Notes under the pieces: model-generated | Told to the model about the DNA's origin: nothing | Databases searched by the model: none | What the model saw: the letters and a program-made list of their open reading frames with translations, nothing else | In this document: positions 1 to 64,000 of the stretch, one piece after another | Position numbering within the stretch: position 1 is the first letter of the stretch | Layout: the number at the start of each line of letters is the position of its first letter | Origin: an uncultured Eubacteriales bacterium | GTDB taxonomy: Bacteria > Bacillota > Clostridia > Lachnospirales > Lachnospiraceae | Reading direction: 5' to 3' | Assembly: GCA_900316115.1 (NCBI GenBank) | Contig: ONBN01000005.1 | Span: 3,165-67,164 of the forward strand | Length of the DNA: 64,000 nt | Made by a program: the position numbers and the translations under genes

Positions 1-609
1 GGACTTGACAAAGACAACTCCAAGGTGATCGTTTGCCACCTGGGCAATGGTTCTTCCATCAGTGCTGTACAGAACGGCAAATGTGTGGATACAACCATGG
101 GTCTTACTCCTCTTGAAGGTGTTGTAATGGGTACACGTTCCGGTAACATTGACCCGGCTATCGTTGAATACATTGCAAAGAAAGAGAACCTGGATCTTGC
201 AGGTGTTATGAACGTACTGAATAAGAAATCCGGTCTTCAGGGTATGTCCGGTGTATCCAGTGATATGCGTGACCTGAGAGCAGCAGCTGCAGAGGGCAAT
301 GAAGACGCTAAGAATGCCATCGAGGTTCTTTGCTATGGCATTGCCAAGTTTGTCGGCGGCTATGTGGCAGCTATGAATGGTGTAGATGCTATCGTATTTA
401 CTGCAGGTATTGGCGAGAATGTAGGCATGATCCGTGAAAAGGTATGCTCATATCTTGGATTCCTTGGCGTTAAGCTGGATGCAGAAGCAAACGAGGCAAT
501 GGGAGAGGAAGTAGTGATCTCCGTTGCTGATTCTACTGTAAAGGTTGCAGTTATTCCTACCAACGAAGAGCTGGCAATCTGCCGTGATACAGTTGCTCTT
601 GTTAAATAA
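1..609 (+). CDS. ackA: Acetate kinase, 3' part (starts upstream of the window)
   Basis: Frame open from base 1; [34 protein letters not shown] and IPTNEE motifs. Confidence 0.97.
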
Positions 610-632
610 TTCCATGCAGCATTCTTAAGAAT

Positions 633-667
633 AAATGGGGATGTGCCTTGGGCAGATCCCCATTTTT
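633..667 (+). terminator. Intrinsic terminator after ackA
   Basis: AAATGGGGAT...ATCCCCATTTTT stem plus T-tract. Confidence 0.8.
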
Positions 668-731
668 ATGACTGTTACAGCAAATTTCATAAAATGCAAC
701 ATTTTTTTCATAAAAAGCCGCAATTTATACG

Positions 732-760
732 TTGACAAAATACAAAGCCAACGGTATAAT
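732..760 (+). promoter_or_regulatory. Sigma-A promoter for yceD-rpmF
   Basis: TTGACA, 17 bp, TATAAT (perfect consensus). Confidence 0.9.
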
Positions 761-786
761 TGATTGAGTGTGGATAGGAGATAATT

Positions 787-1314
787 ATGCGGATTCATTT
801 GTCAGATATTTCATCCAGTGAAGGTAAGTGCATACAGCAGTCTGTCCCTTTTGAGATGGATCAGATTACTTTTCAGACAGGTACATTTCCTGTTCTGGCT
901 AAGGAGCCGGTTGAGCTTAGTATTACCAATACCGGAGACCGGGTTCTGGAGTTGACAGGTCATGGACAGATTACAGTGTCTATTCCCTGCGACAGATGTC
1001 TGGAGGAAGTTTCAGTAGATATTCCTTTTCAGATCCAGAGAAAGCTGGATATGAAGCTTACGGAAGAAGAACGGATAAATGATCTGGATGAGAGCAGCTA
1101 TCTCACAGGTATGGACCTGGATGTGGACCAATTGGTCTATCTTGAGGTACTGATGGGCTGGCCCTTAAAGGTTTTATGCAGAGAGGATTGCAAAGGTATC
1201 TGCAGCCAATGTGGGAAAAACCTCAATGACGGTCCCTGCGGATGTGTGGAGGAGCCTAAGGATCCCCGCATGGCAGCTATCAGTGATATATTCAGTAAAT
1301 TTAAGGAGGTGTAA
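787..1314 (+). CDS. yceD: DUF177/YceD family protein
   Basis: CDRCL and C-terminal CREDCKGICSQCG...DPRMAAI motifs; directly upstream of rpmF. Confidence 0.92.
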   Translation: MRIHLSDISSSEGKCIQQSVPFEMDQITFQTGTFPVLAKEPVELSITNTGDRVLELTGHGQITVSIPCDRCLEEVSVDIPFQIQRKLDMKLTEEERINDLDESSYLTGMDLDVDQLVYLEVLMGWPLKVLCREDCKGICSQCGKNLNDGPCGCVEEPKDPRMAAISDIFSKFKEV

Positions 1315-1317
1315 CCA

Positions 1318-1500
1318 ATGTCCATCTGCCCAAAGAATAAATCTTCCAAAGCAAGACGTGATAAGAGAAGAGCAAACTGGAAAATGAGCGCTCCGAATCT
1401 TGTAAAATGCAGCAAATGTGGTGCTCTGATGATGCCGCACAGAGTTTGCAAGGCTTGTGGAAGCTATAACAAAAAAGAGATCATTAAGGTTGAAGACTAA
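1318..1500 (+). CDS. rpmF: 50S ribosomal protein L32 (zinc-ribbon form)
   Basis: 60 aa basic protein; PKNKSSKARRDKRR, CSKC...HRVCKACG. Confidence 0.97.
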   Translation: MSICPKNKSSKARRDKRRANWKMSAPNLVKCSKCGALMMPHRVCKACGSYNKKEIIKVED

Positions 1501-1522
1501 TTCAACACTGCAGAAGCGGTTC

Positions 1523-1593
1523 AAGGGGCTGTGGCATTAACAGCGGACATGGATAAGAAGTATTCATGGCTGATGTTAATGCAGCAGCCCCTT
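1523..1593. repeat. Inverted repeat with GGGGCTG arms, probable rpmF terminator
   Basis: AAGGGGCTGTGGCATTAACA versus TGTTAATGCAGCAGCCCCTT, 18 of 20 complementary. Confidence 0.75.
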
Positions 1594-1618
1594 GTTTTTG
1601 ACAAAAAAGGGGGTACAT

Positions 1619-2983
1619 ATGGAGAAGCAGGCAAAAACTTCGGTGAATCAGATCACAGAAGGGGTGATCTGGAAACAGCTGCTGTTATTTTTCTTTCCAA
1701 TTGTGTTTGGTACATTTTTTCAGCAGATCTATAATACGGCAGATACCATTGTAGTAGGCCGTTTTGTGGGAAAACAGGCGCTGGCCGCTGTTGGCGGTTC
1801 CACCACTGTGATCGTGAACCTGGCGGTAGGTTTGTTTGTAGGTCTGTCCTCTGGAGCATCTGTGATCATTGCACAGTATTATGGGGCAAAGGATAGCAGC
1901 AGTCTGGAGAAAACCCTGCACACAGCATTTGCGTTTTCCATTATCGGAAGCATTGTGCTGGGAGTTTTTGGTTATGCAGGCTCCAGGTGGATGCTGCAGA
2001 TCATGGATACACCTGTAGACGTACTGGAGGATTCTGTATTATATCTGCATATTTATTTTATTGGTATGCTTTTTAATCTTCTGTACAATATGGGCGCAGG
2101 GATCCTGCGTGCGGTAGGGGATTCCAGACGGCCTTTATATGTATTGATCATTACATGTATAGTAAATATCATCCTGGATCTCCTTCTTGTGATCGGATTT
2201 GGCCTTGGCGTCCTTGGCGTGGCAGCTGCAACTGTGATCTCCCAGGCTATCAGTGCAGCCATTGTGGTGGCAATGCTGTTGAAAACAAAAGAAAGCTACC
2301 GGCTGATCCCGTCTCGGATACGCTTTCACAATCGTTATCTGAAAGCTTTTCTTGGGATCGGGATACCGGCAGCTCTTGAATCTACCATGTATAATGTGTC
2401 AAATGTGATCATCCAGGTGTTTGTGAATAAGCTGGGTACGGATACAGTGGCAGCCTGGGGAACTTTAAGCAAGATTGACGCTTTTTTCTGGATGGTGCTG
2501 AATGCGTTCAGCATATCCATAACAACATTTGTGGGACAAAATTACGGAGCCGGAAAATTTAAAAGAATGAAAAAAAGTGTGCGGGTCTGTATGGTCATGG
2601 CTATGATCTCCTCTGTTGTCATCAGCGGTGCTATCATGCTCTTCGGAAAACAGATCTTCGGGCTTTTTACTTCGGATCAGAAGGTGCTTCAGATCGGAGT
2701 ACATATGATCTTCCGTATGCTTCCGGCTTATTCCGTATTTGTGGTGATCAGCATCCTGTCCGGTGCGCTCCGTGGTGCAGGAAAGGTGCTGATCCCTATG
2801 GTACTCACCTGTGGAGGTGTATGTACACTCAGGATCCTGTGGCTGTTTACCATGGTACCCAGATATCCTGGAATCGACACCATTATGCTCAGTTATCCAA
2901 TTTCCTGGAGCATTACCGCAGTGTTGTTTGTGATTTATTATTTCAAAAGATTTCCTCAGAGCTATCCAGCAGGGAAAGCTTAA
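1619..2983 (+). CDS. MATE family efflux transporter (454 aa)
   Basis: QQIYNTADTIVVG, ALAAVGG, GILRAVGDSRRP; about 12 hydrophobic segments; ATG 1619 follows a GGGGG RBS. Confidence 0.93.
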   Translation: MEKQAKTSVNQITEGVIWKQLLLFFFPIVFGTFFQQIYNTADTIVVGRFVGKQALAAVGGSTTVIVNLAVGLFVGLSSGASVIIAQYYGAKDSSSLEKTLHTAFAFSIIGSIVLGVFGYAGSRWMLQIMDTPVDVLEDSVLYLHIYFIGMLFNLLYNMGAGILRAVGDSRRPLYVLIITCIVNIILDLLLVIGFGLGVLGVAAATVISQAISAAIVVAMLLKTKESYRLIPSRIRFHNRYLKAFLGIGIPAALESTMYNVSNVIIQVFVNKLGTDTVAAWGTLSKIDAFFWMVLNAFSISITTFVGQNYGAGKFKRMKKSVRVCMVMAMISSVVISGAIMLFGKQIFGLFTSDQKVLQIGVHMIFRMLPAYSVFVVISILSGALRGAGKVLIPMVLTCGGVCTLRILWLFTMVPRYPGIDTIMLSYPISWSITAVLFVIYYFKRFPQSYPAGKA

Positions 2984-4818
2984 TCCTGGAACTGGTTTTT
3001 TAATCTGTGGTTCAGATTCTTTATCAGGTGAGGAACAGGTTTTACCACTTCACGGTTGTAAGTAAGGATTCCGTTCACCTCTTCCTCTACATCGGATAAC
3101 TGGGTATACACAGATGCAGAAATGCCTTTTGGAACAGCTGGAAAAAGTGTGTTAAGGAACAGGCCTTTTATCCCTTTGGTAAGGGCATCCCGGCTGCTGA
3201 ATTTCTTATAACCATAGGTTTTGCTGCAGGAGCTGTGTTCCGGGATCCTGTAGGAATAACCGCCAAATTCGGACAAAGCCATTACCCGGCGTTCTTTTCT
3301 GGGGAGTGGAAGGCTGAAGAAATAGTAATGGATGCTCTTTATATCTCCGCAGTTCTGGTCAAACCAGCCGCTGGCAGGGTCTACCAGTCTGGAGGAATCC
3401 AGTTTTTGGATCATTTCTGACACTTTTTTTGTAGAAAACTGTCCCCAGCCTTCATTAAAGGGAACCCAGCATATAATGGAAGGATGGTTATAAAGCGCTT
3501 TGATGGTCTGCCTGGTTTCCTGTATAAATTCCTGTCTGCCCTCATAACTCCTTCTGGAAAGAAGAAGGTGACAGTGATCCTTTACAGGAATACGAAGATA
3601 ATTCATAAGAGTTGCCAGATATGTAACAAACCAGGACTGATAGGTGGTGCCGCCGTTTACCATATCCTGCCATACCAGCATACCCATACGGTCACAGTGG
3701 AAGTACCACCGGTCGGCTTCTATTTTCCCATGCTTGCGAAGCATGTTAAAGCCCAGATCCTTCATAGCCTGGATATCATAGATCAAAGCCTGATCAGAAG
3801 GGGCAGTGTACAGCCCGTCTGGCCAATATCCCTGATCCAGCACTCCTGTCTGGAAAACCGGGTGATCGTTCAGGAAGAACCGGGGGATCCCTTTTTTGTC
3901 TGGCTGAACGTCCAGCTTACGCATGGCAAAATAAGTAAAGACCTGATCTTGTCCATAGCAGATCTTTACAGGATAAAGAAGGGGTGAGTCTGGATTCCAG
4001 GGAACAGGATCCTTTACAGGGATGCAGGCTGTTTTCCCTGGTGTAATCGTTCCCTCCCAGAGAAGCTGCTGGCATACCTTTTCCGTGACTCCCTGTTCAG
4101 AAAGAAGGCAGGGAGCATAAATCTGGCACAGGGCTGATGGATTACAGTCAGAGCCAGTGGTTTGTATTTTCAGGGAAAGGCTTTGCTGACCAAGGTCAGG
4201 AGTCAGCTTCAGGGCTTTTATGTGACCCGAAGGAACCTTTTCCAGCCATACAGTCTGCCAGATGCCGCTTTGAGCGGTATAAAACATGCCGCCGGGTATA
4301 AGCTTCTGTTTCCCGCGGCTGTGATAAGATGTATCGCTGAAATCCCGCACTGCCACCAGAAGATGCAGTTTTGGGGAACTGGCGGCAAACCTGGTGATAT
4401 CCAGAGTAAATGGCAGATATCCGCCTTTGTGATATCCGGCGTGATGGCCGTTTACGTAAACTGTGCAGATCTGATCTACGGCTCCAAAATGTAAAAGCAG
4501 CCGGTCTGTGGTTTCATTTACAGTATCCCAGGGCAGAAGAACTGTCAGGGAATACCACATTGTTTCTTCTGGCTGCAGCTGACGCATCACACCGGAAAGA
4601 GGTGCTTCCGGTGAAAAGGGTACACGGATCTGTCCCTGGAATGGGAAGGAATCCGGATCTTCAAAGTTAGCGGGGGTGATTCGTTTGTCTGTTATGATAT
4701 AATCCCAGATGCCATTCAGGCAGACCCATTCGTTTCGTACCATCATGGGTCTTGGGTATTCCTGCAGTGTTTCGCCGGATGCTGCCTGGGCGCTCCAGCG
4801 GGTTGTAAGTATGTTCAT
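2980..4818 (-). CDS. Glycoside hydrolase family 2 (beta-galactosidase/glucuronidase-like)
   Basis: QEYPRP, LHFGAVD, SGIWQTVWLE, GFNMLRKH, WVPFNEGWGQ (acid/base Glu), LSEFGG (nucleophile). Confidence 0.92.
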   Translation of the reverse strand: MNILTTRWSAQAASGETLQEYPRPMMVRNEWVCLNGIWDYIITDKRITPANFEDPDSFPFQGQIRVPFSPEAPLSGVMRQLQPEETMWYSLTVLLPWDTVNETTDRLLLHFGAVDQICTVYVNGHHAGYHKGGYLPFTLDITRFAASSPKLHLLVAVRDFSDTSYHSRGKQKLIPGGMFYTAQSGIWQTVWLEKVPSGHIKALKLTPDLGQQSLSLKIQTTGSDCNPSALCQIYAPCLLSEQGVTEKVCQQLLWEGTITPGKTACIPVKDPVPWNPDSPLLYPVKICYGQDQVFTYFAMRKLDVQPDKKGIPRFFLNDHPVFQTGVLDQGYWPDGLYTAPSDQALIYDIQAMKDLGFNMLRKHGKIEADRWYFHCDRMGMLVWQDMVNGGTTYQSWFVTYLATLMNYLRIPVKDHCHLLLSRRSYEGRQEFIQETRQTIKALYNHPSIICWVPFNEGWGQFSTKKVSEMIQKLDSSRLVDPASGWFDQNCGDIKSIHYYFFSLPLPRKERRVMALSEFGGYSYRIPEHSSCSKTYGYKKFSSRDALTKGIKGLFLNTLFPAVPKGISASVYTQLSDVEEEVNGILTYNREVVKPVPHLIKNLNHRLKNQFQD

Positions 4819-4929
4819 GGTATGATACCTCCTGTGTTTCCAGTATATACGCAGGGGCGGGGGGATTTCAATGTTTTTCTGCGCTGCAGATACAGCAAAA
4901 CAATCATCGTGGAGTTTATTTTTATTTTT

Positions 4930-5121
4930 TGTTGCCTTCTGCAGAAAAGATATGTTTATATATCAGGGCTTCGTTTTCGGATTTCTCCCGCGCGCTTATT
5001 ATCCCCAAGATTTGCAAAACTCGCTTCGCTCAGACAATGCAAATCTTGGAGAAGCTAGCGCAGTCGAAATCTACGAAAGCCTCGCATGATATATAACCAA
5101 GATCTTTTCTGCAAGGCAACA
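4930..5121. repeat. About 190-bp nested palindromic element (REP/MITE-like)
   Basis: Outer IR TGTTGCCTTCTGCAGAAAAGAT / ATCTTTTCTGCAAGGCAACA; inner IR CCAAGATTTGCA / TGCAAATCTTGG. Confidence 0.8.
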
Positions 5122-5332
5122 GATATACGTATTAGCTGCCGATGGTTGTTTTACAGTATCTGTCTATAATGGGCAGAATCGTATGATTAAGTAGGGTAAT
5201 CGTTCGGATTACGGATGGGATTAGCAGTTGACTTTCATATATGGTGATGTGGCCGGTTAGTTAAAGAAGTGGAAAAAATAAAGGGTATGTGGTAGGATAA
5301 GAATGTTCAGATCATAGCGAGGAGTTTTTAGG

Positions 5333-7147
5333 ATGAATATATTAAATATAGAACATATCAGCAAGGTATATGGTGAGAAGGTGATTTTTGATGACATATC
5401 CTGTGGGATACAGGAAGGGGAAAAGATCGGGATCATCGGCATCAATGGCACAGGAAAAAGTACCCTTCTGAAGATCCTGGCAGGGCTGGAAGAAGGAGAT
5501 TCAGGACAGGTGATCATGCAGAATGGTGTCCGCATGGCATACCTGCCCCAGAATCCACAGTTCCCAGCAGATAGTACAGTGCTGGACTATGTGGCGGAAG
5601 GAAGATGGCACAAGGAGTGGGGCACAGAAAATGAAGCCGGAAATGTGCTGAACAAGCTGGGGCTGACAGATCATCAGGCCAAGATCTCCACCATGTCCGG
5701 AGGACAGAAGAAACGGGCAGCACTTGCCAGGATCCTTGTGAATCCGGCAGATATCCTGATCCTGGATGAGCCTACCAACCATCTGGATGGGGAAATGGTA
5801 TCCTGGCTGGAGGATTATCTGATCCGGTTTAAAGGAGTACTGATCATGGTAACACATGACAGATATTTCCTTGACCGGGTGTCTAACAGGATCCTGGAAA
5901 TCAGCCATGGAAGCCTGTATTCTTACCAGGCGAATTATTCCAAATTCCTGGAGCTGAAGGCCCAGAGAGAAGAAATGGAATTAGCCAGTGACCGGAAGCG
6001 CCGCAGTATCCTGAGAATGGAACTGGAATGGGCAAAGCGGGGATGCAGGGCCAGAAGTACAAAGCAAAGAGCAAGGCTGGAGCGTCTGGAAGCCCTGAAA
6101 AATGGTACCACACCTCAGGCAGAACAGACTGTGGAGATGGATTCCGTAGAAACAAGAATGGGGAAAAAGACCATTCTTCTCCATCATCTTACAAAGCGGT
6201 ATCAGGATAAGGTTCTGGTAAATGATTTTGATTATATAGTACTTAGAGGGCAGAGACTTGGGATCATTGGCCCTAATGGCTGTGGGAAATCCACACTGAT
6301 CCGTATGATTGCAGGGGTAGTGCAGCCAGATCAGGGAGAAGTGGAGGTGGGTGAAACCATCCGGATAGGATATTTTGCCCAGGAAGTACCTGATATGGAC
6401 AGTAACCAGCGTGTGATCGATTATATCCGGGATGTGGCTGAATATATCCCTACCAGGGATGGCAAGATCACCGCCTCTATGATGCTGGAACGATTTCTTT
6501 TTGACCCGGCCATGCAGTATACCCCGATCCAGAAGCTGTCAGGAGGGGAGAAAAGGCGCTTATATCTTCTGAAGGTTCTTATGGAAGCACCAAATGTGCT
6601 GCTTCTGGACGAGCCTGGCAATGATCTGGATATCCCTACACTGACCATACTGGAGGATTATCTGTCTTCCTTTAATGGGATTGTGATCACAGTGTCCCAC
6701 GACCGTTATTTTCTGGATAATGTGGTTGACCGGATTTTTGCTTTTGAAGGTGATGGCCACCTGGTACAGTATGAAGGCGGATATACAGATTATGTGAAGG
6801 CAAAGCAGGACAAAGCAGCACACATTTCTTCTGCAGCCCAGGAAAAGTCCGGGGAAGATAAAAAGAAGGCAGCAAAGGAATGGAAAAAGAGCCGCCCGGA
6901 AAAGCTGAAATTTTCTTTTAAAGAGCAAAGGGAATTTGAAACCATTGATGATGTGATCAGCGGACTGGAAGAAAAGATAGAGAACCTGGATCAGGAGATC
7001 CTGAAAAATGCCACCAATTCCTTAAAGCTGCAGGAGCTGATGAAGGAAAAGAATGAAACAGAAGCGCTTTTGGAAGAAAAAATGGACAGATGGGTTTACT
7101 TAAACGATCTTGCCCAGCGGATTGAAGAGGAAAAAGAAAATGGTTGA
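5333..7147 (+). CDS. uup: ABC-F ATPase, Uup/YfmR subfamily
   Basis: Two ABC cassettes (GINGTGKST, GPNGCGKST, LSGG, LDEP), no TM segments; linker ELEWAKRGCRARSTKQRAR; C-terminal coiled coil. Confidence 0.88.
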   Translation: MNILNIEHISKVYGEKVIFDDISCGIQEGEKIGIIGINGTGKSTLLKILAGLEEGDSGQVIMQNGVRMAYLPQNPQFPADSTVLDYVAEGRWHKEWGTENEAGNVLNKLGLTDHQAKISTMSGGQKKRAALARILVNPADILILDEPTNHLDGEMVSWLEDYLIRFKGVLIMVTHDRYFLDRVSNRILEISHGSLYSYQANYSKFLELKAQREEMELASDRKRRSILRMELEWAKRGCRARSTKQRARLERLEALKNGTTPQAEQTVEMDSVETRMGKKTILLHHLTKRYQDKVLVNDFDYIVLRGQRLGIIGPNGCGKSTLIRMIAGVVQPDQGEVEVGETIRIGYFAQEVPDMDSNQRVIDYIRDVAEYIPTRDGKITASMMLERFLFDPAMQYTPIQKLSGGEKRRLYLLKVLMEAPNVLLLDEPGNDLDIPTLTILEDYLSSFNGIVITVSHDRYFLDNVVDRIFAFEGDGHLVQYEGGYTDYVKAKQDKAAHISSAAQEKSGEDKKKAAKEWKKSRPEKLKFSFKEQREFETIDDVISGLEEKIENLDQEILKNATNSLKLQELMKEKNETEALLEEKMDRWVYLNDLAQRIEEEKENG

Positions 7148-8504
7148 TCCTAAAAGGATGCGGCAGATCCCCAAAATGGATCAGCTGATGGCTTCTGAAA
7201 CCGGCAGACAGCTTGCTGAGGATTACGGATATCAGGAAACCCTGCAGGCTGCAAGAACTGCAGCAGATCAGATACGGCAGGATCCAGGAAAAGATCCGGA
7301 AGATATTTTTAAAGATATCAGGGCCATTCTGCAAAAGCAGAAACGCAGGCATATGACCCATGTGATCAACGGTACAGGGGTGATCCTTCACACCAATCTG
7401 GGTCGTGCTCCTATTGGAGAAGAGTCTGCAGAGCATGTAGTCCGTCTGATGACTGGATATACCAACCTGGAGCTGAATCTGGAAACAGGAAAAAGAGGAA
7501 GCAGGCAGGCTTCTTTTGAACAGGATCTTAAGGTCCTTACAGGGGCTGAAGCAGTGGTGGCAGTAAATAACAATGCGGCTGCAGTACTTCTTATGCTTAC
7601 AGTATTGGCATCTGAACGGCAGGTCTGTGTTTCAAGAGGGGAACTGGTAGAAATCGGCGGGAAATTCAGGATCCCTGAGGTTATGGAGCAAAGCGGAGGA
7701 CGTCTTGTGGAGGTAGGTACTACAAACCGTACCTATCTGGAAGATTACACCGCTGCAGTTACAGAAGATACCGCTGCATTTCTGAAAGTACATACCAGTA
7801 ACTATCAGATCACAGGCTTTACTTGTGCGCCTTCTGTAAAAGAACTGGCAGAAGAGGCCCATAAGCGGATGCTGTATCTTCTGGTAGATCTGGGAAGCGG
7901 TGATCTTGGGTACATTTCCGGAACGGATCCGGAAAAAACAGTCAGGTCTGTGCTGGCTCAGGGAGCAGATCTGGTGGCTTTCAGCGGGGATAAACTGATG
8001 GGTGGCCCCCAGGCAGGAATCCTTGCAGGAAAAAAAGAACTGATCGCAAGGATAAAAAAGCATCCTCTGATGCGGGCACTAAGGATCGATAAATTCACAG
8101 CAGCAGTGCTGGATGAAACAGTAAGGCTGTATAAAGAATCTGAAGAAATGAAGATCCCGGTACTGGAAATGCTCAGCCGAAGCCAGGGGAAAATGGAAGA
8201 GATGGCAGGCATTTTATTAAAAAGCCTGAGAAATGAAGTGGGAAATCATGTACAGCTGCAGATCGTAGATACCCTGGGAACCACAGGGGGAGGAAGTATG
8301 CCAGGGAAAGACCTGCCAGGGAAAGGTTTTTCTATCCGTTCATCCAGATTATCTGTCATGGATTTGGAAGAGCGGCTTCGTCATAGTACGCCTCCTGTGA
8401 TCGGGAAGATCGAGAAAGACCAGGTAGTTCTGGATATGCGTACTATATTTCCAGGGGAACTGGAAGAACTGTCAGATGTAATAAAAAAAGTCCTTGCCGT
8501 TTAA
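7140..8504 (+). CDS. selA: L-seryl-tRNA(Sec) selenium transferase (454 aa)
   Basis: VINGTGVILHTNLGRAP, NNNAAAV, SRGELVEIGG, PLP-lysine motif FSGDKLMGGPQAG, LDMRT. Confidence 0.96.
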   Translation: MVDPKRMRQIPKMDQLMASETGRQLAEDYGYQETLQAARTAADQIRQDPGKDPEDIFKDIRAILQKQKRRHMTHVINGTGVILHTNLGRAPIGEESAEHVVRLMTGYTNLELNLETGKRGSRQASFEQDLKVLTGAEAVVAVNNNAAAVLLMLTVLASERQVCVSRGELVEIGGKFRIPEVMEQSGGRLVEVGTTNRTYLEDYTAAVTEDTAAFLKVHTSNYQITGFTCAPSVKELAEEAHKRMLYLLVDLGSGDLGYISGTDPEKTVRSVLAQGADLVAFSGDKLMGGPQAGILAGKKELIARIKKHPLMRALRIDKFTAAVLDETVRLYKESEEMKIPVLEMLSRSQGKMEEMAGILLKSLRNEVGNHVQLQIVDTLGTTGGGSMPGKDLPGKGFSIRSSRLSVMDLEERLRHSTPPVIGKIEKDQVVLDMRTIFPGELEELSDVIKKVLAV

Positions 8505-9061
8505 AATAAATATCCGGCAAGGATTCCAAGAATTGCTGAAAAAAGAATGATCAGGATGGGATGTACCTTTTTGATCCCCAGAAATAACATGATCACAAAG
8601 ATCACAGCAGACAGAAGAAAAGATGGCGTGGCTATTGTGGCAAGATCAAAGCCGGAAGGGAAAAAGACGGCAGATCCTGTGGTGATCACAGCAGAGCCGA
8701 TCAGACCGATCACAGCCGGCTTCAGACCGCTCATCAGTCCTTGTATCACCTGGCTGGAACGGAATTTTTCAAAGCATCCGGCCACAAGAAGGATGATGAT
8801 AAAAGATGGAAGAACCACTCCAAAGGTAGCACAAAGGGAACCAAGGAAGCCTGCAGCTTCCGCACCTACATAGGTGGATATATTGACAGCAAAAGAACCG
8901 GGAGTGCTTTCACTGACTGCAATAAAGTTCACCAGTTCTTCCAGGCTGATCCATCCATGGGACAGCACCTGTTCCTGTACAAGGGGAAGCATGGCATAAC
9001 CACCGCCAAAGGTGAACGCTCCTATTTTCAGAAATGTCCAGAATAATTCAAAGTAGATCAT
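8501..9061 (-). CDS. Short-chain chromate (CHR) transporter, subunit 2
   Basis: FLKIGAFTFGGGYAM, SESTPG, GLKPAVIG. Confidence 0.9.
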   Translation of the reverse strand: MIYFELFWTFLKIGAFTFGGGYAMLPLVQEQVLSHGWISLEELVNFIAVSESTPGSFAVNISTYVGAEAAGFLGSLCATFGVVLPSFIIILLVAGCFEKFRSSQVIQGLMSGLKPAVIGLIGSAVITTGSAVFFPSGFDLATIATPSFLLSAVIFVIMLFLGIKKVHPILIILFSAILGILAGYLF

Positions 9062-9642
9062 GGATTTGTCCTCCCATTCTTTTTCTGCACATGGACTTCA
9101 TTTGCGGAAAAAACAAGTCCAAGGATGGCGCAGAAAAGGATCACGATCAGGATATTGATCTTGAAAAAGACTACGCCGGCAAAGGAAAGTGCCATCAGCA
9201 CATAAGAGGGCAGATTTTTAGGACACTGCTTATACATGGATAGAAGTGCACGGATGATCAAAGCCAGCACACCTGCACGGATCCCGTTAAATGCATACTG
9301 GATCACTGTAAGGGATTCAAACTTCCGAAGGACAAATGAAATCCCAAGGATGATCAGGAAAGAAGGCAGGATCACACCTAAAGTGGCAAAGGATGCCCCC
9401 AAAAAGCCGCCTGTTTTATAGCCTACAAATGTGGCTGAATTTACAGCAATAGGTCCTGGTGTTGTTTCTGCAATAGCTACAATATCCAGGATATCCTCGT
9501 CAGAGATCCAGCCCTTTTTATCTACGATCTCACGCTGGATCAAAGGGATCATGGCATAACCGCCGCCAAAGGTGAAAAGGCCGATCTTAAAAAAAGTAAG
9601 AAAAAGAGAAAGTCTGTTGGAAGATTGTTTTTCTGAAATCAT
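9058..9642 (-). CDS. Short-chain chromate (CHR) transporter, subunit 1
   Basis: FFKIGLFTFGGGYAMIP, AETTPGPIAVN; 4-bp ATGA overlap with subunit 2. Confidence 0.9.
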   Translation of the reverse strand: MISEKQSSNRLSLFLTFFKIGLFTFGGGYAMIPLIQREIVDKKGWISDEDILDIVAIAETTPGPIAVNSATFVGYKTGGFLGASFATLGVILPSFLIILGISFVLRKFESLTVIQYAFNGIRAGVLALIIRALLSMYKQCPKNLPSYVLMALSFAGVVFFKINILIVILFCAILGLVFSANEVHVQKKNGRTNP

Positions 9643-9751
9643 GGATTACCTCTTTTTTCTGTTGGTATTTGGGAATTTGTTTACGTTCCATATCATAATG
9701 CCATGGTGGACAAATGTCAATGAATGGATGAAAGCCAGAGGAGGTGTGAGG

Positions 9752-11242
9752 ATGCAGTATGTTACCATTGGGACAGCAGGACATGTGGACCATGGGAAAA
9801 CCTGTCTTGTAAAAGCACTGACAGGGGTAGATACAGACCGGCTTCTGGAAGAGAAGCAAAGAGGCCTGACCCTTGATCTGGGATTTGCACCGATAGATCT
9901 GGGAAAAGAGATCCAAGGCGGGATCATTGATGTACCAGGTCATGAGCGTTTTATTAAAAACATGCTGGCAGGCGTGTGCGGCATGGAAATCATCATACTT
10001 GTAATTGCTGCAGATGAAGGGATCATGCCACAGACAGTGGAGCATTTGCAGATCCTCTCCCTTATGGGGATAAAAAAGGGACTGATCGCTCTTACCAGAT
10101 GTGATCTGGCAGATATCATGCAAAAGCAGAAGGTAAAGCAGGACATAAAAGTCCTTGTACAGGGAACATTCCTTGAACAGGCACAGGTTATAGAAACCAG
10201 TATTCTTACAGGAGAAGGGATCCATGCCATCCAAAGGGAATTGGCGTATCTTGCCAGAACACTTCCACCAAAAGATCTTTCCCTCCCTTTTATTCTGCCT
10301 ATTGACCGTGTATTTACAGTATCCGGATTTGGAACCGTGATTACAGGAACACTTGTCCAGGGAAGGATCCATGCAGGGGCAAAAGGGATCCTGTATCCAA
10401 AAGGCAAAGAGGTAAGGATCCGCAGACTGGAGATCTTCGGCAAAAAATCAGAATGGGTACAGGCAGGTGCCAGAGTGGCAGTGAATCTGCCTGGAGCGGA
10501 AAAAAAGCAGATTTCCAGAGGCATGGTGCTGGCACAGCCAGGCAGCCAAAAAACTGCAGACAGAGTGGATATACAGTTTCAGACAGTAAAAAATCTGAAA
10601 GAACCTGTAAAAAACAACAGCCGGATACAGGTCTGCTGGGGTGCAGGTGCATTCCATGGCAGGCTCCTTTTAAAGGATAAGGAGCAGATCCTTCCAGGTG
10701 AGAAATGCCAGGCGCAGCTTCGTCTGGAAAAAGAACTTTATATAAAGCCAGGGGATCATCTGATCCTGCGGAAATATTCTCCTGCAGAAACCATTGGCGG
10801 GGGTGTGGTAACACAGCTTTGTGAAAAGCGAAGAAGAGAGAAGATTTTTCAAAAGCCAAAGCAGTCCAGTGAAACCATGGAGAAAATCCGTGCCCTGTAT
10901 CAGGAGGCAGGCTTTTTTCCGCCTAAAACCTGTGAGGTGAAAAAACAGCTTGGTAAAGAGCAGGGCTTTTCTACGGAATTTTTAAAAATGATACAACAGG
11001 GAGAGTTATGCAGGTTTGGAAACGGGGATTATATGGCACGCACTTTTTATATGAAAGGAAAGGAATGTGCGGCCGCCCTTTTTGGAAAGCAGGGGGAGAT
11101 CCCAACAGGAATATTCCGGGACACTCTTGAAATTTCAAGAAAATGTGCCATTACTCTTTTGGGAAGCTATGACAGGGAACATTTTACCATCTGGGATGGA
11201 AAGAAAAGGATACTGGCTCATAAATGGGAAGAAAATAAGTAG
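9752..11242 (+). CDS. selB: Selenocysteine-specific elongation factor, short form (496 aa)
   Basis: TIGTAGHVDHGKT, EEKQRGLTLDLGF, DVPGHERF, LPIDRVF; C-terminal winged-helix RDTLEISRK; ATG 9752 after GGAGG. Confidence 0.93.
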   Translation: MQYVTIGTAGHVDHGKTCLVKALTGVDTDRLLEEKQRGLTLDLGFAPIDLGKEIQGGIIDVPGHERFIKNMLAGVCGMEIIILVIAADEGIMPQTVEHLQILSLMGIKKGLIALTRCDLADIMQKQKVKQDIKVLVQGTFLEQAQVIETSILTGEGIHAIQRELAYLARTLPPKDLSLPFILPIDRVFTVSGFGTVITGTLVQGRIHAGAKGILYPKGKEVRIRRLEIFGKKSEWVQAGARVAVNLPGAEKKQISRGMVLAQPGSQKTADRVDIQFQTVKNLKEPVKNNSRIQVCWGAGAFHGRLLLKDKEQILPGEKCQAQLRLEKELYIKPGDHLILRKYSPAETIGGGVVTQLCEKRRREKIFQKPKQSSETMEKIRALYQEAGFFPPKTCEVKKQLGKEQGFSTEFLKMIQQGELCRFGNGDYMARTFYMKGKECAAALFGKQGEIPTGIFRDTLEISRKCAITLLGSYDREHFTIWDGKKRILAHKWEENK

Positions 11243-11275
11243 ATACAAATCAGTACATAGATATAAGTGATTTAC

Positions 11276-11370
11276 TGGCGGGAACATGTGGGAATCGAAC
11301 CCACCCGGGACAATCCATGCCCCACACTGGTTTTGAAGACCAGGAGACACACCAGCACCTTTCTGCTCCC
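11276..11370 (-). tRNA. selC: tRNA-Sec (anticodon UCA), 95 nt, CCA encoded
   Basis: Reverse strand GGGAGCAG...CTGGT-CTTCAAA-ACCAG...long variable arm...GTGGG-TTCGATT-CCCAC-ATGTTCCC-GCCA; 6-bp D stem. Confidence 0.96.
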
Positions 11371-11376
11371 GGAAAA

Positions 11377-11405
11377 AGTATACTAGAAATCATCAGGCGT
11401 TTCAA
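11377..11405 (-). promoter_or_regulatory. Sigma-A promoter for selC
   Basis: Minus strand TTGAAA, 17 bp, TATACT, ending 6 nt before the tRNA 5' end. Confidence 0.75.
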
Positions 11406-11430
11406 GGAAAAAAGGAAAGGAGGAGGCCAT

Positions 11431-12411
11431 ATGCAGGATAGCTATGAAAGAACCATTGATTATATCAGGATTTCTGTAACCGATCAGTGCAATCTTCGGT
11501 GTATTTACTGCATGCCAGAGGGCTGTACACACAGAAATGCAAAACAGCAGCTGACAGATGAGCAGATCCTTAAGCTGTGTAGACGTTTTGCACAGCTTGG
11601 GATTTCCAAGGTTAAGATCACAGGCGGCGAACCTCTTTTACGTCCCAAGGTACCTGCGCTTATAAAAGAGATCAGGCAGATCCCGGGGATACACAGTGTT
11701 ACCCTTACAACCAATGGCATTTTGCTTGGTAAATATCTTCCACAGCTGGTAAAGGCAGGACTTACAGGAGTAAACATCAGTGTTGATTCCCTGGATCCGG
11801 TGCATTATCAGCAGATCAGCGGCAGAGACAGCCTTCAGCCGGTCATGGACAGTCTGAAAGCTGCCTTATCTTATCCGGAACTTGTAACAAAGCTGAACTG
11901 TGTGCCTGTCTATGGGAAAAACCATCAGGATCTGGCAGAACTGGCTCTTCTTGCAAAAGATGAGGATCTGCATGTACGGTTTATTGAAATGATGCCTATC
12001 GGATATGGGAAAGATTTTAACTGCTGCACAGAAGATCAGATCTTGAAGTATCTGGAGGGAAAATTAAAGATCAGGCTGATCCCATATGAAGGCAGACTGG
12101 GAAATGGCCCCGCCCATTATTACCAGGCACAGGGCTTTAAAGGAAAGATCGGCTTTATCAGTGCAGTAAGCCATAAATTCTGCAGTCAGTGCAACAGGAT
12201 CCGGCTGACCTGTGACGGATATCTGAAAACATGCCTGCAGTATCAGACAGGATGTGATCTTAAGCCTTATCTGCAGCAGGGGGCATCTGAAGAAACATTG
12301 AAACAGGTGATCCTTCAGACAGTAAAAGAAAAGCCTGTGTGTCATCATTTTCTGGAAGATCAAAAGGATGAAAAAGAAGAAAAAAGGGCTATGTGTGAAA
12401 TTGGCGGATAA
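11431..12411 (+). CDS. moaA: GTP 3',8-cyclase (molybdopterin synthesis, radical SAM)
   Basis: RISVTDQCNLRCIYC, ITGGEPLLR, CSQCNRIRLT, C-terminal IGG; ATG 11431 after GGAGG. Confidence 0.95.
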   Translation: MQDSYERTIDYIRISVTDQCNLRCIYCMPEGCTHRNAKQQLTDEQILKLCRRFAQLGISKVKITGGEPLLRPKVPALIKEIRQIPGIHSVTLTTNGILLGKYLPQLVKAGLTGVNISVDSLDPVHYQQISGRDSLQPVMDSLKAALSYPELVTKLNCVPVYGKNHQDLAELALLAKDEDLHVRFIEMMPIGYGKDFNCCTEDQILKYLEGKLKIRLIPYEGRLGNGPAHYYQAQGFKGKIGFISAVSHKFCSQCNRIRLTCDGYLKTCLQYQTGCDLKPYLQQGASEETLKQVILQTVKEKPVCHHFLEDQKDEKEEKRAMCEIGG

Positions 12412-12571
12412 CAGGAGTTTACCGGGGCCGTACAAAAGGAATGCTATTGACTTTTGCATCCTGTTTTTAGTATAGTAAGATACGGAGTAACTGTAGGTGC
12501 ATTTGGAACAGTTGCTGCAGGGAATATGAAATCCAGAAAGCAGTTTCGCTTTTTTCAGGAGGTAATCATAA

Positions 12572-13597
12572 ATGTCAGAATTGGTAAAAGTAGTTGTAGA
12601 TGCAATGGGTGGCGATTATGCGCCCCAGGAGCCTGTAAAAGCAGCCGTAGAAGCGGTGACAGAAAGAGAAGATATCCAGGTGATCCTGACAGGTACTGAG
12701 GAAGAGGTACGTGCCCAGCTTGCAAAATATCCGGATTATCCTAAGGACAGGATCCAGGTGGTGCCTACCACAGAAGTGATCCAGACAGCTGAACCGCCGG
12801 TAATGGCGATCCAGAAGAAAAAGGATTCCTCACTTGTAGTAGGCCTTAAGATGGTAAAGCGCCAGGAGGCAGATGCTTTTGTATCCTGTGGAAGCACAGG
12901 AGCCATCCTTGTAGGAGGCCAGGTACTTGTAGGCAGACTGAAAGGGGTGGAGCGCCCGCCTTTGGCTCCGCTGATCCCTACAGAGAAGGGTGTTTCCCTT
13001 CTTATTGACTGTGGCGCTACTGTTGATGCCAGATCTTCCCATCTGGTACAGTTTGCAAAAATGGGATCCATCTATATGGAAAATGTAGTTGGGATCAAGA
13101 ATCCTAAAGTAGCCATTGTAAATATTGGTGCAGAGGAAGAAAAAGGAAATGCACTTGTAAAAGAAACATTCCCTCTTTTGAAAGCATGCCCTGGCATCAA
13201 TTTTATCGGAAGCATTGAGGCAAGGGATATTCCTTCCGGATATGCAGATGTGGTAGTATGTGAAGCCTTTGTAGGTAATGTGATCCTGAAGCTTTATGAA
13301 GGACTTGCAGGCACTTTGATGAAGAAGATCAAAGGTGGACTGATGTCCAGCTTCCGCAGCAAAATGGGAGCACTTCTCATCAAGCCGGCTCTTAAGAAGA
13401 CTTTGAAGTCTTTTGATGTGACAGAGCATGGCGGTGCACCTCTTCTTGGCCTTAAAGGTCTTGTGGTAAAATGCCATGGAAGCGCCAAATCCATAGAGAT
13501 CAAAAACGGGATTTTCCAGTGTGTCCAGTTTAAACAGCAGCAGATCAATGAAAAGATCGGGGAGCATATTCTGGAGATGGCGGATACATCCAAATAA
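12572..13597 (+). CDS. plsX: Phosphate acyltransferase
   Basis: VVDAMGGDYAP, LLIDCGATVD, NIGAEEEKG, GGAPLLGLKG. Confidence 0.97.
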   Translation: MSELVKVVVDAMGGDYAPQEPVKAAVEAVTEREDIQVILTGTEEEVRAQLAKYPDYPKDRIQVVPTTEVIQTAEPPVMAIQKKKDSSLVVGLKMVKRQEADAFVSCGSTGAILVGGQVLVGRLKGVERPPLAPLIPTEKGVSLLIDCGATVDARSSHLVQFAKMGSIYMENVVGIKNPKVAIVNIGAEEEKGNALVKETFPLLKACPGINFIGSIEARDIPSGYADVVVCEAFVGNVILKLYEGLAGTLMKKIKGGLMSSFRSKMGALLIKPALKKTLKSFDVTEHGGAPLLGLKGLVVKCHGSAKSIEIKNGIFQCVQFKQQQINEKIGEHILEMADTSK

Positions 13598-13606
13598 TGA
13601 GAATAT

Positions 13607-13655
13607 AAGAAGGGATTGCCGGTTTTGGGACAGCCTGGAACGGCAGCCCCTTCTT
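13607..13655. terminator. Hairpin between plsX and rnc
   Basis: AAGAAGGGATTGCCG / CGGCAGCCCCTTCTT. Confidence 0.6.
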
Positions 13656-13695
13656 GTGTAATAGGAATCCTGTTATTACAGGAAAAGGAGAAAAT

Positions 13696-14379
13696 ATGGA
13701 GACAAATTTAACAGAACTGGAGAAAAGGATCGGGTACAGCTTTAAGGATAAAACCCTTCTTGTGAAAGCCCTGACCCACAGCTCTTATGCAAATGAGAAA
13801 AAGCTTGGAAAAGGTGGCTGCAATGAGCGGCTGGAATTCTTAGGAGATGCAGTGCTGGAATTGATCAGCAGTCATTTCCTTTATGAAAAATTCCCAAAGC
13901 TTCCGGAAGGGGAGTTGACCAAGAAACGTGCAAGCCTGGTATGTGAGCCAAGCCTTGCTTTTTGTGCAAGGGATTTTGAACTGCCCAAATACCTGCTTCT
14001 TGGCAGGGGAGAAGAACTGACCGGAGGCCGGAACAGGGATTCTATTGTGTCAGATGCTACAGAAGCCCTTCTTGGGGCTATTTATCTGGACGGTGGTTTT
14101 GCTAATGCAAAGGAGTTTGTACTGGATTTCATACTGAATGACCTGGAGCATAAGCAGCTCTTTTATGATAGCAAGACCATCCTGCAGGAGATTGTCCAGG
14201 AGAATCTGAATCATGGGGTAGAATACCGTCTTGTAGGAGAGACAGGCCCGGATCACAATAAAAGCTTTACTGTAGAAGTGCTGGTGAACGACCAGACAAT
14301 GGGACAGGGCACAGGCCATACCAAGAAAGCGGCAGAGCAGGCGGCTGCTTATCAGGCAATCCGAAAACTGAGAAAATAA
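13696..14379 (+). CDS. rnc: Ribonuclease III
   Basis: ALTHSS, NERLEFLGDAVL, dsRNA-binding domain KTILQE...KKAAEQAAA. Confidence 0.97.
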   Translation: METNLTELEKRIGYSFKDKTLLVKALTHSSYANEKKLGKGGCNERLEFLGDAVLELISSHFLYEKFPKLPEGELTKKRASLVCEPSLAFCARDFELPKYLLLGRGEELTGGRNRDSIVSDATEALLGAIYLDGGFANAKEFVLDFILNDLEHKQLFYDSKTILQEIVQENLNHGVEYRLVGETGPDHNKSFTVEVLVNDQTMGQGTGHTKKAAEQAAAYQAIRKLRK

Positions 14380-14396
14380 AGGGTCATAGGTAGGAT

Positions 14397-17300
14397 ATGT
14401 ACTTAAAAAATATTGAGGTGCAGGGATTTAAGTCCTTTGCACAGAAGATCAATTTTGAATTTCACAACGGTATTACCGGCATTGTAGGACCTAACGGAAG
14501 TGGGAAAAGCAATGTAGGCGATGCAGTACGGTGGGTTCTTGGAGAACAGAGTGCCAAGCAGCTTCGAGGCGGCAACATGCAGGATGTTATTTTCTCAGGA
14601 ACAGAGACAAGAAAGCCCTTAAGCTTTGCTTCTGTTGCCATTACCCTGGATAACAGTGACCATAAGCTGCCGGTGGAGTTTAATGAGGTAACAGTTACAA
14701 GGCGTCTGTACCGCTCCGGTGAAAGTGAATACCTGATCAACGGCAGTGCCTGCAGACTGAAAGACATTAATGAGATGTTTTACGATACCGGTATCGGAAA
14801 GGAAGGCTATTCCATTATCGGGCAGGGTCAGATCGACAAGATCTTAAGCGGAAAGCCGGAAGATCGAAGAGAACTGTTTGACGAGGCAGCCGGGATCGTA
14901 AAGTATAAGCGCAGGAAAAATACCACCATTAAAAAGCTGGAGGATGAACAGCAGAACCTTGTCCGTGTAACAGATATTTTAAGCGAGCTTACCAAGCAGC
15001 TGGGGCCTTTGGAACGCCAGTCTGAAACTGCAAGGATCTATCTGGCAAAAAGAGACAGCTTAAGGGAACTGGATGTAAATATGTTCCTTCTGGAAAGCCG
15101 GCAGACAGAAAAGGATCTGCAGGTTTTAAGCGAGAAGAACGAAACAGCATCTGCACAGCTTGCTGATACCAGTAAAGAATATGAGCAGACAAAAGTAGAA
15201 TACGACCGTCTGGAGCAGGAACTGGAAGAGCTGAACCAGCAGATGGATGAACTGCGGGAGAAGACCCAGAAAAATGCATTGCAGAAGCAGCAGCTGGAGG
15301 GGCAGATCAATGTTTTAAATGAGCAGATCCAGGCAGGACTGCAAAGTGATACACACTTTAAGAACCGTCTGGAAACCGTGGAAGAGGACCTGAAGCAAAG
15401 GCAGCAGTCCAGATCTGAAGTGGAAGAAGAAAAAGGATCTCTTCGTGCCATTGTAAAAGAGGCGCAGAAACGGCTGGCAGATCAGGAAGACAGACTTCAT
15501 ACGGTACAGGAACAGATTTCCCAGTGTGAGACTGCAGTGGAAGACGGCAAGAATGAGATCATCGAGATCCTGAATTCCAGAGCAACCACAAAAGGAAAGG
15601 CTCAAAGATTTGACACTTTGATGGAACAGGTGGGGATCCGTAAGGCAGAAGTAAGCCAGCACATCCTTCACCTGAAAAGCGAAGAGGCAGAGCAGAAGAC
15701 CATCAGGGAAAAAGCCCAGTCAGAATATGATCAGATCACAGAAGAGATCCATCAGATGAATGAGAAATCTGATGAGATAGAGCAACAGGTACATAATCTC
15801 AGCGAAGATCTGAAAAAACAGACTGCACAGCTGGAAAACAGCCAGACATCCTACCACAGGGAAGCATCCAGGCTGGAATCCTTACGTAATATCACTGAGC
15901 GGTATGACGGATACGGCAACAGCATCCGCAGGGTAATGGAGCAGAAAGACCGGGTACCCGGTATCCGTGGTGTTGTTGCAGATCTGATCCAGGTAAATAA
16001 AGAGTATGAGATCGCCATTGAGACAGCCCTTGGGGGCAGCATTCAGAACATTGTTACTGACAATGAGCAGACAGCCAAAAGAATGATCGAATACCTGAAG
16101 AAAAACCGCTTTGGCCGTGCCACATTTCTTCCTTTAAACAGTATTAATACAAGAGGGGAATTCAGCCAGAAGGAAGCGTTAAAAGAAACAGGTGTGATCG
16201 GCCTGGCTTCTGATCTGGTTTCCACAGAGAAAGAATATACAGGACTTACCAGGTATCTTCTTGGCAGGGTGCTGGTAGTGGATCATATTGACCATGCCAT
16301 TGCTATTGCAAGGAAATATCATCACAGTCTGCGTATGGTAACCATTGAGGGAGAGTCTTTAAGCCCCGGCGGTTCCATGACTGGTGGTGCTTTTAAGAAT
16401 AACAGCAATCTTCTTGGACGACGCAGGGAGATTGAAGAACTGGAAGGGAAGGTTGCAGCCCTGAAGGAAGAGGTAAGTCGTCTCACCGGTTCCATGGAGG
16501 AGAACAGACATAAACGTAACATGCTCCGTGACCAGATGACACAGCTGCAGGAACAGCTCCGTGGCAAATACGTAGCCCAGAATACTGCAAAAATGAATCT
16601 GGCACGGCTGAAAGATAAAGAACAGGAGATCAGGGATGGATACGAAAGGATCCGTCTGGATCAGGAGCAGATCCGCAGACAGTTAAGTGAGATCCAGCAG
16701 GATCATGACAAGATCGATGAGGAATTAAAGGCTTCCAGACAGGATGAGAAGGAACTGGAAACCTATATTGAAACAAGACAGAAGGAACTGGAAGAGTGGA
16801 AAAACGAAGAAAGCACAGTACAGAAAAAGCTGGAAGAGCTTCGTCTGGAAGCATCCACCAATCAGCAAAAAGAAAGCTTTGCATCTGAGAATCTTTCCCG
16901 TCTTATTTCTGAGATCCAGGGACTTGAGCAGGAAAAGCAGACCATTCTGGAAACCCTTGAGCAGGGAAATCAGGAGATGGAGAATAAGCGCAGATCTGTA
17001 GAAGAACTGAAAGAGGCAGTGTCCAGATTTGGCGGTCAGGAAGAGACAAACAGGGAGCAGATGCAGGTATGGCAGAAAGAAAAAGATCTGAAAAATACCA
17101 GTCATAAGGCCTTTTTTGAAAAAAGAGACCAGCTGTCCAGCCAGCTCTCCCTTCTGGATAAAGAATGCTTCCGTCTGAAAAGCCAGATAGAAAAGTTGGA
17201 GGAAAGCAGGGAGGCTCAGATTTCCTATATGTGGGAGGAATATGAGATCACACCTAATAATGCCCTTCAGTATCGGAAAGAAGAATATACAGACCTGAAG

Positions 17301-17957
17301 GAAATGAAAAAGCAGACCGCACAGCTGAAGGATGAGATACGAAAGCTTGGCTCTGTAAACGTAAATGCTATTGAAGATTACAAAAATCTTCAGGAGAGAC
17401 ATGCGTTCCTGTCCGGTCAGTATGAGGATCTGAAAACTGCAGAGGCTCAGCTTGAGAATATTATCCGGGAACTGGATGAAGGCATGCGGCAGCAGTTTTC
17501 CGAGAAATTCAGGGATATCCAGAGAGAGTTTGACAAAGCCTTCAAAGAACTGTTCGGCGGAGGTAAGGGAACTTTGGAACTGGAGGAGGATGTGGATATT
17601 CTGGAAGCAGGCATAAAGATCATTTCACAGCCGCCAGGAAAGAAACTGCAGAATATGATGCAGCTTTCAGGTGGGGAAAAGGCCCTGACAGCCATTGCCC
17701 TTCTGTTTGCCATCCAGAACCTGAAGCCTTCACCTTTCTGTCTTCTTGATGAGATCGAGGCAGCCCTGGATGATTCCAATGTAGGCCGGTTTGCCGGGTA
17801 TCTGCAGAAGTTGACGAAGAACACGCAGTTTATTATAATAACACATAGAAGGGGAACCATGAATGCAGCAGACAGACTGTACGGTATCACCATGCAGGAA
17901 AAGGGTGTATCCACTCTTGTATCTGTTGACCTTGTGGAGAACCAGCTAACGCAGTAA
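14397..17957 (+). CDS. smc: Chromosome segregation protein SMC
   Basis: GFKSF, GPNGSGKSN, hinge GRATFLPL, LSGGEKAL, LDEIEAALD; long coiled coils. Confidence 0.98.
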   Translation: MYLKNIEVQGFKSFAQKINFEFHNGITGIVGPNGSGKSNVGDAVRWVLGEQSAKQLRGGNMQDVIFSGTETRKPLSFASVAITLDNSDHKLPVEFNEVTVTRRLYRSGESEYLINGSACRLKDINEMFYDTGIGKEGYSIIGQGQIDKILSGKPEDRRELFDEAAGIVKYKRRKNTTIKKLEDEQQNLVRVTDILSELTKQLGPLERQSETARIYLAKRDSLRELDVNMFLLESRQTEKDLQVLSEKNETASAQLADTSKEYEQTKVEYDRLEQELEELNQQMDELREKTQKNALQKQQLEGQINVLNEQIQAGLQSDTHFKNRLETVEEDLKQRQQSRSEVEEEKGSLRAIVKEAQKRLADQEDRLHTVQEQISQCETAVEDGKNEIIEILNSRATTKGKAQRFDTLMEQVGIRKAEVSQHILHLKSEEAEQKTIREKAQSEYDQITEEIHQMNEKSDEIEQQVHNLSEDLKKQTAQLENSQTSYHREASRLESLRNITERYDGYGNSIRRVMEQKDRVPGIRGVVADLIQVNKEYEIAIETALGGSIQNIVTDNEQTAKRMIEYLKKNRFGRATFLPLNSINTRGEFSQKEALKETGVIGLASDLVSTEKEYTGLTRYLLGRVLVVDHIDHAIAIARKYHHSLRMVTIEGESLSPGGSMTGGAFKNNSNLLGRRREIEELEGKVAALKEEVSRLTGSMEENRHKRNMLRDQMTQLQEQLRGKYVAQNTAKMNLARLKDKEQEIRDGYERIRLDQEQIRRQLSEIQQDHDKIDEELKASRQDEKELETYIETRQKELEEWKNEESTVQKKLEELRLEASTNQQKESFASENLSRLISEIQGLEQEKQTILETLEQGNQEMENKRRSVEELKEAVSRFGGQEETNREQMQVWQKEKDLKNTSHKAFFEKRDQLSSQLSLLDKECFRLKSQIEKLEESREAQISYMWEEYEITPNNALQYRKEEYTDLKEMKKQTAQLKDEIRKLGSVNVNAIEDYKNLQERHAFLSGQYEDLKTAEAQLENIIRELDEGMRQQFSEKFRDIQREFDKAFKELFGGGKGTLELEEDVDILEAGIKIISQPPGKKLQNMMQLSGGEKALTAIALLFAIQNLKPSPFCLLDEIEAALDDSNVGRFAGYLQKLTKNTQFIIITHRRGTMNAADRLYGITMQEKGVSTLVSVDLVENQLTQ

Positions 17958-17971
17958 GGAGGGAATGGGAT

Positions 17972-18934
17972 ATGGCAGAGGAGAAAAAAGGCTTTTTTAA
18001 AAGGCTTGTAAGTGGTCTTACCAAGACCCGTGACAACATTGTAAAAGGGTTTGATTCCCTTTTCAGCGGATATTCCAGCATTGATGATGATTTTTATGAA
18101 GAACTGGAAGAGATCCTGATCATGGGAGATATCGGGATCAATGCCACTACAGCTATTCTTGAAAATCTGAAAAAACAGGTAGAAGAGAAGCATATCAAGG
18201 ATCCTATGGAATGCAAGGAGCTTCTCATTGACAGCATTAAAGAACAGATGTATGTGGACAGCACAGATTATGAGTTTGAGAACCGCAAGTCCGTGATCCT
18301 GGTGATCGGTGTGAACGGTGTGGGCAAGACCACATCTGTAGGTAAGCTGGCTGGCAAATTAAAAGATCAGGGAAAGAAAGTGATCCTTGCAGCAGCAGAT
18401 ACCTTCCGTGCAGCAGCCGGAGAACAGCTGACCCAGTGGGCGAACCGTGCGGGAGTGGATATTATCGGAGGACAGTCAGGTGCAGATCCTGCTTCTGTGG
18501 TATTCGATGCAGTGGCAGCAGCAAAGGCAAGGAATGCAGATGTGCTGATCTGTGACACAGCAGGCCGCCTTCATAATAAGAAGAACCTGATGGAAGAACT
18601 TCGTAAGATCTACCGTATCCTTGAAAGGGAATATCCGGAAGCATACCTGGAGACTCTGGTTGTGCTGGATGGCACCACAGGACAGAATGCTCTTGCACAG
18701 GCCAGACAGTTTGCAGAAGTTGCCAATGTAAACGGTATCATTCTTACAAAGCTGGACGGTACAGCCAAGGGTGGGATTGCAGTTGCGATCCAGTCTGAAC
18801 TGGATATTCCGGTGAAGTATATCGGAGTAGGTGAAAGCATTGACGATCTGCAGAAGTTTGACGCCAATGAATTTGTAAATGCGCTGTTTAATGTTGATGA
18901 GAAAACCCGGTGGGACGGGGAAGAAAATGAATAA
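17972..18934 (+). CDS. ftsY: SRP receptor FtsY
   Basis: GVNGVGKTT, DTFRAAA, DTAGR, TKLDGTAKGG. Confidence 0.98.
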   Translation: MAEEKKGFFKRLVSGLTKTRDNIVKGFDSLFSGYSSIDDDFYEELEEILIMGDIGINATTAILENLKKQVEEKHIKDPMECKELLIDSIKEQMYVDSTDYEFENRKSVILVIGVNGVGKTTSVGKLAGKLKDQGKKVILAAADTFRAAAGEQLTQWANRAGVDIIGGQSGADPASVVFDAVAAAKARNADVLICDTAGRLHNKKNLMEELRKIYRILEREYPEAYLETLVVLDGTTGQNALAQARQFAEVANVNGIILTKLDGTAKGGIAVAIQSELDIPVKYIGVGESIDDLQKFDANEFVNALFNVDEKTRWDGEENE

Positions 18935-18955
18935 GCATCAGATGATGCAAGGGGG

Positions 18956-20152
18956 ATGAATATGAAAAAAATATGGAGAAACATCTGTTTTCTGGTACTT
19001 GGGGTTCTGGTTCTGGCAGGCTATCCACAGGCAGCACATGCAGCAGTATCTGAAGCTTATGGAGATTATACCGTTTATGATGTGACAGAGTACGGGGCAG
19101 ATCCTACAGGAGCACAGGCCTGTGATTCTGCTATTAATTCAGCTTTACGTGCAGCAAGAAGAAACGGTGGCAAAAAGCTGCTTTATTTCCCGGCTGGGTC
19201 TTATACAGTGAAAGGTACAGTAAGTCCTGCATCCAGAATGGTGGTAGCTGCAGACCCGCAGACAGTTGTAACAGGTACAGGCAGCAAGCTTATCAGTCTT
19301 ACCGGAGCTTCCGGAGCAGTGGTAGATGGCGGTACCTGGAGAGGCAGTGCAGGTGCTACCGTTGTTTCAGGTAACAGCGGATCTGATATCCGTCTTCTGA
19401 ATATGAATGTGGAATCAGGTCTGAATGGTATTAAATTACGTGCAACCACAGCATACCTGGAAAATGTAACCGTATCCAAGTGTACCAGCATTGGTATCAG
19501 CCTGTCCGGCAAGTGTCAGATCACAGCCAGCAGCTGTCAGATCCTGAACAATGGTTCCGGATATCCGAAGCAGGGACTGGGGCATGGAGTAGGCGTATAT
19601 GAGAAATCTGTTTTCACTATTTCCGGTTCACAGTTGAATGGCAACCGTGAATGCGGTATTTCCGTAAAGAACGGCACAGCAGTTGTAACAGACTGCAAGC
19701 TGTATAACAATGGCCGCCATGGCCTTGGCACAGCCCTTGTGTGCAATGTTACAATGACCAACTGTGATATTTATAAAAACGGACTGAAAGACAAGCATGA
19801 TGGTGCTATCCTTGTAGGCGGTTCAAAGGGTACATTTACAAACTGCAAATTCCGTGCAAATGCAGCTACAGGGCTTCTTGTAAATGACGGGAATACCCGT
19901 GCAGTGATCAAGAACTGTATTTTCAAGGACAATAAGGCGCACAATATTTACAGTGAGAACCTGAAATCCGGAAAGGTAAGCCTGGAGATCAATGGTTGCA
20001 GCTTTTACAAATGTAAAACCTCTGATTCTGTAAGGATTCATGTAAATAAGAAATCTGCTTACAGTCTGAAGATCAAAGGAAAAAATAAATATTACAAAGT
20101 AAAGCCCAAATATACATTCTGGGTAAAAAACAAGCTTACTTATAAGAACTAA
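18956..20152 (+). CDS. Secreted right-handed beta-helix repeat protein (pectate-lyase-fold candidate)
   Basis: Signal peptide ending AAHA; YDVTEYGADPTG and LYFPAGSY; repeated NC(K/D)xxxN and GI/GL beta-helix turns; Lys-rich C-terminus. Confidence 0.75.
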   Translation: MNMKKIWRNICFLVLGVLVLAGYPQAAHAAVSEAYGDYTVYDVTEYGADPTGAQACDSAINSALRAARRNGGKKLLYFPAGSYTVKGTVSPASRMVVAADPQTVVTGTGSKLISLTGASGAVVDGGTWRGSAGATVVSGNSGSDIRLLNMNVESGLNGIKLRATTAYLENVTVSKCTSIGISLSGKCQITASSCQILNNGSGYPKQGLGHGVGVYEKSVFTISGSQLNGNRECGISVKNGTAVVTDCKLYNNGRHGLGTALVCNVTMTNCDIYKNGLKDKHDGAILVGGSKGTFTNCKFRANAATGLLVNDGNTRAVIKNCIFKDNKAHNIYSENLKSGKVSLEINGCSFYKCKTSDSVRIHVNKKSAYSLKIKGKNKYYKVKPKYTFWVKNKLTYKN

Positions 20153-20250
20153 TGTAACTGTTTGGCACCGGCGCAGTTACGGTTTGTAAAATGAATACTA
20201 AATAAACTACACATAAAGATCCTGCCGGAAGGCAGGCGAGGAGGACACAC

Positions 20251-21462
20251 ATGTTGACACTGGACAGTTTTGAACAGGCATCAGAGATCGTCAAACAGGT
20301 AACACAGGAAACAAAGCTGATCAAAAGCAGTTATTTTTCTGATATGACAGGAAACAAGGTTTATTTTAAACCGGAAAACATGCAGCGTACCGGAGCATAC
20401 AAGGTACGTGGAGCATATTACAAGATCAGTACATTGACAGATGAGGAAAGAGGCAAAGGGCTGATCACAGCATCTGCAGGAAACCATGCCCAGGGTGTTG
20501 CCTATGCAGCACATAAATATGGGGTAAAGGCAGTGATCGTAATGCCAACCACCACACCGCTGATCAAGGTAGAGCGTACTAAAAGCTATGGGGCAAAGGT
20601 GATCCTTCATGGGGATGTATATGATGAAGCATGTGCGTTTGCACTGGAACTGGCAGAGAAAGAGGGATATACCTTTATCCATCCTTTTGATGATCCGGCA
20701 GTAGCTACAGGACAGGGAACCATTACTATGGAGATCGTACAGGAGCTTCCGCTGGTAGACTATATCCTTGTACCTATCGGAGGAGGCGGACTTGCTACAG
20801 GAGTTTCCACACTTGCAAAGCTTCTGAATCCTCATATCAAAGTGATCGGTGTAGAGCCTGCAGGAGCAGCCTGCATGAAGGCATCCCTTGAGAAGGGAGA
20901 GGTGGTTACACTTCCTCACGTAAATACCATTGCAGACGGTACTGCTGTACAGACCCCTGGATCCAAGATTTTTCCGTATATCCAGAAGAACCTTGACGGG
21001 ATCATTACCATTGAGGATGATGAGCTGATCGTTGCTTTCCTGGATATGGTTGAAAATCATAAGATGGTTGTAGAGAATTCAGGACTTCTTACTGTAGCTG
21101 CTCTTCGTCATCTTGATTTCAAGAATAACAAAGTGGTTTCTATTTTAAGTGGCGGTAACATGGATGTGATCACTATGTCTTCTGTTGTTCAGCATGGATT
21201 GATCCAGAGAGACCGTATCTTTACTGTATCTGTGCTGATCCCGGACAAGCCAGGTGAATTGGTTCGTGTGGCAAGCATTATTGCAGAGAATCAGGGAAAT
21301 GTTATCAAGCTGGAGCATAATCAGTTTGTAAGCACCAACCGAAATGCTGCTGTTGAGTTGAAGATCACACTGGAAGCATTTGGTACAGACCATAAGAACC
21401 AGATCGTAAAAGCACTGGAAACAGCAGGCTGCAGACCAAAAGTGATCCGTGCAAGTCTTTAA
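20251..21462 (+). CDS. ilvA: Threonine ammonia-lyase with a single C-terminal ACT domain
   Basis: KPENMQRTGAYKVRGA, SAGNHAQG, GGGGL, SGGN, IPDKPGEL. Confidence 0.93.
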   Translation: MLTLDSFEQASEIVKQVTQETKLIKSSYFSDMTGNKVYFKPENMQRTGAYKVRGAYYKISTLTDEERGKGLITASAGNHAQGVAYAAHKYGVKAVIVMPTTTPLIKVERTKSYGAKVILHGDVYDEACAFALELAEKEGYTFIHPFDDPAVATGQGTITMEIVQELPLVDYILVPIGGGGLATGVSTLAKLLNPHIKVIGVEPAGAACMKASLEKGEVVTLPHVNTIADGTAVQTPGSKIFPYIQKNLDGIITIEDDELIVAFLDMVENHKMVVENSGLLTVAALRHLDFKNNKVVSILSGGNMDVITMSSVVQHGLIQRDRIFTVSVLIPDKPGELVRVASIIAENQGNVIKLEHNQFVSTNRNAAVELKITLEAFGTDHKNQIVKALETAGCRPKVIRASL

Positions 21463-21495
21463 CTGACAGAATTTTAAACTGTCAAGAAAAAACAC

Positions 21496-21524
21496 TTGAC
21501 ATCCAGATGCAAATAATGTAAGAT
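21496..21524 (+). promoter_or_regulatory. Sigma-A promoter for ylxM-ffh
   Basis: TTGACA, 17 bp, TAAGAT. Confidence 0.75.
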
Positions 21525-21541
21525 ACACAAGGTGATTACGA

Positions 21542-21865
21542 ATGGAAAAGTTTGTAGAGCGTGCACTTTTGTATGATTTTTACGGAGAGCTTCTTACAGA
21601 CAGGCAGCAGCAGGTATATACCAATGTTGTTCTGGAGGATTATTCCTTAAGTGAAGTTGCCCAGGATCTGGGGATTTCCAGACAGGGAGTACACGATATG
21701 ATCCGGAGATGCGACAAGGCACTGGAGGAGTACGAAGAGAAGCTTCATCTGGTAGACAAGTTTCTGAATATACGTAAGCAGGTAAAGCGGATTCATCAGA
21801 TTGCTGAAGAATCCGGGATTGAAGAGATTGCATCAATTTCCAATGTTATATTAGAGGAGTTATAA
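21542..21865 (+). CDS. ylxM: YlxM, SRP-associated DNA-binding protein
   Basis: LYDFYGELLT, DYSLSEVA, ISRQGVHD; upstream of ffh. Confidence 0.95.
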   Translation: MEKFVERALLYDFYGELLTDRQQQVYTNVVLEDYSLSEVAQDLGISRQGVHDMIRRCDKALEEYEEKLHLVDKFLNIRKQVKRIHQIAEESGIEEIASISNVILEEL

Positions 21866-21868
21866 TAC

Positions 21869-23218
21869 ATGGCATTTGAAAGCTTGACAGAAAAATTACA
21901 GAATGTATTCAAAAAGCTGAGAAGTAAAGGCAGGCTGACAGAAGAGGATGTTAAGATCGCACTGAAAGAAGTGAAGATGGCTCTTCTTGAAGCGGATGTC
22001 AATTTCAAGGTAGTCAAGCAGTTTACCAAGTCTGTGCAGGAGCGTGCAGTAGGCCAGGATGTAATGAACGGCCTTAATCCGGGGCAGATGGTGATCAAGA
22101 TCGTAAATGACGAGCTTGTAAGCCTGATGGGCAGTGAGACTACAGAGCTTCCCATTAAGCCTGGCAATGATATGACAGTGATCATGATGGCAGGTCTTCA
22201 GGGAGCAGGTAAGACCACTACAGCAGCCAAGCTTGCAGGTAAGCTTAAAGCAAAGGGCAAGCGCCCGCTTCTGGTTGCCTGTGATGTATACCGGCCGGCA
22301 GCTATCACACAGCTTCAGGTAAATGGTGAGAAGCAGGGCGTGGAAGTATTTTCCATGGGAGATAAACAGCAGCCTGTGGACATTGCCAAAGCAGCAGTTG
22401 GTCATGCAAAGGAGCATCAGCAGAATATTGTGATCATTGATACTGCGGGACGTCTTCATATTGATGAGAATATGATGCAGGAGCTTGCAGATATTAAGGA
22501 GAATATCCATGTAGATGCTACTGTTCTTGTTGTGGATGCCATGACAGGACAGGATGCAGTAAATGTAGCCAAGACCTTTACTGAGAAGGTAGGGATTGAC
22601 GGTGTGATCCTCACCAAGATGGATGGTGACACCCGAGGCGGTGCAGCCCTTTCCATTAAGGCAGTTACCGGAAAGCCTATCCTTTATGTTGGTATGGGTG
22701 AGAAGCTTTCTGATCTGGAACAGTTTTATCCGGAGAGGATGGCATCCAGGATCTTAGGCATGGGTGATGTGATGAGTCTGATCGAGAAGGTAGAAGCCTC
22801 TGTAGATCAGGAGCAGGCTCAGGAGATGTCCAAGAAGCTTAAGAAAATGGATTTTGACTTCAATGATTATCTTACCAGCCTGGATCAGATGAATAAGATG
22901 GGCGGGATCGGAAGTATCCTGAACATGCTTCCAGGTATGGGCACCAAGATGAAAGATATTGAAGGGATGATCGATGAAAGTGCGATGAACAGGACCAAGT
23001 CCATTATCCTTTCCATGACTCTTCAGGAGAGGAGCAATCCTGGTATCCTGAATGTGTCCCGCAAGAACCGTATTGCAAAGGGCGCAGGTGTTGATATTTC
23101 AGAGGTCAACCGTCTGGTAAAGCAGTTTGAACAGAGCAAGAAGATGATGAAGCAGATGCCCGGCATGATGGGCGGCAAAAAAGGTGGTAAAAGAGGCGGC
23201 TTCAAGCTTCCTTTTTAA
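21869..23218 (+). CDS. ffh: Signal recognition particle protein
   Basis: GLQGAGKTT, DTAGR, TKMDGDTRGG, Met-rich M domain. Confidence 0.98.
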   Translation: MAFESLTEKLQNVFKKLRSKGRLTEEDVKIALKEVKMALLEADVNFKVVKQFTKSVQERAVGQDVMNGLNPGQMVIKIVNDELVSLMGSETTELPIKPGNDMTVIMMAGLQGAGKTTTAAKLAGKLKAKGKRPLLVACDVYRPAAITQLQVNGEKQGVEVFSMGDKQQPVDIAKAAVGHAKEHQQNIVIIDTAGRLHIDENMMQELADIKENIHVDATVLVVDAMTGQDAVNVAKTFTEKVGIDGVILTKMDGDTRGGAALSIKAVTGKPILYVGMGEKLSDLEQFYPERMASRILGMGDVMSLIEKVEASVDQEQAQEMSKKLKKMDFDFNDYLTSLDQMNKMGGIGSILNMLPGMGTKMKDIEGMIDESAMNRTKSIILSMTLQERSNPGILNVSRKNRIAKGAGVDISEVNRLVKQFEQSKKMMKQMPGMMGGKKGGKRGGFKLPF

Positions 23219-23279
23219 CATAAATGATTTATAATAAATAATCAAAACAAAACATAATCAAAATTGGAGGAAAACAAAA

Positions 23280-23525
23280 ATGGCAGTTAAGATCAGATTA
23301 AGAAGAATGGGACAGAAGAAAGCACCTTTCTATAGAATCATTGTTGCAGATTCCCGCAGCAAACGTGATGGAAGATGCATCGAGGAGATCGGTACTTATG
23401 ATCCTAACCTTGATCCAAGCGTATTCAAAATTGATGAGGAAGCAGCTAAAAAATGGCTCTCTGTAGGTGCTCAGCCAACAGAAGTTGTTGCTAAGCTTTT
23501 CAAAGCAGCCGGAATCGAAAAATAA
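23280..23525 (+). CDS. rpsP: 30S ribosomal protein S16
   Basis: [20 protein letters not shown]. Confidence 0.98.
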
Positions 23526-23585
23526 GAAATACCGGAGAAGGTATTTCTGTGACGTCCCCAAAAGGACGAGACAGGGAGGTATGTG

Positions 23586-23816
23586 ATGAAAGGATTAGTT
23601 GAAGTAATTGCAAAATCTCTTGTTGAAAATCCGGATGAAGTAGTCGTTACTGAGACAGAGAAAGATGATGTGATCGTCATCGAATTAAAAGTGGGGCCTT
23701 CTGATATGGGTAAGGTCATCGGACGTCAGGGCAGGATCGCCAAGGCAATCCGTACCGTAGTAAAAGCGGCTTCTTCCAAAAGCAGCAAAAAAGTGATTGT
23801 AGATATTCTGCAATGA
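23586..23816 (+). CDS. khpA: KH-domain RNA-binding protein
   Basis: DMGKVIGRQGRIAKAIR (GxxG loop); position between rpsP and rimM. Confidence 0.93.
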   Translation: MKGLVEVIAKSLVENPDEVVVTETEKDDVIVIELKVGPSDMGKVIGRQGRIAKAIRTVVKAASSKSSKKVIVDILQ

Positions 23817-23829
23817 AATAGTTTTCAGG

Positions 23830-23909
23830 GGCTGTTGCAAAAGTATGGATGCAACAGCCTTTTTAATGTACTAGGAAATTCCGCTGGAATCTCCTAGTAC
23901 ATTAAAAAG
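23830..23909. repeat. Two adjacent inverted repeats between khpA and rimM
   Basis: GGCTGTTGCA/TGCAACAGCC, then a perfect 18-bp CTTTTTAATGTACTAGGA/TCCTAGTACATTAAAAAG. Confidence 0.8.
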
Positions 23910-23959
23910 CCCTACCGGGCAGGTTTCTTAATGATAAGTACACAGACAGGAGCTTGGTG

Positions 23960-24463
23960 ATGGAAGATTTATTAAAAGTAGGTGTGATCACCACCACACA
24001 TGGTGTGAGAGGCGAGGTAAAGGTATTTCCTACAACGGATGCAGAACGCTTTCCTGATCTTGAATATGTTTTTCTGGATACAGGCAGGGAGAAGAGACAG
24101 CTTTATATCCAGAATGTAAAGTTTTTCAAGAATCTTGTGATCCTGAAATTTAAAGATATTGATAATATTAATGATATAGAGAAATATAAAGGCAAAGAGC
24201 TGTGGATTCCCAGAGAGGAAGCACAGGATCTGGAAGAGGACGAATATTATATTGCTGATCTGATCGGCATGCAGGTTGTGACAGAGGATGGCACTTCCGT
24301 AGGGATCCTGAAGGATGTAATGGAAACTGGCGCCAATGATGTTTATGTGGTTCAGGATGCACAGGGCAAAGAGATCCTGCTTCCGGCCATCCACCAGTGT
24401 ATTCTGGATGTGGACATCGAAAAAGACATTATGACTGTGCATCTGATGAAAGGACTGGTATAA
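23960..24463 (+). CDS. rimM: Ribosome maturation factor RimM
   Basis: [27 protein letters not shown]. Confidence 0.96.
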
Positions 24464-25267
24464 ATGAATTTTCACGTACTGACCCTGTTTCCGGAGATGA
24501 TCCAGAACGGGATGAATACCAGCATTACAGGCCGTGCCATTGCTGCAGGGTATCTGTCTATAGAGACTGTAAATATCCGGGATTTTGCCTATAACAAGCA
24601 CCAGAAAGTGGATGATTATCCATATGGCGGCGGTGCAGGGATGCTGATGCAGGCAGAACCGGTTTATCTTGCCTATGAATCAGTGGCCCAGCGTATCGGG
24701 AAGCGGCCAAGGGTTGTTTACCTTACACCCCAGGGCCGGGTGTTTAACCAGGAGATGGCCAGGGAAATGGCTAGGGAAGAAGACCTGGTTTTCCTGTGCG
24801 GTCATTATGAAGGCATAGATGAACGTGTTCTTGAGGAGATCGTTACAGACTATGTGTCTATTGGAGATTATGTGCTGACAGGCGGGGAGCTGCCTTCCAT
24901 GGTTATGATGGATTCCATTTCCAGGATGGTGCCTGGTGTATTAAGCAATAAAGAATCCGGTGAGACAGAGTCCTTTGCAGGAAACCTTCTGGAATATCCG
25001 CAGTATTCCAGGCCTGAAGTATGGCATGGAAAGGCTGTACCCCAGGTACTGATGTCCGGACATCATGCCAACATTGAGAAATGGCGCAGGGAACAATCTG
25101 TGATCCGCACAGCCAAAAGCCGCCCGGATCTTTTGAAAAAGGCTGATCTTACCAACAAAGAATGGAATTATGTAAGGCAGCTGAAAAAGCAATGGAAAGA
25201 AGAGAAACAGCAGGCTGCAGCCTGTGAAGATATGACCTGTGAATCAGAGAAAGTGGAGGAATTATGA
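24464..25267 (+). CDS. trmD: tRNA (guanine37-N1)-methyltransferase
   Basis: [39 protein letters not shown]. Confidence 0.98.
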
Positions 25268-26298
25268 AAACATCAGATTTTTATTACGATCTGCCCCAGG
25301 AGCTGATTGCCCAGGATCCGCTGACAGACCGAAGTGCATCCAGACTGATGCATCTGTCCATCAAAGATGGAAGTATTCAGCATCGTCATTTTACAGATAT
25401 CCTGGATTATCTGAATCCAGGGGACTGCCTGGTGATCAATGATACCAAGGTGATCCCGGCCAGACTTTATGGTCATAAAGAAGAAACAGGGGCATTGATC
25501 GAGATCCTTCTTTTAAAAAGAAATGAAAACGATGTGTGGGAGTGTCTTGTAAAGCCTGGGAAAAAGGCCAGGACAGGAACCCGGATCAGCTTTGGGGACG
25601 GTCTGTTAAAGGGAGAGATCGTGGATGTGATCGAAGATGGGAACCGTCTGATCCATTTTGAATATAACGGCATTTTTGAGGAGATCCTGGATCAGCTGGG
25701 AGAAATGCCTCTGCCTCCTTATATCACTCACAAATTACAGGATAAAAACCGTTATCAGACCGTTTATGCAAAGCATGAGGGATCCGCAGCAGCACCTACT
25801 GCAGGACTCCATTTTACAAAAGAACTTCTGGAGAAAGTGAAAGAAAAAGGGGTGCAGATCGCCCATGTGACCCTTCACGTAGGGCTTGGTACTTTCCGGC
25901 CTGTGAAGGTAGATGATGTGGAGCAGCACCATATGCATTCTGAATATTATGTAGTAGAAGAAGACCAGGCAAAGCTGATTAATGATACAAAGAAAAACGG
26001 CGGCCGTGTGATCGCTGTTGGTACAACCAGCTGCCGTACCCTGGAGTCTGCTACAGGAGAAGATGGTATTTTAAAAGCTGGCAGTGGCTGGACTGAGATA
26101 TTCATTTACCCAGGCTATCATTTTAAGATGATCGACAGCCTGATCACTAATTTCCACCTTCCGGAATCAACACTGATGATGCTTGTCTCCGCACTGGCAG
26201 GTAAGGAAAAGATCATGCATGCCTATGAAGAGGCAGTGAAGGAAAGATACAGGTTTTTCTCCTTTGGGGATGCTATGTTTATAGACAGCAATTCATAA
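25264..26298 (+). CDS. queA: SAM:tRNA ribosyltransferase-isomerase
   Basis: [46 protein letters not shown]. Confidence 0.98.
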
Positions 26299-26326
26299 GG
26301 AACATTTGTTAAATAGAACGAATAAG

Positions 26327-26356
26327 AAAAGCCAAGGGCGTGGACCCTTGGCTTTT
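26327..26356. terminator. Bidirectional terminator between queA and the CapA-family gene
   Basis: AAAAGCCAAGGG-N6-CCCTTGGCTTTT. Confidence 0.85.
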
Positions 26357-26418
26357 GCAGATTATATACTTACTTTGCAGGAAAGTACCGGCATTGCTGC
26401 CAGTAATATTCCTGAATA

Positions 26419-27672
26419 TCAGGAAGCCGACGCAGTATCGATCATAGCACTGCGTTCCTGTATCTTTTCTATGATCCGTGTTTTTTCATCACCTTCTGCA
26501 GGAGTGGGCTGATAATTATTGTAGCCCTGTGCAGAAGAAATGGAGCAGGGGATGATATTGGTTACATTATCATCCTGAAGAGTGCCATTGTCAAAAGTAA
26601 AGGACTGCTGAAAGATCATGGTGTCCATATCGCTTGGGGAACTGTTGCCGCCGAAGCAGAAATTGCCAAGGCTGTACACAATATTTTTCCCTTTGTAAGT
26701 TTCGATACCCTGAAGCACATGGGGATGATGACCGCATACCAGGTCAGCGCCCAGATCAATGGCAAGTCTGCCCAGAGTTGTCTGATTGGAATCAGGAACG
26801 GTTTCCTTTTCATTGCCCCAGTGGAAGATCACAATGGTAAGCTGTGCGTCTTCAGACTTTACTTTCGCAATATTGTCTTTTAATTGCTGTTCTCGCCCAA
26901 GATGGTCATTCAGTTCATAAATGCCAACCAGTCCCACCTTGATCCCTTTTACATCCATAACTGCTGTCTCATCATAGCCGAAATGGACGATCCCTGCATC
27001 ATCCAGGGCGGACAGGGTATCTGTAAAGCTTTGCTCTCCATAATCGTGGCTGTGGTTATTGGCTGTGTTGACAGCTTCTACAGAACCACTGGTAAGGATC
27101 CCTGCATAAGAAGCAGGAGCCTTAAAAGCAAAGGTTTTATCCTCTCTCTGAGTGGAGTCGGTAAGGGTTCCTTCCATATTGGCAATGGTCAGGTCATCTG
27201 CCTGGAAAATGCTTTTTACGTTCTGGAGGAAATAATCTTTTCCGTAATTTTCGTAGTAGGCGTTTAGGCTGGTGCTGTAATCAAAGGTTTCATCTGTACC
27301 AAGTGTACAGTCACCAACAACGCTGACTGTTAATGTGACAGGAGCCTGTGTAGGTGTTGGCTCTGCATCGGAAGAGGTGTCTTTGGTATCTCCACCTGTC
27401 TGGATATCCTGCTTATCTGAAACTGCTGCATCCTGCGTCTCTGTGCTGGAAGCAGGCTTTGTTGAAGAAGAACAGGAGTGAAGGGCAATGCCTACGATGA
27501 GAACCAGCAGGATAGCCAGAATCCCAAGACAAATATGGATGCGACGCTGTCTTTGCCGGTAATATCTGGATTTACGGTATATATTCTTTCTGTGTCCCTG
27601 TATGGACGGCTGTGCTTTCTTTCCACCAGGTTTGGCAGACCGCATCTGGCGGGTATTTTTCTTTTCGGCCAT
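26419..27672 (-). CDS. Membrane-anchored CapA (PGA_cap) family metallophosphatase-like protein
   Basis: Basic N-terminus then one TM segment; VGD, ANMEG, ANNHSHDYG, FHWG, GHHPHVLQ, YSLGNF. Confidence 0.9.
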   Translation of the reverse strand: MAEKKNTRQMRSAKPGGKKAQPSIQGHRKNIYRKSRYYRQRQRRIHICLGILAILLVLIVGIALHSCSSSTKPASSTETQDAAVSDKQDIQTGGDTKDTSSDAEPTPTQAPVTLTVSVVGDCTLGTDETFDYSTSLNAYYENYGKDYFLQNVKSIFQADDLTIANMEGTLTDSTQREDKTFAFKAPASYAGILTSGSVEAVNTANNHSHDYGEQSFTDTLSALDDAGIVHFGYDETAVMDVKGIKVGLVGIYELNDHLGREQQLKDNIAKVKSEDAQLTIVIFHWGNEKETVPDSNQTTLGRLAIDLGADLVCGHHPHVLQGIETYKGKNIVYSLGNFCFGGNSSPSDMDTMIFQQSFTFDNGTLQDDNVTNIIPCSISSAQGYNNYQPTPAEGDEKTRIIEKIQERSAMIDTASAS

Positions 27673-27973
27673 AGTAAAAATCTCCTTGTAAATATATATT
27701 TGAGATGCTTGAGGCAAAAGTTTCAAACTGTGATACTTTCATAAATTTCAGTATACAAATATTTCCTGTTTTCGTCAATAAGCATATGTCGATGGCATAA
27801 AAACTGTTAAAGCTATACAATGGTTAGACTCTTATATACACGCTTCAATAAATAAAAAATACTTGCCAATGATTATTTTACTGTATCTTTAGGGATTTTC
27901 AGAATACAAAAAAGAGGAACAAAGGAGTATAATACTTCCCATAAAACTTTTTTTACACCAGAGAGGAATAAGA

Positions 27974-28813
27974 ATGTTATATATAGGTAATCATACATCA
28001 TCTGCAAAAGGCTATGCAGCTATGGCAAGGCAGACCATAGCCAATGGAGGCAACACCTTTGCATTCTTTACAAGGAATCCAAGAGGAGGCAAGGCAAAGG
28101 AGATCGATCCGGAAGATGTGGCAAAGTATCAGATACTTGCTTCAGAACACCACTTCGGAAAGATCGTAGCCCATGCACCATACACTTTGAATGCCTGTGC
28201 AGCCAAAGAAAACCTTCGTGATTTTGCCAGAGAAACCATGAAAGATGACCTGAGACGTATGGAGTTTACGCCGGGGAACTATTACAATTTCCATCCAGGC
28301 AGTCATGTAGGACAGGGAGCAGAAGTGGGAATCCGGAAGATTGCAGGGATCTTAAACAATGTTCTGACCAGGGAGCAGACCACAACCGTTCTTCTTGAGA
28401 CTATGTCAGGAAAAGGAACAGAAGTGGGCAGAAGCTTTCAGGAATTGAGACAGATTATTGATCTTACAGAGCGAAAGGAAAAACTTGGGATCTGTCTGGA
28501 CACCTGTCATGTGTGGGATGCAGGCTATGATATAGCTGACCATCTGGATCAGGTTCTGGATGAGTTCCAGGAGCAGATCGGTCTGGAAAGGCTGAAGGCC
28601 CTTCATCTGAATGACAGTATGAATGCGCTTGGCAGCCATAAGGATAGACATGCCAGGATCGGGGAAGGGAAGATCGGTCTGGAAGCGCTGGTCCGTGTGA
28701 TCTGCCACCCGGCTCTTCAAGGGCTTCCGGTCATCCTGGAGACACCGAATGATGATGAAGGATGGACAAGGGAGATTCAGCTGCTTCGGGAAAAATCTGA
28801 GGCAAAAATATAG
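27974..28813 (+). CDS. nfo: Endonuclease IV
   Basis: [45 protein letters not shown]. Confidence 0.96.
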
Positions 28814-28853
28814 AAGATCAAAAGATCTCTCTACAATAGAAGATCAAAAGATC
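28810..28853 (+). repeat. 18-bp direct repeat at the nfo stop codon
   Basis: ATAGAAGATCAAAAGATC at 28810-28827 and 28836-28853. Confidence 0.9.
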
Positions 28854-28864
28854 CCTGCATTTAC

Positions 28865-29032
28865 TTGTAAAATTTATAATTCGCATGTTATAATCAATCA
28901 TTATATTGACGAGGAGTACACTGATATGACACGCTTAATCAATTAATCCATCAATAGCTATATTTACGTGGCGTTTCAGTGTGTGCCAAGTTAAGGAACT
29001 AACCGTATGATGATCGTGTCCTGCGGTTTTTT
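28865..29032 (+). promoter_or_regulatory. Promoter plus structured leader (micro-uORF, stem, terminator-like hairpin) upstream of the surface-protein gene
   Basis: TTGTAA, 18 bp, TATAAT; GAGGAG then uORF MTRLIN at 28926-28946; 18-bp stem 28916-28984; hairpin plus T6 at 29001-29032. Confidence 0.5.
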
Positions 29033-29060
29033 ACTATTTCATATTAAGGGGGAAATGGGA

Positions 29061-31340
29061 ATGAGAAAAAAATTATTAAGTCTCATCATAAGTCTTGTAA
29101 TGGTGCTGACCATGGTACCTATGATGGGAAATGTGGTATATGCTGCTGAGGCACAATGGCTTTGGCCTGTACCTAGTTCCACATAGATTAATCAGAGATG
29201 GAATTCTACACACGGTGGACTGGATATTGGTGGCGCCAGCGGATGTGATATTGTTGCCAGCAAATCCGGAACAGTATATAAGGTTTTATACAATCAGGAT
29301 GAAGATAACTGGCGGGGATACGGATACGGGGTAATTATCAATCATGGGGATGGTTATTACTCACATTATGCTCATATGAGCAGTGTGTCTGTTTCTGCCG
29401 GACAGAGTGTGACTCAGGGGCAGAAAGTAGGTACTATGGGTGCGACCGGAAATGCCGCAGGCGTACATTTACATTTTGCGATTAAGACAGGAAGTCAGGG
29501 AATGTTTGGCGGCGCTTCGGGAGCTATAGACAACAACAAAGATGTATTGAATTATACATATACCGGTGGCAGCGGCAGCAGTGTAAATTTGGGCGCTGAT
29601 TTTTATGCTTACCTTATCAATACAAGCACATGGCTGCATGTATATAACGAAACAAATGGTAATGTAACTGCAAGAACACTTACAAAACAGGAAGGCCGTG
29701 TGGTTTGGCATTTTACAAGACAAAGTGATGGAAGTTACAAAATCGCATCATGTAAAGATGGAAAAGTAATGGAAGTAATTAATTTCGGCAGTGCTAATGG
29801 AACTAATGTAGTGATGAATACCTGGACTGGAAACACTGCTCAGAGATGGTTCATTAGTGGCGAATCTGCTACGTATACTTTAAGGGCTTCGTGCGGATCG
29901 AATGTTTTAGATCTGAGCGGAGGCGTAGAAAGTGCTGTTAGCGGCACTAATATGAACATGTGGATACCGAATGGAACTGCAGCACAGTTATTCCAGGTTT
30001 GGAAACTTACTCCTCCAACACTGCCTTCTATTACACCAACAGTCAGCTCTACCAGCGATTCTGAGGGGAATAATGTTTTGGTCAGCTGGACAGGAAATAG
30101 TAACTGTACAGGATATGATGTTAAAGCCTGGGATTCTAATGGTAATTGTGCAGCTATAAAATGGAATGCACAGGGCACATCATGCAAGCTGAGCGTACCT
30201 GCTGGAACTTATAAATTTGAAATAGCTGCCTTAAGTGAGCCGTTTGGAACATATAATATCGGTCCACAGGTTACATATACAGTAACGAATGCAAAAACAC
30301 CCATTTCATCTGCAACCGTTTCACTGGCATCAAGCTCATATACGTATAGCGGAAGCGCCATTCAGCCAGGGGTAACAGTTACACTGGGGGCAAAGACACT
30401 TACAAAGGGAATTGATTATACAGTAGCATACAGAGACAACGCAAGGTGCGGCACAGCAACAGTAACTGTTACAGGAATAGGCAACTATGCTGGCACAGTT
30501 ACAAAAAACTTCACCATCAGTCACAACTACACAAGCAGGATAACAAAGGCTGCAACATGTGCGGAAACCGGTGTTAAAACATACACCTGCGGATGCGGCG
30601 ACAGCTATACAGAGACAATAGCCAAGTCAAATATTCATGGTGCAATTGAAATAAGAAATGCCAAGGAAGCACAGGTTGGTGTTCAGGGTTACACCGGTGA
30701 TACTTACTGCACAGTATGCCAGACTAAGCTTCAGAGCGGTTCTGTGATTCCTGCACTTGATCCAGGTGAAAACCCGGTAGATAATTCGGGAGAAAATCCG
30801 GTAGATAATTCGGGAGAAAATACGGCAGAAAAGAAGGATATCAAAACAGTACAGCTTGCAAAGACCTCATATACTTACAACGGAAGGCCTATCGAACCGA
30901 CTGTCACAGTATATGACCAGGACTACAACAAGGTACCTTCAACTGGATACAAGATCATGTATAGCAATAACGTCAATGTAGGTAAAGCTACGGTAACGAT
31001 CACAGGTACTGGTAACTATGAAGGATCCATTACAAAGACATTCACGATCAATCCTAAGGGAACAACGATCTCAAGTCTTAAGAAGGCCTCAAATGCATTC
31101 ACAGTAAAGTGGAAGAAGCAGGCAGCACAGACTACAGGCTATCAGATCAGATACTCACTCAAGTCAAGCATGGCAGGTTCAAAGACAGTAACAGTAGGGA
31201 AGACACGCACAGTATCAACGAAGATTAAAAAGCTCAAGGCTAAGAAGAAATACTATGTACAGATAAGAACTTACAAGACAGTAAACGGAACAAAGTACTA
31301 TTCAGCATGGTCTGCTAAGAAATCTGTGAAAACTAAATAG
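29061..31340 (+). pseudogene. Secreted M23 peptidase, ricin-B lectin and Ig/FN3 surface protein (759 codons) with one in-frame TAG at codon 42
   Basis: Signal peptide MRKKLLS...VYA, WLWPVPSST*INQRW (TAG 29184-29186), same frame as ORF 29376; HGGLD and HLH zinc motifs; QxW repeats; C-terminal FN3. Confidence 0.85.
30767..30820 (+). repeat. 24-bp tandem coding repeat (GENPVDNS) in the surface-protein linker
   Basis: CCGGTAGATAATTCGGGAGAAAA repeated. Confidence 0.85.
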
Positions 31341-31415
31341 CTACATCACAATAATAAAGGAAAATGAATTCCTCTGTATATTACAAACATAGAAAATCAT
31401 CACAGGAGGTATCAT

Positions 31416-31754
31416 ATGAAGCGGTATAAATTGTTATTATTTATTGGAATTATTTTTGCTTTTGCATTTACGATAACAGGTTGTGGAAATAAAAGCGAAG
31501 AAGATGCATTTGAAGATGATATGGAGCCCTTGGACAGTGATGAATTGGCAGATATGGATATAATGGGAGATGATGAAGTACAGAGTGTAGATGACAGCCA
31601 GGTATCTGACGAGGAGCGTCAGGCAGCAGAAGAACTGGAGAAGAACGCAGCCGAAAGTGGCGCATTAAATGATGAAGGTGTTACAGAGGATGAGATTGAC
31701 AAAGAAGTACAGCAGGAACTGGAAGATGCAGGTCTCACTGACGGCCAGCAGTAA
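31416..31754 (+). CDS. Small, highly acidic putative lipoprotein
   Basis: GGAGG RBS; lipobox ITG-C23; mature part dominated by Asp and Glu. Confidence 0.8.
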   Translation: MKRYKLLLFIGIIFAFAFTITGCGNKSEEDAFEDDMEPLDSDELADMDIMGDDEVQSVDDSQVSDEERQAAEELEKNAAESGALNDEGVTEDEIDKEVQQELEDAGLTDGQQ

Positions 31755-31798
31755 AAGATTTCCAAACAGATAAAAGACCGGATTACACGGAGAGGTAT

Positions 31799-31910
31799 GG
31801 GGCATGCCCCAGGCCCCAGGCCCTGCCGGGCAGGATCGCACTGCGGCGGACGGGTAGATGTCGCTTAAGGCGACCCGCCGCAGGCGGAGAATCCTGCAAA
31901 GCAGGATTCT
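31799..31910. repeat. GC-rich cluster of palindromes between convergent genes (REP-like, probable bidirectional terminator)
   Basis: GGGGCATGCCCC; CCTGCC-G-GGCAGG; CTGCGGCGG...CCGCCGCAG with inner GTCGC/GCGAC; AGAATCCTGC-AAA-GCAGGATTCT. Confidence 0.8.
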
Positions 31911-31929
31911 TTCTTGAATTGCAAACATA

Positions 31930-32919
31930 TTATGAAAATACTTCGTTTTTAAGTTCTTTCTCATTCATAAAATCAGCAGCATTCTGAAGGGTAGTCTCTG
32001 CGATATTGGACAGAGCTTCCTTTGTAAGGAATCCCTGATGAGAAGTCATGGTAACATTCGGGAAGGAAAGCAGTCTCTGGATCAGGGATGTCTGCATGAT
32101 CTCCTCGGACATATCCTCGTATACATAGTCTGTTTCTTCTTCGTATACGTCAAGACCTACAGCAAAGAACTTATGCTCACGGATTCCTGTGATCAGATCC
32201 TCTGTTTTGATCAGACCGCCTCTTGATGTATTTACAAGGATCACTCCGTCTTTCATTTTTTCGATGGTCTCAGCATTTATCAGATGCTTTGTTTCATCTG
32301 TCAGCGGGCAATGAAGGCTGATCAGATCACTGGTTGCCAGAAGCTCATCCAGGGATACATACTCCAGGAAATCCAGGTTTTTGTTTGGATAAAGGTCATA
32401 AGCGATTACCTTCATGCCAAAGCCCCTGCAGATCCGTGCCATAGCCTGACCGATCTTACCAGTACCGATGATACCGGCTGTTTTCTGATAAAGGTTTACA
32501 CCCATCAGACCATTTAAGGAGAAATTATTTTCACGTAATTTGATGTAAGCTTTGTGGGTATGACGGTTGGCAGTCAGGGCAAGAGCCATAGCATGCTCTG
32601 CAACTGCTTCCGGAGAATAACCTGGAACACGCAGTACATGGATTCCGTGTTTACGTGTAGCTTCAAGATCCACATTGTTATAACCTGCACAACGCATCAG
32701 GATCAGTTTCACACCCTGTTCTGCCAGAGCATCAATAACAGGAGCGCTAAGATCTGCATTTACAAAAGCACAGATAGCATCATAACCTTTGGAAAGAGAA
32801 GCAGTTTCTTCGTAAATATTTGCCTCAATAAATTTAATCTTGACCCCTGGGTAATCCGGAAGGATCTTCTCAAAAAATTCCTCGTCGTAATTTTTAGTAC
32901 CATAAAATAAAATCTTCAT
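31930..32919 (-). CDS. ldhA: D-lactate dehydrogenase-like D-2-hydroxyacid dehydrogenase
   Basis: MRCAGYNNVD, YSPEAVAEH, GTGKIG, SLHCPLT, NTSRG, DVYEEE, TSHQGF. Confidence 0.9.
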   Translation of the reverse strand: MKILFYGTKNYDEEFFEKILPDYPGVKIKFIEANIYEETASLSKGYDAICAFVNADLSAPVIDALAEQGVKLILMRCAGYNNVDLEATRKHGIHVLRVPGYSPEAVAEHAMALALTANRHTHKAYIKLRENNFSLNGLMGVNLYQKTAGIIGTGKIGQAMARICRGFGMKVIAYDLYPNKNLDFLEYVSLDELLATSDLISLHCPLTDETKHLINAETIEKMKDGVILVNTSRGGLIKTEDLITGIREHKFFAVGLDVYEEETDYVYEDMSEEIMQTSLIQRLLSFPNVTMTSHQGFLTKEALSNIAETTLQNAADFMNEKELKNEVFS

Positions 32920-33083
32920 ATGCGTATACCTCCTGATCGGTCTTAAACAATCCTGTAACTATTCAGCAGGCAGTAAGTGTGCCTTGAAGAGTTACACAAT
33001 TTATTATTTCCTTACGAAGGGGATTATACACGTTTTTTTGTCTGAAAAAAACCGAAAAATGGCAAAAAAATGAAAATCTCACT

Positions 33084-33125
33084 TTGTTATAAAATTAACA
33101 AAACAATATGTGAAAAATTTGTCAA
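33084..33125. promoter_or_regulatory. Putative Rex operator(s) upstream of ldhA
   Basis: TTGTTATAAAATTAACAA (33084-33101) and the weaker ATGTGAAAAATTTGTCAA (33108-33125) match the clostridial Rex palindrome TTGTTAANNNNTTAACAA. Confidence 0.65.
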
Positions 33126-33275
33126 ATATGAACAAGAAAAAAACAAGAAAAAAACAAGCACCTGAAGCCCCAAAAGAAATCAAAAAAGACTTAAAGAGAA
33201 AATCTATCAGTTTCTCAAAAATCTATCAATTTCTCATGGGATCAGGTGCTTTCCATTTACAATCCTGAACTTGTA

Positions 33276-34547
33276 TTACAAAAGGCTGTACAGATCTGTG
33301 TAAAATTCCGGATAGGAGATATTTACACATTCTCCGTCTGTAATGGTAAGCGGTCCATCACAGATACCGCCAGCAACAGCAAAGGACATGGCGATACGGT
33401 GATCCTTATAGGAATCAATAGTTGCTCCATGTAAAGGCTTGCCTCCGTGGATGATCATTCCATCCGGTAAAGCTTCTACATCTGCACCCATCCGGGTAAG
33501 ATTATCGGTCATAACCTGGATACGGTCAGATTCTTTAACTTTAAGCTCTGCAGCATCCCGGATCACGGTAGTGCCCTCTGCAAAAGCAGCCATTACAGCG
33601 ATCATAGGGATCTCATCGATCAGGGTAGGGATGATCTCGCCGTGGATATCTGTGCCATGAAGAGAACTGCTTTTTATAAGAAGATCTGCAGTAGGTTCTC
33701 CGTCGTTTCGTACATTCAGCAGTGTAATGTCACCGCCCATGGCCTGGCATACCCGAAGAAGTCCATCTCTGGTGGGATTGATGCCTACATTACGAAGCAG
33801 GATCTCACTGCCTGGTACAAGAAGTCCTGCAGCAATAAAATATGCAGCAGAAGATATATCTCCTGGAACTGTAATATCCCGGGCTTTAAGATCCGGCTGT
33901 GGAAGGATAGAAACTGTAGTGCCTTCAGAAGTAACCTGTGCACCGAAATAATTCAGCATAAGCTCTGTGTGGTTCCGGGAAAGAACTGGCTCTGTTACGC
34001 TGGTAGGCCCATCTGCATACATGCCTGCCAGAAGCACGCAGGATTTTACCTGGGCAGAAGCTACAGGTGACTGATAATGGATCCCGTGAAGATGTCCTCC
34101 CTGAATGGTAAGAGGAGCACAGCCGTTATTATTCTGGCTTGTGATCTGTGCACCCATCATGGAAAGGGGAGTGATGATCCGTCCCATAGGGCGCTGGCAG
34201 ATAGAAGCATCCCCGGTAAGCTGGCTGGTAAAATCCTGGCCTGCTAAGATACCAGAGATCAGGCGGGTAGTAGTGCCGCTGTTACCAACATCAAGAATAT
34301 CTTTGGGAGCCTTAAGCCCGTGAAGCCCCTGCCCATGTACCAGCACTTCGTCTTTATTTTTCTGGATCTGGATCCCCATTGCCTGAAAGCAGGAGATAGT
34401 GGAAAGACAGTCTGCCCCTTCAAGAAAATGTGTGATCCTTGTGGTTCCCTGTGCCAGGGCTCCAAACATAACGGCTCTGTGGGAAATGGATTTGTCACCG
34501 GGAATGGTAAGTTCCCCGTGAAGGTTGTTCAGTTTTTTGATTTCCAT
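33276..34547 (-). CDS. aroA: EPSP synthase
   Basis: PGDKSISHRA, VGNSGTT, ASAQVKS, SRNHTE, KESDRI, DHRIAM. Confidence 0.98.
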   Translation of the reverse strand: MEIKKLNNLHGELTIPGDKSISHRAVMFGALAQGTTRITHFLEGADCLSTISCFQAMGIQIQKNKDEVLVHGQGLHGLKAPKDILDVGNSGTTTRLISGILAGQDFTSQLTGDASICQRPMGRIITPLSMMGAQITSQNNNGCAPLTIQGGHLHGIHYQSPVASAQVKSCVLLAGMYADGPTSVTEPVLSRNHTELMLNYFGAQVTSEGTTVSILPQPDLKARDITVPGDISSAAYFIAAGLLVPGSEILLRNVGINPTRDGLLRVCQAMGGDITLLNVRNDGEPTADLLIKSSSLHGTDIHGEIIPTLIDEIPMIAVMAAFAEGTTVIRDAAELKVKESDRIQVMTDNLTRMGADVEALPDGMIIHGGKPLHGATIDSYKDHRIAMSFAVAGGICDGPLTITDGECVNISYPEFYTDLYSLL

Positions 34548-34562
34548 GATGCCTCCTGTAGA

Positions 34563-35654
34563 TTATCGGTCATAAACAATGTAGTTACGTTTCTGAAGGA
34601 GAGCCTTGCCACGCTGCATAGCTTCTTCTTCATAGAATTCGATCTTCAGCACACCCTCTTCAAATTCACGGTTGTGGATGATACCAATGTTCTTGATGCT
34701 GATATTATCCATTGCCAGAATAGTAGTGATGGTAGCGATACCACCGGCCTCATCCGCCAGGTCAAGATAAAGCACATAGGCTTTCCTGGTCAGGCCGTTA
34801 TCTACCACATCAATGGAATCACGGTAATCCCTGGAACTTGCAAACATCTGATAAATGTAATCCGGATCCTTATTATCAATGGCACACCGGATCTGGATCA
34901 GCATACGGATATAATCATCCAATACATTGGAAATATTCTGGGTGTTTTCCAGGCAGATCTGCTGCCACATCACAGGGGAAGAAGAAGCGATCCTTGTAAT
35001 ATCACGGAATCCGCCGGCTGCAATGGTCTTCATATATTCTGCATCATTGTCCAGGGTCTTTACAAGATTTACAAGGGCAGAAGCAATGATATGAGGAAGA
35101 TGGCTTACTCCGGCTGTAATGAAGTCATGCTCATCAGCAGTAAGTACCATGGGAATGGCACCAAGGGAAGCAATCATCTCTGTAAGGTCAGTGAGACGTT
35201 CAAGGGGGGTCTCTCCACCAGGAGTCAGGATATAATAGGCATTTTCCACAAGACGGTCACTGGAATGCTCAAAGCCTGACCGCTCGGAACCTGCCATAGG
35301 ATGGCCTCCAACAAAACAGTCTGTCATGCCAAGAGCCTCTACCTTTTCATGGATGATCCCTTTTACACTGCCAACATCTGTAATGATACAGCTTGGCTGC
35401 CGGATCTCTTTGAGAAATTCAAGGTACTGCAGGTTGTACTCCACAGGAGCACAGAGAAAAACATAATCACAGCTGCCAAAACGAGTATCCTTCTCTTCGC
35501 AGACCCCATCTATAATATTGCCGCTGACTGCGGCTGCAAGAGTGTCACGGTTCTGGTCAAATGCCAGAATATGGTAGTCCGGGTGGTACTTGCGGATCGC
35601 CTTGGCAATGGAGCCGCCGATCAGTCCCAGACCGATAAACCCAATGGTTTTCAT
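34563..35654 (-). CDS. tyrA: Prephenate dehydrogenase with C-terminal ACT domain
   Basis: GLGLIGGS, TDVGSVK, GGHPMAGSE, HDFITAGVSHLPH, GGFRDITRIASS. Confidence 0.95.
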   Translation of the reverse strand: MKTIGFIGLGLIGGSIAKAIRKYHPDYHILAFDQNRDTLAAAVSGNIIDGVCEEKDTRFGSCDYVFLCAPVEYNLQYLEFLKEIRQPSCIITDVGSVKGIIHEKVEALGMTDCFVGGHPMAGSERSGFEHSSDRLVENAYYILTPGGETPLERLTDLTEMIASLGAIPMVLTADEHDFITAGVSHLPHIIASALVNLVKTLDNDAEYMKTIAAGGFRDITRIASSSPVMWQQICLENTQNISNVLDDYIRMLIQIRCAIDNKDPDYIYQMFASSRDYRDSIDVVDNGLTRKAYVLYLDLADEAGGIATITTILAMDNISIKNIGIIHNREFEEGVLKIEFYEEEAMQRGKALLQKRNYIVYDR

Positions 35655-35862
35655 CTTAAAAAACATCCTTCCCGCATAGTTTATAGTAAAACAACAGGTT
35701 CATTTTATGATATCTAAGAAAAAAAGTCAATTCCCTGTAAAAATGACAGTAAATTACCTGAAAAAGATAAAAAAATGTTGTTAAAATTATATAAAATACT
35801 TGAAAATTGAAAGAAAGTTTAGTAAAATATGAACATATTAGACAAACAGGGAGGTATTACAT

Positions 35863-37950
35863 ATGGACGCTTTTAGAACTGACCGAATTAGAAATGTAGT
35901 CCTATTAGGTCATGGTGGGGCTGGTAAGACAACTTTGGCAGAGGCTATGGCCTACTTGGCAGGTTTGACGAACCGACTTGGCAGAGTTGAAGATGGCAAC
36001 ACTGTCAGTGATTATGATAAAGAAGAAATCAAACGGCACTTTTCTATTTCCACATCCGTGATTCCGGTTCCGTGGCAGAAGATCAAGATCAATGTTCTGG
36101 ACACACCGGGCTACTTTGACTTTGTTGGTGAAGTAGAAGAGGCAGTCAGTGCAGCTGATGCAGCGATCATCGTTGTTTCCGGCAAGGCAGGCGTTCAGGT
36201 TGGTACACAGAAGGCATGGAATCTGTGTGAGAAGTATAAGCTTCCCCGCATGATCTTTGTAACAGACATGGACGTAGATGATGTAAGTTACAGGAAGGTT
36301 GTTGAGGATCTTACCGAATTATATGGAAAGAAGATCGCTCCCCTTCATTTCCCGATCCGTGAGGACGGCAAGTTTGTAGGCTATGTTAATGTTGTGAAAC
36401 AGGCCGGCAGAAAGTACATTGACAAGGGCATGAAGGAAGAGTGCCCTGTTCCGGATTATCTGGAAGAGTACCTTGAGAAATATCATGATATCCTGATGGA
36501 GTCTGTAGCTGAGACAAGCGAAGAATTTATGGATCGTTATTTTGAAGGCGACGAGTTCTCTGTTACTGAGGTTTCAGCAGCTCTTGCTACCAATATCCAG
36601 GATGCAAGTATTGTGCCGGTATGCATGGGATCCCCTGTGAACCTGCGTGGTGTTTCCAACCTTCTGGATGATATCTGTGGATATTTCCCGAGCCCTGACA
36701 AGAGATCCTGCAATGGTATCGCACAGAAGACCAATGAGATCTATGAAGCTAATTATGATTTTGCAAAGGCCAAATCTGCATATGTATGGAAATCCATCGT
36801 AGATCCGTTCCTTGGCAAATATTCCCTGATCAAGGTTTGCTCCGGTGTTATCAAGTCAGATGACACACTTCTGAATGTAGAGAAGGGCGTAGAGGAGCGT
36901 CTTAATAAGCTGTATGTACTTCAGGGTTCCAAGCCTATCGAGGTTCCTGAACTTCATGCAGGCGATATCGGTGCCATTGCCAAGCTTGTAAGCGTACAGA
37001 CCGGCGACAGCCTTGCTACCAAGGCCAATCCGATCCTTTATCCAAAGGCAGTTCTGTCTGTTCCTTATACCTATAAGAGATTTAAGGCAGTGAACAAAGG
37101 GGATGAGGATAAGATCTCCCAGGCTCTTACCAAGATCATGAGCGAAGACTGCACAGTACGTGTGGTTAATGACGGAGCTAACCGCCAGAGCCTTATTTAC
37201 GGTATGGGCGATCAGCATCTGGATATTATTGTCAGCATGCTGAAAGAAAGATATAAAGTGGATGTGGAGCTTTGCAAGCCGAAGGTTCCATTCAGAGAGA
37301 CGATCCGCAAGAACTCCGATGTAGAAGGCAAGCATAAGAAACAGTCCGGCGGACATGGACAGTATGGTCATGTTAAGATGCGTTTTGAGCCTTCAGGGGA
37401 TCTGGAGACACCTTATGTATTTGAGCAGGTGGTAGTAGGCGGTGCTGTACCGAAGAACTACTTCCCAGCTGTTGAGAAGGGACTGCAGGAATGCGTCCAG
37501 AAGGGACCTCTTGCTGCATATCCGGTAGTTGGTGTAAAGGCTACTCTTTATGATGGATCCTATCATCCGGTAGATTCTTCAGAGATGGCATTTAAGATGG
37601 CAACCATCCTTGCGTTTAAGAAAGGCTTTATGGATGCGTCACCGGTTCTTTTAGAGCCGATCGTTTCCATGAAGGTAACCGTTCCGGATAAATATACAGG
37701 TGATGTTATGGGCGATCTGAACAAGCGCCGTGGCCGTGTGCTGGGTATGAATCCTGACCACAATGGCAATACCATCATTGAGGCAGATGTGCCTATGCTG
37801 GAGATTTACGGTTATTCTACAGATCTGCGTTCCATGACCGGTGGAAGCGGAGAATTCTCCTATGAGTTTGCACGCTATGAGCAGGCACCTTCCGATATCC
37901 AGCAGAAGGAGATCGAGGCTCGTGCCAGCAAGGTGGAGGCAGCAGACTGA
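35863..37950 (+). CDS. Elongation factor G paralog (EF-G II / FusA2-like)
   Basis: GHGGAGKTT, KKQSGGHGQYG, YDGSYHPVDSSEMAF, but altered G2 (RHFSI), G3 (DTPGY) and G4 (TDMD). Confidence 0.92.
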   Translation: MDAFRTDRIRNVVLLGHGGAGKTTLAEAMAYLAGLTNRLGRVEDGNTVSDYDKEEIKRHFSISTSVIPVPWQKIKINVLDTPGYFDFVGEVEEAVSAADAAIIVVSGKAGVQVGTQKAWNLCEKYKLPRMIFVTDMDVDDVSYRKVVEDLTELYGKKIAPLHFPIREDGKFVGYVNVVKQAGRKYIDKGMKEECPVPDYLEEYLEKYHDILMESVAETSEEFMDRYFEGDEFSVTEVSAALATNIQDASIVPVCMGSPVNLRGVSNLLDDICGYFPSPDKRSCNGIAQKTNEIYEANYDFAKAKSAYVWKSIVDPFLGKYSLIKVCSGVIKSDDTLLNVEKGVEERLNKLYVLQGSKPIEVPELHAGDIGAIAKLVSVQTGDSLATKANPILYPKAVLSVPYTYKRFKAVNKGDEDKISQALTKIMSEDCTVRVVNDGANRQSLIYGMGDQHLDIIVSMLKERYKVDVELCKPKVPFRETIRKNSDVEGKHKKQSGGHGQYGHVKMRFEPSGDLETPYVFEQVVVGGAVPKNYFPAVEKGLQECVQKGPLAAYPVVGVKATLYDGSYHPVDSSEMAFKMATILAFKKGFMDASPVLLEPIVSMKVTVPDKYTGDVMGDLNKRRGRVLGMNPDHNGNTIIEADVPMLEIYGYSTDLRSMTGGSGEFSYEFARYEQAPSDIQQKEIEARASKVEAAD

Positions 37951-38038
37951 TCCTGCATTTTTACAGAGATTTTGAACCATTTTGGATCCTGCACATTTTA
38001 TCTGTCAAAGGCTGTCAGTAACTGTCAATCGAATTTGA

Positions 38039-38215
38039 TTGACGGATAGTATCAGACCATATATAATCTGATACATAGCCGGAGATACAAGGGTACATCC
38101 CGGCAGGGGAGAAGCATCAGATCGATTATTAAATAAGGGGACACTTTCATATGTTTTTGCTTTTTGTTTCAGGCAGGAAGCAGAGCATTATGAGAGTGTC
38201 CTCTTTTGCGTTTTT
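38039..38215 (+). ncRNA. Candidate orphan structured small RNA with its own sigma-A promoter
   Basis: TTGACG, 17 bp, TATAAT (38039-38067); GCCGG/CCGGC hairpin; long stem 38136-38204 then T-tract; the next gene has a separate promoter. Confidence 0.5.
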
Positions 38216-38262
38216 TAACTTTTAAATTCCGTATTTTTAATGGAAAAAAATACAAAAATAGC

Positions 38263-38291
38263 TTGACATATCTAAGCTTATTAAATATAAT
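38263..38291 (+). promoter_or_regulatory. Sigma-A promoter for the cell wall hydrolase
   Basis: TTGACA, 17 bp, TATAAT. Confidence 0.88.
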
Positions 38292-38362
38292 TTTCTCATA
38301 CGTTACAAAGTTGTTACAAAATAAAGAACGAAAGAAAAGAAACCATAACAAAGAAGCAAGGA

Positions 38363-39325
38363 ATGAAAAGCATGAAAGTTAAGAAAGAATTACAAGGCGT
38401 AACAAAAAAAGAAAAAAAGCAGGAAAATAAGAGTGATGCATTCCGCAGTTTTACTCTTGTTTCCGGATGTGCCCTGTTATCTCTCAGCATTGCGGTTGGT
38501 TCCAAGTTTATTGACAACAGTGACCGCAGCCAGGTTTATGCCGCTTCTGAAGCTGAGGAGAATATGGTTTCTGCTTCGTCGGAGAGAGGGACTTTTGACG
38601 GCAGTGCGCTTCCCACCGGGATCGCAGGTGTTGTGTCAGGAGTTTCTGAGACACCCGCTGCAGGAACCAGGATCAAAAGGATCGGTACTTCCTGCGAGAA
38701 TGTGCTGGTAGGGCAGAGGGTGAAGGTAGTAGAGGATGGTGCTTCCAGACTGAATGTAAGTTCTTCTATGGAGAGCACTGTGGAGAATCTTGATCAGACA
38801 GCTGCCCATATGGCAGAGAATCCTACCATCATGTCTGATGCAGATTATGATGTTTTCTTAAGGATCGTGGAAGCAGAGGCTGGGACAGAGGATCTTAAGG
38901 GACGTATCCTTGTTGCCAATGTGATCCTGAACCGGGTCAAAAATGATGAGTTCCCTGATACGGTTACAGAAGTGGTGTGGGACAGCAGATATGGAGTGCC
39001 CCAGTTTTCACCAACTTATGATGGTCGGATCTATCAGGTTACAGTTACGGACGAGACCAGGGAGGCTGTAAAGGAAGCACTGGAAGGTGTGGATTATTCC
39101 CAGGGTGCACTGTTCTTTATTGAGAAAAAAGCTGCAGAGAAGCAGAATGTAGCCTGGTTTGAAAAGGATCTGCAGAAGCTTTTCAAATACGGAGTCCATG
39201 AATTTTACAAATATCCGGATGAAAGCAGCAAGGGTGATTCCTCGTCTAAGGACAAATCTTCCTCTGATAAGGATAATGACCAGGAAACCGTGGTACAGAT
39301 GGTAAAAAATGATATAAATAGCTGA
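38363..39325 (+). CDS. Cell wall hydrolase (SleB-like Hydrolase_2 domain) with N-terminal anchor
   Basis: RIVEAEAGTE, VANVILNRV, FPDTVTEVV, QFSP, GALFF, GVHEFY. Confidence 0.88.
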   Translation: MKSMKVKKELQGVTKKEKKQENKSDAFRSFTLVSGCALLSLSIAVGSKFIDNSDRSQVYAASEAEENMVSASSERGTFDGSALPTGIAGVVSGVSETPAAGTRIKRIGTSCENVLVGQRVKVVEDGASRLNVSSSMESTVENLDQTAAHMAENPTIMSDADYDVFLRIVEAEAGTEDLKGRILVANVILNRVKNDEFPDTVTEVVWDSRYGVPQFSPTYDGRIYQVTVTDETREAVKEALEGVDYSQGALFFIEKKAAEKQNVAWFEKDLQKLFKYGVHEFYKYPDESSKGDSSSKDKSSSDKDNDQETVVQMVKNDINS

Positions 39326-39338
39326 ATAGCAGCATTTG

Positions 39339-39376
39339 AAAGAGGAGACGGCGTGAAAGGCGCTGCCTCCTCTTTT
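39339..39376 (+). terminator. Intrinsic terminator
   Basis: AAAGAGGAGACGGCG...CGCTGCCTCCTCTTTT. Confidence 0.75.
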
Positions 39377-39487
39377 GACATTTTGATGTGGTAATTTGAA
39401 AAAGCATGTGCTATAATGGCAGAAACTACAGGGCATTGTTGAATTTAATGTCGCAAAACACTTATCATAGAAAGGCAGGAACACATA

Positions 39488-40978
39488 ATGGAGGTAATGT
39501 ATCAGAGTACAAGAGGCAAAGGTGATCTGGTGACTGCGTCACAGGCCATATTAAAGGGACTTTCCGATGATGGAGGTTTATTTGTACCTACACAGATCCC
39601 GAAGCTGGATATTCCAATGGAGAAGCTTTCCAAAATGACCTACCAGGAGACAGCCTATGAGGTGATGAGCCGTTTCCTTACAGATTTTACAGAAGAAGAA
39701 CTGAAGCATTGTATCCGCAGTGCATATGATGAGAAATTTGATACAGAGAAGATCGCACCGATCCACCAGGCAGACGGAGCATATTTCCTGGAACTGTACC
39801 ATGGTGCTACCATTGCATTTAAAGATATGGCATTATCCATTCTTCCTTATCTGATGACTACAGCAGCAAAGAAGAATGGTGTTACCAATGAGATCGTGAT
39901 CCTTACAGCTACATCCGGAGATACAGGTAAGGCTGCTATGGCCGGTTTTGCAGATGTGCCAGGCACAAGGATCATCGTATTTTACCCGAAGCACGGTGTA
40001 AGCCCTGTACAGGAAAAGCAGATGGTAACGCAGAAGGGTAAGAATACATACGTTGTAGGGATCACCGGCAATTTCGATGATGCCCAGACCGCAGTAAAGA
40101 AGATGTTTAATGACAAAGACCTGGAGGCTCTGCTTGGCAAGGCAGGATTCCAGTTCTCTTCAGCCAATTCCATTAATATCGGACGTCTTGTACCTCAGAT
40201 CGTATATTATGTATATGCATACAGCACACTGATTCGTCAGGGCAGCATCAAAGAAGGAGAAAAGATCAACATTGTTGTTCCTACAGGTAACTTTGGGAAT
40301 ATCCTGGCTGCTTTCTATGCAAAACAGATGGGACTTCCTGTGAATAAGCTGATCTGTGCTTCCAATGAGAACAAGGTGCTTTATGATTTCTTCTCCACAG
40401 GTACTTATGACAGAAAGAGGAATTTCATCCTGACCACTTCTCCATCTATGGATATCCTGATCTCCAGCAACCTGGAAAGACTGATCTTCCGTCTTACAGG
40501 TGAGGATCCGGCTGCATGTGCAAAGCTGATGGAAGAACTGTCAAACGGAGGAGAGTACACCATCACTTCTGAGATGAAAGCAGGTCTTTCTGATTTCTAC
40601 GGCAATTACTGTACGGAAAAAGAGACAAGTGAAGCTATTCATCAGGTATTTGAAAAGGATCATTATGTAATTGACACGCATACAGCAGTGGCTGCCGGCG
40701 TATATAAGAAATATAAGGCTGATACAAAGGATGACACACCTACTGTGATCGCATCTACAGCCAGCCCGTATAAATTTACCAGAAGCGTTATGGAAGCCAT
40801 CAGCAGCGGCAGCGAGGCTATGGATGATTTTGCACTTGCAGATGCACTTGCAAAGCTGTCCGGTACCAGTGTGCCTAAGGCAGTAGAAGAGATCCGTACA
40901 GCACCAGTTCTTCATGACTGTGTGGTAGATGCTGTAGATATGCCTGCTACTGTGAAGAAGATCCTGGGTATCTGCTAA
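39488..40978 (+). CDS. thrC: Threonine synthase
   Basis: YQSTRG, DGGLFVP, LYHGATIAFKDMAL, TATSGDTG, NSINIGRL, PTGNFGN. Confidence 0.97.
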   Translation: MEVMYQSTRGKGDLVTASQAILKGLSDDGGLFVPTQIPKLDIPMEKLSKMTYQETAYEVMSRFLTDFTEEELKHCIRSAYDEKFDTEKIAPIHQADGAYFLELYHGATIAFKDMALSILPYLMTTAAKKNGVTNEIVILTATSGDTGKAAMAGFADVPGTRIIVFYPKHGVSPVQEKQMVTQKGKNTYVVGITGNFDDAQTAVKKMFNDKDLEALLGKAGFQFSSANSINIGRLVPQIVYYVYAYSTLIRQGSIKEGEKINIVVPTGNFGNILAAFYAKQMGLPVNKLICASNENKVLYDFFSTGTYDRKRNFILTTSPSMDILISSNLERLIFRLTGEDPAACAKLMEELSNGGEYTITSEMKAGLSDFYGNYCTEKETSEAIHQVFEKDHYVIDTHTAVAAGVYKKYKADTKDDTPTVIASTASPYKFTRSVMEAISSGSEAMDDFALADALAKLSGTSVPKAVEEIRTAPVLHDCVVDAVDMPATVKKILGIC

Positions 40979-40979
40979 T

Positions 40980-42422
40980 ATGAAATGGGAGCGGCTTCTT
41001 TCCTCAAAAAGGGTCAGCACCTCCATGTCTGACCCGGCGCAGCCCGTTCATACAAGGGATCTGCGAAGTGAATTTGAAAAGGACTATCACAGGATCATTG
41101 GCAGCTCTTCTTTTCGCAGGCTTCAGGATAAGACCCAGGTATTTGCCCTGGACAAAAGTGATTTCATCCGCACAAGGCTGACTCATTCCCTGGAAGTGTC
41201 GTCCTTTGCCAGATCCCTTGGACAGAATATTGGAGAATGTATTCTGAACCAGGGGCTGGATCCGGACTTTACCAGGGAGATGCAGCGGGATATCTGTGAT
41301 ATCCTTCAGTGTGCAGGGTTGATCCATGATATTGGTAATCCTCCTTTTGGACATTTTGGAGAAGAAGCGATCAGGGACTGGTTTGCCAGGAAATTACCAG
41401 GCCTTTCCTATAAAGGGAAGCCTTTGACACAGGTACTTACCAGCCAGATGATCCGTGATTTTCTTTATTTTGAGGGAAATGCCCAGGCCCTTCGGCAGGT
41501 GACAAAGCTTCATTTCCTTTCAGATGAGAATGGCATGGATCTTACCTATGCTCTTCTTGATACCATTATCAAGTATCCGGTTTCTTCCTGTGGGATGGAG
41601 CCGGATGGCGACAGGATTTTCAGGAAGAAAATGGGCTATTTTTACGGGGAACAGTCTTTATACCAGCAGATCGCCGGTGATATGGGGACACTGGGAGTAA
41701 GACATCCTCTTACCTTTATCCTGGAGGCGGCAGATGATATTGCCTACCGCACGGCTGACACAGAGGATGCTTTCAAAAAAGGTTTTATCAATTATCCGAT
41801 TTTGATAGAAGAACTTAAGAAAGGGCAGGAAAGAGCCATTCAGGAAGGGTATCTTGTAGACAGGGAGCATATGGATCCTGTAAAGGTGCTGGCAGATCAG
41901 TATCAGGCAGGCCTTAAAAAGGGAGTGGTAAGTCCGGAGTTTTACGCTGTCCAGAATTTTCTTTCCTGGCTTCAAAGTGAGCTTCTTTACTGTGCTGCTT
42001 CCGGTTTTATTTCCCATTATGATCAGATCATGGCCGGCACCTATGAGCGGGATCTGTTTTATGGTACCTGCGGGGACTGGGTGATCCGTCTTCTTGGGGA
42101 CATGGCTTACCGCAGGGCTTTTCTTTCCAAGCAGATCCTGTCTATGGAGGTTTCTGCCTGGATCATCCTGAATTTTCTTATGGATCTGTTTGTGCCTGCA
42201 GTGATCCACTACGATACAGAGCAGCCTCAATCCATGATGGATCAGAAGATGGTTGCACTGATCTCGGAAAATTACAGGCAGATTTACCATATGCACAGTC
42301 GTCATGTATCTTCTGAAAAAGAGCGGCTTTATCTGCGTCTGCTTCTTGTAACGGATTTTATTTCGGGTATGACAGATACTTATGCCAAGGATTTATACCA
42401 GAAACTGAACGGGATCAGTTAG
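40980..42422 (+). CDS. dgt: dGTP triphosphohydrolase (HD family)
   Basis: FRRLQDKTQVF, RTRLTHSLEV, HDIGNPPFGHFGE, EAADDIAY, DFISGMTD. Confidence 0.94.
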   Translation: MKWERLLSSKRVSTSMSDPAQPVHTRDLRSEFEKDYHRIIGSSSFRRLQDKTQVFALDKSDFIRTRLTHSLEVSSFARSLGQNIGECILNQGLDPDFTREMQRDICDILQCAGLIHDIGNPPFGHFGEEAIRDWFARKLPGLSYKGKPLTQVLTSQMIRDFLYFEGNAQALRQVTKLHFLSDENGMDLTYALLDTIIKYPVSSCGMEPDGDRIFRKKMGYFYGEQSLYQQIAGDMGTLGVRHPLTFILEAADDIAYRTADTEDAFKKGFINYPILIEELKKGQERAIQEGYLVDREHMDPVKVLADQYQAGLKKGVVSPEFYAVQNFLSWLQSELLYCAASGFISHYDQIMAGTYERDLFYGTCGDWVIRLLGDMAYRRAFLSKQILSMEVSAWIILNFLMDLFVPAVIHYDTEQPQSMMDQKMVALISENYRQIYHMHSRHVSSEKERLYLRLLLVTDFISGMTDTYAKDLYQKLNGIS

Positions 42423-42519
42423 GAAATTTGTCAGTGAATTGTGCAATAAGACAGAAAAAACATAAAAATATTTGTATTTTATGTTGAAAAAGGGCATATA
42501 CTAGAGTATAATAAATTTC

Positions 42520-42712
42520 AGAAAAGAACTTGAGTATCCTGGAATGTGCGAGCACCCTTTTATTTTTGAACCTACATTGACATTAAGGGACTCCAAGATC
42601 GCAGTTTGGATGTCAGACCTCTCGCTGTGGTAGGCAGAAGAACTGTTGAGGACACCCACCTGGCCGCAGGCTAGGCGTCAAAAAGAAGGGAACGGCATTC
42701 TGGGACTTATAG
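42520..42712 (+). ncRNA. ssrS: 6S RNA
   Basis: Promoter TTGAAA/TATAAT at 42484-42511; closing stem TCCTGGAATGTGCG / CGGCATTCTGGGA; CCCTTTTATTTTTGA / TCAAAAAGAAGGG; TTTGAACC and CACCCACCTG elements typical of clostridial 6S. Confidence 0.8.
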
Positions 42713-42722
42713 ATAATTACAG

Positions 42723-42780
42723 GGCTGCTGCATGGCAGGCGCACACAGAAGGTGATGCCTGTGCAACGGCTTATTTTTTT
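42723..42780 (+). terminator. Terminator after 6S RNA
   Basis: GGCTGCTGCA...TGCAACGGCT followed by a T-tract. Confidence 0.6.
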
Positions 42781-42812
42781 ATTATTTATTATGATCTACG
42801 GGAGGAAAAACG

Positions 42813-43868
42813 ATGGGTGTAACAGAAAGGAAATTCGGGGAGCTGTCAACAGGTCAGGATGTGATGATCTACCACCTGGAGAATGCATCCGGTGCTTATG
42901 TGGAGGTTATGGAGCTGGGAGCAGACCTGGTGAAGGTATGCGTGCCGGATAAGAATGGTGTGCTTACAGATGTTGTTCTTGGTTTTGATGATGTACGGCA
43001 ATATGAAGAGAATCCATATTTCTTCGGAGTTGTAGTAGGGCGTAACTGCAACCGTATCGGTGGAGCGAAGTTTAATCTTTTCGGTAAGGAGATCCAGCTT
43101 GCTGCCAATGAGAATGGGAATAACCTGCACAGCGGGCCTAATGGATTTGAGAAGAAGATGTGGAAGGCTACAGATATTTCCCAGGATAAGCAGGCTGTTA
43201 CCTTTACAAGAGTCAGCCCGGACGGTGAGAATGGTTTCCCAGGAGATTTTAAAATATCCGTAAAATATGAGTTTACAAATGAAAATGAATTGCGTATCCA
43301 CTATACAGGGATCTGCGACCGGGATACAGTAGCCAATATGACAAACCATTCTTACTTTAATCTTGGCGGAGACGGCAGCGGAGATGTGCTGGATCAGATT
43401 CTGACGATCCATAGTAAATATTATACGCCTGTAGATCAGGAATCCATTCCTATCGGTGAATACGCTCCTGTAGAAGGGACACCTTTTGACTTTAACCATC
43501 CGAAGAAGATCGGACAGGATATTGAAGCGGACTTTGAACAGCTTCGTTTTACTGGTGGATATGACCACAATTATGTAACAGACAATTATGCCAAGGGGAA
43601 CCGGCGTCTCATCGCCAGTGCATATTGCCAGGAAAGCGGGATCGTGATGGATGTGGCTTCTGACTGCCCGTGTGTTCAGTTTTATGCAGGCAATTTTATC
43701 CAGCCCATTACAGGCAAATATGGACATACATATACCAAGAGGAACGGCTTCTGTCTGGAGACACAGGTAGAGCCAAATGCAGTGAATGTGGAGGATTTCC
43801 ACTCCCCGATCCTGGAGGAAGGCCAGCCCTATGATTCTGTTACTTCTTTTACTTTCCGTGTAAAATAA
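42813..43868 (+). CDS. galM: Aldose 1-epimerase
   Basis: GRNCNRIG, NNLHSG, NMTNHSYFNL, GYDHNY, QFYAGNF, CLETQ. Confidence 0.95.
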   Translation: MGVTERKFGELSTGQDVMIYHLENASGAYVEVMELGADLVKVCVPDKNGVLTDVVLGFDDVRQYEENPYFFGVVVGRNCNRIGGAKFNLFGKEIQLAANENGNNLHSGPNGFEKKMWKATDISQDKQAVTFTRVSPDGENGFPGDFKISVKYEFTNENELRIHYTGICDRDTVANMTNHSYFNLGGDGSGDVLDQILTIHSKYYTPVDQESIPIGEYAPVEGTPFDFNHPKKIGQDIEADFEQLRFTGGYDHNYVTDNYAKGNRRLIASAYCQESGIVMDVASDCPCVQFYAGNFIQPITGKYGHTYTKRNGFCLETQVEPNAVNVEDFHSPILEEGQPYDSVTSFTFRVK

Positions 43869-43938
43869 AAGGATATAAAAAGATAAATTCTTTTTCAAAA
43901 GGCTCTGTCATATATTTGTTATATGAGGAGCTTTTTTT

Positions 43939-45315
43939 ATGCGTAAAATATCAGGAAAAACCTACAAAAAGATCATGTTTGCCATTTCTCTGCTTGCCTG
44001 GCTGATGCTTGCAAATGAAGCGCTGCTGATCCATATGAAAGACCAGAGCCAGGAAGAGAAGTTGCAGAAAGAAAGGCAGGGGCAGATACCCAAAGATATG
44101 CAGGGGTATACGCAGAAGAATACACAGGAATATGGACAGGAAGGTGTACAGAAAGATACAGAGGAAAGTATTCAGGGAAACACAGAGGAACGCACTGCCG
44201 GTGATGTATCGCAGTCTGCAAGCAGGGAAACGAAAAAGCAGGATCCAAAAATCCGGGTATTACTGATGGATTCCGGCTATGATACATATCAGCATGAAAA
44301 AGTATCCCTGGAGATCAAAGGCAAGGCAGTCTCCTATACAGCAGAGGACCTGAAGGAAACAGGAGAAGCTATAACCCTGGATGGAGGCAGTGAAGGGATT
44401 ACCGTAACATCCCTGCAAAGAAACCAGGGGAATCCTACGTATATGGGAACATTAACGATCAAAAGGACAGAAAAAGGGGATGCTCTTTACCTGATCAATG
44501 AGCTGCCCCTGGAAACTTATCTGGAGGGAGTGGTGCCAAGCGAAATGCCGTCCTCCTATCATCAGGAAGCCTTAAAGGCTCAGGCAGTGTGCGCCAGAAC
44601 ATATGCCTGGAAACAGATTGAAGATGGCAGTCTGAAGGAGTATGGGGCGGATGTAGACGATAGTGTGAATTTTCAGGTTTACCAAAATCAGGCTCCTGCA
44701 GAAAGCACTACCAGTGCGGTTGTGGATACAAAAGGACAGGTAATGACACAAAATGGAGAACTGATCCAGGCCTATTATTTTTCAACCTCTGCAGGGACAA
44801 CCAGTACAGACCAGATCTGGGGCGCAGACAGCCCGGCTCCATATCTGAAAAGCGTTGCCTGCAGATTCGATAAGGACCAGCCCTGGGGCAGCTGGATAGC
44901 AGAAATCCCCTGGGAACAGGTGGAAAAAAGCGCAGCCACATACAGCCAGGGAAAGCTTTTAGGTCTTCAGATCACAAGAAAAAATGAAAGCAGCGCAGTT
45001 ACAGGGCTGACTGTCAATACGGAACTTGGAAGCTTTCTGGTGGAAGGAGAATATGATGTGCGCCGTTTTCTGACGCCGGCTGGCTGTCAGATCACAGAGC
45101 AGGACGGGAGTGCTGTGACAGGTGGAACCCTGCTTCCAAGCGCCTATTTTACTATGGAGCAGGAGGCTGGTAATATGATCCGCATCCAGGGAAAAGGGTA
45201 TGGCCATGGAGTGGGAATGAGCCAGAGTGGGGCAGATCAGATGGCTGAGGAAGGGTATACCTGCCAGGAGATCCTGGAATATTTTTTTAAGGATATTCAG
45301 ATTACCAGAAGATAA
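43939..45315 (+). CDS. SpoIID/LytB-domain protein
   Basis: LINELPLETYLEGVVPSEMP, EALKAQAVCARTYA, FQVY, GYGHGVGMSQ. Confidence 0.9.
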   Translation: MRKISGKTYKKIMFAISLLAWLMLANEALLIHMKDQSQEEKLQKERQGQIPKDMQGYTQKNTQEYGQEGVQKDTEESIQGNTEERTAGDVSQSASRETKKQDPKIRVLLMDSGYDTYQHEKVSLEIKGKAVSYTAEDLKETGEAITLDGGSEGITVTSLQRNQGNPTYMGTLTIKRTEKGDALYLINELPLETYLEGVVPSEMPSSYHQEALKAQAVCARTYAWKQIEDGSLKEYGADVDDSVNFQVYQNQAPAESTTSAVVDTKGQVMTQNGELIQAYYFSTSAGTTSTDQIWGADSPAPYLKSVACRFDKDQPWGSWIAEIPWEQVEKSAATYSQGKLLGLQITRKNESSAVTGLTVNTELGSFLVEGEYDVRRFLTPAGCQITEQDGSAVTGGTLLPSAYFTMEQEAGNMIRIQGKGYGHGVGMSQSGADQMAEEGYTCQEILEYFFKDIQITRR

Positions 45316-45447
45316 ATTGACTACAATTTTGGGGACTGACAACAGACAGGCAGGCTGCTTTTGGGATCCACAACCGGCTGGTGGCTGCTCTCTTGTCAGA
45401 ATATGTATTTCATGATATGATACAAGAAAATCTTCAGGAGCCGATGT

Positions 45448-46356
45448 ATGGATGAGAAAAAGGAAAAACAGAATATTCTGGGGCTGCTCTTAGGGTTTGT
45501 GGATCGGATCAATGGGGATCATGTGGGAGCCTATGCGGCACAGGCTGCGTATTTCCTGATCATGTCTTTTATTCCTTTTCTGCTTTTTTTAACAACTCTG
45601 ATACAATATACACCACTGACTTACAATGTGGTCAGTGAAGCGATCCGTGGCTTTATGCCGGACAGTCTTCAGAATTTTGTGTTGATGATCGTAGCAGAGG
45701 TATATAACCGAAGTGCAGCAGTTGTGCCTATTTCCGCACTTCTGGCTTTGTGGTCTGCAGGAAAGGCCATGCAGTCCCTTACCAATGGACTGAACACTAT
45801 TTATCATGTAAAAGAGACACGTAACTGGCTGCTGAACAGGATTTATGCAGTGCTTTATACCATGCTTTTCGGGGTGGCACTGATCGTGTCCCTGCTGCTT
45901 CTTGTTCTTGGCAATAAGATCCAGGCTGCAGCTTCAAAGTATATACCTGTACTTGGCAGGCTGATCGGAAGCATTATCGGGGCAAGGACCCTTCTTGTTT
46001 TTGTTGTGCTTTTTCTGGTATTTCTGTTTCTTTACAAGGTTCTTCCCAACAGACGGGCAACCATGAAAAGCCAGGCACCAGGAGCACTTATGATCGCTGT
46101 AGGATGGTCTGTTTTTTCATTTTTCTTTTCTCTTTATTTTGATATTTTTCCAAATGTAAGCAATATGTACGGAAGCCTGACAGCCCTGATCATGCTGATG
46201 CTGTGGCTGTACAGCTGTATGTATCTTGTACTGTGCGGTGCTGAGATCAATGCTTATTTTGAAAAGCAGTTTCGGAAGGCCCAGGCATCCATGCGGGAGA
46301 TGCTGAACAGGGAAAAAACGGAAAATGATGCAGGAAAAGAGGAAGATCCCTCTTGA
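45448..46356 (+). CDS. YihY/BrkB family membrane protein
   Basis: AAQAAYFLIMSFIPF, LYKVLPN, YGSLTALIMLMLWLY. Confidence 0.92.
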   Translation: MDEKKEKQNILGLLLGFVDRINGDHVGAYAAQAAYFLIMSFIPFLLFLTTLIQYTPLTYNVVSEAIRGFMPDSLQNFVLMIVAEVYNRSAAVVPISALLALWSAGKAMQSLTNGLNTIYHVKETRNWLLNRIYAVLYTMLFGVALIVSLLLLVLGNKIQAAASKYIPVLGRLIGSIIGARTLLVFVVLFLVFLFLYKVLPNRRATMKSQAPGALMIAVGWSVFSFFFSLYFDIFPNVSNMYGSLTALIMLMLWLYSCMYLVLCGAEINAYFEKQFRKAQASMREMLNREKTENDAGKEEDPS

Positions 46357-46384
46357 CAGATGGGAGGGGCTGTGGCATAGTAAG

Positions 46385-46700
46385 AACTGATAAAAAGGCG
46401 TAGAAAGTGTTTCAGGAAATGATTTTCTTACAGAGAGAGGGAGTCACCGGCTGGAAGCCCCCTTAAGTTCAGATTATTTCTCAGTTTCCCACTGGAGCCG
46501 CATTTCTGAAGGATATTAAGTGATCGTAACTGATTTGCAGGGTATTGTATCCGGCAAGGGTAACGGACAGTTACATGTGATCACACAGTAGGAAGTGACG
46601 TAAGCTGTGCGTTAAACAGATCAGAGAGCCTGTTTATAACAGGAATCAGGGTGGTACCGCGGAAATATGCTCCGTCCCTTTTGGGATGGGGTTTTTTTTA
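46385..46700 (+). promoter_or_regulatory. Phe T-box riboswitch
   Basis: AGAGA and GCTG boxes, TTC specifier at 46468-46470, T-box AGGGTGGTACCGCG at 46648-46661, terminator CCGTCCC/GGGATGG plus T8. Confidence 0.93.
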
Positions 46701-46749
46701 TGAAAAAATCCCCCCAAAGTGCTACAAAAACAACAAAGGAGATAGTGTT

Positions 46750-47775
46750 ATGGATATGAAAGAAAGACTCCAGGAACTGGCTGAGAATGCCAGGAAAAGA
46801 ATCGAAGATTCAGAGGGCCTGGACAGATTAAATGAAGTCAGAGTGGCATATCTTGGTAAAAAAGGTGAACTGACAGCGATTTTAAAGGGCATGAAGGATG
46901 TAAGCCCTGAGGAACGTCCAAAGGTAGGACAGCTTGTAAATGAAACAAGAAGCAAGATCGAGGCTCTTCTGGAAGAGTCCAAGCAGAAGCTGGAAGAAGC
47001 AGTCCGTGAAGAGAAAATGAAAGCAGAAGTGATCGATGTTACCCTTCCAGCCAAAAGAGCAAAGCTGGGACATCGTCATCCAAACTCCATTGCCCTGGAA
47101 GAGGTAGAGCGTATCTTTATCGGAATGGGCTATGAAGTAGTAGAGGGACCGGAAGTGGAGTATGCAGATTATAACTTTACAAAGCTGAATATCCCGGAAG
47201 ACCATCCGGCAAGAGACGAACAGGATACTTTCTTTATCAATGATTCTATCCTGCTCAGATCCCAGACTTCACCGGTACAGGCTCGTACCATGGAGAAAGG
47301 CAAGCTGCCTATCCGTATGATCGCACCTGGACGGGTATTCCGTTCTGATGAAGTGGATGCGACCCATTCACCATCTTTCCATCAGATCGAAGGTCTTGTT
47401 GTAGATAAGAATATTACATTTGCTGACCTTAAGGGAACACTGGAAGAGTTTGCAAAAGAACTTTTCGGACCGGACACAAAGACAAAATTCCGTCCTCATC
47501 ATTTCCCGTTTACAGAGCCAAGCGCAGAGGTGGATGTTTCCTGCTTTAAGTGCGGAGGCAAAGGCTGCCGTTTCTGTAAAGGATCCGGCTGGATCGAGAT
47601 ACTTGGCTGTGGTACAGTTCATCCTAATGTACTGCGTATGTGTGGCATTGATCCGGATGAATATACAGGCTTTGCATTTGGTGTAGGCCTTGAGCGTATC
47701 GCACTGCTGAAATATGAGATTGATGATATGCGTCTGCTGTATGAGAATGATATCCGATTCTTAAAACAGTTCTAA
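46750..47775 (+). CDS. pheS: Phenylalanine-tRNA ligase alpha subunit
   Basis: [51 protein letters not shown]. Confidence 0.98.
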
Positions 47776-47811
47776 AAAGGGAAACCATAGTAAACGGAGG
47801 TTAATATACAG

Positions 47812-50229
47812 ATGAATACTTCATTATCCTGGATAAAAATGTATGTGCCGGATCTGGATGTGACAGCACAGGAATATACAGATGCAATGACTCTTTCAGG
47901 AACAAAGGTAGAAGGCTTTGAAAAGCTGGATGCTGACCTGGATAAGATCGTGATCGGACAGATCACAAAGATTGACAAGCACCCGGATGCAGATAAACTG
48001 ATCATCTGCCAGGTGAATATCGGCGAGGAAACCGTACAGATCGTTACCGGTGCTCCCAATGTAAAAGAAGGAGATAAGGTGCCGGTTGTTCTGGACGGAG
48101 GAAAGGTTGCAGGCGGCCACGATGGCAAGATGACTCCTGGCGGCATTAAGATCAAAAAGGGTAAGCTGCGCGGCGTAGAGTCCTGCGGTATGATGTGCTC
48201 CATCGAGGAGCTTGGCAGCAGCCGTGAGATGTATCCGGAAGCACCGGAATACGGTATCTATATTTTCCCTGAGGATGCAAAAGTAGGGGAAAGCGCAATC
48301 AAAGCACTTGGCCTTGATGATGTGGTTTTTGAATATGAGATCACATCCAACCGTGTGGACTGCTATGGAGTGCTGGGGATCGCAAGGGAAGCAGCAGCTA
48401 CCTTTGATAAGAAATTCTGCCCTCCGGAAGTAAAGGCTACAGGCAATGAGGAAGATGCTTCTGATTATGTAAAAGTTACTGTACAGGATCCGGATCTTTG
48501 CACCAGATACTGTGCAAGAGTAGTTAAAAATGTTAAGATCGGACCTTCACCAAAATGGATGCAGAGATGTCTTGCTTCCAATGGTATCCGTCCTATCAAT
48601 AATCTGGTAGACATTACAAACTATGTAATGGAAGAATATGGACAGCCAATGCATGCCTATGATCTTGATACCATTGAAGGCAGGGAGATCGTTGTACGCA
48701 GAGCTGGAAAAGACGAGAAATTCGTTACTCTGGACGGCCAGGAGCGCACCATGGACGAATCTGTACTGATGATCTGTGACGGCAAAAAGCCGGTAGGCAT
48801 TGCTGGCATCATGGGTGGCGAGAATTCCATGATCACAGACAATGTACACACAGTTCTTTTTGAGGCAGCCTGCTTTAACGGAACAAACATCCGGCTTTCT
48901 TCCAAGAGGATCGGACTTCGTACAGATGCTTCCGGTAAATTCGAGAAAGGCCTGGATCCAAATAATGCAGAGGCAGCGATCAACCGTGCATGCCAGCTGA
49001 TGGAAGAGCTGGGAGCAGGAGAGGTTGTAGGCGGTATGGTAGATGTATGCAATGAAGTACGTCTTCCTTCCAGAGTTAAATTTGAGCCTGACCGTATCAA
49101 TGCACTTCTGGGCACCAACCTTACAAGCGAGGAAATGCTGGGCTACCTTGCAAAAGTAGAACTGACTTATGATGAGGCTACTGGTGAGATCGTAGCTCCT
49201 ACTTTCCGTCAGGATATCCACTGCATGGCAGATGTGGCTGAGGAGGTTGCAAGATTCTTCGGATATGATAAGATCCCGACTACACTTCCTACAGGAGAGG
49301 CTACTACAGGGAGACTTCCGTTTAAGCTTCGTATTGAGAGTGTTGCAAGGGATATTGCAGAGTACTGTGGATTCTCCGAGGGAATGACCTATTCCTTTGA
49401 AAGTCCTAAGGTATTTGACAAACTGCGTCTGCCGGAAGATCATGTGCTTCGCAGTGCCATCACCATCAGCAATCCGCTGGGTGAGGATTACAGTATTATG
49501 CGTACCAGCACCTTAAACGGTATGCTGTCCTCTTTGGCAACCAATTATAACCGGAGAAATAAAGATGTAAGACTTTATGAGCTGGGTAATGTTTACCTGC
49601 CAAAGGCACTTCCTCTTACTGAGCTTCCAGATGAGCGTACACAGTTTACCCTTGGTATGTATGGTAAAGGTGACTTTTTCGATATGAAAGGTGTATGCGA
49701 GGAATTCTTTGAAAAAGTAGGCATGAAGGAAAGAGTAGAATATGATCCTACAGACAAGAAACCATACCTTCATCCAGGACGTCAGGCAGATATGCTTTAC
49801 GAAGGCAAGAAAGTAGGTTATCTGGGTGAGGTACATCCTCTGACAGCAGATGCCTATGGTATTGGCGAGAGAGCTTATATTGCTGTGATCGATATTTTAA
49901 GTGTTCTGGAATTTGCAGGATTTAACCATAAATATACAGGTATTGCCAAATATCCGGCAGTATCTCGTGACTTAAGCCTTGTAGTGCCTCATGAGGTACT
50001 TGCAGGCCAGATCGAGAATGTGCTGATCCAGAGAGGTGGAAAGATCCTGGAAAGCTATCAGCTGTTCGATATTTATGAAGGCAGCCAGATCCAGAAGGGT
50101 TACAAGTCCATGGCATACTCTCTTGTATTCAGGGCAAATGACAAGACTCTGGAGGAAAGCGAGATCTCCGCAGCAATGAAGAAGATCCTGAACGGACTTG
50201 AGGATCTGGGGATCCAGCTGAGAAGCTGA
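47812..50229 (+). CDS. pheT: Phenylalanine-tRNA ligase beta subunit
   Basis: KHPDADKL, GVESCGMMCS, ITSNRVDC, NNLVDITNYVM, KYPAVSRDLS. Confidence 0.98.
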   Translation: MNTSLSWIKMYVPDLDVTAQEYTDAMTLSGTKVEGFEKLDADLDKIVIGQITKIDKHPDADKLIICQVNIGEETVQIVTGAPNVKEGDKVPVVLDGGKVAGGHDGKMTPGGIKIKKGKLRGVESCGMMCSIEELGSSREMYPEAPEYGIYIFPEDAKVGESAIKALGLDDVVFEYEITSNRVDCYGVLGIAREAAATFDKKFCPPEVKATGNEEDASDYVKVTVQDPDLCTRYCARVVKNVKIGPSPKWMQRCLASNGIRPINNLVDITNYVMEEYGQPMHAYDLDTIEGREIVVRRAGKDEKFVTLDGQERTMDESVLMICDGKKPVGIAGIMGGENSMITDNVHTVLFEAACFNGTNIRLSSKRIGLRTDASGKFEKGLDPNNAEAAINRACQLMEELGAGEVVGGMVDVCNEVRLPSRVKFEPDRINALLGTNLTSEEMLGYLAKVELTYDEATGEIVAPTFRQDIHCMADVAEEVARFFGYDKIPTTLPTGEATTGRLPFKLRIESVARDIAEYCGFSEGMTYSFESPKVFDKLRLPEDHVLRSAITISNPLGEDYSIMRTSTLNGMLSSLATNYNRRNKDVRLYELGNVYLPKALPLTELPDERTQFTLGMYGKGDFFDMKGVCEEFFEKVGMKERVEYDPTDKKPYLHPGRQADMLYEGKKVGYLGEVHPLTADAYGIGERAYIAVIDILSVLEFAGFNHKYTGIAKYPAVSRDLSLVVPHEVLAGQIENVLIQRGGKILESYQLFDIYEGSQIQKGYKSMAYSLVFRANDKTLEESEISAAMKKILNGLEDLGIQLRS

Positions 50230-50837
50230 TGCTGATGTATATTATCCGCCATGGGGAAACAGAATGGAACCATCTTCACAAGATTCAGGGAAGCGCAGAT
50301 ATTTCCCTGAATGAAGCCGGGATTTCCCTGGCAAGGCGGACCGGGGAAGCACTGAAAGATGTGAAATTTGACCTTTGTTTTTCAAGCCCTCTCCTTCGTG
50401 CCAGACAGACCGCAGAGGCTGTCCTTGGAGAACGTAAGATTCCGATGATCCTGGATAAAAGGATCCAGGAGATTAATTTCGGCGTTCTTGAGGGTGTTGT
50501 ATGGCTGGATAAAAACGGCCATGCAGTAAGTAAGGAGATGGAAGTATTTTTTGATGATCCTGCTCATTTCGGCAAGCCTGAAGGGGGAGAAAGCCTGAAG
50601 GAGGTGCTTGCCCGCACCAGGGAATTCTGGCTGGAAAAGACAAGTGATCCTGCCCTTTCTGACAAAACCATCCTTGTTTCTTCCCATGGATGTGCAGTGA
50701 GGGCTCTTTTGCAGAATCTGTACAAGGATCCGGAGCATTTCTGGCATGGGTGTGTACCGCCGAATTGCAGCATTAATCTGGTGGAAGTTAAGGACGGACA
50801 GGCCCGTTTTCTGGAAGAAGACAAGGTCTATGCCTGA
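50229..50837 (+). CDS. Histidine phosphatase family protein
   Basis: RHGETEWN, SSPLLRARQTA, EINFG, SSHG. Confidence 0.93.
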   Translation: MLMYIIRHGETEWNHLHKIQGSADISLNEAGISLARRTGEALKDVKFDLCFSSPLLRARQTAEAVLGERKIPMILDKRIQEINFGVLEGVVWLDKNGHAVSKEMEVFFDDPAHFGKPEGGESLKEVLARTREFWLEKTSDPALSDKTILVSSHGCAVRALLQNLYKDPEHFWHGCVPPNCSINLVEVKDGQARFLEEDKVYA

Positions 50838-50873
50838 GGGCAGAAATGAATAAATAAGCATAAGAATCATAGA

Positions 50874-50953
50874 AAAAGGAATTTTTGCCTGAAAAGGTAG
50901 AAATTCCTTTTTCCCTGTTATACCTTGTCCTGTTTTGAAATTTGTGCTATTAT
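50874..50953 (+). promoter_or_regulatory. Terminator followed by an extended -10 promoter for the ZorAB-like pair
   Basis: AAAAGGAATTT/AAATTCCTTTT hairpin; TTGTCC, 17 bp, TATTAT with a TG extension. Confidence 0.6.
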
Positions 50954-51011
50954 GATAAAAATGTGGTTAGTAGCATCTTTACCATAGAAAGCAGCCCAAA
51001 GGAGGTACAAC

Positions 51012-52637
51012 ATGGCAAAAAAGACGACAAATACACTTCTGTTTGCGCTGGTGTTCGCAGCGGCAGCCGGGATGACCGTCTACGTTGCAAAGGGAGCACC
51101 CAGCGTACTGATCTACAATTTTATTTTTCTTGGTACAATGACAGTGATCTATCTGATCGCATTGTTTGGCGGCATGTTCCGTATGGACAATCTGGGAGAA
51201 GCCTTTCACAGGGCAGCAGATGAGCTGACAAGTATATTCAAGACCCCTGGCAAGACAGATACCAAGAATCTGGCATACCTGGACGAACTGTTTGACGATC
51301 ACTACCTTGACAAGAAGATGGGGAATTTCTCCGAGAGTATCAGCCAGAGCAAGGAAGGGATCGGCGATATTGAAGAATACATCAATGATGATGAACTGGA
51401 TATCCATATACATAAAAGACTTCTGGAGATGGTGCCGGATATTTTTACCAGCCTTGGTATTTTAGGTACATTCATTGGTCTTGTATGGGGACTTAAGAAT
51501 TTTGAGCCTACCAATTATGAGGCTATGACAACTTCCGTATCCTCCCTGGTAGATGGTATCAAGGTAGCGTTCCTTACCTCTATTTATGGTATTGCATTTT
51601 CCATTATTTATTCCTGGGGAATGAAGCGGGAGTATTCCTTTATGTCCCAGAACCTTCAGAATTTCCTTGAGAAATTCCATGCATATGTGATGCCTACTGC
51701 TGAGAATGAAGCAAGGAATCTTCTTCTTTCCAGTCAGAAGATGCAGACAAAGGCCATGGCACAGATGGCAGAGCAGTTTTCTGTACAGATGGCAGACAGC
51801 TTTGAGAAGGTGATCACACCTACCTTCCAGAAGATGAATGACTCTCTGGATATGCTGGTGGCTTCCGTGACAAGATGTCAGCAGGATGCTGTAAGGGATA
51901 TCCTTCAGGAGTTCTTAAAGCAGATGCGTGGTTCCTTTGATACAGAGTTTGCGGGCTTTAATGAGGCGCTTGCCAGCCTGAAGCAGGCACAGAAGGAGAA
52001 TACCGCTTATACAACTGCGCTTTACCAGACCATGAGCCAGCAGCTTGGCCAGTCCTATGAGAAACAGGAAAAGGCCATGCGTGATATGGTTACAGAGCTT
52101 GGCGGCATTTCCAGCCGTTACATGGATACAGCTTCAAGGATCACTCAGGAGAACAGGGAGATCCAGAAGATCCAGCAGCAGGATTACCAGCATGTGGTAG
52201 ATTATCTGAAGGATGCAGAGAAGTCTGCAGCCAAGTTCTGGGTAGCATGTAACCAGGCAATGCAGAAATATGTGGAAACAGCAGCTTCTGGCATGGAGAA
52301 GGCTTCAGCCTCCAATCAGGCAGGCACGGATCTTCTGGCATCCAACAGCAGGCTTGTTGAGGAACTGGGCAGAGAGCTTCAGGAGTTTACCAGATACCAG
52401 CAGCAGTCTTATAAGACAATGGAGCAGGTACGCAGACTTCTTTCCGAGCTTTCCGCAGTAGGAGACAGAAGCGTTTATCTGATGAGCGGCGGCAGCAATC
52501 AGGAGTCTATGGACAGACTTGAGAAGCTGATGGAGCAGCAGGCGGCAGACCAGCAGGCAGTTCTGGAGGAGATCTCCAGGAATATCAAAGAACTTTCCAA
52601 AGGAGCACAGAAAGGAAAATTCGGTTTATTTAAATAA
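51012..52637 (+). CDS. MotA/TolQ/ExbB-family channel protein with long helical tail (ZorA-like)
   Basis: Two N-terminal TM segments; PDIFTSLGILGTFIGL and GIKVAFLTSIYGI helices; about 330-aa Q/E-rich helical tail. Confidence 0.8.
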   Translation: MAKKTTNTLLFALVFAAAAGMTVYVAKGAPSVLIYNFIFLGTMTVIYLIALFGGMFRMDNLGEAFHRAADELTSIFKTPGKTDTKNLAYLDELFDDHYLDKKMGNFSESISQSKEGIGDIEEYINDDELDIHIHKRLLEMVPDIFTSLGILGTFIGLVWGLKNFEPTNYEAMTTSVSSLVDGIKVAFLTSIYGIAFSIIYSWGMKREYSFMSQNLQNFLEKFHAYVMPTAENEARNLLLSSQKMQTKAMAQMAEQFSVQMADSFEKVITPTFQKMNDSLDMLVASVTRCQQDAVRDILQEFLKQMRGSFDTEFAGFNEALASLKQAQKENTAYTTALYQTMSQQLGQSYEKQEKAMRDMVTELGGISSRYMDTASRITQENREIQKIQQQDYQHVVDYLKDAEKSAAKFWVACNQAMQKYVETAASGMEKASASNQAGTDLLASNSRLVEELGRELQEFTRYQQQSYKTMEQVRRLLSELSAVGDRSVYLMSGGSNQESMDRLEKLMEQQAADQQAVLEEISRNIKELSKGAQKGKFGLFK

Positions 52638-52648
52638 AGGAGAGAATC

Positions 52649-53605
52649 ATGCACAAGAAAAGAAAATCTGAGGATGGAAGCTTTAATATCTGGCGTTCCT
52701 ATTCCGATATGATGTGCGGTGTATTGCTTCTCTTCGTACTGATCATGTGCGTAACTCTTTTCCAGGCTCAGAAAAGCTATGATGAGAGCATTAAGGAGCA
52801 GGAAGAGAAGAATGAGATGCAGGCCAATTATATTGCCGAGATCACTGCACAGCAGAATACCCTGGATGACCAGGATGCAAAGCTGAAGACACAGGATGAG
52901 AAGCTGTCTGCCCTGGCACAGCAGCTGGCAGAACAGGCACAGAAGCTTAAGGAACAGGAAGCAGCTCTTGCACAGCAGCAGGTGGATCTGGATGAGAAAA
53001 CCCAGCTGATCAACACCCAGCAGGCCAAGATCGATAATATCATCGGTGTAAAGGCAGAGGTTGTTGAGTCCCTGCAGCAGGAATTTGCCAAGAATAATCT
53101 GAATGTTAATATTGATTCCCAGACAGGAGCATTGACACTGGATGCCAGCGTTCTTTTTGCTTATGATGATGCAGAGCTTACTGAAGAGGGAAAAACAGCC
53201 CTTCGCAGTGTTCTGCCGATTTACTGCAAGGTGCTTCTGGAAGACAGCTACAAGTCTTATCTGGCAGAGATCATTATTGACGGTTACACAGATACAGATG
53301 GAGATTATGCTTATAACCTGGAGCTTTCACAGCGCAGATCCCTGGCAGTAGCCCAGTATCTGCTGGAAATACAGGGAGAATTCCTCACTTCTGACCAGAC
53401 GGTTGATCTGCAGGATTACCTTACAGTCAATGGACATTCCATGGCGAATCCGATCCTGGATGCCGACGGTAATGTAGATAAAGATGCGTCCCGTCGTGTA
53501 GAGGTTAAGTTCCGTCTGAAGGATGATGAGATGATCGATGAACTGAGCAGTATTATGACTACAGACCAGACATCAGCAGACAGTGCCGCAGCGGGAATTG
53601 ATTAA
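52649..53605 (+). CDS. MotB/OmpA-family protein (ZorB-like)
   Basis: WRSYSDMMCGVLLLF with the conserved TM Asp; coiled-coil stalk; OmpA-C motifs DGYTD, NLELSQRR, ASRRVEV. Confidence 0.85.
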   Translation: MHKKRKSEDGSFNIWRSYSDMMCGVLLLFVLIMCVTLFQAQKSYDESIKEQEEKNEMQANYIAEITAQQNTLDDQDAKLKTQDEKLSALAQQLAEQAQKLKEQEAALAQQQVDLDEKTQLINTQQAKIDNIIGVKAEVVESLQQEFAKNNLNVNIDSQTGALTLDASVLFAYDDAELTEEGKTALRSVLPIYCKVLLEDSYKSYLAEIIIDGYTDTDGDYAYNLELSQRRSLAVAQYLLEIQGEFLTSDQTVDLQDYLTVNGHSMANPILDADGNVDKDASRRVEVKFRLKDDEMIDELSSIMTTDQTSADSAAAGID

Positions 53606-53612
53606 ACAAACG

Positions 53613-53678
53613 AAAGATGCCGTACATGAGATTAAAGGAGAGTTATGGGTGTTCCCTCAATCTGTGTACAGCATCTTT
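53613..53678. terminator. Hairpin between convergent genes
   Basis: AAAGATGC/GCATCTTT with inner GTACA/TGTAC and AGATT/AATCT. Confidence 0.6.
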
Positions 53679-53743
53679 TATTGTATATTATATGTAAAAT
53701 TACTTTGCTATATTGTCATCTGGGTTATACTGCTATCTGGCGG

Positions 53744-55114
53744 TTAATCCAGTCTGGACAGCGCTTCCTGGGATACGATCTTTTTACGTACACACAGGAA
53801 GATGATCCCTGCGATAGAAGCTGCAGTGATATCGGAGATGGGTTCAGAATAATAGATACCCATAACTCCGAAGAATTTAGGAAGGATCAGAGCCAGCGGG
53901 ATCAACAGGAATACCTTACGAAGCAGGGCAATGAACAGAGAAATCTTTGCCTGCCCAAGTCCCATAAATGTGGTCTGGCATCCCATCTGAAGACCAAACA
54001 GCCAGATTCCGGCCATAAATACAGGCATTACTTTTCCTACCAGACGGATCAGCTCTTTATCAGAAGTGAAGATCCCGGCAAAGACTGTTGGGAACAACAG
54101 GGTAAGTAAGCAACAGACAGTAGCTGCTGCAAAGGTAACACCAATGGTCAGCCGGTAAGTCTTTTTTACACGGTCGAATTTACCTGCTCCAAAGTTAAAG
54201 CTGATAATAGGCTGTACACCCTGGGTAAAGCCCTGGATAGGGATAACGATCAGCTGCATGACACTTTGAAGAATGGTCATGGAACCAACGTAAAGATCCC
54301 CTCCATAAATGGAAAGTCCCCGGTTCAGCACAATGTTAATGGCACTTTCTGTAGCCTGCATGATAAACGGAGAAATACCAAGAGCCATTACACTGCCGAT
54401 CACGGAAAGTTCAGGCTTCATGTTGCTCTTTTTGATCCTCATAACAGACTTCTGGGACAGAAGGAAATGGATCACCCATGCAGCACTTACTGCCTGAGAA
54501 AAGATCGTTGCTAAAGCTGCACCTCTTACTCCCATACCAAAGGTAAAGATCAGGATGGGGTCAAGGATAATGTTCAACAATGCGCCGATCAGCACAGACA
54601 TCATGGCGATCCCTGCCTGTCCCTGGCAGGAGATAAACATATTCAGTCCAAGGGCCAGCTGGACAAACACAGTACCAAGCAGATAAAGCTGTACATAATC
54701 CAGGGCATAGTCAATGGTCTGGCTGCTTGCCCCAAACATAAAAAGAAGGGGCCTTTTAAAGATCGTGAAGAAAACCGTAAGGATCAGGGAAAAGCAAAGC
54801 AATACAGTTACACCGTTGCCAAGGATCTTTTCTGCCTTATGTACATCCTTTTTTCCAAGGGCAATGGCTGCCAGAGGGGCACCGCCTGCGCCTATGAAAG
54901 CGCTGAATGCAGAAATGATCATCAGGATAGGGAAGGTAAGTCCTACTCCGGTAAGTGCAACAGAACCTACCTTTGGGATATGACCGATGTACATACGATC
55001 CACAATATTATATAGAGCATTGATCAGCTGGGCGATCACAGAAGGGATGGCAAGGCTGGCCATTAGTCTGGGAATAGGCATTGTGCCCAACTTTTCGTTA
55101 CGACTCTCATTCAT
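53744..55114 (-). CDS. MATE family efflux transporter (MepA-like)
   Basis: LYNIVDRMYIGH, ALTGVG, LNIILDPILIF, QPIISFNFGA. Confidence 0.93.
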   Translation of the reverse strand: MNESRNEKLGTMPIPRLMASLAIPSVIAQLINALYNIVDRMYIGHIPKVGSVALTGVGLTFPILMIISAFSAFIGAGGAPLAAIALGKKDVHKAEKILGNGVTVLLCFSLILTVFFTIFKRPLLFMFGASSQTIDYALDYVQLYLLGTVFVQLALGLNMFISCQGQAGIAMMSVLIGALLNIILDPILIFTFGMGVRGAALATIFSQAVSAAWVIHFLLSQKSVMRIKKSNMKPELSVIGSVMALGISPFIMQATESAINIVLNRGLSIYGGDLYVGSMTILQSVMQLIVIPIQGFTQGVQPIISFNFGAGKFDRVKKTYRLTIGVTFAAATVCCLLTLLFPTVFAGIFTSDKELIRLVGKVMPVFMAGIWLFGLQMGCQTTFMGLGQAKISLFIALLRKVFLLIPLALILPKFFGVMGIYYSEPISDITAASIAGIIFLCVRKKIVSQEALSRLD

Positions 55115-55868
55115 TACAAATTCCTCTTTTCTGTGGAAATACAGGAGTAGAGACAAGCTCCTGTTGTGAAGCTAAAAGTGTTGCTGCAGAAATCTTGTGA
55201 AGACAAGGCTCTATGGGAAGGGCAGAGCATACGGCGATCCGGTAATCCTTAAAAGCAAATTCACAGGCTTCATAAGTTTCTTCTTTGGAATGTATAGAAG
55301 AAGTACAAGTAAAAATCTGTTCACTTTCCAGATTGCCGGAAAGAGTGCCGGGCTGAACCTGAAAGGATTTCAGGGGAAGGGATAACCCCTCCTCTTTATA
55401 TTTTACATAGCTTTCTTTTAATGCCCAGATCCGTGTAAACATGGCTTTTCCGTATTCCTGCACAAGGGCATTCTCAGACTCTGTAAAGAAAATACGTGCA
55501 ATCCCGGAACGGTCTTCTTTTTCCTGCTGGATGTCGATCCCACAGGGAGCAGAGCCAAAAGCGCAGACTACGTATCCGCTGCTGTGGGACAGATTAAAAT
55601 GAAAATCAGAACCATTTAGGAAAGGCTTGCCTTTCTCGGAAATAGAAAGTGCATCCAGTGGAAGGCCTTTTTGCAGCAAAAGACTACGGAGCAGAAGCCC
55701 TGCCCCAAGACTTTCCAGGCACCTCTCGGGGCGGCGCAGTCGGGAAATGTTTTCTTTTCGTTCTTTCCAGGAACCGGCATCAGGAAGAAGTGCCAGTCCT
55801 TTTTGAAATGTTTCGGGATTCTTAAAAGCCTCAACAAAAGTGATCAGGCATTGGATCTTCTCGCCCAT
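55107..55868 (-). CDS. 4'-phosphopantetheinyl transferase, Sfp type
   Basis: GKPFL, FNLSHS, CGIDIQ, WALKESYVK. Confidence 0.9.
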   Translation of the reverse strand: MGEKIQCLITFVEAFKNPETFQKGLALLPDAGSWKERKENISRLRRPERCLESLGAGLLLRSLLLQKGLPLDALSISEKGKPFLNGSDFHFNLSHSSGYVVCAFGSAPCGIDIQQEKEDRSGIARIFFTESENALVQEYGKAMFTRIWALKESYVKYKEEGLSLPLKSFQVQPGTLSGNLESEQIFTCTSSIHSKEETYEACEFAFKDYRIAVCSALPIEPCLHKISAATLLASQQELVSTPVFPQKRGICNE

Positions 55869-56743
55869 TACCAGCAGATCACCTCACAGCCGGTGTCTGT
55901 TACCAGGACTGTGACTTCCCACTGGGCAGAAGGCTGACCGTCACAGGTACGTACTGTCCAGTCGTCGATCTCATCGGTGTACACCTCGTCAGATCCCATA
56001 TTTACCATAGGCTCGATGGTGAACATCATGCCTGGCACCATCAGCACGCCGCTTCCTTCTTCGGAAGTATAACTTACCCATGGATCCTCATGGAATTCCA
56101 GGCCTACACCATGTCCGCCGATTTCCTTTACTACTGTGTAACCGTTTTCAAGTGCATGCTGATGAACGGCATGCCCCATATTTCCAATCGGAGTCCAGGG
56201 CTGTACCTTTGAGATACCGATCTCCACACACTCTTTAACAACCTTTACCAGTTTTTCTTTTTCTGGGCTTACACTTCCGATGCAGAACATACGGGAGGAG
56301 TCAGAAAAATATCCATTATAAATAGTGGAAACATCTACGTTGATAATGTCTCCTTCTTTCAGTACTACATCATCTGATGGGATTCCGTGGCATACCACCT
56401 GGTCAATGGAGGTGCATACGCTCTTTGGGAAGCCTTCGTAATTCAGTGGGGCAGGGATCCCGCCGTGACGTATGGTTTCTTCGTGTACCCAGTCGTCAAT
56501 ATCCTGGGTGGTAATACCAGGGCGGATATGCTCTGCCACATAATCCAGTACTGCAATGTTGATCTTGCAGCTTTCTTTGATCTTCTCAATCTGTTCAGGA
56601 GTTTTGATCATGCTGTGGTCAGGCACCGGGTAGCCTTTTTGCTTCATTTGTTCCAGTTTTTCATCAAATACCTCATGGCATTTTTTGTATTTTTTTCCGC
56701 TTCCGCACCAGCAGGGGTCATTTCTTCCTATTTTTAAAGACAT
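55868..56743 (-). CDS. map: Methionine aminopeptidase with N-terminal SEC-C zinc motif
   Basis: GRNDPCWCGSGKKYKKCH; VCHGIP, INVDVS, GHGVG, FTIEPMVN, AQWE. Confidence 0.96.
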   Translation of the reverse strand: MSLKIGRNDPCWCGSGKKYKKCHEVFDEKLEQMKQKGYPVPDHSMIKTPEQIEKIKESCKINIAVLDYVAEHIRPGITTQDIDDWVHEETIRHGGIPAPLNYEGFPKSVCTSIDQVVCHGIPSDDVVLKEGDIINVDVSTIYNGYFSDSSRMFCIGSVSPEKEKLVKVVKECVEIGISKVQPWTPIGNMGHAVHQHALENGYTVVKEIGGHGVGLEFHEDPWVSYTSEEGSGVLMVPGMMFTIEPMVNMGSDEVYTDEIDDWTVRTCDGQPSAQWEVTVLVTDTGCEVICW

Positions 56744-56939
56744 TTCTCTCTCTCCTTATCCGTTTTTATATGTATTTATTTGTATATACTTTTCCAGAAG
56801 ATAGAATAACACAATTTGGGGGTAAAGTAAAATCTCATAAGAGGGGAATTTTTATCTGTAGGGTGGGGGAGACGGGGATTGTGTTTTGTGTGGAATTTTA
56901 TGTTGTATGGAGGGCAGGGGTGTGCTATACTTTAGGACG

Positions 56940-57056
56940 AACCAAGGGAGCTTGCGGGCGCAGGCTGAGAGGAAGCAATCACCGGAGAGGACATCCTGCT
57001 GGTGACCGGAGACTTCGACCTTTTAACTTGATTTGGATAATGCCAACGTAAGGAGG
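56940..57056 (+). promoter_or_regulatory. TPP riboswitch
   Basis: GGGAG...GCTGAGAG...GACC...CTTGATTTGGATAATGCCAACGTAAGG; upstream of a thiamine transporter. Confidence 0.93.
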
Positions 57057-57064
57057 AAAAACAA

Positions 57065-57751
57065 ATGATGGATTTTTTAGTAACTGCTGACGGTGGACTG
57101 ACCACTGCCGGCTATGTAACATGTATTGCTGCCATGGTGATCCTGGTAGTGATCGCAGCTGTACTTTTCCATAAGAAAAGTTCTTCAGGCAAGCTGACTA
57201 CACAGCAGCTTGTGACCTGTGCAGTGGCTCTGGCACTTGCATATGCCACTTCTTATCTTAAAGTATTTTCTCTGCCATTCGGTGGATCTGTAACCTTATG
57301 CAGCATGCTTTTTATCGTACTTATCGGATACTGGTACGGACCTAAGATCGGTATTCTGACAGGTCTGGTATATGGTATCTTCCAGTTCCTGCAGGAGCCA
57401 TATGTACTTAGCTTTTTCCAGGTATGCTGTGATTATATCCTGGCTTTTGGTGCTATGGGTATTGCCGGATTTTTCTCAAAATCAAAGAAATACGGACTGC
57501 AGAAAGCATACGTGGCAGCTATCCTTGCAAGAGGTGCATTCCATGTTCTTGGTGGATATCTGTACTGGATGAGCTATATGCCTGAGAATTATCCGAAGTC
57601 ATTATCTGCTATTTATCCTATTGTATACAATTACAGCTACATTCTTGCTGAGGGAGTTATTACACTGATCTTGATCTCTATTCCGGCTGTTTCAAAAGCG
57701 CTGGTTCAGGTTCGTAAGATGGTGACAGTACCGGGAGAAAAGAACGCATAA
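57065..57751 (+). CDS. thiT: Energy-coupled thiamine transporter S-component
   Basis: LPFGGSVT, YWYGPKIG, CDYILAFG, VLGGYLYW, SAIYPIVYNYSY; TPP riboswitch upstream. Confidence 0.92.
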   Translation: MMDFLVTADGGLTTAGYVTCIAAMVILVVIAAVLFHKKSSSGKLTTQQLVTCAVALALAYATSYLKVFSLPFGGSVTLCSMLFIVLIGYWYGPKIGILTGLVYGIFQFLQEPYVLSFFQVCCDYILAFGAMGIAGFFSKSKKYGLQKAYVAAILARGAFHVLGGYLYWMSYMPENYPKSLSAIYPIVYNYSYILAEGVITLILISIPAVSKALVQVRKMVTVPGEKNA

Positions 57752-57784
57752 TTAATGTATAATATTGAATCTATCCAAATCCAC

Positions 57785-57818
57785 AACAGCCGTCGGAACC
57801 CTTGTCCGGCGGCTGTTT
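57785..57818 (+). terminator. Terminator after thiT
   Basis: AACAGCCGTCGGA / TCCGGCGGCTGTT. Confidence 0.8.
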
Positions 57819-57888
57819 CATAGAATTAATTGGTTGCTGTGAACAGAAACACTAATTATTAATTCTTTGTGAAAATGGGAATTCTTGA

Positions 57889-58094
57889 TTGACATATTAG
57901 GGGAAGGCAGATAATATAATATTAAAGACAGGCAACTTGAGTGTCTGCCAAGTGTTGAAGTAAAGTGTTGTGCCAGAAAGCAGTGCTTTACGAGCTTTAT
58001 ACGGGTTCGACATTTACCACAATCTGGCTAGAAACTATATGTTTTGAAAGAAAATGTCGGAGGCTCTGCCGTTTTTGGCAGAGTCTTTCTTTTT
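57889..58094 (+). ncRNA. Candidate ~165-nt structured RNA (promoter, stems with pseudoknot potential, terminator) upstream of a nuclease gene
   Basis: TTGACA, 17 bp, TAATAT; stems 57960-57991 and 58008-58059 with complementary loops GCCAGA/TCTGGC; terminator 58061-58094. Confidence 0.6.
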
Positions 58095-58110
58095 AGGAGG
58101 AATGGATTTT

Positions 58111-58495
58111 ATGCGAAATATAAAAGACTGTGTAAATGCATTCCTTCCACTTTTGAATATTGAATACGAGATTGTATTAGGAAGAAAAGGAGTAGCTGTA
58201 ACTCTAAGAACTACTTTTGACAAGAAAGATTGTTTTCATTTGATGGGATTACAGTACGGCAAATATGTATTCTATGATAGATGCCGATTATCTGATGAAA
58301 AATAATATGGAATCCAGGAATTTGTATTTGTTTTTATCTCATAACAAAGATGATAAGTATTTTTGCAGATCATTCTTTGCTGAAGGGAAAAAGGATTATA
58401 CAAAAAATCAAGCATTTTGGACAATGTTATATAAAAAGAAATATAATTTGAAAACAGGTGAAGGGGTTATTTTGTATGACAGGCTGATAAAATAA
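58111..58495 (+). pseudogene. PBECR4-like (BECR-fold) nuclease with internal deletion and frameshift
   Basis: N-terminal half ends at FHLMGLQY (58257); a different frame resumes ANMYSMIDADYL...LYLFL...CRSFF...DYTKNQ...WTMLYKKK; AT-rich relative to flanks; family recognised from memory of motifs. Confidence 0.7.
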
Positions 58496-58515
58496 TATGG
58501 CACCGCAAAAAACTC

Positions 58516-58600
58516 TTGCAATAGCAGGTGTTCTATAGTATAATCAATCATGTTGTGAAAAAAGATGGTCCTCTGTTACCTCATGTGTATTAAGAACATC
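58516..58600 (+). promoter_or_regulatory. rplS promoter and L19 leader
   Basis: TTGCAA, 17 bp, TATAAT; GATGGTCCTCTG...AGAACATC hairpin at 58564-58600. Confidence 0.7.
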
Positions 58601-58624
58601 CAATAGAAGAATAGGAGAAAGAAC

Positions 58625-58972
58625 ATGAACGACATTATCAAAAACATCGAAGCAGAACAGTTAAAAGCAGATGTTCCTCAGTTCAATGTAGGTGATACTG
58701 TAAGAGTACACGCACTGATCAAAGAGGGAAACCGTGAGAGAATCCAGGTTTTCGAGGGAACAGTATTAAAGAAACAGGGCGGAAGCACAAGAGCAACTTT
58801 CACAGTAAGAAAGAGCTCCAATGGTGTTGGCGTTGAGAAAACATGGCCGCTTCATTCCCCACACGTAAAGAATGTAGAAGTTATCCGTCGTGGTAAAGTG
58901 CGTCGTGCAAAACTTAACTACTTAAGAGATCGTGTAGGTAAGGCTGCTAAAGTTAAAGAGCGTGTAAAATAA
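58625..58972 (+). CDS. rplS: 50S ribosomal protein L19
   Basis: [31 protein letters not shown]. Confidence 0.98.
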
Positions 58973-58990
58973 TCCATACCTGACTATGAG

Positions 58991-59031
58991 AATGACTGCC
59001 ATCGGATTGATTTCCGGAGGCAGTTATTTTT
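58991..59031 (+). terminator. Terminator after rplS
   Basis: AATGACTGCC...GGCAGTTATTTTT. Confidence 0.75.
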
Positions 59032-59104
59032 ATGGATTCCTTGCTTCTACGGTTTAAAGTGTGTTATACTGTAACAGCTAATCGAAAAACAGGAGCATAC
59101 AAAT

Positions 59105-59740
59105 ATGTTAAAGAATAGAAGAAAGAAACGCTCCAGGGAAAAATGGGAAAACTGGCGGGCTACCTGGAGAGAAAATAAATCCATAGCAGAAGCAAAAGAA
59201 AAACTGGAAGATAAGAAGGTTCGGGGCGTGGTGCGCCTCGTTTTTGAAATTATTGTGACTCTGGCTTTTGCAGCACTGGTAGGAATCGCCATGTTCCAGT
59301 CAGTGACCATGCAGGAAAGTTCCATGGAGCCTACGATCTCCGTTGGCGACCGGTATTTTATGAACCGTGTGATTTATCGTGTATCTTCCCCGAAAAGGGG
59401 AGATGTGATCGTTTTCCGTACAAATGCCAGTGATGATGCAGCTTTGCATATCCGCAGAGTGATCGGGCTTCCAGGGGAAACAGTACAGATCGTGGATGGC
59501 CAGATCCTGATCAATGGCGAAACATACAAAGAGGGGAAGGATTTCCCTGTGATCAGTAATCCTGGGATGGCTTCCAGTGCGATAACGCTGGAGGCAGGTG
59601 AATATTTTGTTCTGGGTGATAACCGGAATAACAGTGAGGACAGCCGATATGGCAGCATTGGGAAGGTAAATAAGAAATACATTACAGGAAAGCTGTGGTT
59701 TAAGATTTTCCCTGTGAAATCCCTTGGCTTTTTTGAATAA
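59105..59740 (+). CDS. lepB: Signal peptidase I family protein with catalytic Lys replaced by Arg
   Basis: TM segment, SSMEPT, RGDVIVF, IRRVIGLPGE, GDNRNNSEDSRYG; position between rplS and rbgA. Confidence 0.9.
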   Translation: MLKNRRKKRSREKWENWRATWRENKSIAEAKEKLEDKKVRGVVRLVFEIIVTLAFAALVGIAMFQSVTMQESSMEPTISVGDRYFMNRVIYRVSSPKRGDVIVFRTNASDDAALHIRRVIGLPGETVQIVDGQILINGETYKEGKDFPVISNPGMASSAITLEAGEYFVLGDNRNNSEDSRYGSIGKVNKKYITGKLWFKIFPVKSLGFFE

Positions 59741-59830
59741 GAATACAGGTAATTGCCGTATAGGTAATAAGCTGCATGGCTGTTAAACAATACAGGCAAT
59801 CATTTATATGGAAGAATGGAAGTGAAAAGA

Positions 59831-60727
59831 ATGGATAATCGTGAAAATAGAATCAATATTAACTGGTATCCCGGTCATATGACCAAGGCAAAAAGACAGA
59901 TGCAGGAGGATATCCGTCTGATCGATCTGATCATTGAGCTGGTGGATGCAAGAGTGCCTCTTTCCAGCAGGAATCCGGATATTGATGAACTGGGCAAGAA
60001 TAAGGCAAGGCTGATCCTTCTGAATAAGGCTGATCTGGCAGACGACAGGCAGAATGAAAGATGGAAAGCCTATTTTCAGGAAAAAGGGTTTCATGTAGTA
60101 AAGGTGGATTCCAGGAACGGATCCGGGATCAAGGCTATTCAGGCAGTGATCCAGGAAGCCTGCAAGGAAAAGATCGAAAGAGACAGAAGGCGTGGGATCA
60201 AGAACCGCCCTATCCGCGCCATGGTGGCAGGCATCCCGAATGTAGGCAAATCTACATTTATCAATACTTTTGCGGGCAGAGCCTGTGCAAAGACTGGTAA
60301 TAAGCCAGGTGTGACAAAGGGCAAGCAGTGGATCCGTCTGAATAAGGGCGTGGAGCTTTTGGATACACCAGGGATCCTGTGGCCTAAATTTGAAGATCCG
60401 GATACAGGGAAAAGACTGGCATTTGTAGGTTCCATTAAAGATGATATTTTGAATATGGAAGAGCTTTCCCTGGAACTGATCGGATTTTTGAGAGAGTATT
60501 ATCCGGGGGCTATTAATAAGCGATACGATGTACCGGAAGAGGGAACCAACGTACAGGTTCTGGAGGCAATCGCAAGGGTACGTGGCTGCTTGAAAAAAGG
60601 CGAAGAACTGGATTACGGAAAAGCATCCGGCATTCTTTTTGATGACTTCCGGTCCGGCAAGCTGGGCAGGATCACAGTAGAGTGGCCGCCGATGAAAGAA
60701 GAAGCAAAAGAAGAGATAACAAAATAA
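59831..60727 (+). CDS. rbgA: Ribosome biogenesis GTPase
   Basis: WYPGHMTKA, NKADL, GIPNVGKST, DTPG. Confidence 0.97.
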   Translation: MDNRENRININWYPGHMTKAKRQMQEDIRLIDLIIELVDARVPLSSRNPDIDELGKNKARLILLNKADLADDRQNERWKAYFQEKGFHVVKVDSRNGSGIKAIQAVIQEACKEKIERDRRRGIKNRPIRAMVAGIPNVGKSTFINTFAGRACAKTGNKPGVTKGKQWIRLNKGVELLDTPGILWPKFEDPDTGKRLAFVGSIKDDILNMEELSLELIGFLREYYPGAINKRYDVPEEGTNVQVLEAIARVRGCLKKGEELDYGKASGILFDDFRSGKLGRITVEWPPMKEEAKEEITK

Positions 60728-60765
60728 GAAACAGCAAAAGAATAAGTATCTAAAGAGGAAAAAGC

Positions 60766-61521
60766 ATGAGTTCTATCGGGGAGATCAAAGGGGAATTTGA
60801 AAATGCCAGGCAGCAGGACTGGGCGGAACTGTATGAAAAGTATGGAAGTGACAGCCGCAGCGGCGTGCAGAAGCTTCTGGAGCAGTACCGCAAAAAAGAA
60901 GCTGCATACCAGGCAGAGCTTGAGCGTACAGAGTCTCTGAAGGTATATGAGCATAAATATGAACATCTGGGGTATATCTGCGGGATCGATGAAGTAGGCA
61001 GGGGACCTTTGGCCGGGCCGGTAGTGGCTTGTGGGGTGATCCTTCCAAAGGACTGTCAGATCCTGTATCTGAATGATTCCAAGCAGCTTTCTGCAAAGAA
61101 AAGAGAGATCCTGTATCAGCAGATCCTAGATCAGGCAGTGGCAGTAGGGATTGGCATTGTAGGCCCGGCACGTATTGATGAGATCAATATACTGCAGGCC
61201 ACATATGAAGCAATGCGCCAGGCCATCAGCAAGCTGTCCGTAAAGCCGCAGATCCTTCTGAATGATGCAGTAAGGATCCCGGGAGTGGAGATCCCTCAGG
61301 TTTCTATTATCAAGGGTGATGCCAAAAGTGTATCTATTGCAGCGGCAAGCATTGTGGCAAAAGTTACCAGGGATCGGATGATGGAAGAATACGATCCTGT
61401 GATGCCTGAGTATGGCTTTGCATCTAATAAGGGATATGGTTCACAGGCTCATATCCGGGCGCTGAAAAAGTACGGGCCGTCCCCTATACACAGGGCTACT
61501 TTTATTAAGAATTTTATCTGA
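60766..61521 (+). CDS. rnhB: Ribonuclease HII
   Basis: GIDEVGRGPLAGPV, NDSK, IIKGD, AAASIVAKVTRD, HRATF. Confidence 0.97.
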   Translation: MSSIGEIKGEFENARQQDWAELYEKYGSDSRSGVQKLLEQYRKKEAAYQAELERTESLKVYEHKYEHLGYICGIDEVGRGPLAGPVVACGVILPKDCQILYLNDSKQLSAKKREILYQQILDQAVAVGIGIVGPARIDEINILQATYEAMRQAISKLSVKPQILLNDAVRIPGVEIPQVSIIKGDAKSVSIAAASIVAKVTRDRMMEEYDPVMPEYGFASNKGYGSQAHIRALKKYGPSPIHRATFIKNFI

Positions 61522-61539
61522 TATCAGGAGAATTTTTTA

Positions 61540-61899
61540 TTGAAAAAATGTGTAAATCAAAGAGCAGTAGGCAGTTACTATGAAAAACTGGCTGCCGACT
61601 TTCTTACAGAGCATGGATTACACATAAGAGAAAGAAATTACAGATGCCGGATGGGAGAGGTGGATCTAATTGCCATGGACGGGAAATATCTGGTATTTGT
61701 GGAAGTGAAATACAGAAAAAACGGCAGCCATGGAAATCCGTTGGCTGCTGTAAATCTGCAGAAGCAGCGGACCCTGGGAAGAGTGGCAGAGTATTATCTG
61801 TTGACCCACAAATGGAGTGAAAATACGCCCTGCAGGTTTGATGTGGTCGGGATCCTGGACGGGCAGGTGCAGTGGATCCCCAATGCGTTTGAATTGTAA
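61540..61899 (+). CDS. yraN: YraN family protein
   Basis: GSYYEKLA, NYRCRMGEVDLIA, FVEVK, RFDVV, NAF. Confidence 0.93.
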   Translation: MKKCVNQRAVGSYYEKLAADFLTEHGLHIRERNYRCRMGEVDLIAMDGKYLVFVEVKYRKNGSHGNPLAAVNLQKQRTLGRVAEYYLLTHKWSENTPCRFDVVGILDGQVQWIPNAFEL

Positions 61900-61929
61900 G
61901 TTGCACAAATCAGGTGGAGGAAGACATTT

Positions 61930-62691
61930 ATGAAGATCCGGTGGCATAATGAACAACAGCCCAAAATGAAAATAAATGAAAAAGATGGGGTAACTTATCT
62001 TACCTGGCCGGAATTGGAGACACTTCCCTGGATCTGTCACGGTTTCAGCACCAGGCTGGGAGGAGTAAGCCAGGGCTGTCTTTCTTCTATGAATTTAAGC
62101 TTTTCCAGAGGGGATGATAAGGCTAATGTACTGGAGAATTACCGCAGGATCACAAAGGCCATGGGCTGCCAGATGGAGGATCTTGTTGTTTCCTATCAGA
62201 CCCATACCACCAATGTACGGATTGTAACAGAAGAAGACAGGGGAAAAGGCATTTTGTATCCCAGGGATTATCAGGATGTGGACGGTCTGGTGACAGATGA
62301 ACCAGGGGTAGTGCTTACTACATTTTATGCAGATTGTGTACCTTTGTATCTGATCGATCCAGTACATAAAGCAATCGGTTTGTCACATTCCGGATGGAGA
62401 GGGACAAAGGGCAGGATGGGACAGGCAACCATCTGCAAAATGACAGAGGTCTATGGGACGAACCCACAGGATCTGATCGCAGCCGTAGGACCATCCATCT
62501 GCCAGGACTGCTATGAGGTCAGTGAAGATGTGATCGAAGAATTTAAGAAGGCCTTTGATGGTAAACACTGGGAAAGCCTGTTCTATAAAAAGGATAAGCA
62601 GCTCTCAGAAGTTGCGGAAAAACGCTTAAGAGCCATAAAGGAATTCACAGAGTTTGGAAGCGGATTTAAGCGGGGTATTTACACATGGTGA
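61930..62691 (+). pseudogene. pgeF: PgeF/YfiH protein, 3'-truncated and fused to a foreign fragment
   Basis: HGFSTRLGG, QTH, ADCVP, SHSGWRGT, GPSI present; similarity stops at WESLFYKK and the C-terminal CT...FSHR region is absent. Confidence 0.8.
62584..62670 (+). other. About 87-bp fragment of mfd (transcription-repair coupling factor) in frame at the end of pgeF
   Basis: YKKDKQLSEVAEKRLRAIKEFTEFGSGFK closely matches the Firmicute Mfd segment [29 protein letters not shown] (recalled). Confidence 0.8.
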
Positions 62692-64000
62692 TAACATTGA
62701 TTGAAAAGGTATACCAGTTTTTATGGGGAGATCTGGTATATATACCGCTTCCAGGCGGAGGCAGGCTTGGGATTTCACTTCTGATCTTTTTCCTGATTCC
62801 AGCTGGTATTTATTTTTCTGTGCGTACACGGCTTCTGCCGATCCGGTTATTTCCGGATATGGTGAAAGCCCTTACAGAGAAAAAGACCCATAAAAACAGT
62901 CTATCCTCGTTTCAGTCCCTGCTGATTTCCACGGCTACCAGAGTAGGAATGGGAAATTTGGTAGGTGTTGTGGCAGCTATTTCTGCTGGAGGTGCAGGCG
63001 CCGTATTCTGGATGTGGGTGACAGCGATCATTGGCTCATCCACTGCCTTTGTGGAGGCAACGCTGGCTCAGCTGTACAAAGAAAAGGATCCTCTTTACGG
63101 AGGGTACAGAGGCGGCCCAGCTTACTACATCCACAGTTATATTGAGAGAAAGCAGGGGAAAAAGAGAAAACATGTGGTGATCGCTACACTTTTTGCTATA
63201 TCTGGACTGATCTGTTGGTGCGGGATCAGCCAGGTGATCAGCAATTCAGTGGTATCCTCTTTTAAAAATGCTTTTTCTGTACCACCCATCGTGACAACTG
63301 TTCTTCTGGTAGCCCTTGCGGCAGTGATCGTGCTTCGCAAAAATGCTACAGTAAAGGTTCTGGATCTGATGGTTCCTGTAATGGCAGTATGCTATTTTGC
63401 CATTACTGTTGTGATCATCCTGATGAATCTGGGAAGCCTTCCGGGAGTGTTTTCAAGGATCTTCCAGGAAGCTTTTGGTATCCGGCAGGTGGCAGCAGGT
63501 GGATTTGGCGCAGTGATCATGAACGGAGTAAAAAGAGGACTTTTTTCCAATGAGGCAGGCTCCGGATCGGCTCCCTGTGCAGCGGCTGCGGCAGAGTGCA
63601 GCAGTCCGGTAAAAGCAGGCCTGGTACAGGCGCTGGGCGTATTTATTGATACGATTGTAATCTGTAGCTGTACAGCAATGATCATGCTTCTTGCTCCTGA
63701 AGAACTGACTGCAGGTCTTGCAGGAATGGACCTTATGCAGAAAGCCATGGAGTATCACCTTGGCAGGTTTGGCGTGATCTTTATTGCAGTGACCCTTTTT
63801 CTTTTCAGTTTTTCTACATTCCTTGGGATCCTGTTTTATGCGAGAAGCAATGTATCCTATATTTTTGGAGACAAATGGTGCTGGCAGACGGCCTATAAGG
63901 TACTGGCACTGGTAATGCTTTTTATTGGCGGAATGGCGGCCTATACTTTTGTATGGGATCTGGGAGATGTGGGAATCGGACTGATGACTATCTTCAATAT
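62685..64000 (+). CDS. Alanine/glycine:cation symporter (AgcS/AlsT family), runs off the window end; not in the ORF track
   Basis: ATG 62685 opens MVITLIEKVYQFLWG...STATRVGMGNLVGVVAAISAGGAGAVFWMW...GGPAYYI...RGLFSNEAGSGS. Confidence 0.93.
   Translation, partial: MVITLIEKVYQFLWGDLVYIPLPGGGRLGISLLIFFLIPAGIYFSVRTRLLPIRLFPDMVKALTEKKTHKNSLSSFQSLLISTATRVGMGNLVGVVAAISAGGAGAVFWMWVTAIIGSSTAFVEATLAQLYKEKDPLYGGYRGGPAYYIHSYIERKQGKKRKHVVIATLFAISGLICWCGISQVISNSVVSSFKNAFSVPPIVTTVLLVALAAVIVLRKNATVKVLDLMVPVMAVCYFAITVVIILMNLGSLPGVFSRIFQEAFGIRQVAAGGFGAVIMNGVKRGLFSNEAGSGSAPCAAAAAECSSPVKAGLVQALGVFIDTIVICSCTAMIMLLAPEELTAGLAGMDLMQKAMEYHLGRFGVIFIAVTLFLFSFSTFLGILFYARSNVSYIFGDKWCWQTAYKVLALVMLFIGGMAAYTFVWDLGDVGIGLMTIFN

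Follow-up and report, generated by a model that had tools for sequence, protein, structure and literature searches.

The closest known relatives of the gene pair analysed here are the ZorAB complexes of type I Zorya from E. coli (EcZorAB, 8qyd) and Shewanella ANA-3 (8vvn) (PMC11946911, PMC11890865). Defence by the characterized Zorya systems depends on each of their genes, and an under-representation of Zorya in single-membrane bacteria has been reported (PMC11946911). MotAB/PomAB and ExbBD/TolQR belong to the same superfamily, with a MotA_ExbB domain and a transmembrane aspartate in the B subunit, and MotB likewise carries an OmpA-like peptidoglycan-binding domain; however, their A subunits lack a long tail, and their FliG rotor or TonB/TolA partners are missing from the genome studied here.

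The pair is encoded on contig ONBN01000005.1 of a Blautia genome, within a window of 64,000 nucleotides (the whole stretch of DNA that was analysed). Its first product has the channel motif PxxxTxxGIxGTFxGL and the long, predicted all-helical cytoplasmic tail of type I ZorA, while the second has the N-terminal basic stretch, WxSYxDxM transmembrane helix and C-terminal OmpA-like peptidoglycan-binding domain of type I ZorB. The tail is shorter than that of E. coli ZorA (~336 aa compared to ~500 aa), whereas the ZorB-like protein contains ~77 extra coiled-coil residues (11 heptads) between the transmembrane helix and the peptidoglycan-binding domain compared to E. coli ZorB. Unlike type I Zorya, the Blautia pair is not accompanied by zorC or zorD, and it is near-core and syntenic, outside a defence island.

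Organization of the locus and its products

The zorA-like gene (gene A; 51012..52637, plus strand) and the zorB-like gene (gene B; 52649..53605, plus strand) were read as open reading frames of 541 and 318 aa, separated by a gap of 11 nt. Gene A is preceded by the strong ribosome binding site AGGAGG (51000..51005, plus strand; direct reading), of which GGAGG is kept in orthologs, and gene B by the strong site AAGGAGAG ahead of position 52649. A consensus scan located a candidate sigma-A-type promoter with an extended −10 at 50925..50953 on the plus strand (−35 TTGTCC, 50925-50930; 17-nt spacer; TG, 50945-50946; −10 TATTAT, 50948-50953). The motif CTTGTy-N17-TGnGATATTAT recurs upstream of ~20/26 orthologs, within surrounding upstream DNA that cannot be aligned. 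Downstream, RNA folding identified an intrinsic-terminator-like hairpin (53606..53695, plus strand; hairpin 53606-53684, followed by the U-tract UUUUAUUGUAU) in the 138-nt gap ahead of the convergent MatE gene. It folds at −26.5 kcal/mol (z −3.94) and none of 200 shuffles was equally stable; a simple terminator scan gave no match at this position. The initial annotation had proposed that the pair has its own promoter and terminator and is flanked by a phosphatase and a convergent MATE gene, and each of these elements was recovered, the flanking genes being a His-phosphatase (Pfam) and MatE. Contigs in Logan from bovine gut metatranscriptomes, which may include DNA, span both genes and the A/B junction; they report presence and the junction contig, not the level of expression. 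One such contig begins at 50994, and 50736-50952 is uncovered. Judged from these signals, the two genes read as a bicistronic operon with a predicted promoter and hairpin terminator.

The ZorA-like protein comprises an N-terminal transmembrane hairpin, a small cytoplasmic domain, MotA/ExbB channel helices and a long helical tail, with transmembrane segments at ~7-56, 140-158 and 181-200. Pfam MotA_ExbB matches aa 120-201 (51369..51614, plus strand) scoring 34.7 bits where the cut-off is 22.9, and this region aligns with the channel helices of E. coli ZorA. It has the lowest entropy of any part of the protein, and its motifs P142-D-x2-T-S-x-G-I-L-G-T-F-x-G-L and G182-I-K-V-A-F-L-T-S-I-Y-G are invariant among 40 orthologs. 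The cytoplasmic tail (aa 206-541, 336 aa; 51627..52634, plus strand) was all-helical in an AF2 model (helices 169-433, 439-479 and 497-533, at low pLDDT). The pLDDT of this monomer model was 54, and it was used for secondary structure and for the Foldseek ranking of the transmembrane domain only. The tail shows an amphipathic periodicity of 3.5 residues (z ~9 compared to shuffles), with conserved patches at aa 221-280, 381-420 and 461-480, and ends in the near-invariant basic/aromatic tip QKGKFxLFK (533-541); a polybasic C-terminus of the G[LF]F type is common to the closest relatives. The dN/dS ratio was 0.042 for gene A and ~0.03 for the tail.

In the ZorB-like protein, hydropathy places a transmembrane helix at aa 17-43 (52697..52777, plus strand). 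It contains Asp20 (codon 52706-52708) within the invariant motif W-R-S-Y-S-D-M-M; this aspartate is invariant in all homologs, aligns with the transmembrane Asp of the E. coli ZorB motif W-I-S-Y-A-D-L-M, and is the putative ion-binding residue. The helix continues into a predicted extracellular coiled-coil stalk of ~105 residues (aa 44-148; 52778..53092, plus strand) that has Leu or Ile every seven residues from 72 to 128, a conserved Gln at the alternate core position, and neither Pro nor Gly from 45 to 132. AF2 models residues 12-148 as a single helix (pLDDT 73-85). The distance from the Asp to the GVKA motif is 113 residues here and 50-158 aa across lineages, with differences from the Blautia value that are multiples of 7 or equal 3-4 mod 7. 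The stalk leads to an OmpA-like peptidoglycan-binding domain (aa 161-290; 53129..53518, plus strand), an alpha/beta domain in the AF2 model with the motif Y-T-D-T-D-G-D-Y-A-Y-N-L-E-L-S-Q-R-R. Pfam OmpA matches residues 169-279 (50.2 bits against 27.2; 3.3e-13), a weak match to MotB_plug was also present, and the Foldseek matches of the domain are the peptidoglycan-binding domains of ZorB, OprF, OmpA and Pal. For gene B dN/dS was 0.027. The ZorA architecture with a tail of ~330 aa, and the ZorB architecture with a transmembrane Asp, a stalk of ~90 aa and an OmpA-type domain, were both initially read from the sequence; the predicted tail of 336 aa agrees with the former, and the latter holds with a somewhat longer stalk.

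Relationship to Zorya and to other motors

The features that mark a Zorya ZorA (a MotA/ExbB-like channel with a long helical cytoplasmic tail) and ZorB (a transmembrane helix with a conserved Asp and a C-terminal peptidoglycan-binding domain) were both found, as were those of the 5:2 motor superfamily (MotA_ExbB above the Pfam gathering score and a transmembrane Asp in the B subunit). PADLOC matched the pair to ZorB1 (PDLC00609, 2.4e-69, in two stretches) and ZorA1 (6e-24). Among PDB sequences, gene A matched ZorA chains at 2e-14 to 2e-11 and MotA at E = 0.36, and gene B matched ZorB (8qyd_F, 3e-20). The six best Foldseek matches of gene A were all ZorA chains, with ExbB at ~1e-2 and MotA at ~3e-2, and the best match of gene B was again 8qyd_F (3e-10). 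In NCBIfam, MotA/MotP models matched gene A at 0.003-0.05; the best ZorA model reached 63 bits and ZorB1 96, where the cut-offs are 250 and 400, respectively. Because these scores fall far below the NCBIfam ZorA and ZorB cut-offs, the two proteins are classed from sequence as relatives of ZorA and ZorB that lie outside the curated anti-phage families. Curators already group proteins of the gene A type as ZorA-like: PF28082 ('ZorA-like_t1') is assigned, as a precomputed Pfam annotation, both to the identical protein cluster P0001 and to every listed close homolog. No paper that we found describes the function, distribution or effector-less status of PF28082, and no descriptions of such ZorAB-like pairs, including in Firmicutes or monoderms, were found. 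The assignment to ZorAB and not to MotAB/ExbBD, as initially proposed, is thus backed by PADLOC, PDB and Foldseek alike, and neither of the outcomes that had been set against it, clustering with ordinary MotAB/ExbBD or cognate effectors elsewhere in the genome, was observed. By homology to 8qyd and 8vvn, an A5B2 stoichiometry and ion-driven rotation would be expected.

Canonical zorABCD loci are present, though rare (5/401 genomes), in Clostridia of the same phylum (G462, G486, G723 and G812; loci L062-L065). Immediately downstream of the zorAB genes they encode ZorC and ZorD, with scores reaching 246 and 1410 bits, respectively. The three complete loci encode ZorA proteins of 629-706 aa; that of G812, where ZorD is truncated, has 446 aa. 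Their ZorB proteins have 238-245 aa and short linkers, compared to 318 aa in the Blautia pair. The ZorB of G462 is 42-44% identical to the Blautia ZorB-like protein, matches PDLC00609 and clusters with the ZorB clade of Lachnospiraceae, yet its Asp-to-GVKA distance is 50 compared to 113, exactly nine heptads shorter; the tip of the G462 ZorA is of the GLFxRFGRG type, akin to that of the Blautia protein. The long stalk had been suggested to be an adaptation to a thick Gram-positive wall. This idea is only partly supported: short linkers are the rule in the canonical zorABCD systems of this presumably monoderm phylum, and the sequence comparison therefore indicates that the long stalk accompanies the effector-less lineage and not the monoderm envelope as such.

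Effector searches, distribution and selection

No effector lies beside the pair, zorC with zorD, zorE, and zorF with zorG all being missing from the locus, and the search was extended to the source genome, which is 91% complete. ZorC was absent from it in searches with PF15611 and PDLC00613, in both of which the control genomes were also silent; PF15611 detects ZorC in 5/401 genomes of the phylum, which serves as a positive control. Searching the genome by tblastn with four real ZorC/ZorD sets, and with a custom ZorC HMM built from proteins of the phylum's real zorABCD loci, gave no match, although the same tblastn run did recover the Blautia ZorB-like protein with a canonical ZorB as query. 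ZorE was not found in the genome with the single PADLOC model, whose control matches are only two archaea of unchecked Zorya status, nor were ZorF and ZorG with one PADLOC model each, for which the control genomes were silent too. A FliG_C search of the whole genome, with a control that worked, was empty, and gene A was the only MotA_ExbB match. The initial annotation had noted the absence of an adjacent effector and, within the window, of flagellar, Ton and Tol genes; with the reach of the individual models just given, both observations extend to the whole genome. Across 23 loci no motility or TonB-like genes were linked to the pair. In the same 23 loci, transglutaminase-like, ECF-sigma, MatE, ThiT and Zip neighbours occur only in some lineages, and a conserved third partner was rejected.

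The pair was found in 111/121 species of the genus (92%) and in 64/69 high-quality genomes, usually between pheST-phosphatase and map-rplS, with the same flanks in 18/23 loci. In the ZorB tree, the genus forms a clade with support of 98/96. Orthologs across the ~111 species have diverged to 45% identity, with omega values of 0.03-0.15 on the pair that indicate strong purifying selection. The pair is thus a near-core, syntenic and vertically inherited locus of the genus. It is nevertheless truly missing from the syntenic site in some congeners, and so non-essential, and apparently disrupted in ~3 species (split or stop-containing copies). Whether the pair is core or patchy, a question raised at the outset, depends on rank: near-core in the genus, its relatives occur in only 6% of the other genera of the family (18/301 genera). 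In other genera, related ZorAB-like pairs adjoin HerA-like ATPases or helicases and have a defence-like look. Defence systems typically show an accessory, patchy distribution, although this is not strictly defining.

Possible roles of the stand-alone pair

The functions initially considered were an effector-less or trans-acting envelope sensor, a defence acting by depolarization and a housekeeping wall-anchored motor. Near-core, syntenic and vertical inheritance favours the last of these over the defence options, and the combination of missing effectors, a long stalk and normal chromosomal inheritance makes a function outside classical Zorya defence probable. On balance, and with some reserve, we interpret it as a stand-alone, vertically inherited stator of the ZorAB family whose likeliest role is envelope-associated housekeeping or surveillance, not canonical Zorya DNA-targeting defence. 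Counting against a housekeeping role are the closest characterized relatives, all of them anti-phage systems, as well as the patchiness among genera, the HerA-like and helicase neighbours elsewhere and the dispensability of the pair.

In the mechanism that we propose for a housekeeping motor, two ZorB chains would form a leucine-zipper stalk of ~15 nm, holding the peptidoglycan-binding domains permanently in the wall; canonical Zorya, in contrast, would use a short linker and engage the wall only on triggering. With the plug released, H+ (or Na+) passing D20 would drive near-continuous rotation of the ZorA pentamer, together with its tail of ~35-50 nm. The target of the conserved tail and tip may be a conserved partner in the cell, or the membrane, in place of a dedicated nuclease. 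In this scheme the A5B2 assembly, the bundling of the tail and the constitutive engagement of the wall are predicted features. More tentatively, and as a possibility that we would not yet call probable, a ZorAB lineage in Blautia and related monoderm gut Firmicutes may have lost, or never had, its nucleases and lengthened its linker heptad by heptad into a rigid, wall-holding zipper of ~15 nm. The rotating cytoplasmic tail of the resulting constitutive pmf motor, whose conserved basic/aromatic tip may bind the membrane, could serve envelope housekeeping (wall or membrane organization, division or surveillance) as a monoderm functional counterpart of Tol-Pal; rotary motors of the ZorAB type would then not be confined to immune sensing.

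The main alternative is a genuine anti-phage system of a new Zorya type, in which phage damage would be sensed at the wall and the tail would signal to a so far unrecognized effector encoded elsewhere, or in which uncontrolled ion flow through the pair would itself kill or arrest the cell, as an abortive infection of the depolarization type. We consider this unlikely, though worth serious attention. The best sequence and fold matches are all Zorya ZorA and ZorB, and the closest relative with four genes is a genuine zorABCD whose ZorB shares 42-44% identity, yet losing any gene abolishes defence in characterized Zorya (PMC11946911), and the genome searches gave no match to ZorC, D, E, F or G (ZorF and ZorG with silent controls). 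Patchiness among genera (18/301), dispensability in some species and HerA-like or MkoA-like genes adjoining sister modules would also suit a defence function; occupancy of a fixed housekeeping locus in 92% of species, with omega at 0.03-0.15 and a conserved sigma-A promoter, would be unusual for defence islands, and a third gene is never conserved beside the pair (23 loci). A stalk that reaches the wall at rest would, moreover, be ill-suited to a contact-triggered sensor, judging from the published model (PMC11946911).

That the pair is a functionless, decaying remnant of type I Zorya after loss of zorCD is very improbable. The effectors are indeed missing, the ZorA-like protein is shorter than canonical ZorA of the phylum (541 compared to 629-706 aa) and the copies of a few species are split or contain stops, but both genes, tail included, are under strong purifying selection (omega 0.03-0.15), the motor residues are all invariant, the promoter is conserved, the pair has been kept in ~111 species diverged to 45% identity, and transcript-derived contigs cover it (metatranscriptome, possibly DNA). 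Least credible of all is an ordinary stator that serves motility or transport, as flagellar MotAB, a motor of the gliding type or a system like Tol/Ton. This reading would account for the MotA_ExbB domain, the weak MotB_plug match and the OmpA domain but is opposed by a genome that lacks FliG and a second MotA/ExbB gene, by MotA, ExbB and TolQ matches orders of magnitude worse than ZorA in sequence and fold, and by the 23 loci free of linked motility or TonB-like genes.

Taken together, these results describe an effector-less ZorAB core that is fixed in a very abundant gut genus, tightly selected and the only stator of a non-flagellated cell. The heptad-quantized stalk, and its contrast with the short linkers of the same phylum, offer handles on how peptidoglycan engagement gates the motor. 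If the pair is a defence system, it would represent an effector-independent or trans-effector type of Zorya. We know of no Tol/Ton equivalent in the Gram-positive cell envelope; should the pair prove to be a housekeeping motor, the 5:2 motor superfamily would gain a new physiological role, as would the biology of that envelope.

Architecture of the ZorAB-like pair

The pair consists of two forward-strand open reading frames with strong ribosome-binding sites, gene A (51012-52637, 541 aa) and gene B (52649-53605, 318 aa), separated by 11 nt; the re-called frames coincide exactly with those of the initial annotation. Its description of the flanks was also borne out, with a branch-1 histidine phosphatase gene on the 5′ side, itself 3′ of pheS-pheT, and a convergent MatE gene on the 3′ side.

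The gene A protein has the proposed ZorA architecture of channel helices plus a long helical tail. It contains a MotA_ExbB match (aa 120-201, 34.7 bits against a Pfam cut-off of 22.9) and hydrophobic stretches (about 7-56, 140-158 and 181-200), beyond which extends a C-terminal region of 336 residues. The ZorA channel motif (P142 ... T146 S147 ... G149-I-L-G-T-F-x-G-L; G182-I-K-V-A-F-L-T-S) is invariant across 40 orthologs and agrees with E. coli ZorA. The AF2 monomer scores poorly (pLDDT 54), which is no surprise for a single chain of a pentamer, and in this model the tail is helical throughout (helices 169-433, 439-479 and 497-533). Hydrophobic residues in the tail recur with a periodicity of 3.5 residues, about 9 SD over shuffles, and its best conserved parts are aa 221-280, 381-420 and 461-480 together with the nearly invariant C-terminal tip, QKGKFxLFK. 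Most of the closest 50%-identity cluster representatives share a polybasic G[LF]F-type C-terminus, as do several Lachnospiraceae relatives and even one canonical ZorA (G462); none was found in remote ZorA proteins. The tip may resemble a membrane-targeting amphipathic motif.

The gene B protein shows the ZorB architecture, with a single transmembrane helix (17-43), a weak N-terminal MotB_plug match and an OmpA domain at 169-279 (Pfam, 50.2 bits versus 27.2). Alignment of KKRKSEDGSFNIWRSYSDMMCGVLLLF with the E. coli ZorB motif KKRRSDEAEKPFWISYADLMTAMMVLF identifies D20 as the ion-binding aspartate. Its AF2 model, better than that of gene A (pLDDT 72), contains one unbroken helix (12-148) followed by an OmpA-like alpha/beta domain. 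The extracellular helix carries Leu/Ile at 72, 79, 86, 93, 100, 107, 114, 121 and 128, conserved Gln occupies the alternate core positions, and residues 45 to 132 are free of Pro and Gly.

Sequence and fold comparisons all favour ZorAB over MotAB/ExbBD. PADLOC assigned gene B to ZorB1 (PDLC00609, 2.4e-69) and gene A to ZorA1 (6e-24). Among PDB sequences, gene A matched ZorA chains 8vvn, 8qyy and 8qyd (2e-14 to 2e-11) ahead of MotA (8gqy, E = 0.36), while gene B matched ZorB 8qyd_F at 3e-20. Foldseek searches with the predicted models placed six ZorA chains on top for gene A (3.5e-7 to 9e-4), followed by ExbB/TolQ (about 1e-2) and MotA (3e-2), and ZorB chains ranked first for gene B. An ordinary MotAB/ExbBD identity was therefore rejected, the MotA, ExbB and TolQ matches being much weaker than ZorA by both measures. 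The curated NCBIfam cut-offs were not reached (63 versus 250 bits for ZorA, 96 versus 400 for ZorB), and thus the proteins are relatives of the curated anti-phage families rather than members. The A protein is labelled in a public protein collection with the recent Pfam family PF28082, 'ZorA-like_t1', which shows that curators had already noticed the family; a literature search found no published description of effector-less ZorAB-like pairs.

Conservation and expression of the pair

Orthologs with 45-96% identity were present in 111 of 121 species of the genus (public records list near-identical proteins under Blautia) and in 64 of its 69 high-quality genomes. Across the family, any relative was found in only 18 of 301 genera (one genome per genus, E <= 1e-10), most being 25-37% identical. 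Genes A and B were adjacent in all 23 loci compared, 18 of which place the pair 3′ of BrkB-pheS-pheT-His-phosphatase. A short variable stretch follows (MatE, a ThiT-like gene, Zip or an ECF sigma pair), then map(M24)-rplS-lepB-ylqF-rnhB; no consistently linked third gene was detected among the 23 loci. Two congeners lacking the pair carry unrelated genes after pheT-phosphatase, so its absence there is real. In the ZorB tree the genus clade was recovered (98/96 support) with a pair-only ortholog of another genus as sister, and the canonical G462 ZorB fell on a long branch with the wider Lachnospiraceae set.

Against the closest ortholog, dN/dS was 0.042 for gene A (about 0.03 over its tail), 0.027 for gene B and 0.092 for the neighbouring phosphatase, and deeper comparisons gave 0.07-0.15. 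The pair is under selection and vertically inherited at a housekeeping locus. That it is a relic is highly improbable given dN/dS of 0.027-0.15 on both genes. Split or stop-containing copies occur in about three species: ZorA is split or carries stops (3 TGA; 2 TAA) at G419:C1:149971-151619, in G326 (C13 and C144) and at G406:C119:1829-3447. Such copies may be true pseudogenes or may stem from MAG assembly errors; in the former case the pair is dispensable.

The pair has its own expression signals, as initially proposed. The predicted promoter (TTGTCC, 17 nt, TGcTATTAT) is kept as CTTGTy-N17-TGnGATATTAT 5′ of about 20 of 26 orthologs, including some with different upstream genes, in otherwise unalignable DNA. 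A predicted hairpin with a U-tract directly follows gene B (-26.5 kcal/mol, z -3.9). Both genes are covered by contigs from a bovine gut metatranscriptome (identity 99% or higher), with a word depth similar to that of pheT; one contig spans the A/B junction and another begins at 50994. This evidence is weak, the contigs being assembled and possibly reflecting DNA carry-over.

In one strain (L007 1-7890) a group II intron reverse transcriptase, a sortase, a toxin-antitoxin-like pair and DUF3991 lie just 5′ of the pair. L005 and L006 encode an identical ZorA preceded by glutamine and nucleotide metabolism genes. The 5′ flank is an insertion site in this lineage.

Zorya effectors and other ZorAB-like neighbourhoods

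The genome (2.77 Mb, 107 contigs, 91% complete) yielded gene A as its only MotA_ExbB match and no FliG_C, with control genomes giving matches for both, which extends the reported lack of flagellar genes from the window to the genome. The pair is the only stator of a non-flagellated Gram-positive bacterium, and an ordinary stator role is very unlikely, given the missing FliG_C and the weaker MotA/ExbB/TolQ matches.

No ZorC was detected in the genome by EH_Signature or a PADLOC ZorC model, although control genomes were equally silent. A profile search of 401 genomes of the phylum recovered ZorC in five, all in canonical type I zorABCD loci (for example L062-L065, from G812, G486, G723 and G462; PADLOC ZorC up to 246 bits, ZorD up to 1410 bits); the G812 ZorD frame is only 276 aa and hence truncated or split. 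Neither tblastn with the ZorC and ZorD of these loci nor an HMM trained on their ZorC proteins found anything in the window's genome, while a canonical ZorB query recovered gene B in the same tblastn run. ZorE, ZorF and ZorG were likewise not found in the genome (one PADLOC model each, ZorF and ZorG without positive control). The ZorAB-family pair is thus intact and without a recognisable Zorya effector, either beside it, as the initial annotation had noted, or elsewhere in the genome.

Several other ZorAB-like neighbourhoods were observed. A second ZorA-like gene (519-527 aa) is patchy, in about 12 of 121 genomes of the genus (L027 2573-9488 in G346; L033 in G325; L034 in G367). Downstream of it lies a 569-580-aa protein whose N-terminus matches the ZorB transmembrane region (PADLOC ZorB1, residues 4-48), with SpaA/prealbumin-like Ig domains and a C-terminal transmembrane helix in place of the OmpA domain. 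A Wzz/BY-kinase-like ATPase, an O-antigen-ligase-like membrane protein and a VanZ-like protein follow, and the locus looks like a ZorAB-like stator within a capsule/exopolysaccharide-type operon. In three lineages secreted transglutaminase-core proteins lie directly 5′ of ZorAB-like pairs: 894 aa (L028 10290-12974, G183) and 764 aa (L029 5707-8001, G092), both with fn3 and Cys-rich repeats, and 261 aa (L002 6983-7768, Blautia schinkii). The window's genome encodes a 36%-identical homolog of the large form on contig C67, away from the pair. At L026 2560-10890 (G372), the neighbours of a ZorAB-like pair (606 and 280 aa) are a 905-aa HerA/DUF87-type ATPase (PADLOC mad8, 1.5e-19) and unknown 361-aa and 587-aa proteins, possibly a new set of effectors for a ZorAB core. 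A further non-canonical neighbourhood (L025 7871-14802), in a congener that also carries the core pair (G301), has ZorA (631 aa) and a short ZorB (264 aa), then 408-aa and 559-aa proteins without Pfam or PADLOC match, then TelA.

The gene B stalk and the role of the pair

In gene B the transmembrane aspartate is separated from a conserved GVKA motif by 113 residues. Among homologs this distance is 50, 57, 71, 81, 106, 110, 113, 120, 127, 134, 137, 148, 151 or 158, and the offsets from 113 are either multiples of 7 or equal to 3 or 4 mod 7, the other four residue classes being empty; because the lineages are not independent, no formal probability is given. Such a pattern is the signature of a coiled coil whose length changes by whole heptads or half-heptad register shifts.

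The initial annotation suggested that the stalk could be an adaptation to a thick Gram-positive wall. While the long coiled coil itself was upheld, canonical four-gene Zorya of the same phylum encode short-linker ZorB proteins (238-245 aa), the nearest exactly nine heptads shorter than gene B, and therefore the stalk is not simply demanded by a monoderm wall. Unlike canonical Zorya, the pairs of Lachnospiraceae that lack effectors show a stalk length that is variable and heptad-quantised, and the long stalk thus accompanies the effector-less lineage.

According to Hu et al. (PMC11946911), single-membrane bacteria are a group in which Zorya is under-represented. In the published E. coli model, the ZorB peptidoglycan-binding domains contact the wall only after envelope perturbation, and this contact turns the motor on (PMC11946911). 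With a rise of 1.5 Å for each residue, the extracellular helix of gene B (~105 residues) would be about 15 nm long, a length comparable to the low-density inner wall zone that cryo-EM shows in Gram-positive bacteria. A rigid stalk of this length would allow the peptidoglycan-binding domains to remain in the wall at all times, and this reach at rest leads us to infer that the motor is constitutively engaged.

Genuine defence of a new kind, acting through a trans effector or by depolarisation, is a possible but distinctly less favoured reading. We lean modestly towards a non-canonical role, probably in housekeeping or surveillance, in which the conserved tail and tip of a constitutively engaged motor would act on a conserved cellular target.
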